NCBI GenBank assembly: GCA_963802945.1
Contig: CAWDKY010000053.1
Span: 1-64,000, forward strand
Direction of reading: 5' to 3'
Length of the DNA stretch: 64,000 nt
DNA from: an uncultured delta proteobacterium
Lineage (GTDB): Bacteria; Desulfobacterota; RBG-13-43-22
In this document: positions 1 through 64,000 of the stretch, one piece after another
Layout of the letters: every line of letters begins with the position of its first letter
Position numbering within the stretch: position 1 is the first letter of the stretch
Translations under genes and position numbers: made by a program
Notes under the pieces: model-generated
What the model was told of the DNA's origin: nothing
What the model saw: only the letters and a program-made list of their open reading frames with translations
The model's database searches: none

Positions 1-1786
1 GGATTCGTCCGAATCCAGGGAAAATTTATTTTTATTTTCCATTTCCTCACGAAGCAGATCACCCAAATTCGAACTGGCTTCTTTGGAACTATTCAGATAT
101 TCCTTGATCAAGGTCTGATCTTCCTCCTTCTTGGCTCGGCGAACGGAAAGCCCGATTCTTCGCTCTTTCTTGGCGACATTGATTACCTTGGCCGTAATGG
201 TATCCCCCGTCTTAAACAGTCCAACAGGAGTTTTAATCTTCTCCTTACTGGCTTCCGAGACATGGACCAGCCCTTCCACGCCTTCCTCAATCTCAACAAA
301 GATCCCGAAATCGGTCACATTGGTGATAACCCCGGTAACGACAGATCCCGTAGGATACCTTTGGGGAATCGCTTCCCAAGGATCAGGTTCCAATTGTTTG
401 ACTCCTAAAGAAAACCGTTCCTGTTCCTTATCGATATGCAGAACTTTGGCCTGAATCTCCTGCCCTTTTTTATACAACTCCGAAGGGTGTCTCACCCGCT
501 TGATCCAGGAAATATCCGAAATGTGAACCAATCCGTCAATGCCTTCGTCAATCCCAATAAAAAGACCGAAATCGGTAATATTTTTTATTTTACCTTCAAT
601 CACGGTTCCTACCGGATATTTTTCGGCAATGACATCCCAAGGGTTGGGTTCGACCTGTTTTATGCCCAAAGAAATCCTTTTTTTATCCGGGTCCACGGAC
701 AGAACTACGGCCTCTACGATTTCTCCCACGGAAACAATCTTGGAGGGATGCTTAACCTTTTGAGTCCAGGACATTTCAGAAACATGGACCAATCCTTCCA
801 CACCATTTTCCAACTCAACAAAGGCCCCATAATCGGTCAAGTTGATGATCTTCCCTTTGACCTTCTGGCCAATCGGATACCTCTCCGTCACCGTAACCCA
901 AGGATCGGAATGGAGTTGCTTTAATCCTAACGAAACCCGATGGCGTTCCCGGTCGAAATTTAAAACCATGACCTGCATTTTATCGCCTATCCTTACAAAG
1001 TTCAGAGGGATGGCTGGCCCGACCCCAACTCATATCGGTGACATGCAAGAGACCATCGATTCCTCCCAGGTCGATAAAGATCCCGTAGTCGGTAATATTT
1101 TTCACTATGCCTTCCAGGATCTGGCCATTTTCGAGGGTATTTAAAATCGTATTTCTTTGTTCTTCTCTTTCTTTCTCCAAAAGAACCCGGCGGGATAGAA
1201 CCACATTATTCCTTTTTTTATTGTATTTGAGTATCTTGAACGGGAAGGTGGCTCCTAATAAATGATCCATATCGCGAATGGGCTGCAGGTCAATCTGGGA
1301 CCCGGGCAGAAAAGCAGGAATACCGATATCAACGGTCAATCCGCCTTTGACTTTTCCGACGATCTTGCCCTCAATCACTCCATCATCACGATAGATTCGG
1401 CTGATTTCATCCCAAACCAAAATCTTGGCGGCCCGTTCTTTGGAAAGCAGGATATCCCCTTCTTCATCATCACGCTTTTCAATCAGGACATCCAGCCAGT
1501 CACCGGCTTGCGCCGTTATTTCTCCGGAAGGGGTTAAAAACTCACTAATGGGAATGCGGCCTTCCGATTTGTAGCCGATATCAATCATGACATGTTCCTT
1601 GTCAATGCCGACAATCCTTCCTTTGACCACTTCCCCTTCCTGAAAAGTTTTTAGGCTTTCCTCATATAATTCTTTAAATTCCTCTTCCCCCGGGTTCCCC
1701 GAGGACCTCTCATTCAAGATCTTCTTTTCTTTGGTCTGGATTTCGTGTTCTGGGTTACCCATTTCCTCTGTGTTTTTTTCCATCAA
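1..1786 (-). CDS. rpsA: 30S ribosomal protein S1; frameshift near 985, 3' end runs off the window
   Basis: ORF 980-1786 has S1 repeats (VMIDIGYKSEGRIP, PAFLPGSQID, ITDYGIFIDLGGIDGLLHVTDMSW). S1 repeats continue in another frame to base 1 (...KERRIGLSVRR...SSNLGDLLREEM). Located downstream of cmk. Confidence 0.93.
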
Positions 1787-1952
1787 CCTTTTATCCCCCT
1801 AAACTTCCTTTTTTCTCCTCAAGAACCGTTGGCCTGCCGCACCTTTTTTCTTCCCGGTCCCTTCCTTCTATTCGGTGGTTATGATAATTGTAATGAGTAT
1901 ATCAAAAATATTCATAAAAATCAAGCTTATTTGAAAATGGCTCTTACCCGCC

Positions 1953-2657
1953 TCAGGCGGAGAGAGAATCATCAATCGGCGAGAGTGTATCCTTAATTAT
2001 TCGGGAACGAACGGTCTGGACCACGTCGTCGATAGACAAATAGGAGGTATCGATGATCTGGGCATCCGGGGCAGAACGAAGAGGTGACAAGGCCCTTTCC
2101 TGATCTTGACGGTCCCGCTCTTCCATTTCCTGTTTCACTTCTTCTAAAGAGACGTATTGCCCTCTTTGGATTAATTCTTCGTATCTTCTTTTGGCCCGCA
2201 CATCCAAAGAAGCATCTAAAAAAAACTTGTATTCCGCCTGGGGGAAAATAACCGTTCCCATGTCCCTCCCTTCGGCAATAAGTTCTCCCTTCCGGCCAAG
2301 ATCCTTTTGCTTCTCGGCTAAGACGGACCGGACTTCAGGTTTCATGGATATCTTGGAAGCCAATTGGCTGATTTCCGGGGTTCGAATTTTCCGGCTGACA
2401 TCCTTCCCTTGAATCCAGACCTTCTGCGTGATCCCGGTCCCTTCAATAACAAATTCTATTCCCTTTAAGAACAGGACGAGGGCCTTCCCGGATAATCCCT
2501 CTTTTTTTTGTTCTTTCAATACCCAGGCCACCAGCCGGTACATGGCACCGGTATCCAGGCAATCCCACCCCAACTGCTCGGCCAACAGCCTGGCGACTGT
2601 GCTTTTCCCCGACCCGGCCGGACCATCAATGGTGACAATCGATTTGGATTTAAGCAT
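1953..2657 (-). CDS. cmk: cytidylate kinase
   Basis: IVTIDGPAGSGKST P-loop, LDTGAMYR, AEGRDMGTVIFP. Start moved to ATG at 2657 (MLKSKSIV). Confidence 0.95.
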   Translation of the reverse strand: MLKSKSIVTIDGPAGSGKSTVARLLAEQLGWDCLDTGAMYRLVAWVLKEQKKEGLSGKALVLFLKGIEFVIEGTGITQKVWIQGKDVSRKIRTPEISQLASKISMKPEVRSVLAEKQKDLGRKGELIAEGRDMGTVIFPQAEYKFFLDASLDVRAKRRYEELIQRGQYVSLEEVKQEMEERDRQDQERALSPLRSAPDAQIIDTSYLSIDDVVQTVRSRIIKDTLSPIDDSLSA

Positions 2658-2782
2658 GTTTCTTTCGAAAAAAGAGACCGAGGAGATCAAAGGTCCAGGG
2701 TATGAGGAAGCTTTTAGTATGAAGGGCACGGTTTTTGGTTTTTCCTTTAACCTCAAACCGCGAACCTTAGACCTCCAAACAT

Positions 2783-3889
2783 TTAACTCCTTAATTCTTT
2801 TCTTCCGTTATCCAACACCTGTTTCAATACCCTCAAAAAACGCCGGTTTTCTTCAGGAAGCCCGACATTGACTCGAATAAACTCATCCAAACCGTAACTT
2901 TGCATGGAACGAATAATGATTCTTTTTTTCAGCATGGCTTCATAAACCCATTGGGCCTTCAAAGGAATTTTTATCAAAAGAAAATTGGTCTGGGAAGGTA
3001 AATAGGCCAAGCCCATTTGAGTCAACCCCCATTCGATGGTTTTCTTGCCCCTATGGATGAGAGCCATGGTTTTCTCATAAAAAGCCTGATCCTTTAAGGC
3101 ACCCAGCGCTCCGGCCTGGGCCAGGGAGTTCACATTAAAAGGTTGCCGCACCCGATTGATATAATCGGCCAGTTCAGGCCGGGCCAGGCCGTAGCCGATA
3201 CGCAGACCGGCCAAGCCATAGGCTTTGGAAAAAGTTCTGAGTACTAAAAGATTTTTTTCGGAATTGAGGTAATCCAAACCATTGGGGCATTCCAGATCTT
3301 CCACAAAGTCTATATAGGCCTCGTCCAATAGAATCAGAATCCGGTCGGGAATGGAGCTCAAAAACCGCTCCCAGGCTTTCCTTTTTATGATCGTCCCCGT
3401 GGGATTGTTGGGGTTGTTGACAATAATGACCTGGGTTCGGGGACCTATCCGGTCCCGCATGGCTTCCAGATCAAGGGTAAATCGCTTAAGCGGCACCAGG
3501 AGGTTCTTTCCGCCCAACGCCTGAACCGCCTTCTCATAGACCAGGAAAGAAGGTAATGGAGATATGACTTCAAAACCCGGTTTCGAAAAGGTCTTCAAGG
3601 CCAGTTCAATAATCTCATTGGATCCATTCCCCAATATGATTTGTTCCGGCGCAACACTAAGGTATCGGCCAAGAGCTTGTTTTAGATAATAACCGCTTCC
3701 ATCCGGATACCGATGAAGTTGAGACAAGGCTCGTCGAATGGCCTTTAAGGCTTGAGGGGAAGGACCTAATGGGTTCTCGTTGGAAGCCAATTTGATCACT
3801 TCCTGAATTCCATATTCCCGAGTCAATTCTTCAATAGGTTTTCCTGGAGGATAGGGAACTAGCTCAAGGATTGATTTTTTTATTTCCAT
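2783..3889 (-). CDS. hisC: histidinol-phosphate aminotransferase
   Basis: KLASNENPLGPSP, NPNNPTG, DEAY, RTFSKAYGLAGLRIGY. Confidence 0.93.
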   Translation of the reverse strand: MEIKKSILELVPYPPGKPIEELTREYGIQEVIKLASNENPLGPSPQALKAIRRALSQLHRYPDGSGYYLKQALGRYLSVAPEQIILGNGSNEIIELALKTFSKPGFEVISPLPSFLVYEKAVQALGGKNLLVPLKRFTLDLEAMRDRIGPRTQVIIVNNPNNPTGTIIKRKAWERFLSSIPDRILILLDEAYIDFVEDLECPNGLDYLNSEKNLLVLRTFSKAYGLAGLRIGYGLARPELADYINRVRQPFNVNSLAQAGALGALKDQAFYEKTMALIHRGKKTIEWGLTQMGLAYLPSQTNFLLIKIPLKAQWVYEAMLKKRIIIRSMQSYGLDEFIRVNVGLPEENRRFLRVLKQVLDNGRKELRS

Positions 3890-4083
3890 CTTTTTACCTA
3901 ATTTTTTAACAAGTTCTTACATCACACTATAATAAAAATCAATATTTTTCTCAAATTAAAGGTCGTGGTCATTTTTGAAAAGGCCCCGATTAAAAGTTCT
4001 TGCCTTTTCAGGAAAAAGAGGTAAAATTATAAATCTAAGCTGTTAGGATCTAATCCTTAATTAAAAAAGAAAGGGAATCAAAG

Positions 4084-4360
4084 ATGAACAAGTCCCAGTT
4101 GATTGAAGCCTTAGCCAAAGATCAGGACCTGACCATCAAGAACGCTGAACTAGTAGTGACTCATTTTTTTGAAAGCATTGAAGAGTCCCTGGCCAAAGGA
4201 AAAAGGGTTGAAATTCGCGGCTTTGGTAGTTTCAAGGTTAAAAATTACCACGGCTATAAGGGTAGAAACCCAAAAACCGGGTCCATAATCAATGTTTCGA
4301 AAGAAAAGACTCCCCTTTTTCAAAGTGGGAAAGGAATTAAAGGAACGAGTTGACGTGTAG
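4084..4360 (+). CDS. HU/IHF-family DNA-binding protein (IHF beta-like); frameshift near 4298
   Basis: MNKSQLIEAL...VEIRGFGSF...GRNPKTG. The canonical C-terminus KRLPFFKVGKELKERVDV* lies in another frame, ending TAG 4358-4360. Confidence 0.88.
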
Positions 4361-4367
4361 TTTAATG

Positions 4368-4634
4368 CTTGGCCGTGCTAAGCGGGGAGCTGGCGGTGCC
4401 CTGTACCCGAAATCCGCTCATGCGGGGCAGAATCTTCTTTTGAGGATTGGCCGACAGCAAAGCACCCTTTTCTAAGGTCAGTATTGGACAGTACGCAACA
4501 AACGGTTACGAACCCCGTCAGGTCCGGAAGGAAGCAGCGGTAAATAATGCGGTTTGTGTCGTATCTCTTTCTAATACCCGTCTTTAGACAAAGGTCTTTG
4601 GTGGCGTTGATTCGAGAAAGGATGCACGGCCAAG
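4368..4634 (+). ncRNA. ffs: signal recognition particle RNA, large (Alu-domain) bacterial type
   Basis: S-domain motif GAACCCCGTCAGGTCCGGAAGGAAGCAGCGGTAA at ~4510-4543. 5' GCCGTGCTAAGCGGGGAG..GCGGTGCCCTGTACC..AATCCGCT resembles Bacillus scRNA Alu domain. Terminal helix CTTGGCCGTGC (4368) pairs with GCACGGCCAAG (4624-4634). Confidence 0.95.
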
Positions 4635-4747
4635 AATCAGGGAAATATTCCCCTGACCAAAGATCCTCTTTTTAAATCCTTTAAACGCTTCTCTTAACCG
4701 ATAGTCTCCTAACTATTTGTCATAACATAAAAAACCAAATAAATGCC

Positions 4748-4776
4748 TTGACAAAACCGATTTATTTCATAATAAT
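4748..4776 (+). promoter_or_regulatory. sigma70-type promoter upstream of pilM
   Basis: TTGACA-17 nt-AATAAT. A second TTGACAAAACC copy at 4872 with TAAATT 18 nt downstream suggests tandem promoters. Confidence 0.55.
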
Positions 4777-5033
4777 AGCTCATAAATTTTCTCAGTTGAT
4801 AAAGGTGACCCGAAAACGAATTATTATTAAATTATCACTGGCCCTTCTTTATATTTAATGGCAATAAGTTATTGACAAAACCTCTTGTTTCTTATTAAAT
4901 TTCGTAAAATGAATAGGGTCCTCAGGGGTGGGAAAAAAAATCATACTTACAAGGGGTTCGGAAGGTACCTGTAAATTATTTTAAAATTATATACTATCTT
5001 TATTTAATGAACATAACTCGTTAAAAAGATATC

Positions 5034-6092
5034 ATGTTGTTTTCAAGCGTTGATAAAGAAAATAATATTGGAGTAGATATTGGCTCCTATGCCATTAAAG
5101 TTTGTCATCTGGCTCATGACCGGAAAGGGATTTCTCTTAAAAGTTTCGGCCTGGCCAATCTTCCTTCCTCATCAATAGTCAACGGAGTTATTAAAGAACC
5201 TCGGATAATCGCCGATATCTTACAATCTCTACTGGCCCAACTGCAGATAACCAAAAAAGAAACCGTCTTCGCCATTTCCGGGTTTTCGGTTATTACTAAA
5301 AAAATTACTCTGCCGGTCACATCGGAAAAAGAATTGGCCCAGTCCATTCAATATGAAGCCCAACAACACATTCCTTTTGACATTAAAGAAGTCAATTTGG
5401 ATTTCCAAATCTTAGGTCCCGTCAAAGGAGACACGGATTCCATGTCCGTCCTTCTGGTAGCCGCTAAAAAAGAAACATTGAACGCCTATCTGGAAGTCAT
5501 TGAGTTGTCGGGACTGGAGGCCTCCATTGCCGATGTGGCAGCATTTGCCTTGGCCAATGCTTACGAAAACAGTTATCCCTTGGATTCTAGTCCGGTGGCC
5601 TTGGTTAATATCGGCGCCGGACAGATCACTCTCCATGTCCTTAACCAAAACGGTCCACTATTTACCAGGGATATTTTTTCAGGTGGACGGGAGCTTACTG
5701 AACAAATACAATCGCTCTGGAATCTCTCTTTTGAAGAAGCCGAAAATATTAAACTTGGCAGGAATCATATGTCGGACCAATTAGACCGAATCGGTCCTTC
5801 TTTTTTATCAATAGTTCAAACCTGGATGGAAGAGATTAAACAAGTACTGGACGTCTTAACGGCTTCAGACCTTGAAACCAAACCGAAGAAAATCGTTCTT
5901 TCTGGCGGTTCTTCTTTGATGCCTGGACTTCCCCAATTCCTTTCCAAAGGGCTTCAGCTCCCGGTGGAATTATTCAATCCCTTTTCCCAAATCCGAATTG
6001 ACCCGAAAATCTTTGACCCCACCTATATACAGCGCCTGGGACCCCAACTGGCCATTGCCTTTGGCCTGGCCTTACGTCAAAAGGGGAAGTGA
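5034..6092 (+). CDS. pilM: type IV pilus assembly protein PilM
   Basis: IGVDIGSYAIKV, EAQQHIPFDIKEVNLDFQIL, VLLVAAKK, LSGGSS, AIAFGLALR. First gene of a pilMNOPQ operon. Confidence 0.95.
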   Translation: MLFSSVDKENNIGVDIGSYAIKVCHLAHDRKGISLKSFGLANLPSSSIVNGVIKEPRIIADILQSLLAQLQITKKETVFAISGFSVITKKITLPVTSEKELAQSIQYEAQQHIPFDIKEVNLDFQILGPVKGDTDSMSVLLVAAKKETLNAYLEVIELSGLEASIADVAAFALANAYENSYPLDSSPVALVNIGAGQITLHVLNQNGPLFTRDIFSGGRELTEQIQSLWNLSFEEAENIKLGRNHMSDQLDRIGPSFLSIVQTWMEEIKQVLDVLTASDLETKPKKIVLSGGSSLMPGLPQFLSKGLQLPVELFNPFSQIRIDPKIFDPTYIQRLGPQLAIAFGLALRQKGK

Positions 6093-6664
6093 TGTTCAGG
6101 ATTAACTTACTGGCGGACCATAAGGTCGAAAGAGAGCAGATACAGCAGTGGTTGTTAAAAGGGATCATATTGTCTTATTTGACTCTATTGGCGGTTGTTC
6201 TTGTCGGATTTTGGATGTTAGGGAGCCAAGTTCAAAACCTCAAAAAAGAGAAAGGGGCCTTGGAAATTCAAACTCGGGATTCTTTGTCTTTACAGAAAGA
6301 GATCAAAGAACTCAAAGGCAAGAAAGAGATGGCCCAAAACAGACTAACCATATTTCAAAATCTGGAAAAAGAACGTCATGGTCCGGTAAACCTAATGGAA
6401 TATCTCTCAACGACCCTGCCGGTTAATCAACTCTGGCTGACCACCTTAAAGGAAAACGGCCCGGAAATACGTATAGATGGCATGTCCCTTAGTAACGAAA
6501 TTCTGGCTGAGTACATGAAGCGCCTTGAAGCCGCTCCCATGATTAGTCAGGTTGATCTAGTTCAATCCGTTCAAGCCGTTTACAAGGATCTGAAAGTTAA
6601 GCAATTTACCCTAACCCTAACCGCCCAGACAGAACCCTCAATGCCCTCAAAGGAAAAAAAATAA
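6089..6664 (+). CDS. pilN: type IV pilus assembly protein PilN
   Basis: N-terminal RINLL motif, TM helix, coiled coil, LPVNQLWLT..; operon position. Confidence 0.9.
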   Translation: MMFRINLLADHKVEREQIQQWLLKGIILSYLTLLAVVLVGFWMLGSQVQNLKKEKGALEIQTRDSLSLQKEIKELKGKKEMAQNRLTIFQNLEKERHGPVNLMEYLSTTLPVNQLWLTTLKENGPEIRIDGMSLSNEILAEYMKRLEAAPMISQVDLVQSVQAVYKDLKVKQFTLTLTAQTEPSMPSKEKK

Positions 6665-6671
6665 GGTTCGG

Positions 6672-7287
6672 ATGATTTCATTCTCTTCCATAACTGATCG
6701 TTTAACACAATTAACCATCCCTCAAAAAATAGTACTGGCGGTCAGCGGAATAGTGTTTTTAGGAGTAGTATTGGGTTTCTTTTTACTCATGCCCCTGTGG
6801 GAAGAATCGAAAAACCTCCGCGAGGATATAAGCCGGGAAAAAATGAAATTGGCCCAGATGTATTCGAACCCGGGCACAGATCACCCGGTTCAAACAAGAG
6901 CTGGCCGAAATGGATGTCCGTTATAGGCAGATACTGGTCATGTTGCCGGAAGCTAAAGAAATACCTCATTTGCTGAAAAACGTTGCCAACCTGGGACAGC
7001 AGCAGGGTCTGGAATTCCTTCTGGTTAAACCGGAGAAGGAAAATCCCAAAGAGTTTATAGCTGAAATCCCACTTACAGTGTATCTCAAAGGTCCCTATCA
7101 TCAGATTGGGGTGTTTTTTGACCATATTCGGAGGCTTCCCAGAATCATTAATATAAAACAGTTAGAATTGGGGGCTTTTGAAGAAAAAACAGCCCAAATT
7201 ACTGCCCGCTGTCAGTTGGTGACTTTTCGGGTTTTACCTCCCCCGCCCCCATCATCAACGACGGCGTCAAAAACTGTAAAGAAATAA
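6672..7287 (+). CDS. pilO: type IV pilus assembly protein PilO; frameshift near 6865
   Basis: N-terminal TM in 6672-6926. LPEAKEIPHLL and GPYHQIGVFFDHIRRLPRIINI in 6910-7287. Confidence 0.88.
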
Positions 7288-7293
7288 TAAATT

Positions 7294-7821
7294 ATGAAAA
7301 AAGGTTCGGTCCTGTTCATAGTTGTCCTCTTAGTCATAGCGGGCTGCAGTCAAACGGCTCAGGAAGGTTCGTCCATGAAAAAGACATCCCCCCTGGCTCG
7401 AAAGGATAATTCTGTGACTTCGCCAACAATCCTTCAGCCTTCGACGCTATCTCCTGCGGAGGGATCAGAACTCACATCCCCCGTCTATGATCCGAAGGGA
7501 AAACCGGATCCCTTCCAACCCACAAGGGTGACCCTTGAGACCAAAGACAATGGGAAGAGGAAGGTTCTACCCCTGGAACAGTTTGAAGTCAACGAATATG
7601 AACTAGTCAGCATAGTCAGCGGTTCGGAGATAAAAAAGGCCATGGTTCAGGACCTGACCGGTAAAGGTTTTTTAATACAGGAGGGAACCCGCATCGGCAA
7701 AAGAAATGGAAAAGTAATTCAGATAACCGATAGACAAGTGGTTGTCGAGGAATCCTTTCAGGATTTTTTAGGGCGTAAAAGCTCCCGAAAAATCCTATTA
7801 TCAATTCCCCGGCCAGAATAG
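7294..7821 (+). CDS. pilP: type IV pilus lipoprotein PilP
   Basis: Lipobox IAGC, YDPKGKPDPFQP, PLEQFE, AMVQD..GKG...G..IG. Confidence 0.9.
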   Translation: MKKGSVLFIVVLLVIAGCSQTAQEGSSMKKTSPLARKDNSVTSPTILQPSTLSPAEGSELTSPVYDPKGKPDPFQPTRVTLETKDNGKRKVLPLEQFEVNEYELVSIVSGSEIKKAMVQDLTGKGFLIQEGTRIGKRNGKVIQITDRQVVVEESFQDFLGRKSSRKILLSIPRPE

Positions 7822-8042
7822 GAAAGCGCCAAGATTTGATTTTTTCTTGGCTGAATTTTTATTATAAATAAGGATTCACGGATTCCAGGATTCGGGAGGT
7901 TGATCCCGGCGAAGTCGGGATTGAGCTATGGACCATTTGAATCCTTGAAGCCTTATGGATAACATGAGACCCCTATGATAAAATGATTTAATGATTTATT
8001 AGAGTAAATCAAGCCAGGCCTTATCCATATTCGGGAGCGAAC

Positions 8043-9995
8043 ATGAAGAAAAATAAAAAACTGCTCATGATCTTTCTTTGGGGAATTCTGGTTTTTCTTT
8101 TTGGTTTGGGAAATATTACGACTCCCCTCTGGGCTAAAACGGGAAAGGCTTCTCCCAAGGCCCGATTAATCCAAATAGATGACCAGGTGTTCCCTGGTCG
8201 ATTGCGGGTCATCCTTAAAACAAGCCGACCGGTAGTCTCATCGATCCTTTACCATGACCGATCCTCATCGCTTGGTTGTCGACTTAAGCCCTTGTGTTTT
8301 GATTAAAGAAAAATTATTTAAAATCAAAGATCCTTTTATCGAAGGATTACGGTTTTTCCAGTTCAACCCCAAAACCATCCGTCTCGTTTTTACGGTCTCC
8401 CAACCCCCCACGGTCCACATTTCCAGTAAAGGAGGAAAACCTTTTCAACTTTTTGTGGATTTTCCAAAAACCAAACCCCAACTTTCTCAACTCATTCCCC
8501 AAAAAGTTGAAGATGAAGATTCTTCCTAAACATGACCATTGAAGAATTTAAACAAGAAAAAGCCCTTCAAGACATTCAGTTAAAGAAAGAAAAAGCCCTG
8601 TCCCAAAAACCATTCATTACTTTTGATTTTTATATGACCAATCTCCATAATGTTTTGCGGTTGATCGGGGACGATAGGTGGAATCAATATCGTGGTCGAG
8701 CGAAGATGTCAAGGACAAAAAAATGACTTTGAGTTTAAAAGAAATCCCCTGGGACGAGGCCTTAGAATTCGATATTGGACGGCAACAATCTTAAAAAGTT
8801 GAAGCGTGGAGAAAAAACTTTCTTGATCACAACCAGTGAAAACTATAAAAAAATACTGGACGATGAAAACAAGCTGCGACAAGAAGCTATAAAAACGGAA
8901 CAGGAGGAATTGAAAGCTGAAGAACAACGTCAGAAAGTCGGGAAAGTTCTTTGGAGTACCAGAGAATTTCAGATCAAGAATGTGGATGTGAAACTGGTTG
9001 AAGATCTGATTCAAGGTTCCATAGAAAAAGAAAAAAAAATCTCCGTCGATAAACAGCCGGGAGGCGACAAAGTAACTAACGGAAACCACCAGGACCTTCG
9101 GGTGCCAATGTGAATATCATCAGTGTCCCGCATACCAACACCTTGATCGCCAAAGGAACCGAACGTGAATCTAGATTACATCGAAGAACTTGATAAAAAC
9201 AATTGACCAACCGATTTCTCAGGTCATGATCGAAGCCCGCATTATCGAGGCCGATGCCAATTTTACACGAGACATGGGGATTCAATGGGGGGGATCTTCT
9301 TCCTTCGCCAACGCCTCCGGGCCTTTTGCCGGGACTGTTCAGGGAGGAGCCGGGACATCAGAACGGAAACAACTATGCCGTCAATTTGCCATTACAAGCC
9401 ACATCATCGGCCTTCGGAGGTCTTGGATTTTCCTTTGCCACAGCCAATTTAAACATAGATGTTCGAATTCAGGCCATGGAACAACAAGGCCGAGGAAAAA
9501 CCATTTCTTCTCCCAAAGTATTAACCAAGGATAATACTGAGGCCAGAATTAAACAGGGGACATCAATTCCAGTAACAACCCAAACTGTAGTATCAGGCAC
9601 CCCTGTCTATTCTACTACCTATATAGATGCTAACTTGGAACTTAAGGTTACCCCTCATATTTCAAGTTATAATAATATGCGGATCAAAATAGATATTGTA
9701 AAAAAAGACCCGGACCTTACCAACAAAGACACTTTGGGGAACCCGTACATTAACATAAAAGAAGCCTCACACAGAAATGATGGTCAAAGATGGTGATACG
9801 GTGGTCATCGGAGGGATTATCTCCAAGAAGGAATCCCTCCTAGATAACAAGGTGCCCGGTCTGGGGGATATTCCCCTTTTAGGCTGGCTTTTTAAAACAA
9901 GGTACCGGGCTACAGTAGATACCGAACTGCTTATTTTCCTCACCCCCAAAATTATTAAACCATCTCTCTCAGAGCGTTTTGGAAATGATGGTTAA
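8043..9995 (+). CDS. pilQ: type IV pilus secretin PilQ, split by about six frameshifts
   Basis: Fragments in order: signal peptide, AMIN-like PHRLVVDL, N0 domain (ITFDFYMTNLHNVLRLIG), QVMIEARIIEA, TISSPKVLT, LELKVTPHI, VKDGDTVVIGG..KVPGLGDIPLLGWLFK..ELLIFLTPKII. Confidence 0.9.
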
Positions 9996-10021
9996 TGCGG
10001 CACTACCGTGAAACATGGAAA

Positions 10022-10075
10022 TCCCACCTCCCTCACCCTCCCCCTTCTGAGGAGGAGGGAAGGTGTGGGGGTGGA
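10022..10075. repeat. GC-rich imperfect palindrome (REP-like hairpin) after pilQ
   Basis: CCCACCTCCCTCACCCTCCCCCTT...GGAGGAGGGAAGGTGTGGGGGTGG. Confidence 0.5.
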
Positions 10076-10117
10076 CAAAAATTGTTTTTGCCTTAAAGAA
10101 AAAATCAGGGGAAATTT

Positions 10118-10516
10118 ATGAGTAACATTATTAAATGGGTTTTCAATCTATTGGTCGTTTTGGTGATTGTCTTAGGTTCCTTTACCTGGGTCTTTGGTGC
10201 TTCCCAAGAAATACGTCCGCCGTCTCAATTATCAGGCACTATTGTTTCTCCGGTGGAAGAAAGAAAACAGGCCCTTTCTTCCGGGGATAAGATTTTCGTC
10301 GCTTTGGATAAAACCCGTCCGGTTAAAAAAGGGGATACCCTGGAGATTTTTCAACAAGCCTATTTGACGATTGAAGGTAAACTTGCTTTCCCTCTTGTAC
10401 GGTCGGGGCAGGTTATCATCCTGGAAATCATCGATGAACGTTTGTTATTATGTGTCATTGAATCCAGTACAAAAGAAATTGCGGTCGGGGATCGTATCTA
10501 TTTCCCTGAACATTAA
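10118..10516 (+). CDS. exported hypothetical protein, FlgT-C/TsaP-C-like beta-barrel
   Basis: Signal peptide; pattern IFVALDK..VKKGDTLEIF...GQVIILEI...IESSTKEIAVGDRI. Confidence 0.6.
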   Translation: MSNIIKWVFNLLVVLVIVLGSFTWVFGASQEIRPPSQLSGTIVSPVEERKQALSSGDKIFVALDKTRPVKKGDTLEIFQQAYLTIEGKLAFPLVRSGQVIILEIIDERLLLCVIESSTKEIAVGDRIYFPEH

Positions 10517-10539
10517 CCCAAAAAGAAATGCAGGGCCAG

Positions 10540-11661
10540 ATGAAAAAAATAATCGTTCTTTCAAGCATACTCGGTTCTTGTTGTTGAATGGGATAATTCA
10601 AACCGGTTATGCCCAAAAAGTTGAAACCCCTTCCCAGCCGACGAATTTCTCCGAGCCTCATAAAAGGATTTATCCAAAATGTGAACCAATCAGTTTCTTT
10701 TTTGGCCGCCGATCTTGGTTTTGATTATCGACAGAGACCGGTGGTCGGGATTCTGGTTTCGAATTTTTACAATCCGGCCGGAGAAGAAATTGAAATAGGC
10801 AATCAAATCGCCTCGGAACTGCGGGCGACCTTAAACAAGGGAACCCAATTTCATGTTTATGGGAAAGAACATCCGGTTAGCCAAAGTTTGAAAGCCAGCT
10901 TAACCACCGATCCAAAATGGAGCGCCTCTTCTCAAAAAACGTTTCAGCAAAACTTATTGAAAAAATTTAAACCATTTCCCGTTGATTTGATTATCACCGG
11001 CCAAGTGAGCCAGGGGCCTGAAAACCGTATAAAAGTGATGGCAAACCTGATCCCTTTTTATAAACCCATAAGTCTGGTGGAGGGCGAGAGCGGAAGAAGC
11101 GATATCCGCACCGAACAATTTCTCAGCCCGGCCCTATCGCTACCAGAGATGGATAAGGCTTTGTCGGTCATTCAAATACCGACCGTAGCCAAAGGACGTT
11201 TGGTCATTGTCTCTTTAATGAAAATGAAGAATGGTCAATATTCCGGGCCTGGGACTTTGTCATCCCAGGACAGGACAACCATGAAAAGCTTTGGGGAATC
11301 CTCGGAAATACCTGTAAAGCGCCTGTCCATAATGGATATCGCCTGTTGTTGGCTGGACGATAAAGAATTATCCGTTGTCAAAGATTGGGAGGATTTCAAG
11401 AAGAAAGAGTATCATGATGTTTTAAGCGGGTTCGGTGCCGACACCATTTGGTTTGATGACATGATTACTGAAGGGCCCCACTCGATTTTCATCAGTCTTG
11501 CCCAAGATCCATCGAAAACCCGATTTAAGACCTTTTCAAAATTCTTTTCCATAAAGGGCGGAACATCCAACTATCTGTTTTTTTCCATCGATTCCGATCT
11601 ACTGGGAGAACTCGAGGTTCGGCATGTCATAGATCCCGAAAACAGATCCTTGCCGTTTTAA
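10540..11661 (+). CDS. exported hypothetical protein, possible FlgO/CsgG-like N-terminal domain; 5' part frameshifted
   Basis: 350-aa ORF 10609-11661. Upstream ATG at 10540 gives a signal-like MKKIIVLSSIL that joins FLLLNGIIQTGYAQ in other frames. Pattern VGILVSNF..IGNQIASELRATL...VDLIITGQV. Confidence 0.55.
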
Positions 11662-11867
11662 ACGAAAAGGAAAATCAGGAATCCAGGAGTCAGAATTCAG
11701 AATAAAAACTTTTAATCGTTTGATTTTAAGGTTTAATTTCATGCTTCGTGGCGCCCGCCGCCAGCGGATATGAGGATTTAAATGAAAATAGAATTCGAAG
11801 ATTCCAAAGTTCAAAGAAACTGCCGGTATAAGCTGTATAGTACACGGTTTTTCCTTGAACCTTTCAA

Positions 11868-12527
11868 TCACTTTACCCCTTGGCTCCTTGAACTCCCAAG
11901 ATATTCTTTCAGTTCCGAAAATCCTTGGATGTGAAAATCAGCCAGCAAGGCTGAATTTTTATAAGCCACAAAAATCACACCCGCTCTGCTGGCCGTTTGG
12001 GCATCAACCTCCGAATCTCCAACATACCAACATTGTCTGGGAGTCACTTGAAAATAATTTACTATCTTGAATATCGATTCGGGATCCGGTTTTGGTTGAC
12101 TTACATCCAACGAACTGATCACTAAATCAAAATAAGGTTGCAAGTCAAACGTTTGTAACACCTGTCCGATAGTGGTTGATCGGTTGGTGGAAACTGCTGT
12201 TTTGAACTTTGGCCGGATATAATCTAAGAAGTCGATCAATCCCGGTTCCATATCCATCAATTGGATAAAAGGGGTATAGTCAAGACTCCGGTTATAAGCC
12301 AGGACCGCATCCCGGAGGTGCTGGTCCCTAAACAAATAATTGACCGACTCTCCGGCCGTATGCATATGAACATAATCTAAATCGGTTTCGGCCAAAGGTG
12401 GCTTCCCAAAGTGTGTCAATAAATGATTATAAAAAGATTGGTTGGCCTTTCGGGAGTTAAATAGGACTCCATCGCAATCAAAAATGATTACATCCGGCGG
12501 GCGAACAAAACTCAGGGGCGTGTCCAT
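11868..12527 (-). CDS. HAD-family hydrolase (phosphoglycolate phosphatase-like)
   Basis: IIFDCDGVLFNS motif I, STNR, PKPDPE, YVGDSEVD. Confidence 0.9.
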   Translation of the reverse strand: MDTPLSFVRPPDVIIFDCDGVLFNSRKANQSFYNHLLTHFGKPPLAETDLDYVHMHTAGESVNYLFRDQHLRDAVLAYNRSLDYTPFIQLMDMEPGLIDFLDYIRPKFKTAVSTNRSTTIGQVLQTFDLQPYFDLVISSLDVSQPKPDPESIFKIVNYFQVTPRQCWYVGDSEVDAQTASRAGVIFVAYKNSALLADFHIQGFSELKEYLGSSRSQGVK

Positions 12528-12906
12528 AGAATCGAATTTCCACCTCTGGATTAATGGGGTCATTGCTGATGACCTTAAAGAATCGTTCAAAGTTTCCGTC
12601 CAATTTCTTAGGTATCAGTTGAAGCAATATTTCTCCCTGGCCTCCGGCTGGGATGTACGGGTCAAACCGTACTACTTTGGTGCTTCAATAATACTTAATT
12701 TTGGAGATATGAAGAGGAGATTCTCCCAAATTTTTAACGGCGACACGGTAGGTGACTGGTTCGGGAGAGACCAGGTCGCCGACATTCAACACCGTAGGAC
12801 TCAAGACCATCTTAGGGGCCAACGTTAAGTTCTCCTCGGTCACTAAAGGAAGACTACAGGCCATAAGACTGAAAAACATGATCATGAAAAGTATTCGCTT
12901 AACCAT
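12478..12906 (-). CDS. DUF1573-like lipoprotein with in-frame UGA (candidate selenoprotein)
   Basis: Lipobox LMAC. ...VKNLGESPLHISKIKYY-UGA(12685-12687)-STKVVRFDPYIPAGGQGEILL...KVISNDPINPEVEIRFYG; frame stays open to TGA 12478. Hairpin 12 nt after the UGA. Confidence 0.75.
12655..12672 (-). promoter_or_regulatory. SECIS-like stem-loop
   Basis: mRNA UGA-AGCACCAAAGUA-GUACGG-UUUGAC-CCGUAC: perfect 6-bp stem starting 12 nt after the UGA. Confidence 0.6.
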
Positions 12907-13198
12907 ATTGTAATTCTGTCTTTTTCAAGCCCTAAAGTCAAGAAAAAACCATACGATCATCATTCTTCAAAAGACACCCTCGTCCTCTTTTCTTCCGGCC
13001 TATTTTTCTTCTTGATCTTGTATTTTCCGTGGATTTATTTTTATAGCAACTAGGGTTCTTAAAAAGAGAAATAATTTAACAACGAAGAATTTAGCACTAT
13101 GAGGCAGCATGCTATTATTGGAGAAAATATTTTAAAACCCCTCCAATCCATGCCGAATTAAACCAACTGGTAAGACACACCATCAGCCTAGATCATTC

Positions 13199-15871
13199 CT
13201 ATTTTAAGGCCAGTCTTACCTCGGTTATACCACCGGACATCATTTTGTATTGAAAACCCAATTTTCTGGCCATGTTCAGCATCTTTTCGTTTTCAGTGAG
13301 TACCGAACCATAAATCTCCTCCAGGCCTTTGTCCTGAGCAATGCCTATGATCAGATCAACAAGCTTATAGCCCAGACCTCTCCCCTGGTAATCATCATGC
13401 ACCAGCACGGCGTATTCGCCGCTCCGGAAGTCGGGTTCGATAATCAGTCTCCCGATACCAATGATCCTTCTCCGACTGCCGTCCTTCACTTCAGCTACCA
13501 TGGCCATCTCCCGGTCATAATCGATGTTGCAGAAACGAATGAGCATTTCATGGGAGATATCTCTGACTATGTAAAAGAATCGGGTCCTCAATGTTTCCTG
13601 GGATAAAGTTGACAGCATCTCATGTTCCAACGGTTCGTCCTCCGGTCTAATCGGCCGAAGCGTCACTTCGGTGCCGTCCGACAATTTCCAGAAGGTGATA
13701 TATCTTGTCGGATAGGGTGTAATGACCAGGTGTGGGTATGGAAGAGTATGATCAATCGATTCTTTGTCTATAATGATTCTAGCATCAAGACCATAGGCTT
13801 TCCCATTGGTTATGGCAATCGGGTTTATATCCATTTCGGCAATTTCCGGGAAATCCACAATCAGATTGGAGAAGCTGACCAGCAGCTGTTCCAGCTCTTT
13901 CATGTCGGCAGGCTTTTTCCCTCGATAACCTTGGAGCATCTTATATACTTTGGTCTCCTCCATCAGTCTCCGGGCCAGTATCTGGTTCAGCGGAGGAAGA
14001 CCGATAGAAATATCTTTGAATACTTCGGCACCGATTCCCCCCATTCCAAAAAGGATGATTGACCCAAAATCTTTATCTTTTTTAGCCCCTAAAATAATCT
14101 CATAATCAACATTCTCAATCATCTTCTGGACAGTGACTCCCGCTATTACGGCTTGCGGCATTTTTTCTTTAACCGTTTTCAGCATTTCTGCATATTCCAG
14201 TTTCAGCTCTTCTTCCGACCTGATGCCGATCCTCACCCCACCGACATCGCTTTTATGGGAAATATCCGGGGAGACGATCTTGATAACCACAGGGTATTTT
14301 ATCCTATCGGCTATCGTTATGGCCCCTTCAATACCGTGAACCAAGTAGGCCTCAATAACCGGAAGGCCGTAATTACTTAAAAAGTTTTTCGATTCCTCTT
14401 CGGAAAGAACAGCCCTTTCATCTTTAACAATCCTCTTAATAAGGGCCTTTAAGTGATTTTTCGGAGGGGACTCTGTTAACGGAAGTTCGGATGGCGTTTC
14501 ATAAAGCAGGGCAAGATTTCTGTAATATTTATTCATGTACAAGTAGGTTTTCACCGCATCTTCGGGGGTTTCAAAGACGGGTATTTTGTTGCTCAGCAGG
14601 ATCTCTCTCCCTTGATAAACAGATTCTCCTCCGACTAAGGCAACGATGATCGGTTTCCGGGCCTCCTTGGCCAGTTCCACCACCGAAGCGGCCAAACGAT
14701 CAGGCTGGGAAATGGCTTGTGGGGTATATATAACCAGGACGCCATCCACGTTCGGATCGTTTAAACAGATCTTGATGGCCTTCACATACCGGTCATTGTC
14801 TGCATCTCCCAGCACGTCAATGGGGTTGGCTTTGCTCCAGAACGAAGGCAGGAAGGCATTCAACTCGTTTATACTTTTATCCAACAGTTTGGCCAGTTCC
14901 CCTCCTAATTCCACTAAGGTATCGGTGGCCATCACGCCAAAACCACCGGCATTGGTGACAATGGCCAGCCGGCGATCCTTTGGCAATAAATTCGAGTCGA
15001 GCACCTCGGCTGTATTGAATAAACCGCCGAACTCCGTAACCCTGATGACTCCCGCTCTTTTGAAGGCCGCCTCATACACCTGATCATCACCGGCCATGGC
15101 ACCGGTGTGAGAGAGTGTGGCCTTGGCACTCTCCATAAATCTGCCCGGCTTTACTATGAATATGGGTTTGTTCCGGGCAAACCCTCTGGCGGCACTCATA
15201 AATTTTTTAGCATGTCCGACCCCTTCCATGTAAAGCATAATACTCCGCGTATGCGAATCATTGCCAAGAAAATCTATCATATCGCCAAAATCGATATCAA
15301 TCATGGATCCCAGGGAGGCAAACATGCTGAAACCGACATGAGCGTTAATCGCCCAATCGAGTATGGAACTGCCTAACGCCCCGCTTTGGGAAATGAAAGC
15401 AATGTTGCCGGGGACCGGATCGACTTTTAAAAAAGAGGTGTTTAAACCGATATGGGGTCGGATCACACCGACACAGTTCGGCCCAATGATTCTCAGACCG
15501 TATTTTTTTCTGATTTCGCTGATCTCTTCCTCCAGTTTTTTCCCTTCCTCGCCGATCTCTTTAAATCCGGCTGAAATGATGGTAATCCCGTCAACCCCTG
15601 CCCTTCCGCAATCTTCAACAATGGCGGCTACGGTTTTGGCCGGTATGGCAATCACGGCCAGGTCAACGTGTTCCGGTATGCCGGTAACATTCGGGTAACA
15701 CTTAAGATCCAAGATGCTTTTTTGGTTCGGATTTACCGGGAATATTTTCCTCTTCCCTGGGGAAAGAATATTTTCCAGAATGGCCCTTCCGACAGCGCCT
15801 GCTTTATCACTGGCCCCGATAAGGGCAATCGTCTTGGGATCAAACATAGCCTTGATGCTACTCATGGTCAA
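13199..15871 (-). CDS. acyl-CoA synthetase (NDP-forming)-like/GNAT fusion, protein lysine acetyltransferase Pat type
   Basis: CoA-binding domain (IALIGAS, IIGPNCVG, ISQSGALG, SHTGAMAG), ATP-grasp (HKSDVGGV, EMDINP), C-terminal GNAT (RPIRPED, CNIDYDREMA, YQGRGLG). Confidence 0.93.
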   Translation of the reverse strand: MTMSSIKAMFDPKTIALIGASDKAGAVGRAILENILSPGKRKIFPVNPNQKSILDLKCYPNVTGIPEHVDLAVIAIPAKTVAAIVEDCGRAGVDGITIISAGFKEIGEEGKKLEEEISEIRKKYGLRIIGPNCVGVIRPHIGLNTSFLKVDPVPGNIAFISQSGALGSSILDWAINAHVGFSMFASLGSMIDIDFGDMIDFLGNDSHTRSIMLYMEGVGHAKKFMSAARGFARNKPIFIVKPGRFMESAKATLSHTGAMAGDDQVYEAAFKRAGVIRVTEFGGLFNTAEVLDSNLLPKDRRLAIVTNAGGFGVMATDTLVELGGELAKLLDKSINELNAFLPSFWSKANPIDVLGDADNDRYVKAIKICLNDPNVDGVLVIYTPQAISQPDRLAASVVELAKEARKPIIVALVGGESVYQGREILLSNKIPVFETPEDAVKTYLYMNKYYRNLALLYETPSELPLTESPPKNHLKALIKRIVKDERAVLSEEESKNFLSNYGLPVIEAYLVHGIEGAITIADRIKYPVVIKIVSPDISHKSDVGGVRIGIRSEEELKLEYAEMLKTVKEKMPQAVIAGVTVQKMIENVDYEIILGAKKDKDFGSIILFGMGGIGAEVFKDISIGLPPLNQILARRLMEETKVYKMLQGYRGKKPADMKELEQLLVSFSNLIVDFPEIAEMDINPIAITNGKAYGLDARIIIDKESIDHTLPYPHLVITPYPTRYITFWKLSDGTEVTLRPIRPEDEPLEHEMLSTLSQETLRTRFFYIVRDISHEMLIRFCNIDYDREMAMVAEVKDGSRRRIIGIGRLIIEPDFRSGEYAVLVHDDYQGRGLGYKLVDLIIGIAQDKGLEEIYGSVLTENEKMLNMARKLGFQYKMMSGGITEVRLALK

Positions 15872-16305
15872 TTCACCTCCCCATTTCCGGGGCCGTTAAA
15901 ACTATCAGCCCCTTTGGAGATTTCTTGGATTTTGGTCTTTTCGGCCATCTCCTGTTTATAGTCCACTATTAACTCTGTTATTGTAACGTCTCCCAAGGGC
16001 TTCGTCAAAAAGAAAATAAAACGCCCTTGTTCCGACGTCCTGAAACCAGATGAAAACAAAAAATCCGATAGAAAAATAATATGAATATACTCCTCCTAAG
16101 GATATGAAGCGAATGCCTTTTTCAACTCCTAATCGATAATACACACAGGCCAATGGCGAAAACTTGGGAATGAAATCCAGTCATTCCAGCTTCCCTTTTG
16201 ATGCTCGGATTTTTCTCTTATATTGACTTTCCTATCCTATAGGGATAATTTATTCCTCAGTGAAGTTAATAGGTTTTTCAATAAATCAGAAAGGACCCAA
16301 ATGAC

Positions 16306-16872
16306 ATGAAAGTTGTTGCCTTTAATGGTAGCCCGAGGAAGGATGGCAATACGACCATCCTCATTAATCACGTTTTTAACGAACTGGATAAAGAAGGGAT
16401 AGAAACAGAATTGGTCCAGTTATCTGGAAAGAAAATTCATGGTTGTATAGCCTGTTATAAATGTTTTCAAAATAAAGACCAGCAATGTTCTGTCAAAGAG
16501 GACGACTTAAACGAATGTATTGCTAAGATGATTAGGGCAGATGGGATCATCCTGGGTTCCCCAGTCTATTTTGCCGATCTCACTTCAGAGATGAAAGCCC
16601 TTATGGATCGTGCCGGTTTTGTATCTATGGCCAACGGGGGGATGTATAAAAACAAGGTCGGCGCTGCTGTGGTTGCCGTACGTCGTTCCGGTGCCATCCA
16701 CACCCTTGACTCCCTTCTTCATTTTTTTCTTGCCGGACAAATGATCATTATTGGTCGAGGTATTGGTGTGGGCAGGGAAAAAGGCGAGGTGGAAAAAGAT
16801 AAAGAAGGCATTCAGGCCGTAAAAGCCCTGGGGCAAAGGATGGCCTGGTTGCTTAAAAAGGTTTATGGCTAG
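16306..16872 (+). CDS. iron-sulfur flavoprotein / flavodoxin family protein
   Basis: FNGSPRKDGNT, CIACYKC-x7-C, LGSPVYF, KALMDR. Confidence 0.9.
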   Translation: MKVVAFNGSPRKDGNTTILINHVFNELDKEGIETELVQLSGKKIHGCIACYKCFQNKDQQCSVKEDDLNECIAKMIRADGIILGSPVYFADLTSEMKALMDRAGFVSMANGGMYKNKVGAAVVAVRRSGAIHTLDSLLHFFLAGQMIIIGRGIGVGREKGEVEKDKEGIQAVKALGQRMAWLLKKVYG

Positions 16873-16899
16873 AGGTTATCAAATAAGATCTTCTCAAAT

Positions 16900-18144
16900 T
16901 CAATTAAGTTCTTTTTCCTGTGGAAAGACCGGCAGGTAGCGATAGGATAAGGAGATAATCAAGGCCCCATAGGCCAGAACGGCTATAACCGGCGCCCATT
17001 CCTGCCAACTCGGCCAGTAGGTTACCAGGCGGTCAAAAGGCATGACCGGCAAAGCCAGAGAAACCACTGTAAAGACGAACCGGTTAAAAATAACCCCCAG
17101 GCAGGTCAAAAGGCAGGCCAAGACCAACCATTCGGGACTCATCCTCATTTTATTGCTCAGCAGCATAAAGGCCGGAAGAATTCCAAAAATGCCCAGTTCA
17201 GCCACCACCAACCAGAAACCATAGGGACTTGGATATTGATCCATCAAATGCAATCCTTGAGCCGGCAAGTTGACTATTGCCCAATAAATTGTATCGGCAA
17301 ACTTTAAAATGAGATAAGCGATCAACAGACCCCCGGAAATCTTACCCAACAAGGCCAGCACTTCTTGTTTAACCAATTTTCGTCCGGTCACCTTCTGTAC
17401 CAGGGAGGTAATCAAAATCGTAAAGGCCGGTCCGGAGGCAATGGCCGAGGCAATGAAAAGGAAGAAGGTCCAGGGCCAGATAAAAAATCCTCCCCTAAAG
17501 GCAAAAGGCCGGGCGAACATAACGCCGAACATACCGCCCAGAGAACCTTGATGGAAAAAAGACAGAAAGGTCCCTGTCCCGGCGAAGATGAACATCAGTT
17601 GATGCAGATTCTGGCCAAAATAATGGGCAAAGGGTTTGGAATCAATTTTTTTGTTTTCCAGGACCAGAGGGACATATTCGATCATCAATACCCCAAAATA
17701 AAGGGTGATACAAAAGATCACTTCGGTCATCACGGAATGCACATTGGGATGCCAGAAACCGTACCAGGCCCGCAATGGTTGCCCCACATCCAGCGTGAGA
17801 ATCAAAATCGCCCCGCTGTAACAAATAAACCCAATGATGACCGCAAAATTAATGATGGCCTTCAATTCTTTTTTGCCCAAGAGATAAGTCAAAAAGCCGG
17901 TAAAAAAAGCCCCGGCCCCCAGGGCAATGACCGACAGGTCAAAGGTGATCCACAAGGCGAACCCGAAATAATCGTTCATATTGGTCTGGTTCAATCCCTT
18001 CCAGAAGATCAGAAAAGCCGCCAACAATCCCCACCCTATAAATAAACATAAGATAATAATCCATTGGAAAAATTTGCGGCCGGAACACCGAACAACTCCT
18101 TCCGGAATAAAGGCCTCATCTTTAACCATCATGTTATCATTCAT
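16900..18144 (-). CDS. qrcD: quinone reductase complex membrane subunit QrcD (NrfD/PsrC family)
   Basis: Multi-TM, WITFDLSVIALGAGAFFTG, DVGQPLRAWYGFWHPNVHS, SFFHQGSLGG; last gene of the ABCD cluster. Start moved to 18144. Confidence 0.9.
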   Translation of the reverse strand: MNDNMMVKDEAFIPEGVVRCSGRKFFQWIIILCLFIGWGLLAAFLIFWKGLNQTNMNDYFGFALWITFDLSVIALGAGAFFTGFLTYLLGKKELKAIINFAVIIGFICYSGAILILTLDVGQPLRAWYGFWHPNVHSVMTEVIFCITLYFGVLMIEYVPLVLENKKIDSKPFAHYFGQNLHQLMFIFAGTGTFLSFFHQGSLGGMFGVMFARPFAFRGGFFIWPWTFFLFIASAIASGPAFTILITSLVQKVTGRKLVKQEVLALLGKISGGLLIAYLILKFADTIYWAIVNLPAQGLHLMDQYPSPYGFWLVVAELGIFGILPAFMLLSNKMRMSPEWLVLACLLTCLGVIFNRFVFTVVSLALPVMPFDRLVTYWPSWQEWAPVIAVLAYGALIISLSYRYLPVFPQEKELN

Positions 18145-18202
18145 TTTCTGCCTCTTTAGTTCAAAAATAACCACACCTAAGTTTTGTGGTGGTCTATTCT
18201 CC

Positions 18203-18457
18203 GTCATGCCGGACTTGATCCGGCATCCAGGGCATTTGATAATTTAATTTACCTGGATTCCGGCTTTCGAGACTGTGTCGTAATAGCGGACAGCGCCATC
18301 AAAGCCGTCATCCAGACGTCGTCCCGGCGAAAGCCGGGAACCAGACCCATATCCCCTGGATTCCCCCGGATCGAGTCCGGGGCAGGCTCCTCGTCGCGCT
18401 TCGCTTGCACGGAATGACAAAAATATAATTGCGCCACAGTCTCTTCGCCGGAATGAC
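18203..18457. repeat. nested palindromic repeat: REP-like hairpins with a TIR-MITE (18269-18443) inserted
   Basis: GTCATGCCGGACTTGATCCGGCATCCAG ... CTGGATTCCGGCTTTC[GAGACTGTGTCG...GCCACAGTCTC]TTCGCCGGAATGAC. Near-identical to 34827-35090. Confidence 0.85.
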
Positions 18458-18600
18458 TTTTTCTTATATGGTAAAGCAATATTTTCATGATTTCTGGTGC
18501 ATTGCAAAGCGCATAAAGGTTTTATTCGACGAACACCCCTGCCTCTCGCAGGCACTCAACGCCGAACGCTTTTTGTGCCCTAGACCCCTTGAATCCTTTA

Positions 18601-19365
18601 TTATGAAACCTTCCTGATCGCTTCTTTTTTCAAATCATTGTCCCCCTGCCGGCGAATCCAATCCTGCCTGGTCAGGTAATAGACCTTGGGCCGGCTCCCT
18701 AATTTCTCAAGGAGTCGAAAGGCCCTGGGACTTTTACTGAGTTGAAAGACCTGACTTTGGGGGTCCTTCAAATTGCCAAAGGTAATGGCCCTGGTCGGAC
18801 AGGCCTCAGCGCAGGCCGTGATGTATTCTCCATCCTTGAGGTCGCGCCGCTCTTCCATAAAGGCCTTATCCTTAGCCCGCTGATAGCGATGATGGCAAAA
18901 GGTGCATTTATTGACCACCCCGCGCATGGCCAAGGAAACATCCGGGTTCAAATAATTCTCCATACCTTTGGGATAAACCGGGTCCCACCAATAAAAATAC
19001 CGGGCATGATAGGGGCAGGCGGCCACACAGTACCGACAGCCTATGCATCGGGAATAAATCTGACTGACGATCCCCTTCTCATCCATCTGAGTGGCATTGA
19101 CCGGGCAGACCGAGACGCAAGGGGTGTGCTGGCAGTGCATACAGGGCCGTGGTAAAAAGGCCACCCGGGTCTTGGGAAAAGGTTGACCATTGTTGAGCCG
19201 ATAGAGCCGCATCCAGGTGGTGGTCCTGAGTTTGTCGGTCTCGTCTTCCCGGAAAGAAAGGTTGTTTTCAGCCATACAGGCCACAGCACAAGACCCGCAT
19301 CCGGTACACTTATCCAGGTCAATGACCATACCATATAATTCTTTTCCGACCGATACCTCTTTCAT
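18601..19365 (-). CDS. qrcC: QrcC, 4Fe-4S ferredoxin subunit (NrfC/DmsB family)
   Basis: CTGCGSCAVAC, CMHC..TPCVSVCP, CIGCRYCVAACPY, KCTFC..ACAEACP. Confidence 0.9.
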   Translation of the reverse strand: MKEVSVGKELYGMVIDLDKCTGCGSCAVACMAENNLSFREDETDKLRTTTWMRLYRLNNGQPFPKTRVAFLPRPCMHCQHTPCVSVCPVNATQMDEKGIVSQIYSRCIGCRYCVAACPYHARYFYWWDPVYPKGMENYLNPDVSLAMRGVVNKCTFCHHRYQRAKDKAFMEERRDLKDGEYITACAEACPTRAITFGNLKDPQSQVFQLSKSPRAFRLLEKLGSRPKVYYLTRQDWIRRQGDNDLKKEAIRKVS

Positions 19366-19374
19366 GAACAACCT

Positions 19375-21667
19375 CTACACTTTCTTAATTTTTACCCGCG
19401 TGACCCAGGTCAGTTCTAAGCCGGTCAAGGGGTCCTCCGGGCCATCCAACATGGGATAAGGATTTGCACCTCTGTTTTTTAAAGTGGGACCATAGGCCTT
19501 ATGTCCCATTCCTAAGGGAACAAAGACACAATCGGGCCTGGCCCCTTCAAATAAATGGATCCGGGCCTTGATCTTTCCTTTGACGGATTGAATCTCGACC
19601 CGATCCCCTTCCCATAAAGATAAGGATCTGGCCGTATCGGGATGAATCTGAACGACTAGGGCATTTTTTATCAAAGTTTCTCTCCCCAGGGTTTTGGTCA
19701 GAAAGGGGGGATTGGCCAAGTAGCCGGATTGAAGCAACAGCAATGACTGTGGCACCATCCAATAGGGATATTCTTTCTGGGTCTGGGTTATCCCCTGCTC
19801 TCCGGCTTTAAAGGTAGAAGAAGAAAAATCCCATCGGCCTTTTCCTTCTGCGCCTTTATTCTCCAAATGATACCAGGTTCCTTGGGCCACCAGTTGTTCC
19901 CAGAACTTATCAAAGGATTCAAAGGAGGCCGGGCTGAATGTCCCCTCTTCCGGTATTGGTTCATTGGTCAGCCGACCTTTTCGGGAATCAAATAAGGATT
20001 TAGCCGACTGTTTGATCACTGCTTCCATATTTTCAAAAGGAAGGGCCTCCTGAACCGTTCCGCCAAAATTCTTTGCAATTTGTAGAATAGCCTCGCCCAT
20101 AGATCGGGTATCATGCATAGGAGGCAGTATCGGTTTGGTCAGACCATAAACCGGGAACGGCACGCCAAGGCTGCCATACTGGTCATCCCAGCGCTCCAGG
20201 AATAGTGGGAGATGGAAGAATCAGGTCGGCCAGAGCAGTGGTTTCGTCCATAAAAGGGGAAAAACTGACAACATAAGGGATCTGGTCGATAGCCTGAAGA
20301 ATATTTTTTTCACCAAAGGAAAAAACAGGATTGGCCTCGTTGATCAATAGGACATTGATGGGGTAAGGATTCTTTTGAGCGACATTTGCAAAAAAGCGGC
20401 CGGCCATTTGCCCGGTCTTGGAATACTTGGCGGAAAAAGCCCCATCCAGTCTGGGCTGAGAAAGACCCTTTTGGGCCGATTCATCCAAAGGCATCTTAGA
20501 CCAGGAAGCATAGGAGAACCCGGGTTGGATATAAACACCGCCCGGTCGATTGATGCGGCCCACCAATAGATTCAGGAGGTGAATAGCCTGGGCCTCAAAA
20601 AGACTGATTGGCAATTCTCCTTTGCCTTTGCCCCAAAGGGCGATCGGTTGTTTGGCAGAGGAAAAATCTTTAGCGAGTTGAAGAATCGTTTCCGGGCTGA
20701 CGGTTGTTTCCTTAGCCACCTGATCCGGCGTATAGTTTTTATTCAATAATCCTCTTAATTCATCCAGACCGGAAGTTTTAGCACCAACGAATTCTTTATC
20801 ATACCAGCCCTTCTCAATCATCACTTGAGCCAGACCTAAAGCCAGAATCCCTTCAGTTCCCGGTTTGATGCTTATCCACTCATCGGCCAAAGAGGCCGTG
20901 GTTGTGGCCATAACATCGATCTGGATAATTTTGGCCCTATCCTTTTGAGAATCCAAGCGCCATTCCTGAAAGGATTGAGCCACCCAACAGGGATTTCCCC
21001 AGCCGTCCAACAAAGCGCTTCCAAAGCTTAAAATATATTGAGACCTGGGAAGATCATAGGCCATGCTGGTTCGGACTCCGTGAATAGTTTGAGTCAATAT
21101 CTCTTCCAGATCGTTCAATTGAAAGGGTCGAATATAATTTGGAGAACCATAGGCCTTTAAGAACCTGGCCGCCAATTGGGCTTGACTCCCCTCCCCTTCT
21201 CCATCCAAGAAGGCCACGGTATGCGACAGATTATTTTGTCTTAATTCTTTCAATTTGGAACTGACTTCCGATAAGGCCTCTTCCCAGGTAATAGGCTTCC
21301 ATGCCCCCCCACCGCGAGCCCCGGTCCTTTTTAAAGGGGATTTAAGGCGAATATCTTCCTGGTAAAGGTATTGAAGACCGGCCAAACCTAAAGGGCACAT
21401 CCCGCCCCGGTTGACCGGATGGTTGGGATTGCCGTCGATCTTGACGGCCCTTTTTTCTTCGATCAGCCTGACCCGTATTCCGCATCCACCAGGGCAAAGC
21501 TTGCAGGTCGATGGGATATAGGTAATCCCACCTTTTCCAGGAATTGGGGCCCAGCGTTGGGTCCATCTGGCCACCTCGTCCATAGACAGCCAGGGTAACG
21601 GAGTAAATACTGTCCCCACGGCCCCGCCAATCACCAACTTCAAAAAATCTCTCCGGTCAAATCCCAT
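19375..21667 (-). CDS. qrcB: QrcB, molybdopterin-oxidoreductase-family periplasmic subunit; frameshift near 20200
   Basis: Tat motif DRRDFLK, CKLCPGGCG..GNPNHPVNRGGMC, DETTALADLILP; C-terminal domain IHPDTA..GARPD in 19375-20163. Confidence 0.88.
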
Positions 21668-21746
21668 CTTTATTTCCTCAACAAAACTTTTTGTTACAAA
21701 AAATGAAAAATAATATTTGATGAGCCTCTTGAAAGAGTCTTTTATT

Positions 21747-21984
21747 GTCATTCCGGCGGAGAGACTGTGTCGTAATAGCGGACAGCGCTATCAAAGCCGT
21801 CATGCCGGCGAAAGCCGGGATCCAGAACTTAATGAAAATACTGGATTCCGTGTCGCGCTTCGCTTGCACGGAATGACAAAAATATAATTGCGACACAGTC
21901 TCGAAAGCCGGAATCCAGGAAGATGTAACTGGTTCCCGGCTCTCGCCGGGGCGACGCCTGGACCCCAGCTATCGCCGGGGTGAC
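21747..21984. repeat. nested palindromic repeat with TIR-MITE (21761-21902) between qrcA and qrcB
   Basis: GTCATTCCGGCGGA[GAGACTGTGTCGTAAT...ATTGCGACACAGTCTC]GAAAGCCGGAATCCAG plus further CCCGGC/GCCGGG hairpins. Confidence 0.85.
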
Positions 21985-22019
21985 TGCGCTTCTTATCTTT
22001 TGCGATTCTAAAAAATTTA

Positions 22020-22144
22020 CTGATTGATCAAAAAGGTTCAGATGCAAGGCGCCCGACATCCCGAGGAATGAGGCGTCCATATAAGTACGCCGGAATAACG
22101 AGGGATGAGGGCAACACCGCAGATGAACTTTTTTCATCAACCAG
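22020..22144. mobile_element. MITE family 2, copy 1
   Basis: Imperfect TIRs CTGATTGATCAAAAAGGTTCA / TGAACTTTTTTCATCAACCAG; core CAAGGCGCCCGA..TCCCGAGGAATGAG..GTAC..GAGGGAT shared with 42286-42462. Confidence 0.75.
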
Positions 22145-22148
22145 CTAA

Positions 22149-22715
22149 CTATTTATGGCAGACAAAACAATCATTACTAGCCCCCTTCTTCTCATGGCAG
22201 GCCTCACAGGTTTTCATGCTCATCACCTCCGGCGCATAACCGGAAATCCACTTATACCGATAAGTGGGGTTTTTATCGGTTCGACCGCCGACCGATTTAT
22301 GACAGGTCGTACACTCCAATTTGGCCATCTTGATATGGGCGGCGTGAGAAAAAAATACATTATCCGGCTGTTTGGAATAAATGAGCCAGGGGATGTTCTT
22401 TTTTTCTTTTTTCAGCTTCTCAGACAGTTTGATAAAATCAGCTTCTTCTTTGGAACTGCCTTGGGCTGACTCATGACATTCCAGGCACTTGGCCAAAGTT
22501 GGGATACCGGCGAAACTCCCATCGGTCCTGAAAGTATGACAGTCTTCACACTTTAATGAAGCAGCTTCCCCATGCTTCAGATGACTGAAACGAACCGGCT
22601 GTTCTTTTCTGGAATGGATAAGGGCCGGAAAAACAATCCAGCCGATAACTAATGCGGCAATCAGACCAATCCCAAAAAATAACCATTTACCCTTGCCTTT
22701 TCCTTCTTTTTCCAT
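22149..22715 (-). CDS. qrcA: QrcA, membrane-anchored pentaheme cytochrome c
   Basis: N-terminal TM; five CxxCH (CEDCH, CLECH, CTTCH, CEACH, CFVCH); QPDNVFFSHAAH. Confidence 0.92.
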   Translation of the reverse strand: MEKEGKGKGKWLFFGIGLIAALVIGWIVFPALIHSRKEQPVRFSHLKHGEAASLKCEDCHTFRTDGSFAGIPTLAKCLECHESAQGSSKEEADFIKLSEKLKKEKKNIPWLIYSKQPDNVFFSHAAHIKMAKLECTTCHKSVGGRTDKNPTYRYKWISGYAPEVMSMKTCEACHEKKGASNDCFVCHK

Positions 22716-22746
22716 AGCCCCTGCCTTGATCCGAATAACAACGAAC

Positions 22747-23220
22747 TTATTGTTTTTTCTTCTCTCTTTCGTTTTTTGTCAAGCAAAAATTTTGATGTTT
22801 TTCATAGGCTTTTAAAAGAACTTGTTCTGTTTCCCGAGGCAAATTGATGGACTTCAAAGAAACAACAGGAAAAAATCCGGCCTCATCGGCATCACTTTGG
22901 GCCTTAAGCTGACCACCTTTGATGCCACACCAGTAATCCAATAAAACGTAATGATAAAGAATTCTCCCTTGGGGATCGGGGATGATCCGTTCAAAGACCT
23001 CAATTAGATCAAGAACCTCCACTAATAAACCGGCTTCTTCTTTAATCTCCCGTTGAAGGGCTGTTTTGACCGACTCTCCGACATCCACCGCACCTCCGGG
23101 GATACTCCATTTTCCCAAGCCGGGTTCTTTTCCTCTTTTAACCAATAAGACCTTGTCGTCCCGGAAGACGATCCCCCCAACTCCAACCCAGGGCCGATCC
23201 GGATAAGAACGTTCATTCAT
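22747..23220 (-). CDS. NUDIX hydrolase
   Basis: PGGAVDVGESVKTALQREIKEEAG Nudix box. Confidence 0.92.
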   Translation of the reverse strand: MNERSYPDRPWVGVGGIVFRDDKVLLVKRGKEPGLGKWSIPGGAVDVGESVKTALQREIKEEAGLLVEVLDLIEVFERIIPDPQGRILYHYVLLDYWCGIKGGQLKAQSDADEAGFFPVVSLKSINLPRETEQVLLKAYEKHQNFCLTKNEREKKKQ

Positions 23221-23452
23221 AGCGGCGCACCTCTTTTTCCCCTTGACTATTCCTTCGCGTCTATTTTATGATCCTTTATCATTCAGAAGCGATCGATTGT
23301 CAAATAACAAATAAAGAAAAGTTCTCGACTATTTCTCTTTCGATGCATCACTGCGAACGCGATTTCAATGGTCAAAGGCTTAAGTGTATTTTTTTGAAAG
23401 GGGCTCGTTAAGAGGAACAAAAAATAAAAACACACTTACAAAGGGGGATGCC

Positions 23453-24571
23453 ATGAAAAAAAAGAAAATGGAAGAATCTGGAATTAATCGAAGAAATTTT
23501 CTAAAGATCTCTGCCGCCTTAGGGGCGGCCGCAACCCTGACCGGGGTTCCGGCTATTATTGGGGAGGCTGCTTCCAAAAAGGTGACTATCAAGCCCTTTA
23601 AGCAGGGGATGATCAACACCGCCCTGGGACCCATCTCCCCGGACAAGTTGGGGACCACCCTGATGCATGAACATTTCGTCTTCGGCTATCCGGGCTGGTA
23701 TGCCGATGATACCATTGCTCCTTTTGACTTTGAGAAGTATCTAAAAGCCGATCTCGGGGAGATAAAAACCGCCCAGAGTTACGGCATTAAGACCATGGTC
23801 GATGCCACACCAAATGACTGTGGGCGTCATCCGGAATTGTATATGGCCCTGGCCAAAAAAACGGGGCTTAACATCATCTGCTCCACGGGGTTGTATACCA
23901 ATTCAGAAGGCGCCCCGGCCTATTTCACGACCAGGGCCTGGACTGGCGTAGACCTTTCCAAGATGATGTCCGAGATCTTTGTTCGAGAGATCACCCAGGG
24001 CATCGGCAAAAGCGGAATGAAGGCCGGCGTTCTCAAGGTCGCCACCAGTCCCAAAATGACTCCACACGAAGAAAATATGCATAAGGCCGCAGTAGTTGCC
24101 CAGATGGCCACCGGAGTGCCGATCATCACCCACACCGAAGGCCCGCTTCCCGGGGTAGCCCAGGCCGAATTCCTTCTTAAAGAGGGGGGCAACCCGAAGA
24201 AGATTATGATCGGCCACGTCTCCAATTCCAAGGATATCGAATATCACAAGGCCATTCTGGCCAAGGGCGTCTACATTGCCTTCGACCGGATCGGGCTGGA
24301 CGTCATCACTCCGACGGAGGTCAACGTTAAGAATGTGGCTGATTTATGTAAATTAGGCTTTACCGAGAAGATCATGATCTCCCACGACACGGTGAACTGG
24401 TTGGGCCGTCCCTACATTTGGCCAAAGGAAGCGGCTCCGGGCTTTGCCAACTGGCGCATCGACCATATCTCCAAGGATGTTATCCCGGCCCTCAAAGCCC
24501 AGGGCATAACCGACGAACAGATAAAAATCATGATGGTCGACAATCCCAAAAAGCTTTTCATGGGGGCTTAG
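23453..24571 (+). CDS. phosphotriesterase-family amidohydrolase with Tat signal peptide
   Basis: INRRNFLK twin-arginine signal; TLMHEH, VDATP..GR, LKVA, IITHT, IGH, FDRIG, ISHD, DNP. Confidence 0.88.
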   Translation: MKKKKMEESGINRRNFLKISAALGAAATLTGVPAIIGEAASKKVTIKPFKQGMINTALGPISPDKLGTTLMHEHFVFGYPGWYADDTIAPFDFEKYLKADLGEIKTAQSYGIKTMVDATPNDCGRHPELYMALAKKTGLNIICSTGLYTNSEGAPAYFTTRAWTGVDLSKMMSEIFVREITQGIGKSGMKAGVLKVATSPKMTPHEENMHKAAVVAQMATGVPIITHTEGPLPGVAQAEFLLKEGGNPKKIMIGHVSNSKDIEYHKAILAKGVYIAFDRIGLDVITPTEVNVKNVADLCKLGFTEKIMISHDTVNWLGRPYIWPKEAAPGFANWRIDHISKDVIPALKAQGITDEQIKIMMVDNPKKLFMGA

Positions 24572-24685
24572 AATCTCTATGATATCGTTCGTCGTTTAGC
24601 GTTCGGCGTTCGACCAAAACAATTTTTGAGGTTATGTATTTCCTGCCTCCGGCGGGAATGAAAATTAAGTAAGGGTTTGCAAATC

Positions 24686-24742
24686 AGGGGATACCGGTTT
24701 CAAGACACCTAATCCTTGAAGAACCGATATCCCCTTTTCTTT
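24686..24742 (+). terminator. probable intrinsic terminator
   Basis: GGGGATACCGGTT..TCAAG...CTTGA..AACCGATATCCCC followed by a T tract, between convergent genes. Confidence 0.5.
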
Positions 24743-24823
24743 TTCTTACAAGGACACACCTGGGAAGGAAAATTGGGGGGTTTTTATTTATTATAGCTCT
24801 CAACCACAATAAAAAAATCCCCT

Positions 24824-25474
24824 TTAGGGTTTACAGGTACGGCAGGGGCTGAATCCTTGCCAATAAGCCTCTTTTTTTGACGGGAACAGAATCAAATTTT
24901 TAGGGGCGATATTTTTTCCAAAGGAACAGTCCAAGCGATGAAACCTCCGGGTATGTACTTGCCCTCGATAGCCGGCATCGCTCTCTTTAAGGGCTTTGGC
25001 CCATATTCCCCGGGAATCCTTAATAGCTTCCCTCTGTAATTGCAACAATTCAACGAATCGTTCCATCCGGGGTCCATGATACAGGACATGGGCCAATCCC
25101 TGCTTGACCAGTTCCCCGTTGACGAACAACCCATTATTTAGAAAGACATAGGCCAATAGCCGGTCATACCTATCCCGTCTTTCCTGGCCATACACCAACT
25201 GGACTTCTTTTTTCAAAACCAGACGGCGATTGAATTGGGTTGCCTCTTGGGCCAAAAACTCGGCTGGACCTTTCCCTGCTCTTTCCGGGGCGTCAATCCC
25301 CAAGTACCGAACATGTTGCCCGTCGGAAAGGATAATGGTGTCCCCATCGATCACACTGATCACCTGAGCCGATTCGGAAGATTGGATTTGTTTTGGGAAT
25401 AACCAGATAAATAGGCAAACGAATAAGAGAATGTAATAAAAAGAAATGTTTTTTTTCACAATGTTTGGCGTCAC
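24824..25474 (-). CDS. thermonuclease (SNase) family protein with C-terminal Ada-like metal-binding domain
   Basis: VIDGDTI, VRYLGIDAPE, DRYDRLLAYV, LVKQGLA; C-terminal FHRLDC...GFSPCRTCKP. Confidence 0.9.
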   Translation of the reverse strand: MTPNIVKKNISFYYILLFVCLFIWLFPKQIQSSESAQVISVIDGDTIILSDGQHVRYLGIDAPERAGKGPAEFLAQEATQFNRRLVLKKEVQLVYGQERRDRYDRLLAYVFLNNGLFVNGELVKQGLAHVLYHGPRMERFVELLQLQREAIKDSRGIWAKALKESDAGYRGQVHTRRFHRLDCSFGKNIAPKNLILFPSKKEAYWQGFSPCRTCKP

Positions 25475-25513
25475 AAGAATTAATCAAAAGCCCTTTTTCA
25501 TCATTCCAGTGAA

Positions 25514-25742
25514 AAGACTAAGTCATAATTGCAGATAGCGCCATCGAGGCCGTCATGCCGGCGGAAGCCGGCATCCAGAACTTAAAAAAATACTGGATTC
25601 CGTGTCGCGCTTCACTTGCACGGAATGACAAGAATGGAATTACGACACATTTTTGAAAGCTGTAATCTAGAAAAAATAATCTGCCTTTGGCCTCAGTCAC
25701 ACCGGGGTGACTGAGGAGAGGGCTTTTTACAAAGCCGTCAAA
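25514..25742. repeat. degenerate copy of the nested REP/MITE
   Basis: AGCGCCATCGAGGCCGTCATGCCGGCGGAAGCCGGCATCCAG...CTGGATTCCGTGTCGCGCTTCACTTGCACGGAATGAC...TTACGACACA; outer end CTTTTTACAAAGCCGTCAA overlaps the stop codon at 25738. Confidence 0.75.
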
Positions 25743-26667
25743 TTTGGCCGCGGAAGTAATCGATAGTCTGGCGAAGCCCTTCATCTAATTCCACTCGAGG
25801 CCCCCATTTCAGATATTTTCTGGCCAGTTTTATGTCCGGTTTTCGTTGGACAGGATCGTCTTGCGGCAGAGGATTAAAGATGATCGAGGATTTTGAACCG
25901 GTCATGGCTTTCACTTTTTGGGCCAGAGCGAGGATGGTAAACTCTTTGGGATTACCCAAATTAACCGGTCCGATAGTATCGTCTTGTTCCATCATGGCGA
26001 TCAAGCCCCGAACCAGATCGGAAATAAAGCAAAAAGACCGGGTTTGTTGCCCTCGGCCGTAAACGGTCAAAAACTCACCACGAAGGGCTTGAACTATAAA
26101 ATTACTGACCACCCGGCCGTCATTAACGGCCATCCTGGGTCCATAGGTATTGAAGATGCGGGCAATGCGGATATCCACTTTATGCTGACGATGGTAGTCC
26201 ATCATCAGGGTTTCCGCTACACGTTTCCCCTCATCATAACAGGCCCGAGGGCCGATACAATTGACATTTCCCCAATAAGTCTCCTTCTGGGGATGCACCG
26301 AAGGGTCGCCATACACTTCCGAGGTCGAAGCTTGGAGTATTCGGGCCTTGACCCGTTTGGCCAGACCGAGCATATTTATAGTCCCCATGACATTGGTCTT
26401 GACGGTTTTGACCGGATTGAACTGATAATGGACCGGAGAGGCAGGGCAGGCCAGATTGTAGATCTCGTCTGCTTCCAGGGTGATAGGATTGATGAGGTCG
26501 TGTCGCACGATCTCAAAATGGGGATTGTTTCTCAGATGCAAGATATTTTCCTTCGACCCGGTAAAAAAATTGTCCACACAGACCACATCATGGCCCTGTT
26601 TTAACAAGGTTTCACAAAGATGACTTCCAATAAACCCGGCCCCTCCGGTTACCAGAATTTTTTTCAT
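25738..26667 (-). CDS. UDP-glucuronate decarboxylase (UDP-xylose synthase) family SDR
   Basis: [54 protein letters not shown]. Confidence 0.93.
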
Positions 26668-26741
26668 CGGCCCTCCTATAACCAATCGCTCAAATTAGGT
26701 CTGACTTTTTATCATCTTGGGGTTAACCGCTTTTTCAGAGC

Positions 26742-26797
26742 GATACTGGATATTGGATACTGGATGCTGGATACTGGATGCTGGATACTGGATACTG
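26742..26797. repeat. tandem heptamer repeat (consensus GATACTG)x8
   Basis: GATACTG GATATTG GATACTG GATGCTG GATACTG GATGCTG GATACTG GATACTG; inverted copies ATCCAGTATC at 26844 and 26867. Confidence 0.9.
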
Positions 26798-27069
26798 GAA
26801 AAAAGCCATCAAGGCTGCTTTAATCCAGAAATCATCTAATAATATCCAGTATCGTTTTTTGTTTTTATCCAGTATCTATCGAAAGTACCAAATCAACCCT
26901 TCATCACCGACGGATCTATAATAATTTCAAATCACTTTTGATAGTACTTTCAACCAACTTATGGCATGCACCTAATTTTTTGTCAAGTCACAGTTCTTTT
27001 TTAGGCTTTACCCTAATCTGAGATTATGTTAGTTTGAAAATTACAACTATTAGGTGTTAGGAGAAAATT

Positions 27070-28252
27070 ATGGCCATTGCACAAAAAATAAAAAATTATA
27101 TGGAAAAAGGTTCCTGGATACGAAAAATGTTCGAACAGGGTGCCCTGCTCAAAGTCCAACATGGGGCCGAGAATGTCTTTGATTTCAGTCTGGGAAATCC
27201 CAATCTGGAACCGCCCCAGGAAGTAAATCGGGAATTGATTCGTATCCTGAACCAGTCGATCCCCACCCTTCATGGTTATATGTCCAATGCCGGTTATCCG
27301 GAAACCCGTCAGGCTGTGGCGGATTTCTTATCCAAAGAAAACGGCCTGCCTTTTACCGACCAGGAAGTAATCATGACCTGCGGGGCAGCCGGTGCCCTTA
27401 ATGTGGTCTTAAAGGCCCTGATGGAACCCGAAGATGAATTGATTGTTTTGTCCCCGTATTTTGTCGAATATCTTTTTTATACCGATAATGTCCAGGGAGT
27501 TCCCAAGGTGGTTTCCACCAGGCCTGATTTTTCGCTTGATATTAAAGCCATCGAGCAGGCCCTGACTCCCAAAACCAAAGCCGTATTGATCAATTCCCCC
27601 AACAATCCCACCGGCAAAGTCTATGATGAGAACTCTCTAAAACAACTGGGGGATCTGTTAGACCGATTCGGACGGGCCCAAAAGACAGATTATTTACCTG
27701 ATCAGTGATGAACCCTACCGGAAGATCGTTTATGATCAAATTCAGGTCCCCAGCATCTTTCAGGCCTGCCGGCAAAGTATTAGTGTCACCTCCTATTCCA
27801 AGGACCTTTCCCTTCCGGGGGAACGGATCGGCTATCTGGCGGTCAACCCCCTGGCCCCGGATAAGGAGGAACTTTTGGCCGCCGCTACCTTTACCAACCG
27901 CATCCTGGGGTTTGTCAATGCCCCGGCCTTGATGCAGCGGCTTCTTCCGGCCGTTCAAGGTTTGACGGTCAATATCGGGGCTTATCAAAAAAAACGAGAC
28001 CTGTTTTGTGACGGCCTGACGAAAATAGGGTACCAACTCACCAAACCAGAAGGGGCCTTTTATCTCTTCCCCCGCTCCCCAATCCCGGATGACGTGGCCT
28101 TTGTCCAAGCCCTTCAGGAAGAATTGATCCTAACTGCGCCGGGTATGGGCTTCGGCACGCCGGGCTATTTTCGTATTGCCTATTGTGTCCCGGATGTCAC
28201 TATTGAGAAATCCATGGCCGGGTTTGAAAAGGTTTTCAAAAAATTTAATTGA
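27070..28252 (+). CDS. class I PLP-dependent (aspartate) aminotransferase; frameshift near 27685
   Basis: SWIRKMFE, FSLGNP, INSPNNPTG; continues in another frame as IYLISDEPY..SYSKDLSLPGERIGY..PEGAFYLF. Confidence 0.9.
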
Positions 28253-28481
28253 AAACAAGGGGGCAAGGATTCAAGGGTTATTTTCTTACTGGTATTGTCT
28301 CAGTGATAACTTTACAGTCTCGTTGATCCGGAATCCAATCTTTTTTCAACCTGGATTCCCGCCTTCGCGGGAATGACGTTAAAAGAAACATTTTAACTGT
28401 AAGATAAATAAACTAAATTAGTTCCAATGCTTTTTACTTGAATCCTTGACCCCTTGAATCCTTCCTATAATTGGTATTTCG

Positions 28482-29534
28482 GTGAAAACAGTCGCCTTAG
28501 CCTTAAGCGGTGGAATTGACAGCGCCCTGTCCGCTTATCTCTTAAAAAAAGAAGGCTTGCAAGTTATAGGTCTTCATGCCGATTTCGGCTTTTCCCCCGA
28601 GTCCCAAATACCTTGGTTGGAAAAGCTCGCCTCATTTCTAAAAATCCGGCTGGAAGTTTTGCCCTTAAAAGAAATCTTTCATCAAAAAGTGGTGGACTAT
28701 TTTATTTCCGAATATCTCTTGGGGCGGACCCCTAATCCCTGCGTCATTTGCAATCCGGAGATCAAATTCGGCCTGCTGTTTCAAAAGGGCTTAAGCTTGG
28801 GGGCCGATTTTTTTGCCACCGGGCATTATGCCCGGATTTGCACGGCCCCTTGGGGAGGAGGTCTGACTATTGCCCGCGGTCTGGACAAGACCAAGGAACA
28901 ATCCTATTTTTTACATAGGGTTATGCCTCAATATCTCAAGCAGATTCTATTTCCCTTGGGTACCTGGACCAAAGCCAAAGTCAGGGCCTTAGCCCAGGAA
29001 ATCGGCCTGCCAATGAATCCCAAAGGAGAAAGCCAGGACATTTGTTTCCTCCCGAAGGGGGGCTACCGGGAGTTCTTGCTCAAACAGAACCCTCCCGACC
29101 TGATTCGGCCCGGTGATATCGTGGATAGGCACGGGGAAAAACTGGGGACCCATCAGGGATTATTCGCTTATACCATCGGCCAACGTAAAGGGCTGGGGTT
29201 GCCGGCAGCGAAACCCTATTATGTGGTCCGTATGGAACCTGACCGGAATCGTTTGATCATCGGCACAAAAAAAGAGCTGGAATCCTCCGGCTGTGTCCTT
29301 TCCGATTTCCATTTCTTGAGCCAGCCTCCGGAAATTGACGGCCTGGAGGTCTTGGTTCAGGTCCGCTACCGGCATAAGCCAGCAAGGGCCATATTAAAAA
29401 CTGGAACTGACCAAAGGCTAAATGTCCTTTTTCAACACCCGCAACCAGCGGTCACTCCAGGCCAAGCGGCTGTTATCTATTGGGGGGATAACGTGTTGGG
29501 AGGAGGCTGGATTGAAGAAACCTGGAAAGACTAA
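28482..29534 (+). CDS. mnmA: tRNA 2-thiouridine(34) synthase MnmA
   Basis: ALSGGIDS, TPNPCVICN..IKFG, ATGHYA, KEQSYFL, ESQDICF, YTIGQRKGLG, AVTPGQAAV. Confidence 0.96.
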   Translation: MKTVALALSGGIDSALSAYLLKKEGLQVIGLHADFGFSPESQIPWLEKLASFLKIRLEVLPLKEIFHQKVVDYFISEYLLGRTPNPCVICNPEIKFGLLFQKGLSLGADFFATGHYARICTAPWGGGLTIARGLDKTKEQSYFLHRVMPQYLKQILFPLGTWTKAKVRALAQEIGLPMNPKGESQDICFLPKGGYREFLLKQNPPDLIRPGDIVDRHGEKLGTHQGLFAYTIGQRKGLGLPAAKPYYVVRMEPDRNRLIIGTKKELESSGCVLSDFHFLSQPPEIDGLEVLVQVRYRHKPARAILKTGTDQRLNVLFQHPQPAVTPGQAAVIYWGDNVLGGGWIEETWKD

Positions 29535-30831
29535 TCCGCCAAGGGTGGCCATTTATACCCTAGGCTGCAAGGTCAACCAGTTTGAATCCGCCTGTTTATC
29601 GGAACGGTTTCAAGCCCAGGGTTGGGAAACTGTGCCCTTTAAAGAAAAAGCCGATCTCTATATCATCAATACTTGTGCCGTTACCGCTGAGGCCCAAAGG
29701 CAATCGGCCCAGATGGTCAGGCAGGCCGTTCGCAACTATCCCGAATCCAAGGTCATGGTTGTGGGCTGTGCCAGCCAGCTCTTTCCCGATGAATTTAAAA
29801 AGATCCCGGGATTGGATTATGTAATCGGCCATTTCAATAAATTGCAAATCCCTGATCTGATAGGCTCGCTGGAAAAATCCCATCAAACTCGAACGATCTT
29901 ATTTCCTGAGGCAACCCAACCCTTAGAAGCGCATTTCCCTCTGCCCACTAAAAAAACCAGGGCCTTTTTGCGCATTCAGGATGGATGTAACGCCCGATGC
30001 AGTTATTGCCTGGTGCCCAGGGCCAGGGGACGATCCAGAAGCCTGCCTGTGGACGAAGTGGTCTCAGGGGTTGGTTTTTTAAGCCGCCAAGGAATTAAGG
30101 AACTGGTTTTGACCGGTATCCACTTGGGACAATACGGAAGCGATCTTTCTCCGGCTATCACCCTGGTTTCTCTCTTGGAGAGACTCCTTGAACTGCATTC
30201 CCACCTCTATTTCCGATTAAGTTCCCTGGAACCCCAGGAGGTCACCCCTGCCCTGCTCGACCTGTTTAAAAAATTTTCCAATTTGTGTCCCCATCTCCAC
30301 ATCCCTTTGCAGGCCGGAGACAACTCTATCTTAAAAAAAATGAATCGCACCTATTCTGTGGAATTCTACCGCCGCTTGATTCAAACCATCGCTCAAAAAA
30401 TTCCCTATGCGGCCATCGGGACCGATCTGATCGTCGGATTTCCGGGTGAAGGGGAAACCCAATTTCTAAACACCTTAAATTTATTATCGGAAATTCCTTT
30501 GTCCTATTTACACATTTTCCCTTTTTCCCCCCGCCCGGGAACACCGGCAGCCGGATTTCCCGATCCGGTTCCGGAGAAAATCAAGAAAGAACGTATTCAA
30601 AGAGTGCGTTCCATGGATCGGATAAAGCGAGAAGCATTTATTCGACAATGCCTGGGAAAAACTTTTTCCGCCCTCGTCCTGCAACTATCCAAAGAAAAAG
30701 GATGGAGCAAGGCCCTGACTGAAAATTACCTGACCGTTTCCATCCCCGGTCGGTTTAAAAAGAACGAGCGGATCCAGGTACGACTCAACTCGCTGGATTC
30801 AACCGGCTTGACAGGAGCATATATTCCTTAA
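29512..30831 (+). CDS. mtaB: tRNA t6A37 methylthiotransferase MtaB (radical SAM)
   Basis: TLGCKVNQFES, INTCAVT, IQDGCNARCSYC, VLTGIHLGQYG, HIFPFSPRPGTPAA. TTG start at 29512 after AGGAGG. Confidence 0.93.
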   Translation: MKKPGKTNPPRVAIYTLGCKVNQFESACLSERFQAQGWETVPFKEKADLYIINTCAVTAEAQRQSAQMVRQAVRNYPESKVMVVGCASQLFPDEFKKIPGLDYVIGHFNKLQIPDLIGSLEKSHQTRTILFPEATQPLEAHFPLPTKKTRAFLRIQDGCNARCSYCLVPRARGRSRSLPVDEVVSGVGFLSRQGIKELVLTGIHLGQYGSDLSPAITLVSLLERLLELHSHLYFRLSSLEPQEVTPALLDLFKKFSNLCPHLHIPLQAGDNSILKKMNRTYSVEFYRRLIQTIAQKIPYAAIGTDLIVGFPGEGETQFLNTLNLLSEIPLSYLHIFPFSPRPGTPAAGFPDPVPEKIKKERIQRVRSMDRIKREAFIRQCLGKTFSALVLQLSKEKGWSKALTENYLTVSIPGRFKKNERIQVRLNSLDSTGLTGAYIP

Positions 30832-30854
30832 AACTATCCGCCTGAAAGGAAAAA

Positions 30855-31805
30855 ATGACAGTTTCTTTAAAACCCTTGGATCAAGTGGAGATCCTGACAC
30901 TTCAAGATAATTATATCGATATCGCCGCCGGTGATGGCAACGAAATGATTCAAAGGATGTCCCCATTAAAGGATGGAGAAGTAAAAATTACCATATTGGC
31001 GGAACACGGATTCTCCGCCTTGATTACGGTATCAATGGGGGATCAAACCAGGAAACTCCTTTTTGATTTAGGATTTTCCGAATTCGGGGCCGCTTTTAAT
31101 GCCGATAATTTGAAGATCGATTTGACAACGGTAGAGGCCATAGCGATTTCTCATGGACATCCCGATCACACCGGCGGCTTCAAACAACTGGTTGAAAAAA
31201 TAGAGCGAAAAGAAATCCCATTGGTGGTCCATCCTGCGGCCTTTCGACATCCTCGCTATATAAAAATCACTAAAGATTTCAAGGTTGGTTTTCCTGCCTT
31301 CACTCGGGAAATGATCCGGGAGGCCGGTCTTGAACTGATAGAAACCGAAGGATCTTATTCCCTGCTGGACGGCAGCATTCTTTTTCTGGGACAGGTTCCC
31401 CGTGAAACGGCCTATGAAAAAGGCTTGCCCAACGCCTATTATGAGGAACAGGGCCAGGAAAAATTTGATGCCGTTGAAGACGATACGGCCATTGTCATGA
31501 ATCTTAAGGGCAAAGGGCTGGTCATCCTTTCCGGATGCGCCCACTCGGGGATCATCAATACGGTGAATTATGCCAGAATGGTAACCGATATTGATCAGGT
31601 CTATGCCGTTATGGGCGGGTTCCATCTTACCGGCAGCCATTTTGAACCCTTCATCGAGCCGACCACACGAGCCTTAAAGGCCATCAACCCTGTTTACATC
31701 ATCCCTACCCATTGTACCGGTAGGAAGGCCATTAATTACCTGGAGAATGAATTACCGGATAAGTTTATCTTAAACATGGCGGGAACAAAATTAACCTTCA
31801 TATAA
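30855..31805 (+). CDS. metallo-beta-lactamase-fold hydrolase
   Basis: AEHGFS, LFDLG, SHGHPDHTGG, SGCAHSG, GGFHL, PTHCTG. Confidence 0.9.
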   Translation: MTVSLKPLDQVEILTLQDNYIDIAAGDGNEMIQRMSPLKDGEVKITILAEHGFSALITVSMGDQTRKLLFDLGFSEFGAAFNADNLKIDLTTVEAIAISHGHPDHTGGFKQLVEKIERKEIPLVVHPAAFRHPRYIKITKDFKVGFPAFTREMIREAGLELIETEGSYSLLDGSILFLGQVPRETAYEKGLPNAYYEEQGQEKFDAVEDDTAIVMNLKGKGLVILSGCAHSGIINTVNYARMVTDIDQVYAVMGGFHLTGSHFEPFIEPTTRALKAINPVYIIPTHCTGRKAINYLENELPDKFILNMAGTKLTFI

Positions 31806-31900
31806 AGGCAGTAAATATTGATCTCTCCTCAGCAACTCTCATCCAGGAAGGAAATGGTAGCGACGGGTCCGAGTTGAACGCTGGATCAGGGCTTGTTGGT

Positions 31901-32509
31901 TCACTTAATGCCTTGCATCATGGCTTTAAAATGCAATCTATCAGCGGACACTGGAAATATTGCGGCTATGGATTTCTTTTGAAGAGGACCATCAAACACT
32001 ACGACCTCGATGCTGTCAGCCCCTGCCAGAATCGCTTCGATCACCTTTCGCATATAGCCAATTTTATTTCTGGTAGGGGTCCCTGTTCCGAAGGTAAAGC
32101 CATCGTCCACTTCGGCACTCCACCAACCGTTTAAGGGAACTTGAAAACTGGACCGCTTCTTCCCTTGAATGAGAGTGATCTTCATTAATTTTTTCGCTCC
32201 TACTGGGGCGTCTGGACCCTCAAAATATCCAAAATCGAATCCCTGGACTATGGATGCCGGAGAAATGGTGAACTCCAATGAAAGGTAGCCTATTGCCTGT
32301 TTATCTTTACCATCCTGCGTACAAATAAATCTCAAGCGGGATATGCAAGGCGTTTCAAAAATCGTCAATTTTTGTTCTGTGTATACTTCCCTGAGGTCAT
32401 ATTGATTGACCGAGTACTTCCAATTACCTTGAGCAGACAGGGAGTGCGGGCCGAAAAGCAGGATACCTGTTGTAATAAAGAAGGTTGCTCTGCAAAATGG
32501 CTTTACCAT
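31901..32509 (-). CDS. exported hypothetical protein (cassette)
   Basis: 202-aa ORF with signal peptide and AGGAGA RBS just after an attC R' box. Confidence 0.7.
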   Translation of the reverse strand: MVKPFCRATFFITTGILLFGPHSLSAQGNWKYSVNQYDLREVYTEQKLTIFETPCISRLRFICTQDGKDKQAIGYLSLEFTISPASIVQGFDFGYFEGPDAPVGAKKLMKITLIQGKKRSSFQVPLNGWWSAEVDDGFTFGTGTPTRNKIGYMRKVIEAILAGADSIEVVVFDGPLQKKSIAAIFPVSADRLHFKAMMQGIK

Positions 32510-32537
32510 ATTAATGGTTCTCCTGATAGGCGATGAG

Positions 32538-32595
32538 TCCTAACGTTGGAGTTCAGGGGCCGCTTTCAGGCCGGCCGCTGGAACGGCGTTTGGAT
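32538..32595 (-). mobile_element. integron attC site
   Basis: Minus strand ATCCAAAC-GCC-GTTC(C)AGCGGCCG..CGGCCCCTGAAC-TCCAAC-GTTAGGA: R''-like box, paired L boxes with an extrahelical base, GTTRRR R' box. Confidence 0.8.
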
Positions 32596-32630
32596 TTCGC
32601 TGCACCACGGGGATCTGATGACGGTTCTAA

Positions 32631-33131
32631 TCATTCAGCCGAGGCTCCAAGGAAGATCGTGCTCACTTTTCCATTCTGAAAGTGGAACATCAATCCCCCA
32701 TAGATGGAACCTGCCACGAAGTTCCCGAAGTGTTTGCTATCCTCTCTATTCCAGTAGGGCTTGTAGGCTTTCATGACCTCCTGCTCGGTGCTCCCAATCC
32801 GAATACCTTGCTTCGTAGTCAGAATGCTGGGACTGACCAAGGCAATTGAATTTATTGACTTAGGAGCACCTTTTTTCTCTGAGATCATACCGAGTGTAAT
32901 ACCGCAACCGACAAACTCCCATTCTTGGTGATAAGCCCCATCAGCACCCCACAGCTTCTCTGGTCCACGTTTCAGGGCGCATTGAATGGTCTTCTTGACT
33001 TCTCCTACAGAGAGGCCAATACGAAGGTTACCTATTCGTTCTTCGCGAAGCAGAGCGAATTTATCTGCAGCAAAAGAAAGGCTATACACCAATCCAACAA
33101 GCATGAAGGAGGCGAAAATCTTCTTGAGCAT
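32631..33131 (-). CDS. exported hypothetical protein (cassette)
   Basis: 166 aa, signal peptide ending SFA; preceded by GTTAGGA plus GAGGAGG RBS and followed by attC. Confidence 0.75.
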   Translation of the reverse strand: MLKKIFASFMLVGLVYSLSFAADKFALLREERIGNLRIGLSVGEVKKTIQCALKRGPEKLWGADGAYHQEWEFVGCGITLGMISEKKGAPKSINSIALVSPSILTTKQGIRIGSTEQEVMKAYKPYWNREDSKHFGNFVAGSIYGGLMFHFQNGKVSTIFLGASAE

Positions 33132-33238
33132 AGTTCCCTCCTCTCATCCTAACGGTGGAAACCCATAGGTTCGGCAAATTTCTTCAATGGGCTACGGTAA
33201 GATCTGCCCCCAACATCACAACATCGAACTTTTTTCTA

Positions 33239-33349
33239 TCAAGCCTTTTTTTTCGGTTGCTTGGCCAGCTTATCTTTTGCTTTTTGGTCTTGTCTGGTTG
33301 CCTTCTGTTTCTGACCCTTGTCCTTATCCTTCTTGCCTTTGTCTCCCAT
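33239..33349 (-). CDS. 36-aa lysine-rich small protein
   Basis: AAGGAG RBS; MGDKGKKDKDKGQKQKATRQDQKAKDKLAKQPKKKA*. Below the ORF-track size cutoff. Confidence 0.65.
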   Translation of the reverse strand: MGDKGKKDKDKGQKQKATRQDQKAKDKLAKQPKKKA

Positions 33350-33435
33350 TGGGTAGCTCCTTTCCCTTCTGTGAGGTGTTATTTTTCACATATATCCCCA
33401 TAGTTCCCGGGCTTCTGAGTCGGGCCCAAGACCTG

Positions 33436-34296
33436 CTATTTAAATTCCACTACAATGGGATTGGCCATCTCCATTTTTAGTCCTTCAATTCCTTTTATCA
33501 ACTCTTTTGTCTCTTCGAACGTCTTGGGATTGGCTGCAATGATCTTTTCAAAAACATCTTTGTTTTCGATAAGCTTGCCGAAATTCAGATCTACCATGGT
33601 AAGTTCAGATTCTTTTTGATAGGTCGCATTGGTTTTAAGGATTGTGCCGTCTATCACGAGGGCGATCCTTATTCCCATATCCTTTAAAAGTGTCATCGCC
33701 ATCTCTGCGGCCTTGGGGTCCACTTTACCCTTATTCTGTATTTCTCCTTTATTCTGCACTTCTTCCTTGGGAACCTGAACTTCCTCTCCTTTCTTGTTCT
33801 TGGGCATCATCACGGTTAGAGTTGATACCGGTCCCTTCACGAATTTGAATAGGATGTCCTCTTCCTTGGCCGGTTTTTCTTCGCCAGCCCCGGGTTTTTT
33901 CGTCTTGTTTCCAGGATTCTGGTTTACTTTTAGCGTATTGATGTCCTTAAAGGCAAAAATGGCTTTATAGCCGCTCATGGTTTCAGTCTTCAGCGGGATT
34001 GCTGAAACGAATTTCACATCAGGGCCAAACTGCTTTTCACGTGATTGGGCATCCTTTATCATCCCCTGAACGGGGTCCTGTTTCTCTGTCTTGGCTTCGT
34101 TTTTGGTATCGTTGTCGCCGCCGGCAAACCCTTTCGACAGTTCCTGAAAAGAGTCCAAAAAAGAATTAGACAGCAGGAAAGTCTCCTCGATAACACCACT
34201 GCCGTCCGGTTTGATACGTATGACTGTATCGGTTTGGAAGCATCCGAATAAGAAAACAGAGCCTATGACCGCACAAAGTACTCTGAAATAACGCAT
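33436..34296 (-). CDS. lipoprotein of unknown function
   Basis: GAAGGAG RBS, MRYFRVL...LFGC lipobox, IRIKPDGSG motif. Confidence 0.8.
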   Translation of the reverse strand: MRYFRVLCAVIGSVFLFGCFQTDTVIRIKPDGSGVIEETFLLSNSFLDSFQELSKGFAGGDNDTKNEAKTEKQDPVQGMIKDAQSREKQFGPDVKFVSAIPLKTETMSGYKAIFAFKDINTLKVNQNPGNKTKKPGAGEEKPAKEEDILFKFVKGPVSTLTVMMPKNKKGEEVQVPKEEVQNKGEIQNKGKVDPKAAEMAMTLLKDMGIRIALVIDGTILKTNATYQKESELTMVDLNFGKLIENKDVFEKIIAANPKTFEETKELIKGIEGLKMEMANPIVVEFK

Positions 34297-34346
34297 TTGG
34301 ATCTCCTTCCCCCTGTTGGCTCCTGTTTGGACCGTTGGCCGAAAAC

Positions 34347-34766
34347 TCAATTGATCCGCAATAGGGTTGCAGAATCGTGAGCCATGGCCGATACGATCTT
34401 CCAGTTATTGTCCGTCTTGCGTAACGTGTAGGTGTAGGTATAGGTTTTCCCTGTTCCCCCAAGTTGCTCCCCTTCCGAGGAGTAACGTTCTAAAATGACG
34501 CTCACCATGGCCAGTCCTTTACTCATCTGTCTGGCGTGGAGGTCAATGATATCCGTTCGTGCATATTTGTTTTCTCTCAGGATATCCATATTCCGGGCAA
34601 AGCTGTCCTCTATCTCAGCCGGTGTGCCCAAAACCCGCACTTCCCGGGACGATATGGACATAAAGGGGACCTGGTAAAAGGGAAGGATAGCCTTAGGGTT
34701 GAGCGATTGGAAAGCCTGAACATAATTTTGATAGGTCTGAATGATTTTTTCTTTTTCGTTATTCAT
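34347..34766 (-). CDS. NTF2/SnoaL-like (DUF4440-like) protein
   Basis: YVQAFQSLNPKAILPFY...YTLRKTDNNWKIV pattern; preceded by a GTTATGT R'-like box (34790-34796) and AAGGAG. Confidence 0.75.
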   Translation of the reverse strand: MNNEKEKIIQTYQNYVQAFQSLNPKAILPFYQVPFMSISSREVRVLGTPAEIEDSFARNMDILRENKYARTDIIDLHARQMSKGLAMVSVILERYSSEGEQLGGTGKTYTYTYTLRKTDNNWKIVSAMAHDSATLLRIN

Positions 34767-34826
34767 GGGGATTCATTTCTCCTTTTTCTACATAACTCTG
34801 AGGTTATTGTAAATTTCACAACTCCC

Positions 34827-35090
34827 GTCACCCCGGCGAAACCCGGGGTCTAGGATGCATCGAAAAACTGGATTCCGGCTTTCGAGACTGTGTCGTAATA
34901 GCGGACAGCGCCATCAAAGCCGTCATGCCGGCGAAAGCCGGCATCCAGACGTCGTCCCGGCGAAAGCCGGGAACCAGACCCATATCCCCTGGATTCCCCC
35001 GGATCGAGTCCGGGGCAGGCTCCTCGTCGCGCTTCGCTTGCACGGAATGACAAAAATATAATTGCGACACAGTCCCTTAGCCGGAATGAC
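34827..35090. repeat. nested REP/TIR-MITE (MITE 34884-35076)
   Basis: CTGGATTCCGGCTTTC[GAGACTGTGTCGTAAT...ATTGCGACACAGTCCC]TTAGCCGGAATGAC; near-identical to 18203-18457. Confidence 0.88.
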
Positions 35091-35127
35091 GTCTCGGGAC
35101 TTTTGCAAAAGACAACTCTGACACGTT

Positions 35128-35409
35128 TTATTGATTGATCTTTAGTTTAAAATCGTCCCGTTCTTTTTCCAAATCCCGCAACAACTTCAAGACCCGATCA
35201 AAATCCTTGCCCATCGATTTCTTTGAATCATCCGCGTTCTTCCAGATGATCTCGAACGGACCTTCGACATCCGTGGAAAGGACATCCCAGAGCGCATCGA
35301 GATTGCGCCCGAAATGCTCCGGCAGATCAATGAGGATCGAGATCCGATCATAGAGATCGTCGAGCGAACCTATTGTTTTCCCATTTAACGTGCATCGTTT
35401 TATCGGCAT
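35128..35409 (-). CDS. barstar-family ribonuclease inhibitor
   Basis: LPEHFGRNLDALWDVL motif; overlaps the end of the barnase-like gene. Confidence 0.92.
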   Translation of the reverse strand: MPIKRCTLNGKTIGSLDDLYDRISILIDLPEHFGRNLDALWDVLSTDVEGPFEIIWKNADDSKKSMGKDFDRVLKLLRDLEKERDDFKLKINQ

Positions 35410-35870
35410 GCCGGCACCTCCATAAAGGTCTTGTAGTGATCCACGGTCACAAATCGTTTTCCATCGCCGGAAAAAATAAGGCGTTTGCCGCCCCGGTGTC
35501 CGCCCTTATAGTCGAGGTCCGCCTCGCGCCATTGATTATCGGGCAATCGGCCCTCCAGGTTCTTGAAATGGTCTCCGCCCATGCTCGCGCCTCTGAGTGC
35601 GCTCACTAACCAAAGGTCCATTCCGGGTCTCCATCCCTGTGACCGGGCCTCATACTTGTTCACGAACTTAGGCGGGAGCCTTTTATTATTCGTCATGTTC
35701 AGACTGCGAAGTATTTCGGTCAGCTCCTGCTCGTCGATTCCGGACGAGAGCCGCGCATTGACTGCCTGGACGACCTTCTCACAGGATTCGGCATAGGCCG
35801 GCGTCTGCAGGAAGAGGCCTGTCAAAAATAAGAAAAGAATAGCTGATCTAATCAGTATACGTTGTTTCAT
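35400..35870 (-). CDS. secreted barnase-like guanyl-specific ribonuclease
   Basis: Signal peptide ending AYA; LPPKFVNK.EA..GW, GGD.F.N.EGRLP, WREADLDY..G.RG..RLIFS.DG..TVDHYKTF. Confidence 0.92.
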   Translation of the reverse strand: MKQRILIRSAILFLFLTGLFLQTPAYAESCEKVVQAVNARLSSGIDEQELTEILRSLNMTNNKRLPPKFVNKYEARSQGWRPGMDLWLVSALRGASMGGDHFKNLEGRLPDNQWREADLDYKGGHRGGKRLIFSGDGKRFVTVDHYKTFMEVPACR

Positions 35871-36003
35871 TGAATGCTCTCCATTTGATTTTAGGCGACA
35901 TCAGGCCCGGTTGATTCGAACCGAAACCTGATTTCCGCATCCACGACTCCTCTTTTAGGTAGCCAGTTATTCTACAATCTCTGATTGGTGTGATCCCCGG
36001 CGC

Positions 36004-36687
36004 TTAAGGCTTGAGACCCCGGTGTGCCTTCCAGTATTGGTATTCATAAGGCCATTCCTCTTTACGCCAGAGCATCAGAGAACGCATTCGCTCATTGAAC
36101 TTTCGGGTGACCTCTTTGTACTTAGGATTGGTTTCTTTGGCGCTCCAGGCCTCCACCAGTCTCTTGCCCAGGGCAAAGGCCTTTTCTCTTGTTTTCGAAG
36201 GAAAGTCGTAATCCTTTATCCGCCCCATCGTCGCCCATACAGCGCCTACCGGGATAGCCCCGGTGGTGGCCAGAAAATGCTGCATGTAGTCCGCGATGGG
36301 CGCCTCATCCCCTCCACCAGAGGTTACCACGGCCACGCCATATTTCCCCTCGAAACTCTGGCAATGGACCACGCCGCAACAGCGGTCAAGGAAGGCCTTC
36401 AATTGGGCGCTGACATGAAAGATATAGTTGGGACTGGCGAGAATGATACCGTCGGCCTTATCGACACTCTCCTTGATCGTTCTGAATAAATCCTTCTGTG
36501 GACAGGCACCTACTCTGTGGCAGGTGTTGCAGGCCTTGCACGGTTTTACCTCCTGTCCTTTGATGGCAAAAACCTCGGTAGCGGCTCCAAGGCTCTCAGC
36601 CCCCTGAAGCACTATCTTCATCAGGGCGCCCGTAGCCCCATTTGTTCCTCTCGGGCTGCCAATAACGGCTGTAATCTTCATAATCAT
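36004..36687 (-). CDS. iron-sulfur flavoprotein / flavodoxin family protein (cassette)
   Basis: IGSPRG, CKACNTC-x5-C, LASPNY, KAFLDR; starts just after an attC site. Confidence 0.88.
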   Translation of the reverse strand: MIMKITAVIGSPRGTNGATGALMKIVLQGAESLGAATEVFAIKGQEVKPCKACNTCHRVGACPQKDLFRTIKESVDKADGIILASPNYIFHVSAQLKAFLDRCCGVVHCQSFEGKYGVAVVTSGGGDEAPIADYMQHFLATTGAIPVGAVWATMGRIKDYDFPSKTREKAFALGKRLVEAWSAKETNPKYKEVTRKFNERMRSLMLWRKEEWPYEYQYWKAHRGLKP

Positions 36688-36742
36688 TCTCCTCCTTGTA
36701 GGCCTTGTCCCTATTTTTTTCATGTTCAGTCTTTTTATGACT

Positions 36743-36806
36743 GGCTAACTCCAGAGCTAACCCGTCGACCGTTTACAGGCAGACCTGGTTGAGCGATTGG
36801 TTAGAT
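36743..36806 (-). mobile_element. integron attC site
   Basis: Minus strand ATCTAAC-CAATC-GCT(C)AACC...GGTTAGC-TCTGGA-GTTAGCC: RYYYAAC R'' box, L boxes with extrahelical base, GTT R' box; 64 bp. Confidence 0.88.
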
Positions 36807-37110
36807 TTTGTGCCTTATGAATCTTTGCTTTTTTAACCAGCCGTAACTCAAGACGGCAGCCGAGGACCTGTGCATATTTTTGCAGTGTGGCGAGCGAAGG
36901 TAGGTGTTTCCCACTGCCGGATTCCAATCGCGCAATTGCCGATTGAGTTGTGCCGATGCGCTCGGCAATCTGAGTCTGAGTCAGACTGGCAGCAGATCGA
37001 GCTTCTAAAAACTGATCAAGGAAGTTGAATTCTTCATCAAGCCGGTCGTATTCAGCCTTTACGTCGGCTCGTGCGAGGGCGCGGGCCTTAAGTTCTTTAT
37101 GATTTAGCAT
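36757..37110 (-). CDS. XRE-family HTH antitoxin
   Basis: LTQTQIAERIGTTQSAIARLESG..PSLATLQKYA; C-terminus runs into the attC. Confidence 0.9.
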   Translation of the reverse strand: MLNHKELKARALARADVKAEYDRLDEEFNFLDQFLEARSAASLTQTQIAERIGTTQSAIARLESGSGKHLPSLATLQKYAQVLGCRLELRLVKKAKIHKAQNLTNRSTRSACKRSTG

Positions 37111-37429
37111 TTTTGATCTCCTTCATTCTCCTTCGAGCTATGGCCAGTTCTTTGGACATGGTCTTTTCGGATTTTTTTATGAACTGGTGGAGGATTACAA
37201 TCCTTCTTCCAATAATAGTGCCGTACAATACTCTCGCAATTCCCTCCGAGGCTTTGAGTCGCAATTCAAATAACCCATCACCCATGGCGCGAGTGTGAGG
37301 CATACCCAAGTCTGGGCCGTATATCTCCATCCGATCCGAGTATCTAAGGTAGCGGGCAAGAAGACCCTTGGGTAAAGCAAGAATTTTAAGCTGAACTGAC
37401 TCGCTGTAATAGGTGATCGTCCAATTCAT
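37097..37429 (-). CDS. RelE/ParE-superfamily (Gp49/HigB-like) toxin
   Basis: GPDLGMPHTRAMGDGLFELR...RVLY...ILHQFIKKSEKT..ELAIARRR; toxin-first arrangement. Confidence 0.9.
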   Translation of the reverse strand: MNWTITYYSESVQLKILALPKGLLARYLRYSDRMEIYGPDLGMPHTRAMGDGLFELRLKASEGIARVLYGTIIGRRIVILHQFIKKSEKTMSKELAIARRRMKEIKNAKS

Positions 37430-37435
37430 GATTAC

Positions 37436-37464
37436 AATATAGCAGAAATGCTATATTCTGTCCA
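37436..37464 (-). promoter_or_regulatory. TA promoter with overlapping palindromic operator
   Basis: Minus strand TGGACA-17 nt-TATATT-6 nt-ATG; perfect inverted repeat AATATAGCA-GAAA-TGCTATATT (37436-37457). Confidence 0.75.
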
Positions 37465-37494
37465 GTGAAAGTTTTTTTAATAAGTTGCGTGGCC

Positions 37495-37682
37495 TATCCA
37501 AATGGTGGTCTCGGTAGGGAGTACGCCAGACCTGATTTGGAATGAAATATCAATTGGCTCGCGGCATTGATGTTCTGCTTAAAAGTTTCTTTTGGGGGGT
37601 AGAATGGTCGCTTTAAGACCCTTTTTACCCACCACTTTATATAATTCATTAAGAATTCAATTTGTTAATTTAGTCCGACCCC
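37495..37682 (-). mobile_element. left end and 5' remnant of a Y1 (IS200/RAYT-like) transposase element
   Basis: GGGGTCGGAC terminus, then ATG at 37567 reading MPRAN*YFIPNQVWR; homologous to 38022-38140 and 39658-39821. Confidence 0.6.
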
Positions 37683-37945
37683 TATCCAGAGATACTTTCT
37701 ACCGGCTTTTGACCGATTTCTACGACTTCAATCGTTCCTAGATCTTTCCAGTGCTCAAGCCACTTATTAAATAGTGATGGGTCGTTTGTTTCCATTAACT
37801 GAAAGCACCGAGCACCGTCTTTCTCGAGCCAACTGTTTAAGTAGTGGAGTCCTTCCGGCAACATTCTGCCTTTCTTTTGGAACCGCTCGTAAATTTTATC
37901 TTTGCATCCCGGTTTGAACGTCTCGATGACCATGTACTGCTTCAT
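37682..37945 (-). CDS. DUF3303-like small protein (cassette)
   Basis: MKQYMVIETF..IYERFQKKGRMLPEGLHYLNSW..RCFQLMET..W...WKDL. Start at 37945; the longer ORF runs through repeat DNA. Confidence 0.8.
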   Translation of the reverse strand: MKQYMVIETFKPGCKDKIYERFQKKGRMLPEGLHYLNSWLEKDGARCFQLMETNDPSLFNKWLEHWKDLGTIEVVEIGQKPVESISG

Positions 37946-37963
37946 TTTCCTGTTCTCCCATGG

Positions 37964-38140
37964 CGCTAATGCGTCGTTGAACCTTGGCACGATCTGCGGT
38001 GCCGAAGGCACATGTGTATTTGAGGTCGGACCAAACCAGCCCCTGAAATATCGATTGGCCACCGCCATCTGTGTTTTGCTTAGAACCTTCTTTTGGAGGA
38101 TAAAATGATAATTCATTCCTTTGGCCTGGTTCGATCCCCC
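37964..38140 (-). mobile_element. MITE (38022-38140) fused to the right half of an attC-like site (37964-38021)
   Basis: Imperfect TIRs GGGGATCGAACCAGGCC / GGTTTGGTCCGACCTC, then AAATACACATGTGCCTTCGGCAC..CGTGCCAAGGTTCAACGACGCATTAGCG. Confidence 0.65.
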
Positions 38141-38234
38141 ATTTTCTATTTAAAGAAAATTGCTTTTTATCACATATTATATTAATCTTAAAAAGAATTA
38201 TTTGCAAATTTAAACCTAATCAGAGAGGGGACTA

Positions 38235-39215
38235 ATGAAAAAGATTATTGCACTGTCATGTGGAAGCCCAAGCGGAAACTGCGAAACCTTTATCAGGGCA
38301 GCTGCCGTGGGAGCAGAGGAGTTTGGAATCGAGACCGAGATTATTCGTGCCATGGCGATGAAAGTATTGCCCTTTCCCGGAAGACCCAAGGAAGACGATG
38401 TTAATTGGATCCTCGAAAAAACGGTTGTAGAAGACTGCTCTTTGATCGTCGCTGTTCCCACTTATTATGTCAAGGCCACCGGGATACTTTACAGCATTAG
38501 TGAGAGGATGCTTGGCCTTTGCGTACGGTCTCCGGAAGTCCTGAAAAAAACTAGGGTGGGCGCGGTTATCGGTGTCGGCGGTTCGGGATATGACTCCTGG
38601 GCCAGTCTGACCAATATCTCGACACAGATCTTTGTTCAGCATACCCGCAAAATAGTTGACCAGATACAAATTAATTTCTGCGGATTGAGGGAATGGAATC
38701 TGTGGATGCAACAGGGGGGTCCGCTGACAAGCCATACCCATTTAAACAGAATCATAGACACAGACTACAAGGATGCCCGGGATTTGTGGGGTAAACAGGT
38801 GAGCGCAGCGGAATTTTATAGAATGGCCATTGAGCGAGCCAAAGAATTAGGACGGAATGTTGCCCGGGCAATGGATAAACCGATAGAGGAAGTGGAGTAT
38901 TTAGGTGAAGAAGCGGCGGTGTCCTGTCCCCTTTGCCATAGCAACGTACTTCTGGTCCCTGAGGCCTTGCCCTATGTGGGTTGTCCGATATGCTGGATAC
39001 GAGGGGTTATTACCGTGGATAACGGCAAGATGAAGGTGGAGTGGAATATGAAGGACGTCGAACTCCCCAGATTTTCTTATGAGGGAATGTTACATCATAT
39101 GGAATGGCTGCGCCAAGATGGTGAAAGGCGGCAACAGGATCAGAAAGAAATGGATGAACTGAAAAACAGCGTCCTACCCCACGGTAAACTCATCGGTCCA
39201 GAAAAGGATATTTAG
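38235..39215 (+). CDS. flavodoxin-like (FMN reductase family) protein with C-terminal zinc-ribbon-like motif
   Basis: IIALSCGSPSGNCE, AVPTY, GVGGS; CPLCH...CPIC. Confidence 0.75.
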   Translation: MKKIIALSCGSPSGNCETFIRAAAVGAEEFGIETEIIRAMAMKVLPFPGRPKEDDVNWILEKTVVEDCSLIVAVPTYYVKATGILYSISERMLGLCVRSPEVLKKTRVGAVIGVGGSGYDSWASLTNISTQIFVQHTRKIVDQIQINFCGLREWNLWMQQGGPLTSHTHLNRIIDTDYKDARDLWGKQVSAAEFYRMAIERAKELGRNVARAMDKPIEEVEYLGEEAAVSCPLCHSNVLLVPEALPYVGCPICWIRGVITVDNGKMKVEWNMKDVELPRFSYEGMLHHMEWLRQDGERRQQDQKEMDELKNSVLPHGKLIGPEKDI

Positions 39216-39349
39216 CCTGTGCAGTTTTCTTTGAAAATAATTCCACAAGCAAGATATCTGGGAATTCAAAACTCCCCTATGTCCTCACGTCCCCATTGGG
39301 TCCGACCTCCTCGACTGTTAATTCTTTCTGTACCACCTAACCCATATTC

Positions 39350-39562
39350 TCATTTGACTTTGACACGAATTTTATTTTTTCCAAATTCTACGACATCCCC
39401 TGAAAAGATCTTTTTTCGTTTCCTGGTTTCAACCTTTCCATTTACTATGACTTGACTTTCAGAAATCACATATTTCGCTTCACCACCGCTAGCGACCATA
39501 TTTCCGAACTTCAAGATTTTATAGAGCTCAATTGGTTCTTCTGATATTTCAATTTCTCTCAT
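39350..39562 (-). CDS. S4-domain RNA-binding protein (YaaA/YbcJ-like)
   Basis: IELYKILK..SGGEAKYVI...VNGKVETRKRKKIFSGDVVEF. Confidence 0.9.
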   Translation of the reverse strand: MREIEISEEPIELYKILKFGNMVASGGEAKYVISESQVIVNGKVETRKRKKIFSGDVVEFGKNKIRVKVK

Positions 39563-39596
39563 TACATAACACTCAGTCTTAATGTCATTTGAATAC

Positions 39597-39821
39597 GCAG
39601 AATACTACGTTGACCCGTGGCACGATGCTTGCGGTGTCGAAGGCATATGTGTATTTCGAGGTCGGAGCAAACCAGCCTCTGGAATATCGATTGACTCGCG
39701 GCATCGGTGTTCTGCTTAAAAGCTTCTTTTCGGGGGTAGAATGGTCACATTAAGGCACTTCCCCCCTATCATTTTTTATATCATGCATTGAGGATTCAAT
39801 TCCTGGCCTGATCCGACCCCC
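39597..39821 (-). mobile_element. MITE (39658-39821) fused to the right half of an attC-like site (39597-39657)
   Basis: Imperfect TIRs GGGGTCGGATCAGGCC / GGTTTGCTCCGACCTC, internal ATGCCGCGAGTCAATCGATATT, then AAATACACATATGCCTTCGACAC..CGTGCCACGGGTCAACG. Confidence 0.65.
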
Positions 39822-39845
39822 ATCCACAGATGTTTCAGCTCAGTT

Positions 39846-39944
39846 TCACGATATAGGATAGAACATACTTAAAATAAAGATAAAGAGGCCACTCAGCGCC
39901 ATGAATTTATATAGGTTATCAGTAGGAAGATTCGGAATATTCAT
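39846..39944 (-). pseudogene. probable 5' fragment of a membrane-protein gene next to the MITE
   Basis: GAGGG RBS; MNIPNLPTDNLYKFMALSGLFIFILSMFYPIS* ends about 25 bp before the MITE terminus. Confidence 0.45.
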
Positions 39945-40008
39945 GAGTCCCTCGTCAAAATTTAAAGATATGGTAGATTCTACTTGCATTGTCAAAATCT
40001 AAATGTCC

Positions 40009-40902
40009 TTAATTGTTTTTGTTATGCAACTGGTCCGCAATCTTTTCCCGTTCTATAAAATGTAGTGCCTCTAGAATACCCACGAAAGAATCACCAATAT
40101 GATTACCCTCGAATTCAAGATATTCCCAGTCTCCAAGCAAACCCTTCTCTATTTTAGTCCCAGATTCCACTAGCAAAACCAGCGCATATCCTTTTGCAAG
40201 AGAAAAGGCTAATTCATCTCTAGTCCATATAGATTCTCCATCTGCCGTTATTAGGTAGATTAGGAAGTCCAAAGGCTGCTCCAAACGAGTTATGACCTTT
40301 TGATCTACACGACGTGGTTCATAACCAGCTCCCGTAATGACAGTTACACCCAACAGTTCAAGAAATCTCGATAGTTCGAGAGCTAAAGCTTTTGACCGAG
40401 AGTTAAAACGATACGACAGGAAGCAAGAAAGTTGTTTTTTATTTTCTACCAGTTTCTTTTCCAGTGTATGAAGCCGTTCCTCAATTGCCAAGATTGCGCT
40501 ATCCTTATTTTCAGCAAGTTCAGTGCGTTCCAGTTGAAGACATTCCTCAATTGTTTTGAATATTATTTCAAACTTCTCCGAACTCGATAAGTTCAGGCCT
40601 ACTTGCAGTACACCACGAACTGGCTGAAAAACAATAATATTTGAACGCCCATATTCCTCACCGGGGTCGGCAAAATGGAAGTTCAGGCGCTCTGGATGTT
40701 TTTCAATTTCACAAATGCTCTTAAGCGCTACGACAGTCAAAACCTTAGACTCCTCAATGTTATCATCAATTCGATATTCCCCGCCAATCGAAAACCTATC
40801 GGAAGCCAAACTTAGTTGCGAGATAATCATCTCAAAACAGTTAGCGATTTGATTTGGCTGAAACCTGCGTTGTTTGTAGTATCGGTATGCTGTGAAGCTC
40901 AT
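40009..40902 (-). CDS. protein with C-terminal TIR-like domain
   Basis: CFLSYRF...LSRFLELLGVTV...DFLIYLIT...SIWTRDELAFSLAKG..LVLLVE..GLLGDWEYLEF, after a short coiled coil; GGAGG RBS; AT-rich. Confidence 0.75.
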   Translation of the reverse strand: MSFTAYRYYKQRRFQPNQIANCFEMIISQLSLASDRFSIGGEYRIDDNIEESKVLTVVALKSICEIEKHPERLNFHFADPGEEYGRSNIIVFQPVRGVLQVGLNLSSSEKFEIIFKTIEECLQLERTELAENKDSAILAIEERLHTLEKKLVENKKQLSCFLSYRFNSRSKALALELSRFLELLGVTVITGAGYEPRRVDQKVITRLEQPLDFLIYLITADGESIWTRDELAFSLAKGYALVLLVESGTKIEKGLLGDWEYLEFEGNHIGDSFVGILEALHFIEREKIADQLHNKNN

Positions 40903-40944
40903 AGTTCCTCCCTATTGAAAAAACTCAAAATGTGAAAATGAAGC

Positions 40945-41012
40945 CCATGTGGCGTTAACCAGTGGCACGAAGCTTGAGGTGCTGAAGGCATATGCAAGCG
41001 AGTGACATCGGT
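40945..41012 (-). mobile_element. degenerate attC-like site upstream of the TIR gene
   Basis: Minus strand GTCACTCGCTTGCATATGCCTTCAGCACCTCAAGCTTCGTGCCACTGGTTAACGCC; same family as the half sites at 37964 and 39597; R' GTT is missing. Confidence 0.5.
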
Positions 41013-41276
41013 ATCCCAAGGCACGACAAACACTTCGAATTTCAGATAACCTATTATAATTGATAAATATTATTTTGACAAATTAATTTCTAACCTTTAA
41101 GTTTTCATTTTGTTGAATTTTAAAACCTCCTAAGAGCGCTGTTGATTTGGGTTTGAATCTTGAATAATACTCGAAAGTACGCTACTCTCCAAATTACTTA
41201 TTAAGAAGATTGCTTTCACCACAGAGACACAGAGGGCGCAGAGAAGAACATCAGAAAGTTGAGAAACCCCTGCTTT

Positions 41277-41375
41277 GTCATTCCGGACTTGATCCGGAAT
41301 CCAGTTATTTCAAAATGGTCTGGATACCGGCGTTCGCCGGTATGACGATTATTAGACTTTTTACGAGACCATCAA
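41277..41375. repeat. REP-like paired hairpins with outer MITE end
   Basis: GTCATTCCGGACTTGATCCGGAATCCAG...CTGGATACCGGCGTTCGCCGGTATGAC...GACTTTTTACGAGACCATCAA. Confidence 0.8.
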
Positions 41376-41397
41376 TAATGAAGAAAGGAAAGAACCC

Positions 41398-42111
41398 ATG
41401 ATCGGAAATGTCCGTCGTTGTCTCGGTATTCTCACATTCGGTTTGCTTGTTCTCTGCGGGATTTCAGGCGTGCAGGCATCCGGGATCGCTGTGAAGGACG
41501 GTCAGACAATCGCCTTCCTTGGCGACTCCATCACTGATGATGGTTGGAATAATCCAACCGGTTTTGTGAGGCTTACCGTCGCCGGCCTCAAGGCCAACGA
41601 CATCAGGGTGGCTTCCATACCCGCCGGTATTAGAGGGAACACGTCTGATCAGATGCGGGAACGTCTCAAAAGAGATGTACTCGACAAGAAGCCGGACTGG
41701 ATGATCCTGAGCTGCGGCGTGAATGACGCCCGAGGCGTGCCGCTTGCCAGGTTTAAGACCAACATCACGGCCATTGTGGACCGGTGCAAGACAGGGGGTG
41801 TGAAAGTGGTCATTCTGACTGCGACGGTGATCGGCGAGGACCTGAATAACAAGTACAATAAGAAATTGGCTCTTTACAACGAGTTACTTCGCTCGCTGGC
41901 CAAGGAGAAGAAGTGCCTTCTAGCCGACCTCAACGTAATGTTTCATGAACGAATCAAGGCCGGCCACCTGCTGACCTCTGATGGTATCCATATGAACCCC
42001 GATGGCGATCAGGTAATGGCGATAGGTATACTGCGGGCCTTTGGGCTCAACATCGCCCAGATCAGGAAGGCCGAGAAAGCCTGGATGACTATTCGTGGCC
42101 ATGTCAACTAG
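41398..42111 (+). CDS. exported SGNH/GDSL hydrolase
   Basis: Signal peptide; FLGDSIT, G..G.TS, CGVND, DGIHMN. Confidence 0.92.
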   Translation: MIGNVRRCLGILTFGLLVLCGISGVQASGIAVKDGQTIAFLGDSITDDGWNNPTGFVRLTVAGLKANDIRVASIPAGIRGNTSDQMRERLKRDVLDKKPDWMILSCGVNDARGVPLARFKTNITAIVDRCKTGGVKVVILTATVIGEDLNNKYNKKLALYNELLRSLAKEKKCLLADLNVMFHERIKAGHLLTSDGIHMNPDGDQVMAIGILRAFGLNIAQIRKAEKAWMTIRGHVN

Positions 42112-42285
42112 CGCGCGGTATTAAAGTGTTCTCTTTGATAATAGGCTGAGGGCACCCCGGGAATGAAAATACTTTTTAGGATTCAAGGGGTCAAGGATTC
42201 GAGGATTCAAGTGAGGTGCCTGGAAGTTAACACCCTCGAATCCTAATTTGGATTAATTAACAGGATAAGGAAAAATATTTTATTA

Positions 42286-42462
42286 CAGGTTGCTCAAAAA
42301 GGTCCAGATACAAGGCGCCCGAAGTCCCGAGGAATGAGTCGTACATAGAAGTACGTCGCAATGACGAGGGATAAGGGCAACGCAGTAAATGGGCCTTTTT
42401 GTTCGCCCCACACCTCGTCTCACTCCCACCCCTTCGGGGCGGTGCCCGGTTTCAGCAACCTG
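42286..42462. mobile_element. MITE family 2, copy 2
   Basis: TIRs CAGGTTGCT / AGCAACCTG; core shared with 22020-22144; extra ~50-bp insert near the right end. Confidence 0.78.
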
Positions 42463-44178
42463 TCAATCATTCATCTGATATTCACCGTTAAGCGGAAATA
42501 CATATTTCTCCCAGACACGGCTAACCTGCTCATCATCCCCTGCGGTCCTGATCAGCATGATCTCCTTGCAAAATCCTCTTTGATCCTCTTTGGTCGCATT
42601 CATGCCATAGATCTGCAGGGCAAATGAGGCGAAGTCCCTGACCATAAAATTGAATATCTGGTTGATGATGTCCTTATCCAGATTTTCAATGCCGGACTGC
42701 TCAAGGATCAACTGTCCATAGACCACGATGGAAAACATCTCACCCAGAGGCAAAGAAAAGGAAGAATCCAAATCCTGCTTCTGATCCGGATAAGCCTTGG
42801 TCAATAATTCCTTGTAAAGTTCGATCTGTTTGATGAAGACAGCCACGTTCGGCAGGTCTTTATAGGAATCGAAAGTGGATTGATAGTCGTGAAAGCGGAC
42901 ATTACCCAGACCCTTGGCCGGTCCCTGGTTGAACAGGAACAAATCGTCTTCGGTCGAAAGGTTGGGTGGCACCGGGGGATAATCGAAAGGATTGAAAAAA
43001 TAATTCTTCATGAACTTGCGGATAAGCTGAATGTTGACATGCACCGTACCCTCCAGCTTGGACGGACCCCGAATGTCGCTGACACCCATGGAGAAGTAGG
43101 TGTCCTTCTCAAAACCCTTGGCGGCAATGACATCCCACAGCAGATTGATGACCTCTTCGGCCTGAAGGGTGACCTTCATCTTGCTGGTGGGATTGTAGAG
43201 CAGATAACGCCGGTCCTTTTCGTCGGCCTTCCGGAAATAATCGGTGGCCCGGCGCTGATAGAGCTTCATACCGACCAGACGGAGCCAGGCGTCCATGAAA
43301 TTCTTGCGCACGTGCGGCATATCGGTCACGCGAAGGCCATAGAGGATACGGTTGGCGGCGTGGGTGATGGCCTCGTAAAAGCAATGCTCAGCCACCCCGA
43401 TAGAAGCCGGGCCGATATTGAATTTCCCGATATTGACCGTATTAAGTGCAGAATCCCAGGCCTCCGAACCCCGCGAGAGGAGGTCTTCTTCTCCAATGGG
43501 GTAATCATGCAGGACGAAGTTGGACACATACTCCTGGTGAGAAATGACATTCTTTTTCAGCTCATAGGCCTTATGGCGGTAATTGGTGACGAAAAAGGCA
43601 TAGTCATTCGTGCCGTCTTTTATTTGGCCCATGGTCGAAACCATCTCGGCCTCGTTCCCGTTCCCGATATAATATTTCTCTCCATTGGCCACCCACTGGC
43701 CGTCTCCTTTTGGGGTGAGTGTCGTATCCGTATGGTAGATGTCGGCACCGTGGGCTCGTTCGGAAAGGCCGAAGGCGAAGATCGCCCCTTCCCTTAGAAG
43801 CTTGGCCGCCTTCTGTTTGGCCTTCTCGTTTTTACTCATCCAGATGGGCCCTAAGCCGAGGATGGTCACCTGGAAGCAATACCAGTAACCCAAGCCATAA
43901 AAGGCCAGGAGTTCGCTGTAGGCGTTGTTGCGGGCCGTATCCCAACGGCAATCCGGATCGCCGCCACCATAGGCCTTGGGGGTAAGCAGCTTGGAAAAGA
44001 TGCGTTCTTTTTTGATAAAATCGACAAATTCCTTGTACCAGACCTTCTTATTAAAGTCCTCAAGGAGCCTGGTCTTTCCCATGGTTTCAAAGAATTGGAT
44101 GGTCTTGGTCAAAATGGTTCGCGAACCTTCATCGATCATGAGGCCGGTGAATTTTTTAGGTTGAAGCAGGAAGTTCAT
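42463..44178 (-). CDS. acyl-CoA dehydrogenase
   Basis: FAFGLSERAHGAD, ANGEKYYIGNG, ALNTVNIGKFN, LEGTVHVN. Confidence 0.92.
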   Translation of the reverse strand: MNFLLQPKKFTGLMIDEGSRTILTKTIQFFETMGKTRLLEDFNKKVWYKEFVDFIKKERIFSKLLTPKAYGGGDPDCRWDTARNNAYSELLAFYGLGYWYCFQVTILGLGPIWMSKNEKAKQKAAKLLREGAIFAFGLSERAHGADIYHTDTTLTPKGDGQWVANGEKYYIGNGNEAEMVSTMGQIKDGTNDYAFFVTNYRHKAYELKKNVISHQEYVSNFVLHDYPIGEEDLLSRGSEAWDSALNTVNIGKFNIGPASIGVAEHCFYEAITHAANRILYGLRVTDMPHVRKNFMDAWLRLVGMKLYQRRATDYFRKADEKDRRYLLYNPTSKMKVTLQAEEVINLLWDVIAAKGFEKDTYFSMGVSDIRGPSKLEGTVHVNIQLIRKFMKNYFFNPFDYPPVPPNLSTEDDLFLFNQGPAKGLGNVRFHDYQSTFDSYKDLPNVAVFIKQIELYKELLTKAYPDQKQDLDSSFSLPLGEMFSIVVYGQLILEQSGIENLDKDIINQIFNFMVRDFASFALQIYGMNATKEDQRGFCKEIMLIRTAGDDEQVSRVWEKYVFPLNGEYQMND

Positions 44179-44336
44179 GGTTCACTCCTTTTTTGATCAG
44201 TTGGGCATTGGGTTTTTTTAGAATGTATCAGAAAATGGGATGAATTGTAAAATATTATTAACGGAATTATTGACCAGCCTGGTGACCTTATCAGAAAGAG
44301 GAGACCATTAAAATTCAATGGGGGTCAATATGTTCA

Positions 44337-44365
44337 TTGACATTTTTCTCACTCAATATTAATAA
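44337..44365 (+). promoter_or_regulatory. sigma70-type promoter for the alcohol dehydrogenase gene
   Basis: TTGACA-17 nt-TAATAA. Confidence 0.55.
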
Positions 44366-44466
44366 TAATTTTTATTAATGCCTTGTCGTTCTTTTGACGT
44401 GAACAGGTTTCTTCAACGTCCGATATCTAAACTTCGTTTTTCCAAAACAAAAAAAGGAGAATCATT

Positions 44467-45678
44467 ATGGCGGCGAATATCTTTACATCACCAAGGGAGA
44501 TCTATTATGGTTCCGGAGCTATTGAAAGTGTAAAAGGTTTATTAGGAAAACGCGCCCTGGTCGTCACCGACGCCGGCGTGAAGGCCCAGGGGCTGTCTGA
44601 CCGGCTGGGAGAGATCATTAAAGGCCAAGGAGCGGACCTGGCCGTATTCGATCAAGTGGAATCGGATCCCTCCCGCGAAACAGTCGGAAAGATCCTGGCC
44701 CTGGCCAAAGAGTTTCAACCTGATCTGTTTATCGCTCTGGGCGGCGGCTCCTCGATTGATGCCGCCAAGGCAACCTGGATTCTCTATGAAAATCCAGACA
44801 TGGTCGATCTTCCGGTGATCCAGGTGGGCATGAAGATTCAGCAGTGTGTCCTTCGGAGAAAAGCCCGCCTGATCGCCATTCCCACCACCAGCGGAACAGG
44901 CTCTGAAGTCACTAAAGCGGCCATAATTACCGATTTGACCAGAACTCCTCCCTACAAGGCGACCTGGATGGCCCCCCAAATCGTCCCGGATGCGGCCATC
45001 CTGGACCCTGAATTGACCGTCACCATGCCGCCCCAGATTACAGCCAACACCGGGATGGACGCCCTAGACCATGCGGTTGAGTGTTATGCCCTGACCACGC
45101 CCTCCGACCTGGTTGATCCCCTGGCCCTCTGGTCTGCCCGTACCATTTTTGAATGGCTCCCCAAGGCCGTTGCCAACGGCCAGGATCTTCAAGCCCGTGA
45201 ACGGATGCAGGTGGCTTCGCTCCAGGCCGGATTGGCCTTTACCAACGGAACCCTGGGTTTCGTTCATACTATGGCGCATATTCTCGGGGGTGAATTTCAT
45301 ATGCCCCACGGCCGGGCCATTGCCTATGTGATCTGCCCTGTCTTTTCTTCTTTCTACTCCAACCGCCGGCAACGCGTCGTCGGATTGGCCAAGGCCCTGG
45401 GCCTCCGGGGGAGAAATGATGCGGCCAAAGTTCAAGCCCTACTCAATTTATTCAATCAGCTTAAAAAGGATATCGGCATCCCTTTAGCCATTAAGGATTC
45501 CGACATATCTGAAAGTCAATTTCTCTCCAAGCTGGACTCTCTCATGGAAGTTTACAAGGTTCGGCTTTCGGTTGTACCTCCGGCCATGAAGGCGACGCTG
45601 GGGGTCCCGGATTCGCTGGAAGAAGTCCGGGCCCTTTGGCTGCATGCCTGGAACGGCACGACAGTTGAATTGAAATGA
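44467..45678 (+). CDS. iron-containing alcohol dehydrogenase
   Basis: ALGGGSSIDAAK, IPTTSGTGSEVT, GMDALDHAVE, HTMAH..HMPHG. Confidence 0.93.
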   Translation: MAANIFTSPREIYYGSGAIESVKGLLGKRALVVTDAGVKAQGLSDRLGEIIKGQGADLAVFDQVESDPSRETVGKILALAKEFQPDLFIALGGGSSIDAAKATWILYENPDMVDLPVIQVGMKIQQCVLRRKARLIAIPTTSGTGSEVTKAAIITDLTRTPPYKATWMAPQIVPDAAILDPELTVTMPPQITANTGMDALDHAVECYALTTPSDLVDPLALWSARTIFEWLPKAVANGQDLQARERMQVASLQAGLAFTNGTLGFVHTMAHILGGEFHMPHGRAIAYVICPVFSSFYSNRRQRVVGLAKALGLRGRNDAAKVQALLNLFNQLKKDIGIPLAIKDSDISESQFLSKLDSLMEVYKVRLSVVPPAMKATLGVPDSLEEVRALWLHAWNGTTVELK

Positions 45679-45773
45679 TGCCTATAAAAAGCAGCCGAAA
45701 CCTATCCGATTAGGATAAGAAGAACGAAATAGTTCTGAGATAGGGTTTCAAGAGGCATAACAAATTAATAACA

Positions 45774-45810
45774 AATAGAAATGGGGACGTTTGTCCCCAT
45801 TTCTATTTTT
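45774..45810. terminator. bidirectional terminator-like hairpin
   Basis: AATAGAAATGGGGAC-GTTT-GTCCCCATTTCTATT perfect stem between convergent genes. Confidence 0.7.
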
Positions 45811-45889
45811 GAACCATCTTACCTTGTACAAGCCGACAGCCCCGAATGGATCCTCACTCACAACAGTGAACAACAGCGGGGCCCATTAC

Positions 45890-46786
45890 TTATTCAAACT
45901 TGAAGGACGACATCACATCGAGGTCCGGCTCGGCAATCAGGACCTGATCAATATGATCTGCTATATTCTGGGCCGTAGGCAGACCGTCTTTTTTATTGAA
46001 GCCCTTCGACATATTCATCTTGAATTCGGCTACCTTGACCCCGCCGGTCCCGCCGTGGGCCAGGATGACCCGGCCGTTCAAGCTCTTAGAGAGATCGGAA
46101 GCCAAAAAAACCACCAAGGGGGCCATAGTCGCCGGATTCAACATATCCTCAGTGATCCCTTTGAGGGCCGGAAGATCCGCAGTCATACGGGTATAGGCAT
46201 TGGGGCATATGGCATGGACCCGGATGCCGAACCGACCGAGTTCCGCCGCCGCTGTCTTAGTGAATCCATACATGCCCGCCTTGGCAAAACTATAATTGGC
46301 CTGGCCGAAATTTCCGAAGAGACCGGACATGGAAGTGGTGTTCATGATGACTCCTCCCTGGCCCTGGGTCTTCATAATACGTCCCGCCGCCCTGGTGCAC
46401 AGAAAGGTCCCTCTGGCATGGACCTTCTGGACCAGGTCCCAATCGTTTTCCTCCATGTTCAGGAGTGTTTTATCTCTCAGGATCCCGGCGTTGTGAACCA
46501 TAATATCCAGTCGGCCGAATTTGCTGAGGGCCTTCCAGATCATGTTGTCCACCCCTTCCAGGGTCCCGACGTCCGAATAATCGGCAGTGGCTTGGCCGCC
46601 CATGGCCTTGATTTCATCCACTACCTGATCGGCCACCATAGCCTGTTGTCCCGTTCCGTCCAGGGCTCCGCCCAAATCATTGATCACGACCTTGGCCCCT
46701 TCTTTGACCATGGCTAAGGCCTCCGCTCGGCCGACTCCCCGGCCTGAACCGGTAACAATCGCTACCTTACCATCTAATAGTCCCAT
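45890..46786 (-). CDS. SDR oxidoreductase (3-hydroxyacyl-CoA dehydrogenase-like)
   Basis: VTGSGRGVG, VVINDLG, NAGILRDK, GNFGQANYSFAK (YxxxK). Confidence 0.92.
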   Translation of the reverse strand: MGLLDGKVAIVTGSGRGVGRAEALAMVKEGAKVVINDLGGALDGTGQQAMVADQVVDEIKAMGGQATADYSDVGTLEGVDNMIWKALSKFGRLDIMVHNAGILRDKTLLNMEENDWDLVQKVHARGTFLCTRAAGRIMKTQGQGGVIMNTTSMSGLFGNFGQANYSFAKAGMYGFTKTAAAELGRFGIRVHAICPNAYTRMTADLPALKGITEDMLNPATMAPLVVFLASDLSKSLNGRVILAHGGTGGVKVAEFKMNMSKGFNKKDGLPTAQNIADHIDQVLIAEPDLDVMSSFKFE

Positions 46787-47037
46787 TATTTTCCTCCTTT
46801 GAATGTTTATCTTTGAACCTAACTGCGATCATTTGACCTTATCCATTCCCACCTAATGATTTAGGGAAAGAAGAGAAAAAGATAAATTTTATGGATTCAT
46901 CATTTCTTCGTGATAAAAATCTATACTATCTCTAACCATATTGCCAACTAAAAAAATGCCAACTTTATTTATGTACGTCATACTCATCATAAATAAAGAA
47001 AAATTCACACAGGCAATATCGATACATCTTCCAACGA

Positions 47038-48321
47038 TCACCCAGGGCGGTAAACGGGTATGACATAAGGGCCTTCGGGGATGACGGCAATGTGTTTATC
47101 TCTTTTCTCAAACAGACATTTCTGAACGGCTTTAGGGAGCGAATCGATTATATCGACGCCGGTCAAGGCTTTTTCTTCCTTGCTCAGCCCTTCGCTGAAC
47201 AGATGGATGCTTCCGGCCTTCATGGCCTTGATCTGCATGACCGTTTCCCATTCATCCACGTCGGCATATATCTTCTGCTCGGCCTCAGCCAAAAAAGCGT
47301 CCATACCCAGATAATTCAATCTGTTCTGTGATTGGGCGAATTCCTTTGATCCCAAGCCTTCCGAGCATTCCGAAACGATAAAAAGATCCCCTCCCGGTTC
47401 CAGAATATCTGTCACCCCGAGCAGACCCTTGACAGTCTGATAGTAAGTTATATCCAAGGGATAGCCGGAAGCGCTGGTGATAACGGTCTTGAACTTTCGA
47501 GCCACGGGGATCTCAAAGAAGGGCCTGGCAAAACTGACAGCGGCAGAATGACTCTCCTCTATCAGGCCGAAATTCACAAAGGAGAGGTTCCGGTTTTCAT
47601 CGATAACCGTATTGACGGCCAGGATTTTACCGGCCATGCGGACCGCCCGCAAGAGTTCCTCATGCAATGGGTTGCCTTCCAGCAGACAATTAGTCGCCCG
47701 TTCATGTTGCAGGATCTTGGCAGAATGCAATACCTTGATGGTATCCTCATGGGCGATCCCGGGTAAAACGACCTTTCGGCCCCCGGAATATCCGGCCATA
47801 AAATGAGGCTCAACCAGCCCGACAACCAGCCGCAGATCCACATCCAAAAATCGTCTGTCCAGCTTCACCGGCGTGCCCCTGGGCGTTGTGCCCAGATACC
47901 GATGGTCGGCCTCGTTTCGTGCAAAGTGATTGACTGCCCGAACGTTCTTCAAGACCCAATCGTTTCCGATTATTTTGGCAAGTTCTTCTCTAATATTGGG
48001 TCGATGAAATCCTGTGGCCACCAGCAGAGTAATGGCCTTGAGTGGTATGCCGGATTGGATTAATGCCCGGATGATTTGCGGCAAGACCATCGCATTCGGA
48101 ACAGGCCGAGTGATGTCACATACCAGGATACAAACGCTTTGACATCCTTTGGCCTCTTCGGCCAAAGATTTACAACCTACCGGAAGGGACAAGGCCTTTT
48201 CTACAGACACCTCCGGATCACGGACTATCGGCATCTCCTTTTTCCGGATAATATCCGTCTTCAGGTCTTCAGGAAGATCAAAGGGCAATCCGGTCTTCCC
48301 ATATCTCATAACAATCCGCAT
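47038..48321 (-). CDS. larA: nickel-pincer-dependent lactate racemase family protein
   Basis: DITRPVP, ATGFHR, EPHFMAGYSGGRK..PG, GYPLD..YQTVKG, VIPEGPY. Confidence 0.9.
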   Translation of the reverse strand: MRIVMRYGKTGLPFDLPEDLKTDIIRKKEMPIVRDPEVSVEKALSLPVGCKSLAEEAKGCQSVCILVCDITRPVPNAMVLPQIIRALIQSGIPLKAITLLVATGFHRPNIREELAKIIGNDWVLKNVRAVNHFARNEADHRYLGTTPRGTPVKLDRRFLDVDLRLVVGLVEPHFMAGYSGGRKVVLPGIAHEDTIKVLHSAKILQHERATNCLLEGNPLHEELLRAVRMAGKILAVNTVIDENRNLSFVNFGLIEESHSAAVSFARPFFEIPVARKFKTVITSASGYPLDITYYQTVKGLLGVTDILEPGGDLFIVSECSEGLGSKEFAQSQNRLNYLGMDAFLAEAEQKIYADVDEWETVMQIKAMKAGSIHLFSEGLSKEEKALTGVDIIDSLPKAVQKCLFEKRDKHIAVIPEGPYVIPVYRPG

Positions 48322-48462
48322 TTCATGCCTCTGGAAGAGTCAGACCATCTATTTCTCTTACAAAACAACGTGTACTGAAAAATCGAAACAACTTCATTCT
48401 TTGCCCGAAATTCATTCTTGATTATATTAACACAGCTTTAACCCAAAAAGGAAAGCTTTCAG

Positions 48463-49191
48463 AAGGGATTTGCCCAGAGTGAACTAATCCGTACCAAGAC
48501 AGATAAGATTGACGCCGGCATCATTGCCCGCTTCGCTCTAGCCATGAAACCAGACCCCTGGATTCCATCTCCACCGGAAATCAGGTCGCTTAGAGCCTCT
48601 GGTCAGACGGGCCGATAGCCTGATCGACATACTGACTCAGGAGAAAAATCGGCTGGGTACAGCTCATGAATCCGTAGTTCCCTTCATCAAGGAACATATG
48701 ACCTATTTAGATCAGGAAATCGAAAAAGTAAGGAAACAGATGGCCGAACTGATTGATCAGGATCCGAATCTGAGACAAAAAAAGAAATTACTACTTTCCA
48801 TCCCAGGTATCGGTAAGATAACTATCGCTGCTATCCTGGCCGAATTGTATGACCTGGATAAATTCAATCATGTCCGTGAACTGGTAGCTTTCATCGGACT
48901 TGCTCCCAAGGAAAAGATCTCAGGATCATCCATTAAAGGCAAACCCAGGCTAAGCAAGATCGGTCATGGGCGTCTCAGGAAAACTCTATACATGCCGGCG
49001 CTGGTATCGATTCAATGTAACCCCGTTATTATCCTTTTTTATAACCGGCGAAAAGAAAAAGGTAAAAATGGAAAAGTCATCGTTTGTGCGGTTATGCGGA
49101 AACTGGTTCATATTATTTTCGGCATCTTAAAATCAGGGAAGATGTTCGATCTAAATTATAAACCAACCTTCGCTTGACTAGAACGGTATCT
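48463..49191 (+). mobile_element. IS110-family transposase, 5'-truncated and frameshifted remnant
   Basis: KGFAQSELIRTKTDKIDA..IARF, QEKNRL, LLSIPGIG, AFIGLAP..SGSS, GHGRLRKTLYMPA, AVMRKL. The N-terminal DEDD start is missing. Confidence 0.88.
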
Positions 49192-49650
49192 ACTACTCTT
49201 CAAAAAGCTGGCTCAAAAAATTATCAATTACCGTTTGAAATGTGCATAAGAAAAGCAGGGTTAAAAATTCTGACCCTATCTACCCTTTTTTTGTTTATTC
49301 TCATACATTATCTTATCCGCTTGAATAAGTAGGACATCGATGGAACAAGGATTTTGGGGATCAAAACAGGCCAGACCCCAGCTCAGGGAGAGTATATAGG
49401 GACGCATTGTTCGGAGAAGATGGTCATTTTTAATATGCATACTGGATGGCACATGGGGATCTTAAGAATTAAGCATCGGCGATCGCATCCCCACCTGGCT
49501 GGGGCCTAGAAGTGGGAAACCCTTCTAGGCCCTCCAGGCTTTCTAAGAATATAATCAAACAACCTCGTTGGTCATCATTTATGAATCTTTACAACAACCA
49601 GAGAAATCTGTGAAAATTTTTCCAGGAGGGTTGTTGGTGCCCAGCCGGCC

Positions 49651-50691
49651 TCATTTTTTCCCTGGTACAAAGTCCTTAATCCTGATGGCCACTATGGTGT
49701 TAAACCGTTTGTCATAGGGCAATCCATACCCCAAATTTGCCGTGTAAAGGATCCCATCCCGGACTATGAGACTACAGGGACCCTGGAATAAAGGACTGGC
49801 AATGGTAATTCGGTTTGGGTATCCCGTCGGAGGAATAACGGTGATCTGGTTTGCTCCCGGCTCGGCAATATAGAGGTACCCTTCGTCATCCATTTCTACA
49901 CCATCAAGCCAGGTATGTCCCCGGGAGTAAACCTCGGCCTTACCCGCACTCCCGTCCGCGTTGATGGGAATTTTAATGACCTTTCCCTCCAGGGTAGTAG
50001 TAACGGCATAAAGGTTTTTCTGGGCTTTATCGAGGACGATATCATTTACCCCCAGCGGTAAGTCTGGATCCGACAACCAGTTCAGGAGAGGGTCGTCTGA
50101 CCACATCGTGACTTTCTTGCCATCCGGTGAGATCTTCCAGATACCGGCGTAAGTCAGGTCGGTGAGGTAAATATTTCCCGCATTGTCGACTGCAACGTCG
50201 TCCGGGAAACAAAAGGGCCACCCGTCACCCCTCGTGGCCACTGGTGTGACCTGGCGGGTCTTAGCGTCGATCTTGTAAACTCCGCTCCTTGTGACCCTCA
50301 CATCGTGGCAAGCTGGATGGTTCTTGTTCGGTATATCGTTTTGAATATTGAGGTACTTAGAAACTTGGAGATAGGTAACATAAAGATTATTATCCTTATC
50401 CGCCTCGAGGCCGTAGATTTCTCCTTGGCCGCTTTCTTGCTTGGATGGCACCCAGGCCACGTGTTCATAAGCACCCTTGTCCTTCAGCAAGACAACTTCA
50501 CCTGTGTTATGCACCGTGGCGTAAAGGTTCTTTTTAGAGTCGACACAGAGTCCCTCTGGAGCGGCTGAGAGCTTGGTATAAACCCAGGTGCTGGGTCCTT
50601 GTGCCAAGGTAAGGTTAGGGACCAGGAAACCAATTGCCATTATTGTTGTTACTAAGTTGATTGCCACTATAAATTTTATTTTACTCCTCAT
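49651..50691 (-). CDS. exported SMP-30/gluconolactonase-family beta-propeller
   Basis: Signal peptide; APEGL, FPDDVAVDNAGNIYLTD, GVNDI, LDGVEMDDEGYLYIA. Confidence 0.85.
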   Translation of the reverse strand: MRSKIKFIVAINLVTTIMAIGFLVPNLTLAQGPSTWVYTKLSAAPEGLCVDSKKNLYATVHNTGEVVLLKDKGAYEHVAWVPSKQESGQGEIYGLEADKDNNLYVTYLQVSKYLNIQNDIPNKNHPACHDVRVTRSGVYKIDAKTRQVTPVATRGDGWPFCFPDDVAVDNAGNIYLTDLTYAGIWKISPDGKKVTMWSDDPLLNWLSDPDLPLGVNDIVLDKAQKNLYAVTTTLEGKVIKIPINADGSAGKAEVYSRGHTWLDGVEMDDEGYLYIAEPGANQITVIPPTGYPNRITIASPLFQGPCSLIVRDGILYTANLGYGLPYDKRFNTIVAIRIKDFVPGKK

Positions 50692-51044
50692 TCTGCTACC
50701 TCCCTTTTTTATTTTAATAATTTGGAATCTAACCAACCCCAAGATGTCTATCAGCGGTTATTCCCCCTTTCTTTTGCCATTACTTTAAAAATGACGAAAT
50801 CTTCACCTCCTCTCATTCTCCCTCCAATTAACTACGGGTAGTGAAGCCCAGTATTATATTTGAGCCCTGCCTTAGATTCGGTTGGCTGTGACGACCTTCC
50901 ATATCCCGATCAGAAAGAACAAATGGTTTAGTATTATTATTTTTTACTTTAATCTCTCCCAGGGATTTAGTCAAAACAAAAAATTAGTGTTGAATCTGAT
51001 TCCCTTTCCCTTTGGAAATCAAATATCAGGGATTTTTGGATACC

Positions 51045-53330
51045 CTAAAAATTCACTCTCATGCCAGCCCAGGCTGAGATGGGAGCACCCGGGCTCAAAA
51101 ACAGCTCATTATGACCGTTGAAAAAGTTGGTGTTTACCTGCCCGGAGGTTTCGTACCGCTGATTAAAGACATTGGTTGCCATGGCGAAAAGTTCAACGTG
51201 CTTACCGATCTTGTAGCGCGTGTTGAGATTAACCACTACATAGCTGGACACCTGCGGCAAATGATTGCTGTCATCGCCTCTCACAAACTGACTGGAGACG
51301 TATTGCAGTCCACCCCCCAGAAACCAGCCCTGCAGTACCTCATACTCGCCTCCGGCGTTGATCCGATGTTCGGGGATGCCGGGGATATGGTCGCCAGGAC
51401 GGACCTCCTCCGGCCCTACGGCATTCTCCAGCATTAACTGGTCCTCATAGGTCGCTCGAACAAAGCTGTAGTTGGCATACCATTGCAAGGGCCCTTTTTT
51501 CCCTTGCAAGGCAAATTCCACACCCTCGCGTACAGTATCACCCACATTCTGAAAATAGCCGCTGGAGAGCGATCCGCCGGGAGGGGTAACGAAAAGAATG
51601 TCGTTATTAAGTTCTGTATGGTAAACGGCAAAGTTATAACTGAGTAGGTTGCTTAGTTTTCCTCGCAGGCCCGTTTCCCATGTTCTTGCCACAACTGGCT
51701 GGAGAGATGGATCGGAAACGGAGCTGTTAGGCAGCGAGCAGGGGGCAGACGGATTTGAGCAGGTCAACTCGACCGGTGTCGGTGCACGCATTCCTTCGCT
51801 ATAGTTGGCAAAGAAGGTCAACTCTTTCACGGGAGAGGAAAGTGCGAAGAGCTGCATAAGATCGACTGTGAAACCGGCCGCAGGGTTGAGCCGCTCGAAC
51901 TCGTGGTCGCCACTTAAGGCCGTGCCCAGTTGGTCGGATAGCTGGGCATCGGCACGATTCCAGCGGGCCGATGCCGTAATGTGCCACCAGGGGGTGAGAG
52001 AAAAGGTGTCAGTAGCAAAAATGCCGAGATAATCGTTAGTAGCCACCACGTTGGTTGACTGTACAAACGGGCCGTTCGGTACGGTCACCGCGTCAAAGGT
52101 GGCGGTTAATGAGGCCGGCTGCTCTGATTGGGTGAATCGGCTGTGGCTGTAATCGTAGCTGGTGCCTATGGTGAATTGATTCTCTCTCTGAAAAAACTTG
52201 CCTTTGTAACTTGCCTCCAAGGTGAGGCCGACGCCATTTTGCACTGTGCTAGTTATAGCGTTCTGACCTGCGGGAACCAAGTTGCCGTTAGCATCCAGGC
52301 ATTCCTCCAGATTAAAGAAGGTGGCGCAGTTGGGGCCGATATTGCTGTTGAAGGTATCGGTCGTATTGCTTCGGAAGTAGATATTGCCCGCAAACTCCCA
52401 GTCCGATGTCATTTGGTGGCTCCCCGTGAGATTGATGAAATTAAGCTTGTTTCTCGTATTGTCGGGAGCGGTGTAGAAGGCATGACGGTCGATGTTGAGA
52501 AAGCTCTCCGGAGTCGGGCCGACGCCGTTCATCAGATTATCGGCAAACGTGTAGCTCAAATGGAGGTCTGTTGACCCGTTCACCCAGCCGACTTTGGCGA
52601 ACAGTTGGCGGATTTCACTGTCAGAGTGGGGACGCCAGCCATCATCTTCGGCAATGTTACCAGTGACGAACCAGTCAAACATATCATGCGAACCGCCATG
52701 CTCAAACTCGAAGGCTTTGCGGCCAAAGGTTCCCCCATAAGCTTCCAGGCGTGTACCAGGATCGCTCAGGCCGCTCTTGGTGCGAACAGAGAGCGCCCCA
52801 CCTAAGGTATTGAGACCGAACAGGGGATTGGAACCTGGGATAAGATCGATGCCAGCAATCGCTGAGAGCGGAATCAAGTCCCAATTAACGATGTCGCCGA
52901 ACGGCTCATTAATCCTGACCCCGTCCTCGTACACCGACATGCCAATTGGGGTGCCAAGAAGCGGTGAGGCAAGGAAGCCGCGATACGTAACATCTGGCTG
53001 GAAAGGATTCATCTGCACTTCATTAATAGTGACGCTTGAAAGCGTACGATTCATGAAATCGGGCAGGTCTAGCGGCTCATGCTGATTAATGGTCTCTTCG
53101 CCTGCCGACTGAACGTTGCCAGGCACCTTTTTCAGAGGCATGCCAAGACTCGGTACCGGCGTTATCCCGACCACAACTATTTCGGGTAATTCTTCGATAA
53201 CATTCGTGGGTGTATCAGATTCGGGTTGATTCTCACTAGCCGACAAAGTGAGCGGCATCATAAAGGTGAAGCCCGCAAGCAAGCAAAGCACCCAACTCAC
53301 AGTCCTGTCGAAGACTTTCCTCAAATACAT
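51045..53330 (-). CDS. TonB-dependent outer-membrane receptor
   Basis: Signal peptide, TonB box EIVVVG, plug YRGF..VYEDGVRINE..IDLIPG..LFGLNTLGGAL, C-terminal AWAGMRVNF. Confidence 0.93.
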   Translation of the reverse strand: MYLRKVFDRTVSWVLCLLAGFTFMMPLTLSASENQPESDTPTNVIEELPEIVVVGITPVPSLGMPLKKVPGNVQSAGEETINQHEPLDLPDFMNRTLSSVTINEVQMNPFQPDVTYRGFLASPLLGTPIGMSVYEDGVRINEPFGDIVNWDLIPLSAIAGIDLIPGSNPLFGLNTLGGALSVRTKSGLSDPGTRLEAYGGTFGRKAFEFEHGGSHDMFDWFVTGNIAEDDGWRPHSDSEIRQLFAKVGWVNGSTDLHLSYTFADNLMNGVGPTPESFLNIDRHAFYTAPDNTRNKLNFINLTGSHQMTSDWEFAGNIYFRSNTTDTFNSNIGPNCATFFNLEECLDANGNLVPAGQNAITSTVQNGVGLTLEASYKGKFFQRENQFTIGTSYDYSHSRFTQSEQPASLTATFDAVTVPNGPFVQSTNVVATNDYLGIFATDTFSLTPWWHITASARWNRADAQLSDQLGTALSGDHEFERLNPAAGFTVDLMQLFALSSPVKELTFFANYSEGMRAPTPVELTCSNPSAPCSLPNSSVSDPSLQPVVARTWETGLRGKLSNLLSYNFAVYHTELNNDILFVTPPGGSLSSGYFQNVGDTVREGVEFALQGKKGPLQWYANYSFVRATYEDQLMLENAVGPEEVRPGDHIPGIPEHRINAGGEYEVLQGWFLGGGLQYVSSQFVRGDDSNHLPQVSSYVVVNLNTRYKIGKHVELFAMATNVFNQRYETSGQVNTNFFNGHNELFLSPGAPISAWAGMRVNF

Positions 53331-53781
53331 TACGAGATCCTTCCACCGAGAAACTGCCGAGACTAGCTATAGCAGAGTTTTCCTTTGGGAATTTCGCTGA
53401 CAGGGATAGGGTTAGGCAACTGGGCAAGAATTTCTTGATTGACCTGCGCCTCGGCGTCGCGGCGTATAGTAAGTGGCGTTTCTGTGTGCCAACAATTTCT
53501 TCTGCGTTTCTGTCGCGCTGTCCCTGTTATCAGCATAGATTGAGCATACATACACGCATAATAACATTTACAACGACATTCCCCATATCAAAATCATTAG
53601 GGCTAATTAGGGCTAATACCCCCTCCATAATTTAGCTGCAAGTCACCTTTTAATATATTTAATCACTTGAAACAAGTTTTTCTTTCAATGGAGTCGAAGT
53701 TTTAATGAGAAATTACATTTATCGCAATGAAAAACGTCAACGAGAGACAGGTATCCCTCATTTCACATTGAAAACCCTATG

Positions 53782-54125
53782 TTAAGCAGAATAGTATCGT
53801 AATCGTTCAATCCGTGCCAGTATCTCGGCAAATAACCTCTTGTCTATCGCGACCTCTGCCATCTGAAACGTAACATATCTGCTGTGCCTGACAACTTTCG
53901 CTCCGATCTTAATGAGCTTTACGAGCAGGCTCCGAAGTGACCAGTGTTTTATTTTACTCGGAAGAACCAATCGTCGCAGGAAATTGCCCAGGTTATACGC
54001 CAGAACAAACAGCCAGAGCCTGACCCGATTTGAGATGAAACGTTTGCATGAGAGCCGGGTCCAGTTCAGAGCATACTTGCCTTCTTTTATCCATTGCTCG
54101 GCAGTTCCTCTGCCATTGTAGAAGT
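53782..54125 (-). mobile_element. IS1380-family transposase 3' remnant
   Basis: HFYNGRGTAEQWIKEGKYALNWTRLSC..LAYNLGNFLRRL..WSLRSLLVKLIKIGAKVVRHSRYVTFQMAE. Confidence 0.85.
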
Positions 54126-54377
54126 GTTCAATACCTTTACGTCATGTCAAAGAACAAAGGCCGACAGCAGCCAATAGGAACCAAGAAGCATATCCAAAAA
54201 GGTTATTTATCCACCTTAACCATTGCTTTTGAAGAGAATTTTCTTTCGCCTATCTCCCCAAGCCAGTTTTGATTTACTCTTATGGTTTATGATCTTTAAA
54301 TTATATTTTGGGCAACAGCCCCTTAAGAATGAATTGGAGATTGATCCGGCCTGTGACGAGATCGTGCATTTTTTAAC

Positions 54378-54406
54378 TTGACAATACCTAACGGCTAAAT
54401 TAAATT
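54378..54406 (+). promoter_or_regulatory. sigma70-type promoter for the ABC operon
   Basis: TTGACA-17 nt-TAAATT. Confidence 0.55.
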
Positions 54407-54604
54407 TTAGCCAATTTGAGAAAGCGGAGCAAAAGAAATTTTCCATAGTCCTAAACTTTTCTCTCCATTTTTTTGTTGGTTTTGGATTTAGCAACTCTCA
54501 GATGTACTTTTTTAGCGTATCATATATGTCTTTTTTACTGATCCTAAAAGCAATTTCAATTTTTCAACCAAAGAATTAAATCTTTAATTAACAAGGAGGA
54601 AAAA

Positions 54605-55975
54605 ATGAAAGCAAAGAGTAAGTTTCAGAGACAATGGATCTTAATGGGATGCATTTTTATGTTTTTCGTTTTTTTAATCGGCCTACCGCAGGCCGGGGCC
54701 TTTGTGCCCTTAAAAGGGGACCTTTCCAAGTATGACCCCAATCATCAGACCTTTCCAACCTCAGGCGATACCATCAAGATCGCCATCTGGGACGTCTTCA
54801 GCGGACCGGACGCCTGGATCGCGGAGGCCTATTATGCCCTGCTCGGCTTTGTGGCCCAGGATATCAACTCTCAGGGCGGCATCAAGGTGGATGGCAAGAT
54901 GAAGAAGATCCAGATCATCAAAGCTGACACTCAGGCCAAACCCGACCCGGCCAAACGGGCCATGGAAAAGGCCATTCTGGAAGACAAAACCAATTTCCTG
55001 ACCGGGGTGGCCGGAAGCCACCTGATGAAGGCCGGCATGGCTGTAGCCAAACAATACAAGGTCATCTTAGTGAACAATGCCGCCTATACCGACGAGCTCA
55101 TGTTCACTCCTGATTTTAACGAATACACCTTTCGCACCTGCGGGACTGTTGATGGGAATTCCAAGACGGCGGGGGCTTATTATGCAAAACGACCAGAAAC
55201 CAAGTTTTACATCTTAGCTCAGGACTACCTTTTTGGACATGCCTGCGCCAAAGCCTTTAAGGAAACCTTAAAAATTATGAAGCCCAATGCCCAGATTGTC
55301 GGCGAAGAATACTTTCCGGTGTTTACCAAAGACTTCGGGCCTTACCTGGAGAAGGTCAGGGCCTCCGGGGCCGAAGCGATCTTTTCCATGGCCTGGGGCG
55401 CCGACAGCGAGAATACGATCAAGCAATCGAGACAACTAGGCTTAAAAAGTCCATTAAACAAAGACTTGTACATCCCAATTATCAGTACCTTTCTGGATGC
55501 CACTCAGCCCCTGGAGGCTATCGGCGGACCGGCCGGCCGGGGGCTGGTACTGAACACCGATTTTCAACTGGATCCCAGAAGACCGGGTGACAAAAAATTA
55601 ATGGATATATGGCACAAATTATGGATGACCTGGAAAGCCCCCTATAATTCAGTAAATCATGAATGGCCCAACGGCGGCTGGCTCAGGAACATGGTCTCCT
55701 ATTACTGGTTATGTCAGGTAATCCAAAAAGCCGGAAGTCTCGATCCCCAGAAGATCATCGCTGCCTGGGAGGGAGACACCTTCGATGCCATCGGTCAAAA
55801 ACAGTACATGAGGCCCGATGATCATGAGGCCATAGCCGACCGGGCGCTTTGCGTATTGGAATTCCCCAATAAGTGGTTCAAAAATAATGCCGGCCCCGGT
55901 CTTCCCACCTGGATACCGGCCAAAGATTGTATGCCCGGCATGGATCCGAAACTTGTTGGACGTGTAAAAAAATAG
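54605..55975 (+). CDS. LIV-type ABC transporter substrate-binding protein
   Basis: Signal peptide, IKIA..FSGP, INSQGGI, YTFRT, QDYLFG, DFGPYLEKV. Confidence 0.9.
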   Translation: MKAKSKFQRQWILMGCIFMFFVFLIGLPQAGAFVPLKGDLSKYDPNHQTFPTSGDTIKIAIWDVFSGPDAWIAEAYYALLGFVAQDINSQGGIKVDGKMKKIQIIKADTQAKPDPAKRAMEKAILEDKTNFLTGVAGSHLMKAGMAVAKQYKVILVNNAAYTDELMFTPDFNEYTFRTCGTVDGNSKTAGAYYAKRPETKFYILAQDYLFGHACAKAFKETLKIMKPNAQIVGEEYFPVFTKDFGPYLEKVRASGAEAIFSMAWGADSENTIKQSRQLGLKSPLNKDLYIPIISTFLDATQPLEAIGGPAGRGLVLNTDFQLDPRRPGDKKLMDIWHKLWMTWKAPYNSVNHEWPNGGWLRNMVSYYWLCQVIQKAGSLDPQKIIAAWEGDTFDAIGQKQYMRPDDHEAIADRALCVLEFPNKWFKNNAGPGLPTWIPAKDCMPGMDPKLVGRVKK

Positions 55976-56067
55976 GGGTTTTTCATTTTTTCTCTCAAAG
56001 CTCACCTTTTCCAGAGGCGAGCTTTGAGCATGACATAAAAGCTTTTCGTAAATAGTCCCTTTGACCC

Positions 56068-56190
56068 GTCACCCCGGCGAAGGCCGGGGTCCAGAAATTA
56101 TCAGGATTCCTGGATGCCGGCTTTCGCTGGCATGACGACTTTGATGGCACTATCTGCAATTAGGACACAGCCTCGAAAGCCGGATTCCAT
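56068..56190. repeat. REP-like hairpins with a partial inverted TIR-MITE
   Basis: GTCACCCCGGCGAAGGCCGGGGTCCAG...CTGGATGCCGGCTTTCGCTGGCATGAC...GACACAGCCTC-GAAAGCCGG. Confidence 0.8.
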
Positions 56191-56362
56191 TGTTTGCCCG
56201 CCGTTGGCGGTCATAAATTCCTTCGGATTAATTCTCGGCGGGGTCTTATTGAGTCCGCCATGAAGGGGTAGGCTTTCATTTTTTGAACAAGATTTAAATC
56301 GCCCTTACGTAGTTATTTTTCATTATTAAAGATTAAAGATTCATCGGCAGGAGGATTATTAG

Positions 56363-57235
56363 ATGAGTCCGACTACGGTTCTGTATGTCGCTCAGGCTAT
56401 TCACGGCCTGGCTTACGGCATGTTGCTTTTTTTGATAGCATCTGGCCTGACCTTAATCTTTGGCATGATGGGAATTCTGAACATCGCCCACGCCTCTTTT
56501 GCCATGTTGTCCGCCTATTTCTGTTTCACGGTTACGCAACTTACCGGAAATTTTTGGCTGTCACTGTTGATTGCCCCACTGGCTGCCGGAATCTGCGGGG
56601 TTGTGACTGAGCGTTTTCTCTTGCGTCCGGTCCATAAACAGGGACATCTGGCCGAACTCCTCTTGACCGTGGGACTCATGACCCTCATCCTTGAAATCGT
56701 CAAGTTCTTCTGGGGAACCGAGAGTCTGGTGGTGGCCATACCTACCAGCCTGAACAGGCTGTTGCATTGGGCCGGTCTGACCTACCCGGTCTACCGCCTT
56801 TTTATTATTGGAATATCTCTGGTGGTATTGGCTTTTATGGCCTTTATTCTTTTCAAGACCAGGTTGGGCATGATTGTGAGGGCGGCTGTCTCCGACCCGG
56901 ATATGGTCAGCGCCCTGGGCGTTAATACACCCCTCGTCTTTATGCTGGTTTTCGGCATCGGGATCTGGCTGGCCGGTATAGCCGGGGCGGTGGCCGGACC
57001 GCTTCTGACCGTCTTTCCAGGCATGGCCGATCTCTTGGGTATGGATGCCTTTGTGGTGGTGGTGGTGGGAGGATTCGGGAGCCTCGGCGGCGCCTTTATC
57101 GTAGCTCTCTTTTTAGGGGAGTTGAATGCTTATGGGATTCAGTTTATTCCCCGACTGGCCCCAGTTCTAATGTTTACCTTTATGGCCCTTGTCTTAGCCT
57201 TTAAACCGATGGGTCTATTTGGAGAAAGAGAATGA
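56363..57235 (+). CDS. LivH-like ABC permease
   Basis: ASGLTLIFGMMGILNIAH, TRLGMIVRA, VVVGGFGS, KPMGLFG. Confidence 0.92.
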   Translation: MSPTTVLYVAQAIHGLAYGMLLFLIASGLTLIFGMMGILNIAHASFAMLSAYFCFTVTQLTGNFWLSLLIAPLAAGICGVVTERFLLRPVHKQGHLAELLLTVGLMTLILEIVKFFWGTESLVVAIPTSLNRLLHWAGLTYPVYRLFIIGISLVVLAFMAFILFKTRLGMIVRAAVSDPDMVSALGVNTPLVFMLVFGIGIWLAGIAGAVAGPLLTVFPGMADLLGMDAFVVVVVGGFGSLGGAFIVALFLGELNAYGIQFIPRLAPVLMFTFMALVLAFKPMGLFGERE

Positions 57236-58206
57236 GTAAGTGGTCTAATTGGATTAAATGGGCGGTGGTCGCTCTTATTGCAGTCGGTTTTCCGCGTGTT
57301 TTCAACCTCTATTATACCAACCTGTTTTTAGCCTTTGCCATTTTTTCTCTCTATGCGGTGAGCGTTAACCTGCTGCTGGGCTATATGGGAGTTTTAAGTT
57401 TTGGTCATGCCATGTTTTTCGGCACCGGAGCCTATGTAACAGCCATTGCCCTAACACGCATCCCGGGATTACCTTTATTGCCGGCTATCCTGCTCGGGGG
57501 CCTGGCCGGCGGTGTGCTGGCCGTGATCTTAAGCCCTTTGTTGGTCAGGGTCAGCGGAACGGCCTTTGCCATGTTGACTATGGCCTTTGGTCAGCTCATC
57601 TTTGTCCTGGCCCTGAAATTCAGGGAGGTCACCGGGGGAGAGGACGGTATCGGTGGCTTTACCGTTCCGCCTCTTCACATTCCAGGCCTGATATCCATTG
57701 ATATGACCAACCAGATCAATTTTTATTATTTCGCCATGGCTGTGGTGGTGGTGTGTCTATTGGTCTTGTGGTTTTACACCAAAACTCCTTTTGGAAGCTT
57801 GATCGTCGGTGTTCGGGACAATGCCCTGCGCATGGATTATCTGGGATTTAACTTAAACCAGACCAAGGCCATCAATTTGATCATCAGCGGTACCTTCGCC
57901 GGCATCGCCGGTTCGCTTAACGCCCTGCTTCTAAAACTGGTCTCTACGGTGGGAATATTGGACATAGGAACCTCCTTTTTACCCATCATGATGGCCTATA
58001 TCGGCGGTGTAGGCAGTTTCGTCGGCCCGATTTTCGGTTCAGCGGTTATTCATTTCCTAGAAACGATGGCCATCCGCTTTACCGAGCGGATCGGCCTGAT
58101 AAATGGTGCCATCTTTATCCTGGTAGTCTTGTTTGCACCGCAAGGGCTGGTCGGTCTTTTCAATACAGCCAAGGCCAAGTGGTTTCAGAAGGAGAAGGTT
58201 TCATGA
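57232..58206 (+). CDS. LivM-like ABC permease
   Basis: NLLLGYMGVLSFGHAMFFG, TGGEDG, TPFG..VRDN, PQGLVG. Confidence 0.92.
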   Translation: MSKWSNWIKWAVVALIAVGFPRVFNLYYTNLFLAFAIFSLYAVSVNLLLGYMGVLSFGHAMFFGTGAYVTAIALTRIPGLPLLPAILLGGLAGGVLAVILSPLLVRVSGTAFAMLTMAFGQLIFVLALKFREVTGGEDGIGGFTVPPLHIPGLISIDMTNQINFYYFAMAVVVVCLLVLWFYTKTPFGSLIVGVRDNALRMDYLGFNLNQTKAINLIISGTFAGIAGSLNALLLKLVSTVGILDIGTSFLPIMMAYIGGVGSFVGPIFGSAVIHFLETMAIRFTERIGLINGAIFILVVLFAPQGLVGLFNTAKAKWFQKEKVS

Positions 58207-58949
58207 ATATTTTGGAGACTAAGGGGTTATACCATGATTTCAGCGGACTGGAAGTCCTGTTCGATATCAATCTGGAAGTCAAGGAAGGTGAACGCCTGGC
58301 CCTCATCGGACCTAACGGAGCCGGGAAAACCACATTGTTCAATGTGATCACCGGTAATTACTGTCCCTCAAAAGGACAGGTATTATTTAAGGGGAAAAAC
58401 GTCACCGGGGCCAAACCTCACCAGTTGGCCCGTATAGGCCTGGGGCGATCCTTCCAGATTACCAGCACCTTTTCCAAATTGACCGCTTTCCAGAACATCC
58501 GGCAGGCCATTCTCTCCAAAAGAGGAATACGTTTTCAGATGTTGCGCTTATTGGACAGGATGCAGGACATCACAAGGGAAACCGAAGAGGTCTTGAAAAG
58601 GATCAACCTGGACGGACAAAGGGATATCCCCGCCGGAATGCTCTCTTATGGGAAACATCGTTCCCTGGAAATCAGTATGGCTTTAGCCGGCGATCCTGAC
58701 CTGATCATGCTGGACGAACCCACAGCCGGCATGTCTCGGGACGAAACGCATACGGCCGTAGAGTTGATTCGAAGACTCACAGAAGGCAAAACCGTGGTCA
58801 TCATAGAGCATGATATGGATGTGGTTTTCTCGTTGGCAGACCGCATCACCGTCCTGCATTATGGAGAGATTCTGGCCACCGGTACTCCGGCGGAGATCCG
58901 GGAAAATCAGGCTGTGAAGGATGCCTACCTAGGAGAATTGGAATACTAA
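58203..58949 (+). CDS. LivG-like ABC ATPase
   Basis: GPNGAGKTT, GRSFQ, LSYG, LDEPTAG, IEHDM. Confidence 0.93.
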   Translation: MNILETKGLYHDFSGLEVLFDINLEVKEGERLALIGPNGAGKTTLFNVITGNYCPSKGQVLFKGKNVTGAKPHQLARIGLGRSFQITSTFSKLTAFQNIRQAILSKRGIRFQMLRLLDRMQDITRETEEVLKRINLDGQRDIPAGMLSYGKHRSLEISMALAGDPDLIMLDEPTAGMSRDETHTAVELIRRLTEGKTVVIIEHDMDVVFSLADRITVLHYGEILATGTPAEIRENQAVKDAYLGELEY

Positions 58950-59036
58950 ACCTCAATCCGAATCTTAACAGAATTAAAACCAAGGCCTTAAGGATTTTGT
59001 GATTCGAAATTTGAAATTTTACCTTCGGAGTATTCT

Positions 59037-59756
59037 ATGATGCTATTGGAAGTCAATGACTTAAATACCTTCTACGGCACGAGCCATGTTTTGCAGGGAA
59101 TTTCCTTAGAAGTGAATCAAGGGGAGTTAGTCGCCCTCTTAGGCCGGAACGGCATGGGAAAAAGCACCACCCTGAAAAGTATCATGGGAGTGGTCAAGCC
59201 AAAATCAGGATCGGTCGTCTTTAAGGGAAAAGAAATTTTCGGGTATCCCTCTTTCAAGGTGGCCAGAGTCGGAATCGGTTATGTTCCCGAAGAAAGGCGT
59301 ATCTTTCCCAACCTTTCCGTTCGTGAAAACCTATTAATGGGAATCAAGGGCGGGAAAATAAAAAACCCTGCTGATCCCAATGTCTGGACCGTAGAACGCA
59401 TCTTCCAGCATTTTCCCATGCTGGAAAAAAGGACCCGCCAGAAAGGAAAATTCCTGTCCGGCGGCGAGCAGCAGATGTTGACCATCGGCCGCTCGTTGAT
59501 GGGTAATCCCGACCTCCTGCTGGTGGACGAGCCCACTGAAGGTCTGTCTCCAATCATGGTCAAAGAGGTCCGGGATGTTTTGGAGGAGATCAACAAAGCA
59601 GGTGTTTCCATTCTTCTGGTTGAGCACAATCTTAAGGTGGCTATGTCTTTGGCCGACCGCATCTATTTGATGGGCAAGGCCCATATCGGCTTTAACGGTA
59701 CTAAAGAAGATCTAAACGCCAACCCCCAGGCTCGCGAGAAATATCTGGAAGTCTAA
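59037..59756 (+). CDS. LivF-like ABC ATPase
   Basis: GRNGMGKST, LSGGEQQML, VDEPTEGL. Confidence 0.93.
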   Translation: MMLLEVNDLNTFYGTSHVLQGISLEVNQGELVALLGRNGMGKSTTLKSIMGVVKPKSGSVVFKGKEIFGYPSFKVARVGIGYVPEERRIFPNLSVRENLLMGIKGGKIKNPADPNVWTVERIFQHFPMLEKRTRQKGKFLSGGEQQMLTIGRSLMGNPDLLLVDEPTEGLSPIMVKEVRDVLEEINKAGVSILLVEHNLKVAMSLADRIYLMGKAHIGFNGTKEDLNANPQAREKYLEV

Positions 59757-59774
59757 AAAATTCTGGAAGTTTAT

Positions 59775-60239
59775 TTAATTTTCGTGAACGAGTCCACTGG
59801 CTTTACCGAAAAGGACCTTGTCTCCATGTTGATTTTCGCACCATACATCTAAAAGCAATCTTAACGCCTTCCCTTCAATTTTCTTTTCCCGAACTATTCC
59901 TTTGGTGACTATCTCATCTTCCGGCCAGACTGGTTGAACAATAACCACAGAGAGTGTTCCTCCAAGGTACCCTTTACCAAAAAATTTGATCAGCATTTCT
60001 CCAATATATTCCATTAGCTGGCTAGCAAACACCATTGGTTTATCAACCCCCCAGCTCTGGGCTATCTCGTAGTCGTTGTGCCAATTCTTTTTGCGAGGCC
60101 ATTGGCTTCGATACAGGCGTATTTTATCTAAAGTAACTTTTTTGAATATTGACTCTAACTCAAATCCGACCTCTATTCTCTTACTGGCAACGATTTTCAT
60201 CGCTCTGAATGCTGTGGGGTCAACCGGTTTGATGTTCAT
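59775..60239 (-). CDS. MaoC/hot-dog-fold dehydratase
   Basis: NWHND.EIA..G..PMV, LIKFFG, PVWPED, LDVWCENQHGDKVL.G.A. Confidence 0.82.
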   Translation of the reverse strand: MNIKPVDPTAFRAMKIVASKRIEVGFELESIFKKVTLDKIRLYRSQWPRKKNWHNDYEIAQSWGVDKPMVFASQLMEYIGEMLIKFFGKGYLGGTLSVVIVQPVWPEDEIVTKGIVREKKIEGKALRLLLDVWCENQHGDKVLFGKASGLVHEN

Positions 60240-60249
60240 ATCGTGCTCC

Positions 60250-60726
60250 TTAGTCAGATTCCTTTTCCATCCGAGCGACTAAAGGAAAAGCATGCGTTGT
60301 CCTCATACGAACGACCTCTGTCTCCTCTTCATCAACAACCAGGAATTCAAATGAAATATGGTCCCTGCCTCTTTTGGCGGTCTTATCTATTACCCTTCCG
60401 GTTATTTTAATCTTTTTACCCACCCTCAGAGGACTTAGAAATTCAAATTCCTGTTTGGCCCAAACGCCTTTGCCCTCAGGTAGAATAAAATGATTCCAAA
60501 TCATGATGTCCGTGTCGTACGAAAGGAATGTCGGCGGGGCGATACGACCACCAAAGGGCGAATCCTTCATATACCAAGGGTTGTAATCGTCGTTGGCCCA
60601 AGCATGCCTTTCAACCATCTCTTTGGTAACAATCATCTCGACCGGCTTAATTTCGTGCCCGATTCCAGCGTTGAATAAGTCGTGTCTGCCGGCCATTCTT
60701 AGCTTTGGTTCCATCATGACCTCCAA
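60250..60726 (-). CDS. MaoC/hot-dog-fold dehydratase subunit
   Basis: DDYNPWY..SPFGGRIAPPT, QEFEFLSPLRVG, KRGRD. Confidence 0.85.
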   Translation of the reverse strand: MEVMMEPKLRMAGRHDLFNAGIGHEIKPVEMIVTKEMVERHAWANDDYNPWYMKDSPFGGRIAPPTFLSYDTDIMIWNHFILPEGKGVWAKQEFEFLSPLRVGKKIKITGRVIDKTAKRGRDHISFEFLVVDEEETEVVRMRTTHAFPLVARMEKESD

Positions 60727-60944
60727 AATAATAATAAATGTTCGGCGCCTTAAACAGGGATAGCGAGCGCCTTCCTGGGTCTGCCTAAGTGGGCAGCATG
60801 TACCGGTACAAGAGAGTTTAGCGGGTTAACTTCAAACTATAGACCTATTCCTTGTATAGAAGATTCCCTACACCGACTCGACTGAGCAACTCGACCTGAG
60901 CTCGTCGAGGGTCTCGCCGAATTCCTGGTGCAAGGAGATCCAAT

Positions 60945-62366
60945 TCATCCTGAAGAAACCCGGGCCTGCCAACTGAAGGTAGCGGACACAGCCCTGGCCG
61001 CCCTTTCAAAGGAAGGAAAAGCAGGCAGGCCGGCGATGGTCAGGGCCTTCATGGCCTCCCCGGCAGTAGCGGCATAGGGGGGAACCAGATAAATAGGAAG
61101 TCGGAGCCGGTCTCTTAATTCGCTCAGGGCTTCGATTAAGGATGGCAGCGTATCCTGGACGACGAAAGGCATATAGGACATCATAACAACCGCGTCTACC
61201 TCTTCGGCGATCAGCTCAATGCTCCTGGTGCAGATGGTCAGGGCCGTTTCTCTGGGAAGCCATACCAGGTCAAGGGGGTTGCTGGTGCCGGAGAAAGGAG
61301 GAAGGTAGTCCTTTAAAAAATCCGTCAGGCGAGTTCTCAATCCTGGACTGAATGAGTTCACTTCCAGTCCTAACCGCTCACAGGCATCGGCCGTGGATAT
61401 CCCTCCCCCTCCGGCCTCAGCCATGATGCCCACCCTTTTCCCTTTGGGGAATGGAGGAGCGGAAAAGGCCACGGCCAGATCGACCAGGTCTTCGAATCCT
61501 TCGGCTGCAATGATACCCGCGCTTCGGGCTGCCCCAATCCAGACTCCACGATTTCCGGCGATGGACCCGGAATGAGACAGGGCGGCCCGCGCTCCGGCCT
61601 GACTGAATCCGGATTTCCAGATAATGACCGGCTTTGTGCGCCCTATTTTGGATGCCAGGCTCAGCATTTCCCTTCCCCGGGACAGGCCTTCAATATAGGC
61701 ACAGATGATTTTGGTTGCAGGATCGCTGCCGAAGTAAGAAAGAAAATCAAAAAAATTCAGGTCGGCCTGATTCCCACTGCTGATGATGGTGCTGAATCTG
61801 AGTCCCCTGGCATTTCCTCCGACTACAAAATGTTCTGTGGCCCAACCGCTTTGTCCGGAGAAGGCAATCCCTCCCGGTAGAGCATCCGATTTCTCGATTT
61901 CAACGATGGTATTCAGCCTGGACTCCGGGCAAAAAAGACCCATGCAGTTCGGTCCGACCAGATGCATTCCATGATCGTGCGCAAACTTGACCAACCTTTC
62001 CTGCAATTGCCTGCCCTCTTCCCCTAATTCGGCAAATCCGGCGGCATGAATAACGACAAACTTGACCCCTTTTTGAGCGCATTCGATCAGCAGACCTTCT
62101 ATCGCCGCCGCAGGAAGGGCGGCAATGGCCAGATCAATGGGTTCATCGATTTCGGTCAGGGAAGGGTAACAGGGAATCCCGTCTAATTCAGTGCAGCTTC
62201 GGCTGACAGGGTATTTTTTCCCTGGAAAACCCTGGGCCTGAATTTTCCACCAGATAAACCCGCCTCCCCGGCCCGGATCCCGGGAAATGCCGATGACCGC
62301 CAAAGAGCGCGGCCTGAAAAGCAGATCAAGGTCCGGGGCTTCACTAAACCGTTCTTCTGTTTTCAA
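60945..62366 (-). CDS. ADP-forming acyl-CoA synthetase, alpha subunit
   Basis: FRPRSLAVIG, LVGPNCMG, QSG, SSGNQAD, SHSGSIAG, SNPLDL; no ATP-grasp domain. Confidence 0.9.
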   Translation of the reverse strand: MKTEERFSEAPDLDLLFRPRSLAVIGISRDPGRGGGFIWWKIQAQGFPGKKYPVSRSCTELDGIPCYPSLTEIDEPIDLAIAALPAAAIEGLLIECAQKGVKFVVIHAAGFAELGEEGRQLQERLVKFAHDHGMHLVGPNCMGLFCPESRLNTIVEIEKSDALPGGIAFSGQSGWATEHFVVGGNARGLRFSTIISSGNQADLNFFDFLSYFGSDPATKIICAYIEGLSRGREMLSLASKIGRTKPVIIWKSGFSQAGARAALSHSGSIAGNRGVWIGAARSAGIIAAEGFEDLVDLAVAFSAPPFPKGKRVGIMAEAGGGGISTADACERLGLEVNSFSPGLRTRLTDFLKDYLPPFSGTSNPLDLVWLPRETALTICTRSIELIAEEVDAVVMMSYMPFVVQDTLPSLIEALSELRDRLRLPIYLVPPYAATAGEAMKALTIAGLPAFPSFERAARAVSATFSWQARVSSG

Positions 62367-62565
62367 GGTTTCTCCTTATAAAATAAAAAAGTTCGGAGTT
62401 TGGAGTTCAGAGTTCGGAGAACCCCAATTTTGAGCTTTGTGACGCTCCAAAGGAGCGTGAGGGCTTAATACCAAGTTGTATTCCAAGGATTCAAGGGTTT
62501 TATCTTTCAGGCCTTTCACTTGAACCCTCCTAAGCTCGTCGCAGGCCCTTGGCCCCTTGAATTCT

Positions 62566-63132
62566 TTAAGAGATTATTTTGAGAATATCGGGCTCCTTAC
62601 GTTCGGGCATGGGAGGTATCATTTTAGGATAGCCCAGAATAATAGGGGCCCACATCCGATACCCTTCGGGCAGACCGATTTCCTTCAACAGTTCGGGATC
62701 TCTGGCTTCCGCTCCCTGAGCAATCCAGCAGGTGCCTAATCCTTTGGAAGCGGCCGAGAGCATAAAATAAGCAGCCAGGAGACCGCAGTCCTGGGCAATG
62801 GTTGCACCCTTGATCGGACCAACGATGATCACCAGGCAGGGGGCGTTGTAGAAGGCGTTAAAATCTTCCTTCTTTAGAATTTCCAGATACCCCTTCATGG
62901 GTGAATTGGGATCTTTTTCAATCCCGGCGATAATGACTTTTTTGCTGGCATCGGATAACTTTCTCATCATGGCCTTATTATTGACCACGATGAATTTCCA
63001 CGGTTGCCGGTTACCGGCGTTGGGGGCCTTGATGCTTTCCTGAATAATGGCCTTAATCACATCTAAAGAAACTGCTTTATCCTCGAAATCCCGAATAGCA
63101 CGTCGTTTTTCAAGAAGTTCGGTAAAATCCAT
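62566..63132 (-). CDS. nitroreductase family protein
   Basis: KRRAIRDF, APNAGNRQPWKF, GLGTCWI, IILGYP. Confidence 0.93.
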   Translation of the reverse strand: MDFTELLEKRRAIRDFEDKAVSLDVIKAIIQESIKAPNAGNRQPWKFIVVNNKAMMRKLSDASKKVIIAGIEKDPNSPMKGYLEILKKEDFNAFYNAPCLVIIVGPIKGATIAQDCGLLAAYFMLSAASKGLGTCWIAQGAEARDPELLKEIGLPEGYRMWAPIILGYPKMIPPMPERKEPDILKIIS

Positions 63133-63531
63133 GCAAATTCCCCTTTCTTTTTTCTAATGTAGAAGGGAAGTATAAAACAGGGAGGTAGGATGGTCAAGGA
63201 GAAATGTCTCAGGCCCCCTTCACTTTCCCTCAACTATTTATAGAATACCCTTTTCAAATCAAGGAGCGATAGGGGTCTTTTTCGGGGTTGCCAACCCACA
63301 GACTCAGGGCAACTTTTCAGGGATAAAATTTTGAAACATGGTTTAAAACCAGGCCGATAAAAAAACTCACTGAAATCAGGGGAGACTATCTTTTTTTCGA
63401 TTAACATGAATATTAGGGCCGGTATTGGGCAGCAAGCTACCTTTTGGACAACCCCGAAAAAGAACCCTATCGCTCCCAAGGAAACTGACCTGGCCATTAA
63501 ATCTGCTAAAAGTGAAGGGGGTAAAAATGTC

Positions 63532-64000
63532 TCAGGTCGTCAGCATGCGGTAAATGCGGGTGATTTTTTCCGGAAGTTTGCTCACCTCATCAATGACGGT
63601 CCAACTGCTGTGACTGTACATCCTGGGCAGGTATTCGGCGGCGGTCAGGTCCACAGTGATGCAGAAGGTCTTGATGCCAAAATGCCGGGCCTCTTTCAAT
63701 GCCAGCCGGGTATCTTCGATGGCGTAGGTGCCGGAATACTCCTTGTCCACCGGTTTGCCGTCGCTGAGTAGTATAAGCATCTTGGTCCGCTCCGCCCTCA
63801 TCCTCAGTTTGCTGATGGTGTGGCGGATCGCCGCTCCGTCTCTGTTTTCGAAGCGGTCCGCGATGGCCGAGATCCTTTTTTTCACCTGCTGGTCATAGGG
63901 ATCATCAAAGTCCTTGATCCGATAAAAGTCCACGTTGTCGCGGTTGTCTCCTGAAAATCCAAAGACGGCGAAGACATCCCCCACCTCGTTAAGGGCCTCG
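63532..64000 (-). CDS. NorD/CbbO-like vWA-domain protein, C-terminal part
   Basis: FGFS, IKDFD, NRDGAAIRH, LILLSDGKP.D..Y.G.YAIEDTR, FCITVD; 5' end lies beyond the window. Confidence 0.88.
   Translation of the reverse strand, partial: EALNEVGDVFAVFGFSGDNRDNVDFYRIKDFDDPYDQQVKKRISAIADRFENRDGAAIRHTISKLRMRAERTKMLILLSDGKPVDKEYSGTYAIEDTRLALKEARHFGIKTFCITVDLTAAEYLPRMYSHSSWTVIDEVSKLPEKITRIYRMLTT

Follow-up and report, generated by a model that had tools for sequence, protein, structure and literature searches.

The question raised by this locus is whether a 73-codon open reading frame on the minus strand of the window (i.e. the whole stretch of 64,000 nucleotides analysed here) is a complete small gene that ends at its TGA, or the first part of a longer protein in which this TGA is read as selenocysteine (Sec). 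From ATG 12906 to the TGA at 12480-12478, the minus strand holds one 142-aa frame interrupted by a single in-frame TGA (12687-12685). It is preceded by 73 sense codons and, as claimed in an earlier note made from the letters of this DNA, followed by 68 more (STKVVRFDPYIPAGGQGEILLQ...) before the final TGA. Translated with TGA as U, the coding sequence spans 12481..12906 on the minus strand, its stop lying just outside this range, and the codon read as Sec is UGA codon 74 (12685..12687, minus strand), as assigned from the ortholog column and the alignment with a Cys homolog. The 73-codon frame is almost certainly the N-terminal half of an exported protein of 142 residues, and its internal TGA a Sec codon. 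A scan for promoters and terminators found three promoter-like sites against a shuffled mean of 3.3, i.e. near chance.

Orthologs were retrieved from four genera, all belonging to a single uncultured family of Desulfobacterota (Thermodesulfobacteriota). They share 41-91% identity with the window protein, the 19 full-length ones align end to end, and TGA stands at one alignment column in 19/19 of these as well as in the fragment L049; no Cys-form ortholog was seen (0/20). Over the whole order, every match at E <= 1e-15 had the TGA (21/21), and in 41 relatives it was found at 42 of the 49 matched places. Because the column is kept in all 19 orthologs and all 21 order-wide places carry a TGA, the finding is far above chance. 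Conservation past the TGA, which the earlier note had named as a check, not only held but was stronger there than upstream, with a mean pairwise identity of 0.678 after the TGA vs 0.556 before (171 pairs). Values of dN/dS 3' of the TGA ranged from 0.13 to 0.33 in the 7 of 10 pairs with computable dS. Judged by these comparisons, purifying selection acts more strongly after the TGA than before it. Contigs from four DNA runs were also compared with the window, the whole stretch being covered by no run. A 232-nt contig of run X1 spans 12602-12833 and shows two differences, both outside the TGA. As this contig may derive from the very sample that gave the window, it lends weak support at most.

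The two halves together make up a single domain. Pfam DUF1573 (PF07610) matched residues 38-127 (12526..12795, minus strand) with 34.2 bits, above its gathering threshold of 26.1, in a match that crosses the TGA, and PF22544 gave 29.2 bits, which bears out the DUF1573-like character proposed earlier and points to a DUF1573/ASH (PapD-like) Ig-type beta-sandwich. The AF2 model (mean pLDDT 86.4) has eight strands and a helix at residues 2-16; DSSP assigns strands at 65-72 and 76-81, with residue 74 in the non-strand gap between them. The top Foldseek matches were 2qsv and HYDIN PapD-like domains, and searching the PDB by sequence with the ortholog profile yielded nothing meaningful (best E 0.86). 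The Ig-like PapD/ASH beta-sandwich is shared with Cys-type DUF1573 proteins, for which 2qsv (Porphyromonas gingivalis) is the nearest solved fold, as are the motifs N-x-G, R-F-D, P-G-G-x-G-x-I and S-N-D-P. The read-through protein had no match at E <= 0.001 in a word-index homolog search, and its matches in a HMMER search were halves and remote Cys homologs.

The foreseen truncation by gene callers was indeed encountered, since every public copy found is split in the protein sets into a 73-aa N-half and a C-half of ~64 aa, nameless or labelled 'hypothetical protein'. Such predictions are what would be expected if the TGA were a true stop, giving a 73-residue exported peptide followed by a decaying remnant or by a separate, internally started small gene, and the frameshifted state of selB in the window assembly (described below) would fit as well. 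However, this reading would cut one Ig domain mid-way, and it is the downstream half that is better conserved and shows the low dN/dS values. At identities of 41-60%, four genera retain both the TGA and the frame, and a nonsense remnant would not hold one exact stop with an intact frame on both sides. The predicted 'starts' of the C-half fragments, moreover, vary among species. We therefore regard a true stop as very improbable.

The position of the TGA within the domain is that of a known cysteine. The proposal that it replaces the first of the two Cys in the C-G-C motif of DUF1573 was borne out by BLASTP against a Cys homolog, in which U74-S-T aligned with C-G-C, and by 38 distant homologs, 31 of which have Cys at this column and 7 TGA. 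Cys-type DUF1573 proteins differ in having s-C-G-C-t with neither UGA nor hairpin, and most of them are multi-domain or repeat proteins.

A perfect stem-loop, GUACGG-UUUGAC-CCGUAC, begins 12 nt past the UGA, as had been noticed earlier (SECIS-like hairpin, 12655..12672, minus strand: 5' arm GTACGG 12672-12667, loop TTTGAC 12666-12661, 3' arm CCGTAC 12660-12655). Folded alone, it reaches -8.5 kcal/mol. A perfect 6-bp hairpin comparably placed follows 69 of the 2344 TGA trinucleotides of the window (2.9%), and taken alone this hairpin is weak evidence. Its conservation was examined across 15 distinct sequences, in which 96.7% of cells are paired (4-53% in slid controls). The covariation that the earlier note had suggested looking for was found as one compensatory A-U to G-C pair, joining a Val codon-3 with a Tyr/His codon-1, and is to be counted as one event per helix in related sequences. 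Among 15 invariant four-fold codons, the third base is fixed (19/19) only in Arg CGG and Pro CCG of the stem. Among the distant homologs, the region +7..+45 folds at a mean of -12.5 kcal/mol in the 7 distant Sec forms vs -5.4 kcal/mol in the 31 Cys forms.

The bSECIS model sets an upper stem of 4-16 bp, an apical loop of 3-9 nt, a UGA-to-loop distance of 16-37 nt and an MFE <= -7.5 kcal/mol (PMC13188914, Fig. 2 legend). The window hairpin lies within these limits (6-bp stem, 6-nt loop, 18 nt from UGA to loop, -8.5 kcal/mol). The same model, as published, wants a G among the first two loop positions (PMC13188914). The loop UUUGAC opens with U,U and satisfies this rule only when the closing G-C pair is opened, which leaves an 8-nt loop (G-UUUGAC-C) on a 5-bp stem, and six g1 sequences with the loop UGGGAU or UGGGAC (L025-L029 and L049) satisfy it as folded. 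No Rfam family matched 11500-13500 at E <= 1, hence no curated RNA family covers the hairpin. A second small hairpin over the I-P-A-G-G-Q-G codons (12634..12653, minus strand) adjoins the first; it is kept in orthologs, where one of its pairs switches between C-G and G-C from clade to clade. We rejected it as independent SECIS evidence and consider it weak, because a similar fold arises in the Cys form L038 from the CCN/GGN codons of PxGG, a motif found throughout the family.

Three parts of the Sec machinery were found above their cut-offs in the genome: a tRNA-Sec (74.3 bits, anticodon TCA), selA (627 bits) and selD (392 bits), the last carrying an in-frame TGA of its own. On the sel genes, whose presence had been set as a check, the outcome is thus mixed for selB alone, which is there (N-terminal part, 266 bits) but spread over three reading frames in the window assembly. 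The gene lies on G000:C30 at around 178.9-180.8 kb and, compared with the nearest relative, its coding region has three single-base insertions. If these insertions were real, Sec decoding would fail in the organism. The gene is intact in 4 of the 5 relatives searched. In the window assembly qrcB (see below) is frameshifted too, which suggests that assembly indel errors lie behind the interruption of selB.

Apart from this broken appearance of selB, nothing specific speaks for a read-through of the UGA as another amino acid, i.e. Trp, Cys or Gly inserted by near-cognate suppression or under a reassigned code. The code is not reassigned, since TGA also ends the Sec gene itself and many other genes of the window. 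With a UGA at a Cys column, a conserved hairpin spaced from it as a bacterial SECIS should be and a genome that encodes tRNA-Sec, SelA and SelD, such decoding appears hardly credible, and Sec remains our reading of codon 74.

What sets this protein apart is the residue two positions after Sec. Cys is found there in 0/19 orthologs, the motif of the subfamily being U-[S/G]-[T/S/V/M]: the window gene has U-S-T, clade B orthologs have U-S-M, and the other clade has T, S or V at +2. The absence of an adjacent resolving Cys, predicted from the window alone, accordingly holds for the subfamily, none being conserved in the 19 orthologs.

DUF1573 selenoproteins as such are already known and have been in print since 2007. 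Table 2 of PMC1976440 first listed OS_HP2, a DUF1573 selenoprotein, for the Olavius algarvensis symbionts; the family is entered as 'OS_HP2, pfam07610, UxC' for the GOS data (PMC2398784), and two reviews give its motif as 'UGC' (PMC9312934, PMC13188914), the only motif shown for DUF1573 selenoproteins in the relevant parts of both. The window subfamily has the same Pfam domain, Sec at the first Cys column of C-G-C, a product predicted to be exported and a hairpin at the homologous place, over x-R/H-F-D-x codons. It differs in several respects. The 7/7 distant Sec forms are U-G-C, whereas the subfamily lacks Cys at +2 and its U-S-T in the window protein does not match the catalogued U-x-C or U-G-C; the window protein is short and single-domain (~142 aa), against open frames of ~230-490 aa that contain the distant relatives; and the subfamily has no Cys-form ortholog seen and is linked to qrcABCD and a HAD gene. 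The Sec-only subfamily U-[S/G]-[T/S/V/M], without resolving Cys, appears to be new. The term 'DUF1573' is absent from the main texts of BSepDB (PMC13326102) and deep-Sep (PMC12013277), whose supplementary tables could list the subfamily.

The NCBIfam model for OS_HP2 (NF041425) gave 43.8 bits with the protein and 37.5 in the genome scan, short of its curated cut-off of 100, and 96.5 bits with another copy in the same genome (G000:C16, U-G-C). The annotation is hereby corrected at a gene that the NCBI family model would miss and whose public copies are split halves. Single-Sec variants are on record in other redox families, i.e. OsmC-like UxxT, DsbA-like UxxV and AhpC/TSA-like UxxS (PMC2398784, PMC9312934). 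In these too Sec is retained and the second Cys replaced by T, S or V, which implies an external partner for the selenol. They have a thioredoxin or OsmC fold and U-x-x-T/S/V, whereas the window protein is Ig-like with U-x-T, so that the likeness is one of logic and not of homology.

The N-terminus is hydrophobic in all orthologs and reads in the window gene as a signal peptide (12856..12906, minus strand) with the residues L-M-A-C at positions 14-17 (codons 12867-12856), which we take to fit the lipobox pattern. The earlier note had described a membrane-anchored lipoprotein. This stands for the window species, where lipid anchoring is probable from the motif, and L-M-A-C is shared by the nearest relative (L023). 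It does not extend to the family: the lipobox Cys occurs in only 2/19 orthologs, the remaining ones having a Cys-less signal peptide, and we rejected the lipoprotein as a family trait.

The neighbourhood of the gene was assessed upstream and downstream. A qrcABCD operon, whose linkage to the gene is absent from the earlier note, lies upstream on the minus strand (16900..22715, NCBIfam equivalogs). NCBIfam names its products menaquinone reductase Qrc subunits. It comprises qrcA (22715-22149, minus strand, QrcA 221.6 bits, cut-off 180), qrcB (21751-19375, minus strand), qrcC (19371-18601, minus strand, QrcC 410.7 bits, cut-off 400) and qrcD (18207-16900, minus strand, QrcD 646.4 bits, cut-off 570). 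In the assembly, qrcB is broken into two ORFs in different frames with 344.7 and 88.6 bits, neither of which reaches the cut-off of 440. In 13/21 loci, 51-693 nt separate the end of qrcD from the downstream Sec gene or its remnant; qrcD lies further upstream in three more, i.e. at 1.6 kb and ~8.8 kb in two and at 4 kb in the window. At the 26 qrcD loci examined outside the family, no DUF1573 gene lies within 1.5 kb of qrcD, and none of 8 distant DUF1573 loci has QrcD within 1.5 kb, so that qrc linkage was rejected as a general DUF1573 trait. In the literature on Qrc and selenocysteine, no Sec protein in a qrc operon was met with, judging by the titles and abstract openings among the matches listed. 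The conserved place of the Sec gene right after qrcABCD and overlapping a HAD gene appears to be new. The gene is missing in some genomes of the same genus, G012 having qrcD and then HAD with nothing between, and is therefore dispensable.

Taken together, we hold it to be highly probable that the locus encodes a 142-residue Sec protein that works as follows. UGA codon 74 would be recoded by SelB and Sec-tRNA(Sec), SelB being positioned by the short hairpin that lies within the coding sequence 12 nt downstream. The N-terminal signal peptide would direct export to the periplasmic side, where the lipobox of the window species would probably provide a lipid anchor. The product is predicted to fold as a single DUF1573/ASH Ig-like beta-sandwich, with Sec in a tight turn between two strands, where Cys relatives have C-G-C and catalogued Sec relatives U-G-C, and the second Cys of the motif is replaced by T, S, V or M in this subfamily. 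As there is no partner within the motif, the selenol must act on something else, such as the thiol of a partner, a species of sulfur or selenium, or a soft metal. Our best guess, drawn from gene order and motif, is a Qrc-linked accessory in the periplasm that serves in redox reactions or in the handling of chalcogens.

The last of these targets leads to another function for the same Sec protein, i.e. a binder of soft metals or metalloids (Cu(I), Hg(II), Cd etc.), in which an exposed selenolate, perhaps acting across a dimer or with a Met at +2, would buffer periplasmic metal and the qrc genes would be mere synteny. CxC is a common metal-thiolate motif, and clade B orthologs (U-S-M) place a Met where the second Cys would stand. 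That Met is nevertheless confined to one clade, the other having T, S or V, no metal-handling gene adjoins in any annotated locus, and the conserved neighbours are qrcABCD and the HAD hydrolase. We see metal binding as an unlikely, though serious, alternative to the Qrc-linked accessory.

A more specific version of the Qrc-linked accessory can be put forward as a long shot, at a clearly lower probability than metal binding. The protein might be a dedicated fifth, periplasmic component of Qrc, i.e. a mono-selenol Ig-domain carrier that, on the side of QrcABC facing the periplasm, would take up sulfane sulfur or selenium, or relay reducing equivalents, and in which the invariant Lys-x-Lys before and Arg-x-Asp after Sec might form an anion site. 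Sud passes sulfur from polysulfide on to a polysulfide reductase that shares the molybdopterin/FeS/NrfD build, and the role proposed here for a sulfur carrier at the Qrc face would resemble that of Sud.

In this branch of the DUF1573 selenoproteins Sec was retained and the partner Cys lost, and none of the orthologs seen has Cys in place of Sec, which argues that selection holds the selenol itself and not a Sec-Cys pair. Such a Sec-only branch limits the ideas that can be entertained on the role of the C-G-C site of DUF1573, and its fixed place behind qrcABCD offers a testable hook for DUF1573 function in the periplasmic electron and sulfur chemistry of sulfate-reducer-like bacteria. Its scope is one uncultured lineage, in some members of which the gene is dispensable, and as a kind of system it is already known.

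Two further features concern the flanks of the gene. Between qrcD and the Sec gene, the window has an ADP-forming acyl-CoA synthetase/GNAT fusion gene (13199..15871, minus strand), which is context only and stands outside the system; it was also found in the nearest relative G005 and in none of the other 20 loci (~3.4 kb each). On the other side, a HAD-IA hydrolase gene (11868..12527, minus strand, Pfam HAD_2 103.7 bits) probably starts at ATG 12527 and overlaps the Sec gene by 50 nt, in agreement with the ~16 codons estimated earlier, and the stop TGA of the Sec gene falls within the codons of the HAD F-D-C-D-G motif. A HAD homolog is directly downstream in 15/21 loci. A Cys in the C-terminal tail, 3-4 residues from the end in 8/19 orthologs, was considered as a resolving partner and not adopted, the tail having a pLDDT under 50 at residues 138-142; in the window gene, the codon of this Cys has its bases in common with N-terminal codons of the HAD gene.

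The minus-strand gene for the DUF1573 protein combines a conserved UGA at a cysteine site with a coding-region hairpin at SECIS distance, in a genome where selenocysteine (Sec, U) machinery genes are present. Its ORF extends from an ATG at 12906 to a stop TGA at 12480-12478 and comprises 73 codons, an in-frame TGA (codon 74, 12687-12685) and 68 sense codons. The 142-residue read-through product has a hydrophobic N-terminus closing with L-M-A-C and then reads ...ISKIKYY-U-STKVVRFDPYIPAGGQGEI...SNDP.... Directly downstream on the same strand, a HAD-IA hydrolase gene (likely ATG 12527) overlaps its end by 50 nt (12478-12527), an overlap conserved across the genus. The stop TGA of the Sec gene consists of bases within the HAD F-D-C-D-G codons, and its near-terminal Cys codon and stop share bases with HAD N-terminal and DxD-motif codons, so that each reading frame limits change in the other. 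The frame, TGA, hairpin, lipobox and HAD overlap described in an earlier note on this DNA are all correct on the minus strand. Truncation by gene callers, which it had predicted, is apparent in the databases: close relatives occur only as N-terminal halves of 73-74 aa and C-terminal halves of 64-75 aa, either unnamed or called 'hypothetical protein', and all full-length matches in a full HMMER search (1.84 billion representatives) are remote (≤38 % identity).

When 41 related genomes were searched in six frames, 25 gave matches, with an in-frame TGA at 42 of 49 matched places and at all 21 places matched with E ≤ 1e-15 (window's order: 21 genomes, a single family). The comparison set, drawn from four genera, comprised 19 full-length orthologs and paralogs, which share 41-91 % identity with the window protein, and one fragment. 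Every member carries TGA at one shared alignment column, where Cys was absent throughout. Conservation past the UGA, proposed earlier as a check, is stronger than before it, with a mean pairwise identity of 0.678 after the TGA versus 0.556 upstream (171 pairs); downstream dN/dS was 0.13-0.33 in seven of ten pairs, dS being saturated in the other three. The conserved TGA column, the higher identity beyond it and the low dN/dS together argue that the downstream frame is translated, and in that frame. It is this comparative evidence, and not the hairpin alone, that is decisive in raising the case above chance. One extra copy (L049, G009:C5) is interrupted by a TAA shortly after the Sec codon and contains a TAG in a further piece, and is thus probably a decaying paralog. 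Another protein (L026, G003:C35) stops at a TAA eight codons before the end of the others, so the C-terminal tail is dispensable.

Pfam DUF1573 (PF07610) spans residues 38-127, across the TGA, and scores 34.2 bits, above the gathering threshold of 26.1. The placement of the UGA at the first Cys of the DUF1573 C-G-C motif was borne out by BLASTP, which aligned U74-S-T with the C-G-C of a 216-aa homolog, and by 38 more distant genomic homologs, of which 31 encode Cys in that column and seven have a TGA, each of these seven reading U-G-C. As had been proposed, no resolving Cys adjoins the Sec residue: position Sec+2 is T, S, V or M in the 19 orthologs, and no conserved Cys was found anywhere in their mature proteins. 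An AlphaFold2 model, built from the alignment of the 19 sequences and with Sec replaced by Cys (mean pLDDT 86.4; block means of at least 93 from residue 31 to 130), predicts an Ig-like fold of eight strands, with the UGA residue in a turn, a non-strand stretch between strands 65-72 and 76-81. Among solved structures, Foldseek ranked highest the uncharacterised Porphyromonas gingivalis protein 2qsv, together with PapD-like/ASH domains from HYDIN and CEP192. The membrane-anchored, extracytoplasmic location put forward in the earlier note stands in part: a signal-peptide-like N-terminus occurs in all orthologs, but the lipobox Cys in just two of 19. Export, presumably by the Sec pathway, would be a family trait, and lipid anchoring would be particular to the window species and its nearest relative.

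The 6-bp hairpin GUACGG-UUUGAC-CCGUAC (12672-12655, minus strand) begins 12 nt past the TGA and folds alone at -8.5 kcal/mol; a comparable perfect hairpin follows 69 of the 2344 TGA trinucleotides in the window (2.9 %), so that the hairpin alone is no more than chance. Covariation of the hairpin had been suggested previously as a check. In the 20 sequences compared, 15 of them distinct, 96.7 % of stem cells are paired; with the partner shifted by 1-3 columns the figure is 4-53 %. One compensatory change was found: in a clade with His or Gln (CAC/CAG) in place of Tyr (UAC), the Val codon that pairs with this position has a synonymous third-base change from A to G. Among four-fold codons of invariant residues the third base varies in 13 of 15; the only fixed ones (19/19) are those of Arg CGG and Pro CCG, the codons that make up the stem's top, a pattern pointing to selection on the RNA and not on the protein. 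Two pairs are broken in L024, an ortholog locus where the stem is regained in a shifted register, and the terminal pair is lost in two orthologs. The seven distant Sec forms have a hairpin at the corresponding position; their MFE over +7..+45 averages -12.5 kcal/mol versus -5.4 for the 31 Cys forms, G+C content differing among the forms. The published bacterial SECIS model, as given in the Fig. 2 legend of PMC13188914, covers stem and loop length, spacing, energy and a G in the first two loop positions. The window hairpin agrees in stem length, loop length, spacing (18 nt) and energy, and has the loop G only with the closing G-C pair opened; six sequences with loop UGGGAU or UGGGAC have it as folded. 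A second small hairpin (12653-12634, minus strand) shows a C-G/G-C swap between clades and was given little weight, since the Cys form folds similarly there owing to the CCN/GGN codons of its P-x-G-G motif. Because the covariation amounts to a single event per helix in related sequences, it supports the SECIS reading short of proof.

Codon 74 would be decoded as Sec in a SelB-dependent manner. When selA, selB, selC and selD were sought, as the earlier note had advised, the genome yielded a tRNA-Sec (74.3 bits, anticodon TCA), selA (627 bits) and selD (L018, G000:C17:413977-417888; 392 bits), the last with one in-frame TGA of its own, so that selenophosphate synthetase is probably itself a selenoprotein. 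The N-terminal part of selB was also recovered (266 bits), but in this assembly the gene (G000:C30, L010 178705-182334, gene at ~178945-180834, minus strand) is split over three reading frames. Alignment with the intact selB of the nearest relative, whose DNA is 93 % identical, places three single-base insertions within the coding sequence; they total +3, so that the frame is restored after ~540 nt. Either selB is genuinely broken or the assembly is in error. selB is intact in four of five relatives searched, the fifth genome being 85 % complete, and qrcB (minus strand, 21751-19375) shows the same type of defect, namely two ORFs in different frames (522 and 262 aa) and a net single-base insertion relative to the nearest relative. 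Both sets of frameshifts are probable assembly errors, and together they hint at systematic indel errors in this assembly; those in selB are the main caveat for Sec decoding in this particular organism.

DUF1573 selenoproteins are already known, as OS_HP2 in Olavius symbionts (PMC1976440), as 'OS_HP2, pfam07610, UxC' in GOS data (PMC2398784) and with the motif 'UGC' in two reviews (PMC9312934, PMC13188914), and are modelled by NCBIfam as NF041425. The window protein belongs to the same superfamily but scores 43.8 on NF041425, below the curated 100, and lacks U-x-C, reading U-S-T; it was therefore filed as part of a Sec-only, partner-less, single-domain, qrc-linked DUF1573 subfamily of one uncultured lineage. 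Text searches of the literature found mention of neither this subfamily nor a Sec protein in a qrc operon, and supplementary family tables may list the subfamily. The same genome has a second DUF1573 selenoprotein gene (L042, G000:C16:230553-233837; ~1393-2085 in the locus, Sec codon 1615), of the catalogued U-G-C type, with ~230 aa, two domains and 96.5 bits on NF041425; its UGA is followed at the same distance by a 7-bp hairpin, and the gene adjoins one for a GT4 glycosyltransferase.

The earlier note had recorded the HAD neighbour, which lies directly downstream in 15 of 21 loci, and made no mention of a linkage to qrcABCD, the genes NCBIfam names menaquinone reductase Qrc subunits. The position of the Sec gene after qrcABCD is conserved: at 13 of the 21 loci, the start of the gene or of its remnant lies 51-693 nt past qrcD on the same strand, with qrcC, qrcB and qrcA upstream. 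All four exceed the NCBIfam equivalog cut-offs in a same-genus relative, and six extended loci from five relatives have the same layout by ORF size, with Pfam support in three. In the window, qrcA (22715-22149), qrcB, qrcC (19371-18601) and qrcD (18207-16900), all on the minus strand, are separated from the Sec gene by an 890-aa acyl-CoA synthetase/GNAT gene (15871-13199) and a short plus-strand ORF; the corresponding gap is 1.6 kb and ~8.8 kb in two near relatives. No DUF1573-like frame was found within 1.5 kb of qrcD in 26 qrcD loci outside the family, nor qrcD near eight distant DUF1573 loci. Matches of at least 43 % identity are confined to this family among 401 sampled genomes of the phylum, and in a pattern scan of the genomes of a species-representative collection the only close relatives came from MAGs bearing the label Thermodesulfobacteriota or 'delta proteobacterium'.

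The protein would present a reactive selenolate and, having no intramolecular partner, its selenol would have to act on something other than its own motif. Our preferred guess, a tentative one, is a role linked to Qrc in the periplasm, either in redox chemistry or in the transfer of sulfur or selenium; soft-metal binding, its main rival, seems somewhat less likely, and the remaining weight falls on other, unnamed roles. The orthologs share an invariant K-I-K before and R-x-D after Sec, residues that would fit a site for an anion or a partner, but Cys-type DUF1573 proteins have R-F-D as well.

Three genomes hold extra Sec gene copies outside the qrc locus, some adjoining transposase genes. In G013 one copy (L046) lies beside an ISL3-type DDE transposase and another (L048) beside an IS200-like transposase; the upstream same-strand gene is FabH-like for L048 and for L045 of G009. 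The location of these three copies, two of them beside transposases, suggests recent duplication by mobile elements. At L079 of a same-genus genome (G012:C133), qrcD is followed after ~350 nt (locus 2718-3066) by the HAD gene, and no related Sec gene trace was found between them; the gene was either lost or never inserted there, an arrangement indicating that it can be lost.

Just beyond the window's HAD gene lie two plus-strand ORFs, 10609-11661 (350 aa) and 10118-10516 (132 aa), for which NCBIfam gave no match at E ≤ 1e-8. Elsewhere in the phylum, in another family (L039, G024:C154), a long U-G-C-type DUF1573 selenoprotein gene (~858-1946, minus strand) is directly followed by a homolog of this HAD hydrolase (265-864, minus strand; 41.5 % identity), from which the DUF1573-HAD pairing may be older than the qrc linkage.

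Follow-up and report, generated by a model that had tools for sequence, protein, structure and literature searches.

In this study, we argue that the minus strand between 36.7 and 41.1 kb of the window (the 64,000-nucleotide stretch of contig CAWDKY010000053.1 that was analysed) is a decayed chromosomal integron whose integrase gene is gone, and that the chimeras repeated within it, each a relic (R1) of a Y1 transposon fused to part of a cassette repeat (R2), go back to one ancestral R1-in-R2 event that was spread by array turnover and homologous exchange. We hold this explanation, taken as a whole, to be somewhat better than an even bet, with a probability of roughly 0.55. Its anatomy, parent element, integron setting and distribution rest on direct observation, whereas the single origin, the loss of recombination and the way of spreading are inferred. 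The chimeras themselves are most likely wreckage rather than the working landing pad for cassettes that the earlier note had considered.

Three R1 relics, and probably a fourth, lie in one orientation between 37.5 and 39.8 kb. The sequence features described in the earlier note are confirmed, apart from the boundary of the shared tail discussed below. Copy A (37457..37682, minus strand) keeps the left end, the leader and the first ~37 codons of a Y1 gene and is without the right end; by tblastn it reads MPRAN*YFIPNQVWRTPYRDHH... from a start at 37567, with a stop as codon 6. Copies B (38022..38140, minus strand, left end degraded) and C (39658..39821, minus strand, left inverted repeat at about 39821-39805 and right at 39677-39660) have the form of a MITE: both are deleted after GATATT and closed by GGCTGGTTTG(G/C)TCCGACC, the inverse of the left end GGGGTCGGAxCAGGCC. 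The three copies are as diverged as had been described, with blastn identities of 77.8% across 153 nt for A and C (E 8e-27), 82.4% across 136 nt for B and C (E 3e-31) and 76.6% across 64 nt for A and B (E 4e-6), and the window copies retain only 8 to 37 codons of the Y1 N-terminus. Relic D is tentative (~39255..39308, minus strand); its left end, GAGGTCGGACCC...TTGAATTCC, lies beyond the S4 gene, was read by eye in comparison with the sister genome G005 and is absent from the nhmmer R1 output. The host is a peat or sediment bacterium of an uncultured anaerobe lineage with a genome of 4.37 Mb, and nhmmer gives 27 R1 matches in this genome. Only B and C among them abut R2, 24 of the 27 lie elsewhere than this locus, and six of these stand between ordinary genes on a single contig, C30.

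R1 is an internally deleted, non-coding, MITE-like derivative of a RayT/IS200-type Y1 HUH element, E1, keeping both ends of the autonomous element, having lost the coding region and occurring in several copies. The proposal that it derives from a Y1 transposon is borne out by a near-intact copy of the ~0.95-kb parent in a sister genome (G012:C264), whose 17-18-bp inverted repeats (GGGGTCGGACCAGGCC; the pair reads GGGTCGGACCAGACCAA / TTGGCCTGGTCCGACCC) match the R1 ends and whose 234-aa protein scores 39.9 bits against Pfam Y1_Tnp (PF01797, cut-off 23). This protein carries NHIHLLV, the HUH motif, and VYMDLNMVRAG, which we take to be its catalytic motifs. The family of E1-type proteins is very large (E <= 1e-10 for 7989 of 8000 scored candidates, named 'RayT' or 'putative transposase' in their source), and tblastn and nhmmer searches with R1 revealed no intact gene of the E1 subfamily in this genome. 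Against the NCBIfam model of the REP-associated tyrosine transposase (NF047646, cut-off 80) the E1 protein stays below the cut-off at 67.6 bits, whereas that of a second element, E2, which has 15-bp inverted repeats, passes it at 84.9 bits. Both elements carry terminal inverted repeats, unlike the IS200/IS605 architecture of subterminal hairpins without such repeats, and the inverted repeats of both are unrelated to R2. In comparison with the REPtron/RayT system (TnpA_REP) set out in PMC8266576, there is likewise a RayT-type Y1 HUH protein whose gene is flanked by short inverted repeats, with many decayed non-coding derivatives that are intergenic and co-oriented with neighbouring genes. However, the E1 protein falls below the NCBIfam cut-off, the derivatives are remnants of the stretch ahead of the gene together with its start codon, instead of REP hairpin doublets, and this genome has no single resident copy of the gene.

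Copies B and C are followed by a common 49-nt tail, (G)AAATACACAT(G/A)TGCCTTCG(G/A)CACCGCA..CGTGCCA.GG.TCAACG, which matches the 3' part of the R2 repeat at 41022-40947. At the C junction (39601..39657, minus strand) the filler GAAATACA (39657-39650) precedes the R2 3' arm (39649-39601) with its ATT end at 39603-39601; at the B junction (37968..38021, minus strand) the filler is AAATACA, the arm spans 38014-37968 and the ATT end lies at 37970-37968. Two of the three R2 sites in this window are half-sites fused to a transposon relic, and the tail is half of an integron-type site, as had been suspected. The genes downstream are unrelated to each other: one encodes a DUF3303 protein of 87 aa (37682..37945, minus strand, 82 bits), its stop codon overlapping the left end of copy A, and the other an S4_2-domain protein of 70 aa (39350..39562, minus strand, Pfam 88 bits).

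R2 itself is a putative integron-type (attC-type) cassette site. It is a ~170-bp cassette without an ORF. All 20 of the genomes taken from the same family contain it, and none of the 20 taken from other families of the phylum does. Relatives carry it as co-oriented arrays with small, diverse genes between the copies, and in this genome there are 12 copies on 8 contigs; a same-strand ORF follows 19-59 nt past 11 of them, the twelfth being cut by another Y1 element. Its start, TTGGCG, comes directly after the crossover G of canonical attC sites (for example GCCCAAC...GTTGGCG before a long R2) or of an attI-like stretch that shares 20 of 21 positions with the attI side of a genuine integron. These first six bases complement the R'' box of the repeat itself, as they must in a cassette that circularises. 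At the other end, where a 3' cassette end is expected, stands a hairpin of attC type, CGCCAAT-GCGGCGTTGcCCC ... GGGtCAACGCCGC-ATT|RRRY. Between 14 and 17 of the 17 long copies pair along its 16-bp stem (pairing 77.6%, vs 30-43% with the partner slid); a single conserved C.T mismatch stays unpaired in 14 of the 17, and the R and L boxes adjoin without a spacer. The outer boxes pair as AAT/ATT, not AAC/GTT, in 16 of the 17 long copies (GTT in one). The missing canonical triplets and the lack of an unpaired central spacer speak against the integron reading. Conservation stops at ATT|RRRY across 39 distinct copies, and the crossover-type boundary of the tail is this ATT, 10 nt beyond the GTTAACG/GTTCAACG assigned earlier. 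A reading with R' at GTTAACG, in which the inner GTTG...CAAC triplets stand in the wrong order and had been taken to speak against an attC-type site, was dropped once the AAT...ATT boxes on the outside and the start at TTGGCG had been recognised.

AAT/ATT boxes also occur in the genuine integron that one relative carries (G007:C174, IntI 354 bits), where one attC with such boxes accompanies canonical attC sites. A profile search for R2 near integrases found none at E <= 10 in 12 stretches covering 11 IntI-family loci of 10 relatives (6 of the 11 above the curated cut-off), a weak negative, as the flanks measured 1.2-17 kb and many reached contig ends. The 17 kb adjoining the IntI of one relative (G009) likewise contained no repeat-punctuated array. 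Two loci holding R2 gave no Rfam match at E <= 1, and the only Rfam family in the window at gathering score was SRP RNA. R2 was also found inside one contig from an RNA library.

The locus has the order of an integron that has lost its integrase. At 41029..41095 on the minus strand lies what remains of the platform, the start of intI with its promoter, recognised by blastn at 84-91% identity over 43-62 nt to five IntI loci of relatives (L044, L052, L105, L045 and L043); in L105 the matching place spans the intI start codon. This remnant is all that is left of an integron's intI, attI and promoter beside the array, and its presence agrees with the link to integron sites drawn in the earlier note. 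Adjoining it is a decayed, medium-length R2 copy (40947..41022, minus strand, nhmmer E 1.3e-19), which keeps two-thirds of the ORF-less cassette, from its 3' side, fused to an attI-like stretch, and then, on the minus strand, a cassette-like ORF of 297 aa (40009..40902, no Pfam family), the S4_2 gene, the DUF3303 gene and, as the next cassette-like unit, a HigB-like (Gp49) toxin gene with an HTH antitoxin gene (36757..37429). An FMN_red-like gene of 326 aa (38235..39215) lies within the array on the plus strand. The block 38019-39596 is kept at 90-96% identity in contigs of other metagenomes. The sequencing runs share <= 0.13 of sampled words, and their contigs, which come from relatives with the FMN_red and S4 block, gave no transcription start sites. 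The search for an intact intI in this genome was negative (best IntI score 79.6 bits vs a cut-off of 265), intI relics lie on contigs C30 and C41, and IntI exceeds the cut-off in 6 of 21 genomes of the family.

The possibility that the chimera supplies a promoter received no support from the promoter scan. No consensus promoter was called inside B or C, copy A has one call of 9/12, and the 11 calls in the region are no excess over the 8.5 +/- 3.1 in shuffles. The highest score of the region, 11/12, goes to a promoter-like site within the platform remnant (TTGTCA-17-TATAAT, 41081-41053). By eye, TTGAAT-17-(A/G)AAAAT is common to the R1 copies, and the scan scores it as too weak.

According to what Cury et al. 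are said to have reported in 2016, CALINs are clusters of attC sites without an integrase. The locus resembles a CALIN, or a decayed sedentary chromosomal integron, in its co-oriented small accessory genes, including toxin-antitoxin pairs, in a boundary repeat that stays homogeneous across a bacterial family, in an integrase found in some relatives only and in a platform remnant that heads the array. The VCR repeats of Vibrio are boundary sites that are homogeneous in the same way. Unlike those of a CALIN, the boundary repeat here is an ORF-less cassette with AAT/ATT R boxes and a continuous 16-bp stem without a central spacer, and most of the window's sites are half-sites carrying a transposon relic. 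The term CALIN is used in PMC7923331.

With regard to the history of the chimera, the junction is more than a duplication confined to this locus, since it recurs in the sister genome G005 (two loci, G5a and G5b) and in one further metagenome contig (L113), with other genes downstream, and was found only there and in this genome. The deletion point GATATTYCAGRGGCTGG is common to six MITE copies (B, C, G5a, G5b, L061:361 and L113), of which five, from three genomes, carry the tail and share the conserved core R1 + TCGAAATACRCATNTGCCTT, while L061:361 is without it. In B, C and G5a the core runs on into the remainder of R2, whereas in L113 it is followed by unrelated sequence and in G5b by the beginning of an ORF; at least three different upstream cassettes precede the chimera. 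The chimeric copies are 81.5-92% identical to each other. Since they thus differ by 8-18%, whereas the S4 cassette differs by 7% between this genome and G005 (93% identity), the copies are older than the species split, which excludes a simple recent duplication and, like the varied upstream cassettes, weighs against our account. The restriction of the junction to three closely related genomes, together with the single deletion point, points to one ancestral event followed by array turnover.

We propose that one ancestral R1 copy came to sit inside an R2 cassette, and that the R''/L'' arm was lost in the insertion itself or through a deletion afterwards, so that only the inner hairpin and the L'/R' arm survive. 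No such 5' arm was found upstream of B, C or the G005 copies, and the DNA fold of site C is no better than that of shuffles (z -0.88). Because the 5' arm is absent and the site does not fold, the chimeras are probably dead scars, and the idea that they provide a working crossover point is not upheld. The chimera, unable to fold as an attC, would have persisted as a scar while, within one lineage, the cassettes beyond the surviving ATT boundary turned over and different genes came to lie downstream of it. Homologous exchange among the many R1 and R2 copies of the array may also have spread it; IntI exchange at R' alone would not give the varied upstream cassettes, and homologous exchange or repeated insertion has therefore to be assumed.

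Repeated insertion is central to a competing explanation, that Y1/RayT elements (E1/R1, E2 and relatives) prefer single-stranded hairpins of R2 or attC type and that the chimeras are repeated site-directed insertions, which we regard as possible though improbable, at perhaps one chance in several. Y1 elements are clearly enriched in and beside R2. E2 interrupts R2 in 2 of its 3 copies in this genome (contigs C16 and C30), where R2 amounts to only ~1.5 kb of 4.37 Mb; in one relative (G018, L090) the E1 left end lies 18 nt from an R2 5' arm and its right end abuts another attC; RayT-like genes stand right after a 3'-truncated R2 in G017 and right before the chimera in L113; and the IntI-linked array of G007 holds two R1-type relics and one RayT-like gene. 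By a hand tally, 8 of 45 E1-type matches in the family fall within 3 kb of a listed R2, vs ~1% expected. This enrichment fits targeting as well as tolerance. Against targeting, cassette arrays are general sinks for mobile DNA, the positions within R2 vary (after CGCCAATGCGGCG, before CGAT, before CATG, after CGTGCCATGG), R2 sequence is lost in each case, unlike a clean site-specific insertion, and B, C and the G005 copies lack an R2 5' arm on their left. The common deletion point and common filler GAAATACA favour a single ancestor for all the chimeras. Insertion at one position, offered earlier as a rule, does not hold generally, given these other interruptions of R2 and the many R1 matches off the locus, among ordinary genes included.

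IS1111-attC insertion sequences and group IIC-attC introns are mobile elements that target attC sites, so that the statement that no such link had been described needs softening. As in those systems, mobile elements here lie within attC-type sites in one orientation; there, however, insertion is clean, at a fixed position, with attC halves kept on both sides, whereas here the enzyme class is Y1 HUH, the insertion points differ and nothing is left of the site's 5' half (for the known elements see PMC11187229 and PMC7923331). A published Y1-transposase element adjoining an integrase-less cassette array, whose authors speculate on an interplay of ssDNA-dependent elements, is alike in its setting, but it is intact (tnpA and tnpB), ends in hairpins and sits next to the site rather than fused into it, and no repeated chimera was reported there. 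That RayT-type Y1 elements of this Thermodesulfobacteriota family prefer attC-type hairpins, as a third, enzymatically distinct attC-seeking class, and that an R1-hairpin chimera was in addition moved as a unit by a Y1 enzyme, seems to us a long shot.

Movement of the chimera by itself, by a trans-acting Y1 enzyme using the R2 inner hairpin GTGCC-TTCG-GGCAC as a surrogate right end and spreading without integrase, is doubtful. The core kept in five of the six copies with differing DNA after it, and the age and divergence of the copies, would suit such a process. Yet this genome has no intact E1 gene, L061:361 shares the deletion point without the tail, every copy comes from the same homologous stretch of array in closely related genomes, a flanking target signature was not found, and IS200/IS605 mobilisation works through hairpin ends, which the inverted-repeat ends here do not resemble. 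It is equally doubtful that R2 is a REP/REPIN-like repeat serviced by RayT-type proteins and no integron site, with the arrays arising from another process. In favour of this, the E2 protein passes the REP-associated transposase model and sits in R2 twice, the AAC/GTT triplets are missing from R2, no IntI reaches the cut-off in this genome and the sampled IntI loci have no R2 nearby. Against it, the repeat starts exactly at the G|TTGGCG of canonical attC or attI-like sites with six bases complementing its R'' box, ends its conservation at ATT|RRRY, has AAT/ATT boxes like an attC of a relative's true integron and is unrelated to the E1 and E2 inverted repeats, and the window carries a remnant of the intI start placed and oriented as an integron would have it.

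On the preferred reading, a decayed integron with one ancestral event, the case mainly documents integron decay in an uncultured anaerobe lineage, and it brings to light an abundant and unusual cassette, ORF-less and bounded by AAT/ATT boxes, which may escape standard attC models. Folded single-stranded DNA is the substrate common to integron sites and Y1 transposases, and the excess of RayT-type elements in such arrays is clear and worth a proper test. If a functional link were true, two ssDNA systems would be feeding on each other, which could explain array change after the loss of the integrase, and if the chimera were indeed moved by a Y1 enzyme, genomes without IntI would gain a second, integrase-independent way to shuffle cassette junctions.

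On the minus strand of the window, we identify three co-oriented copies of a Y1-type relic, R1 (A, 37682-37495; B, 38140-38022; C, 39821-39658), each with a GGGGTCGGA-like start, and, by eye only, a probable fourth, relic D, at about 39308-39255 after the S4 gene. The likeness among A, B and C is far above chance (A/C, 77.8% identity over 153 nt, E 8e-27; B/C, 82.4% over 136 nt, E 3e-31; A/B, 76.6% over 64 nt). Copy A holds a broken reading frame (MPRAN*YFIPNQVWR...), and copies B and C, which carry a deletion directly 3' of GATATT, finish in GGCTGGTTTG(G/C)TCCGACC, their left end inverted. In both, (G)AAATACA joins this terminus to a common tail of 47-49 nt, the 3' part of a repeat at 41022-40947, ahead of genes for DUF3303 (82 bits; after B) and S4_2 (88 bits; after C). 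What the earlier note had observed, namely same-orientation copies, two of which share a tail ahead of unrelated genes, is confirmed.

The note's derivation of the MITE from a Y1 transposase is likewise borne out. A near-full element of the parent type, E1, of about 0.95 kb is present in a sister genome (G012:C264); it opens with GGGTCGGACCAGACCAA and the same leader as R1, encodes a 234-aa protein with the N-terminus MPRANRYFVPNKVWHITHRCHKRE, and ends with TTGGCCTGGTCCGACCCC. This protein scores 39.9 bits against Pfam Y1_Tnp (cut-off 23) and 67.6 bits against NCBIfam REP_Tyr_transpos, under that model's cut-off of 80, and its family is very large (E <= 1e-10 in 7989 of 8000 scored candidates; typical length 263 aa; source names "RayT" and "putative transposase"). 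Given this Y1-encoding parent with the same leader and matching ends, the form seen in B and C is therefore a MITE-like deletion derivative, and a single deletion point is common to six MITE-form copies from three genomes. The parent is bounded by terminal inverted repeats, a feature that classical IS200/IS605 elements lack. Two E1-type left ends have, directly on their left, a tandem duplication made up of flanking sequence and the element's first four bases (TACTCAAATGAGGGT twice at G012:C264, locus L106, 1375-1405; CTGCGTGACGGGGT twice at G007:C174, locus L105, 6128-6160), possibly a footprint of the insertion mechanism. The 4.37-Mb window genome contains 27 R1 matches (nhmmer) and no intact gene of the R1 subfamily. 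Six co-oriented left-end relics (GGGGTCGGACC ... TAAGCAGA) lie outside the window at C30:271519-279962, each cut just 5' of the Y1 start codon and placed between ordinary same-strand genes; after two of them comes a left end of E2 type (GGTCAGGTCTAT), E2 being a second Y1 element.

The tail belongs to R2, a boundary repeat of about 170 bp found in 12 copies on 8 contigs of the window genome, 11 of which have a same-strand ORF 19-59 nt on their 3' side. The long form, with both arms, has matches in 20 of 20 same-family genomes versus 0 of 20 from other families of the phylum, and in relatives R2 forms co-oriented arrays, spaced at 0.8-1.8 kb, between small unrelated genes. Its conservation ends at ...GGGTCAACGCCGCATT|RRRY (39 distinct copies). 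The TTGGCG that opens long R2 comes directly after the G of a short attC site of ordinary type (e.g., GCCCAAC...GTTGGCG, GGCTAAC...GTTGTCG) or after an AT-rich stretch that matches a real integron's attI side at 20 of 21 positions; these first six bases are complementary to R2's own 5' box, CGCCAA(T), which is a requirement for a circularised cassette. Together the two ends make a stem of 16 bp whose pairs are kept in 14-17 of the 17 copies, with a single conserved C.T mismatch; the four outermost pairs, part of the next cassette, are paired in only 2-7 of 17. Thus, to judge from its start, end and stem, R2 appears to be an integron-type cassette without an ORF. Two of its features are non-canonical, its AAT/ATT boxes and its lack of a central spacer. 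Alongside canonical attC sites, one AAT/ATT-box site also occurs in a true integron of a relative (G007:C174; IntI, 354 bits). No Rfam family matched R2. Within long copies such as L016:132-308(-), the direct segments GTTGGCGCCGCCTGCGGCGTCGCCAAT and GTCGGCTCCGCCGCAGGCGGCACCAAC resemble each other, and the medium copies, without the 5' arm, seem to have arisen by deletion between these segments. Upstream of medium R2, several window-genome loci have a conserved TTGACN-17-TATTGA promoter-like stretch and attI-like sequence. In one relative's array (G017:C12, L057), the gene that directly precedes the first R2 (189-1010) has an S-T-F-K motif and, by eye, looks like a class D beta-lactamase.

At the array head, in the expected position and orientation, 41029-41095 (minus) is 84-91% identical to its counterpart, the intI-start/promoter region, at five IntI loci and contains the best promoter-like site of the region. 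IntI exceeds the cut-off in 6 of 21 family genomes and nowhere in the window genome, which retains only short intI relics (C30, C41). This part of the window thus represents a decayed integron. Its order is platform remnant, decayed R2, a 297-aa ORF, the chimera of copy C with R2, the S4 gene, relic D, an inverted FMN_red-like gene, the chimera of copy B with R2, the DUF3303 gene, copy A, a HigB/HigA-like pair, and more cassette-like genes, including barnase/barstar and an NTF2-like gene. Both within the array and next to it, clusters of GC-rich palindromic units (34823-35110 and 41265-41335; GTCATxCCGGCGAAAGCCGG-type, "PAFAGMT" in ORF lists) form a REP-like repeat family of their own. The window also carries a bacterial large SRP RNA (4373-4629, plus strand; RF01854, 147 bits).

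The earlier note had read the chimera as a possible mobile landing pad. This interpretation is partly supported: the Y1-derived MITE and the integron-type half-site hold up, and the junction recurs in other genomes, but a working crossover point is not supported. The R2 5' arm is upstream of none of the R1 copies, and the fold of site C does not stand out from those of shuffled controls (z -0.88). The chimera should be dead as a folded attC substrate. An exact-pattern scan for the junction, over a species-representative collection and metagenomes other than the window's own genome, found in the former only a record equivalent to sister genome G005 (a Thermodesulfobacteriota MAG), and in the latter nothing beyond a 100% copy of this record plus one more contig (L113), where only the right part of R1 and the inner hairpin remain, with a RayT-like gene just upstream. 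In G005, the junction lies 5' of a 226-aa ORF and a shortened form 5' of a 191-aa ORF; there, a different short site precedes the S4 cassette, which shares 93% identity with that of the window. The junction thus extends beyond the window, against a purely local duplication, but to few places only. The chimeric copies are 81.5-92% identical to each other, a divergence older than that of the S4 cassette, and with so few occurrences they make up an old, lineage-restricted family of scars, neither a recent duplication nor a widespread unit. That the chimera moves as a unit is improbable.

It is somewhat less improbable, though still unlikely, that Y1 elements insert by targeting attC-type hairpins, as the IS1111-attC elements and group IIC-attC introns target attC. 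E2 has three copies in the window genome (L005, C16:~245.7-246.7 kb; L006, C33:~35.4-36.3 kb; L009, C30:~107.8-108.9 kb), with 15-bp inverted repeats (GGGTCAGGTCTATTT) and a RayT-like 284-aa product with a C-terminal HTH (NF047646, 84.9 bits; cut-off 80), and two of the three interrupt R2, at two different positions. Moreover, an E1 copy lies between an R2 5' arm and another attC in G018, and a RayT-like gene follows a 3'-truncated R2 in G017. Among the E1-type matches listed, 8 of 45 are within 3 kb of a listed R2 match, well above the roughly 1% expected, by an informal hand tally; two more are inside the IntI-linked array of G007. In that integron (L105, 8215-9430), two attC sites enclose, in the manner of a cassette, a RayT-like gene of 328 aa that has 16-bp inverted repeats of its own (GGGACGTTGTTCATTT / AAATGAACAACGTCCC). 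Against strict targeting, however, the position within R2 varies by case, R2 sequence is lost in each, 24 of the 27 R1 matches are outside the window locus with only B and C adjoining R2, and the six C30 relics lie between ordinary genes; cassette arrays are, in addition, general sinks for mobile DNA.

Listings from full-text searches of the open literature gave no account of an attC site with a Y1/RayT MITE fused into it. PMC8266576 only compares REP with attC recognition, and the authors of a paper on a Y1 element beside an integrase-less cassette array speculate on an interplay of single-stranded-DNA-dependent elements. The most likely reading, to which we give a probability of about 55%, is that the chimera is a scar that a transposon relic left in a decayed integron and that descent and array turnover have propagated.
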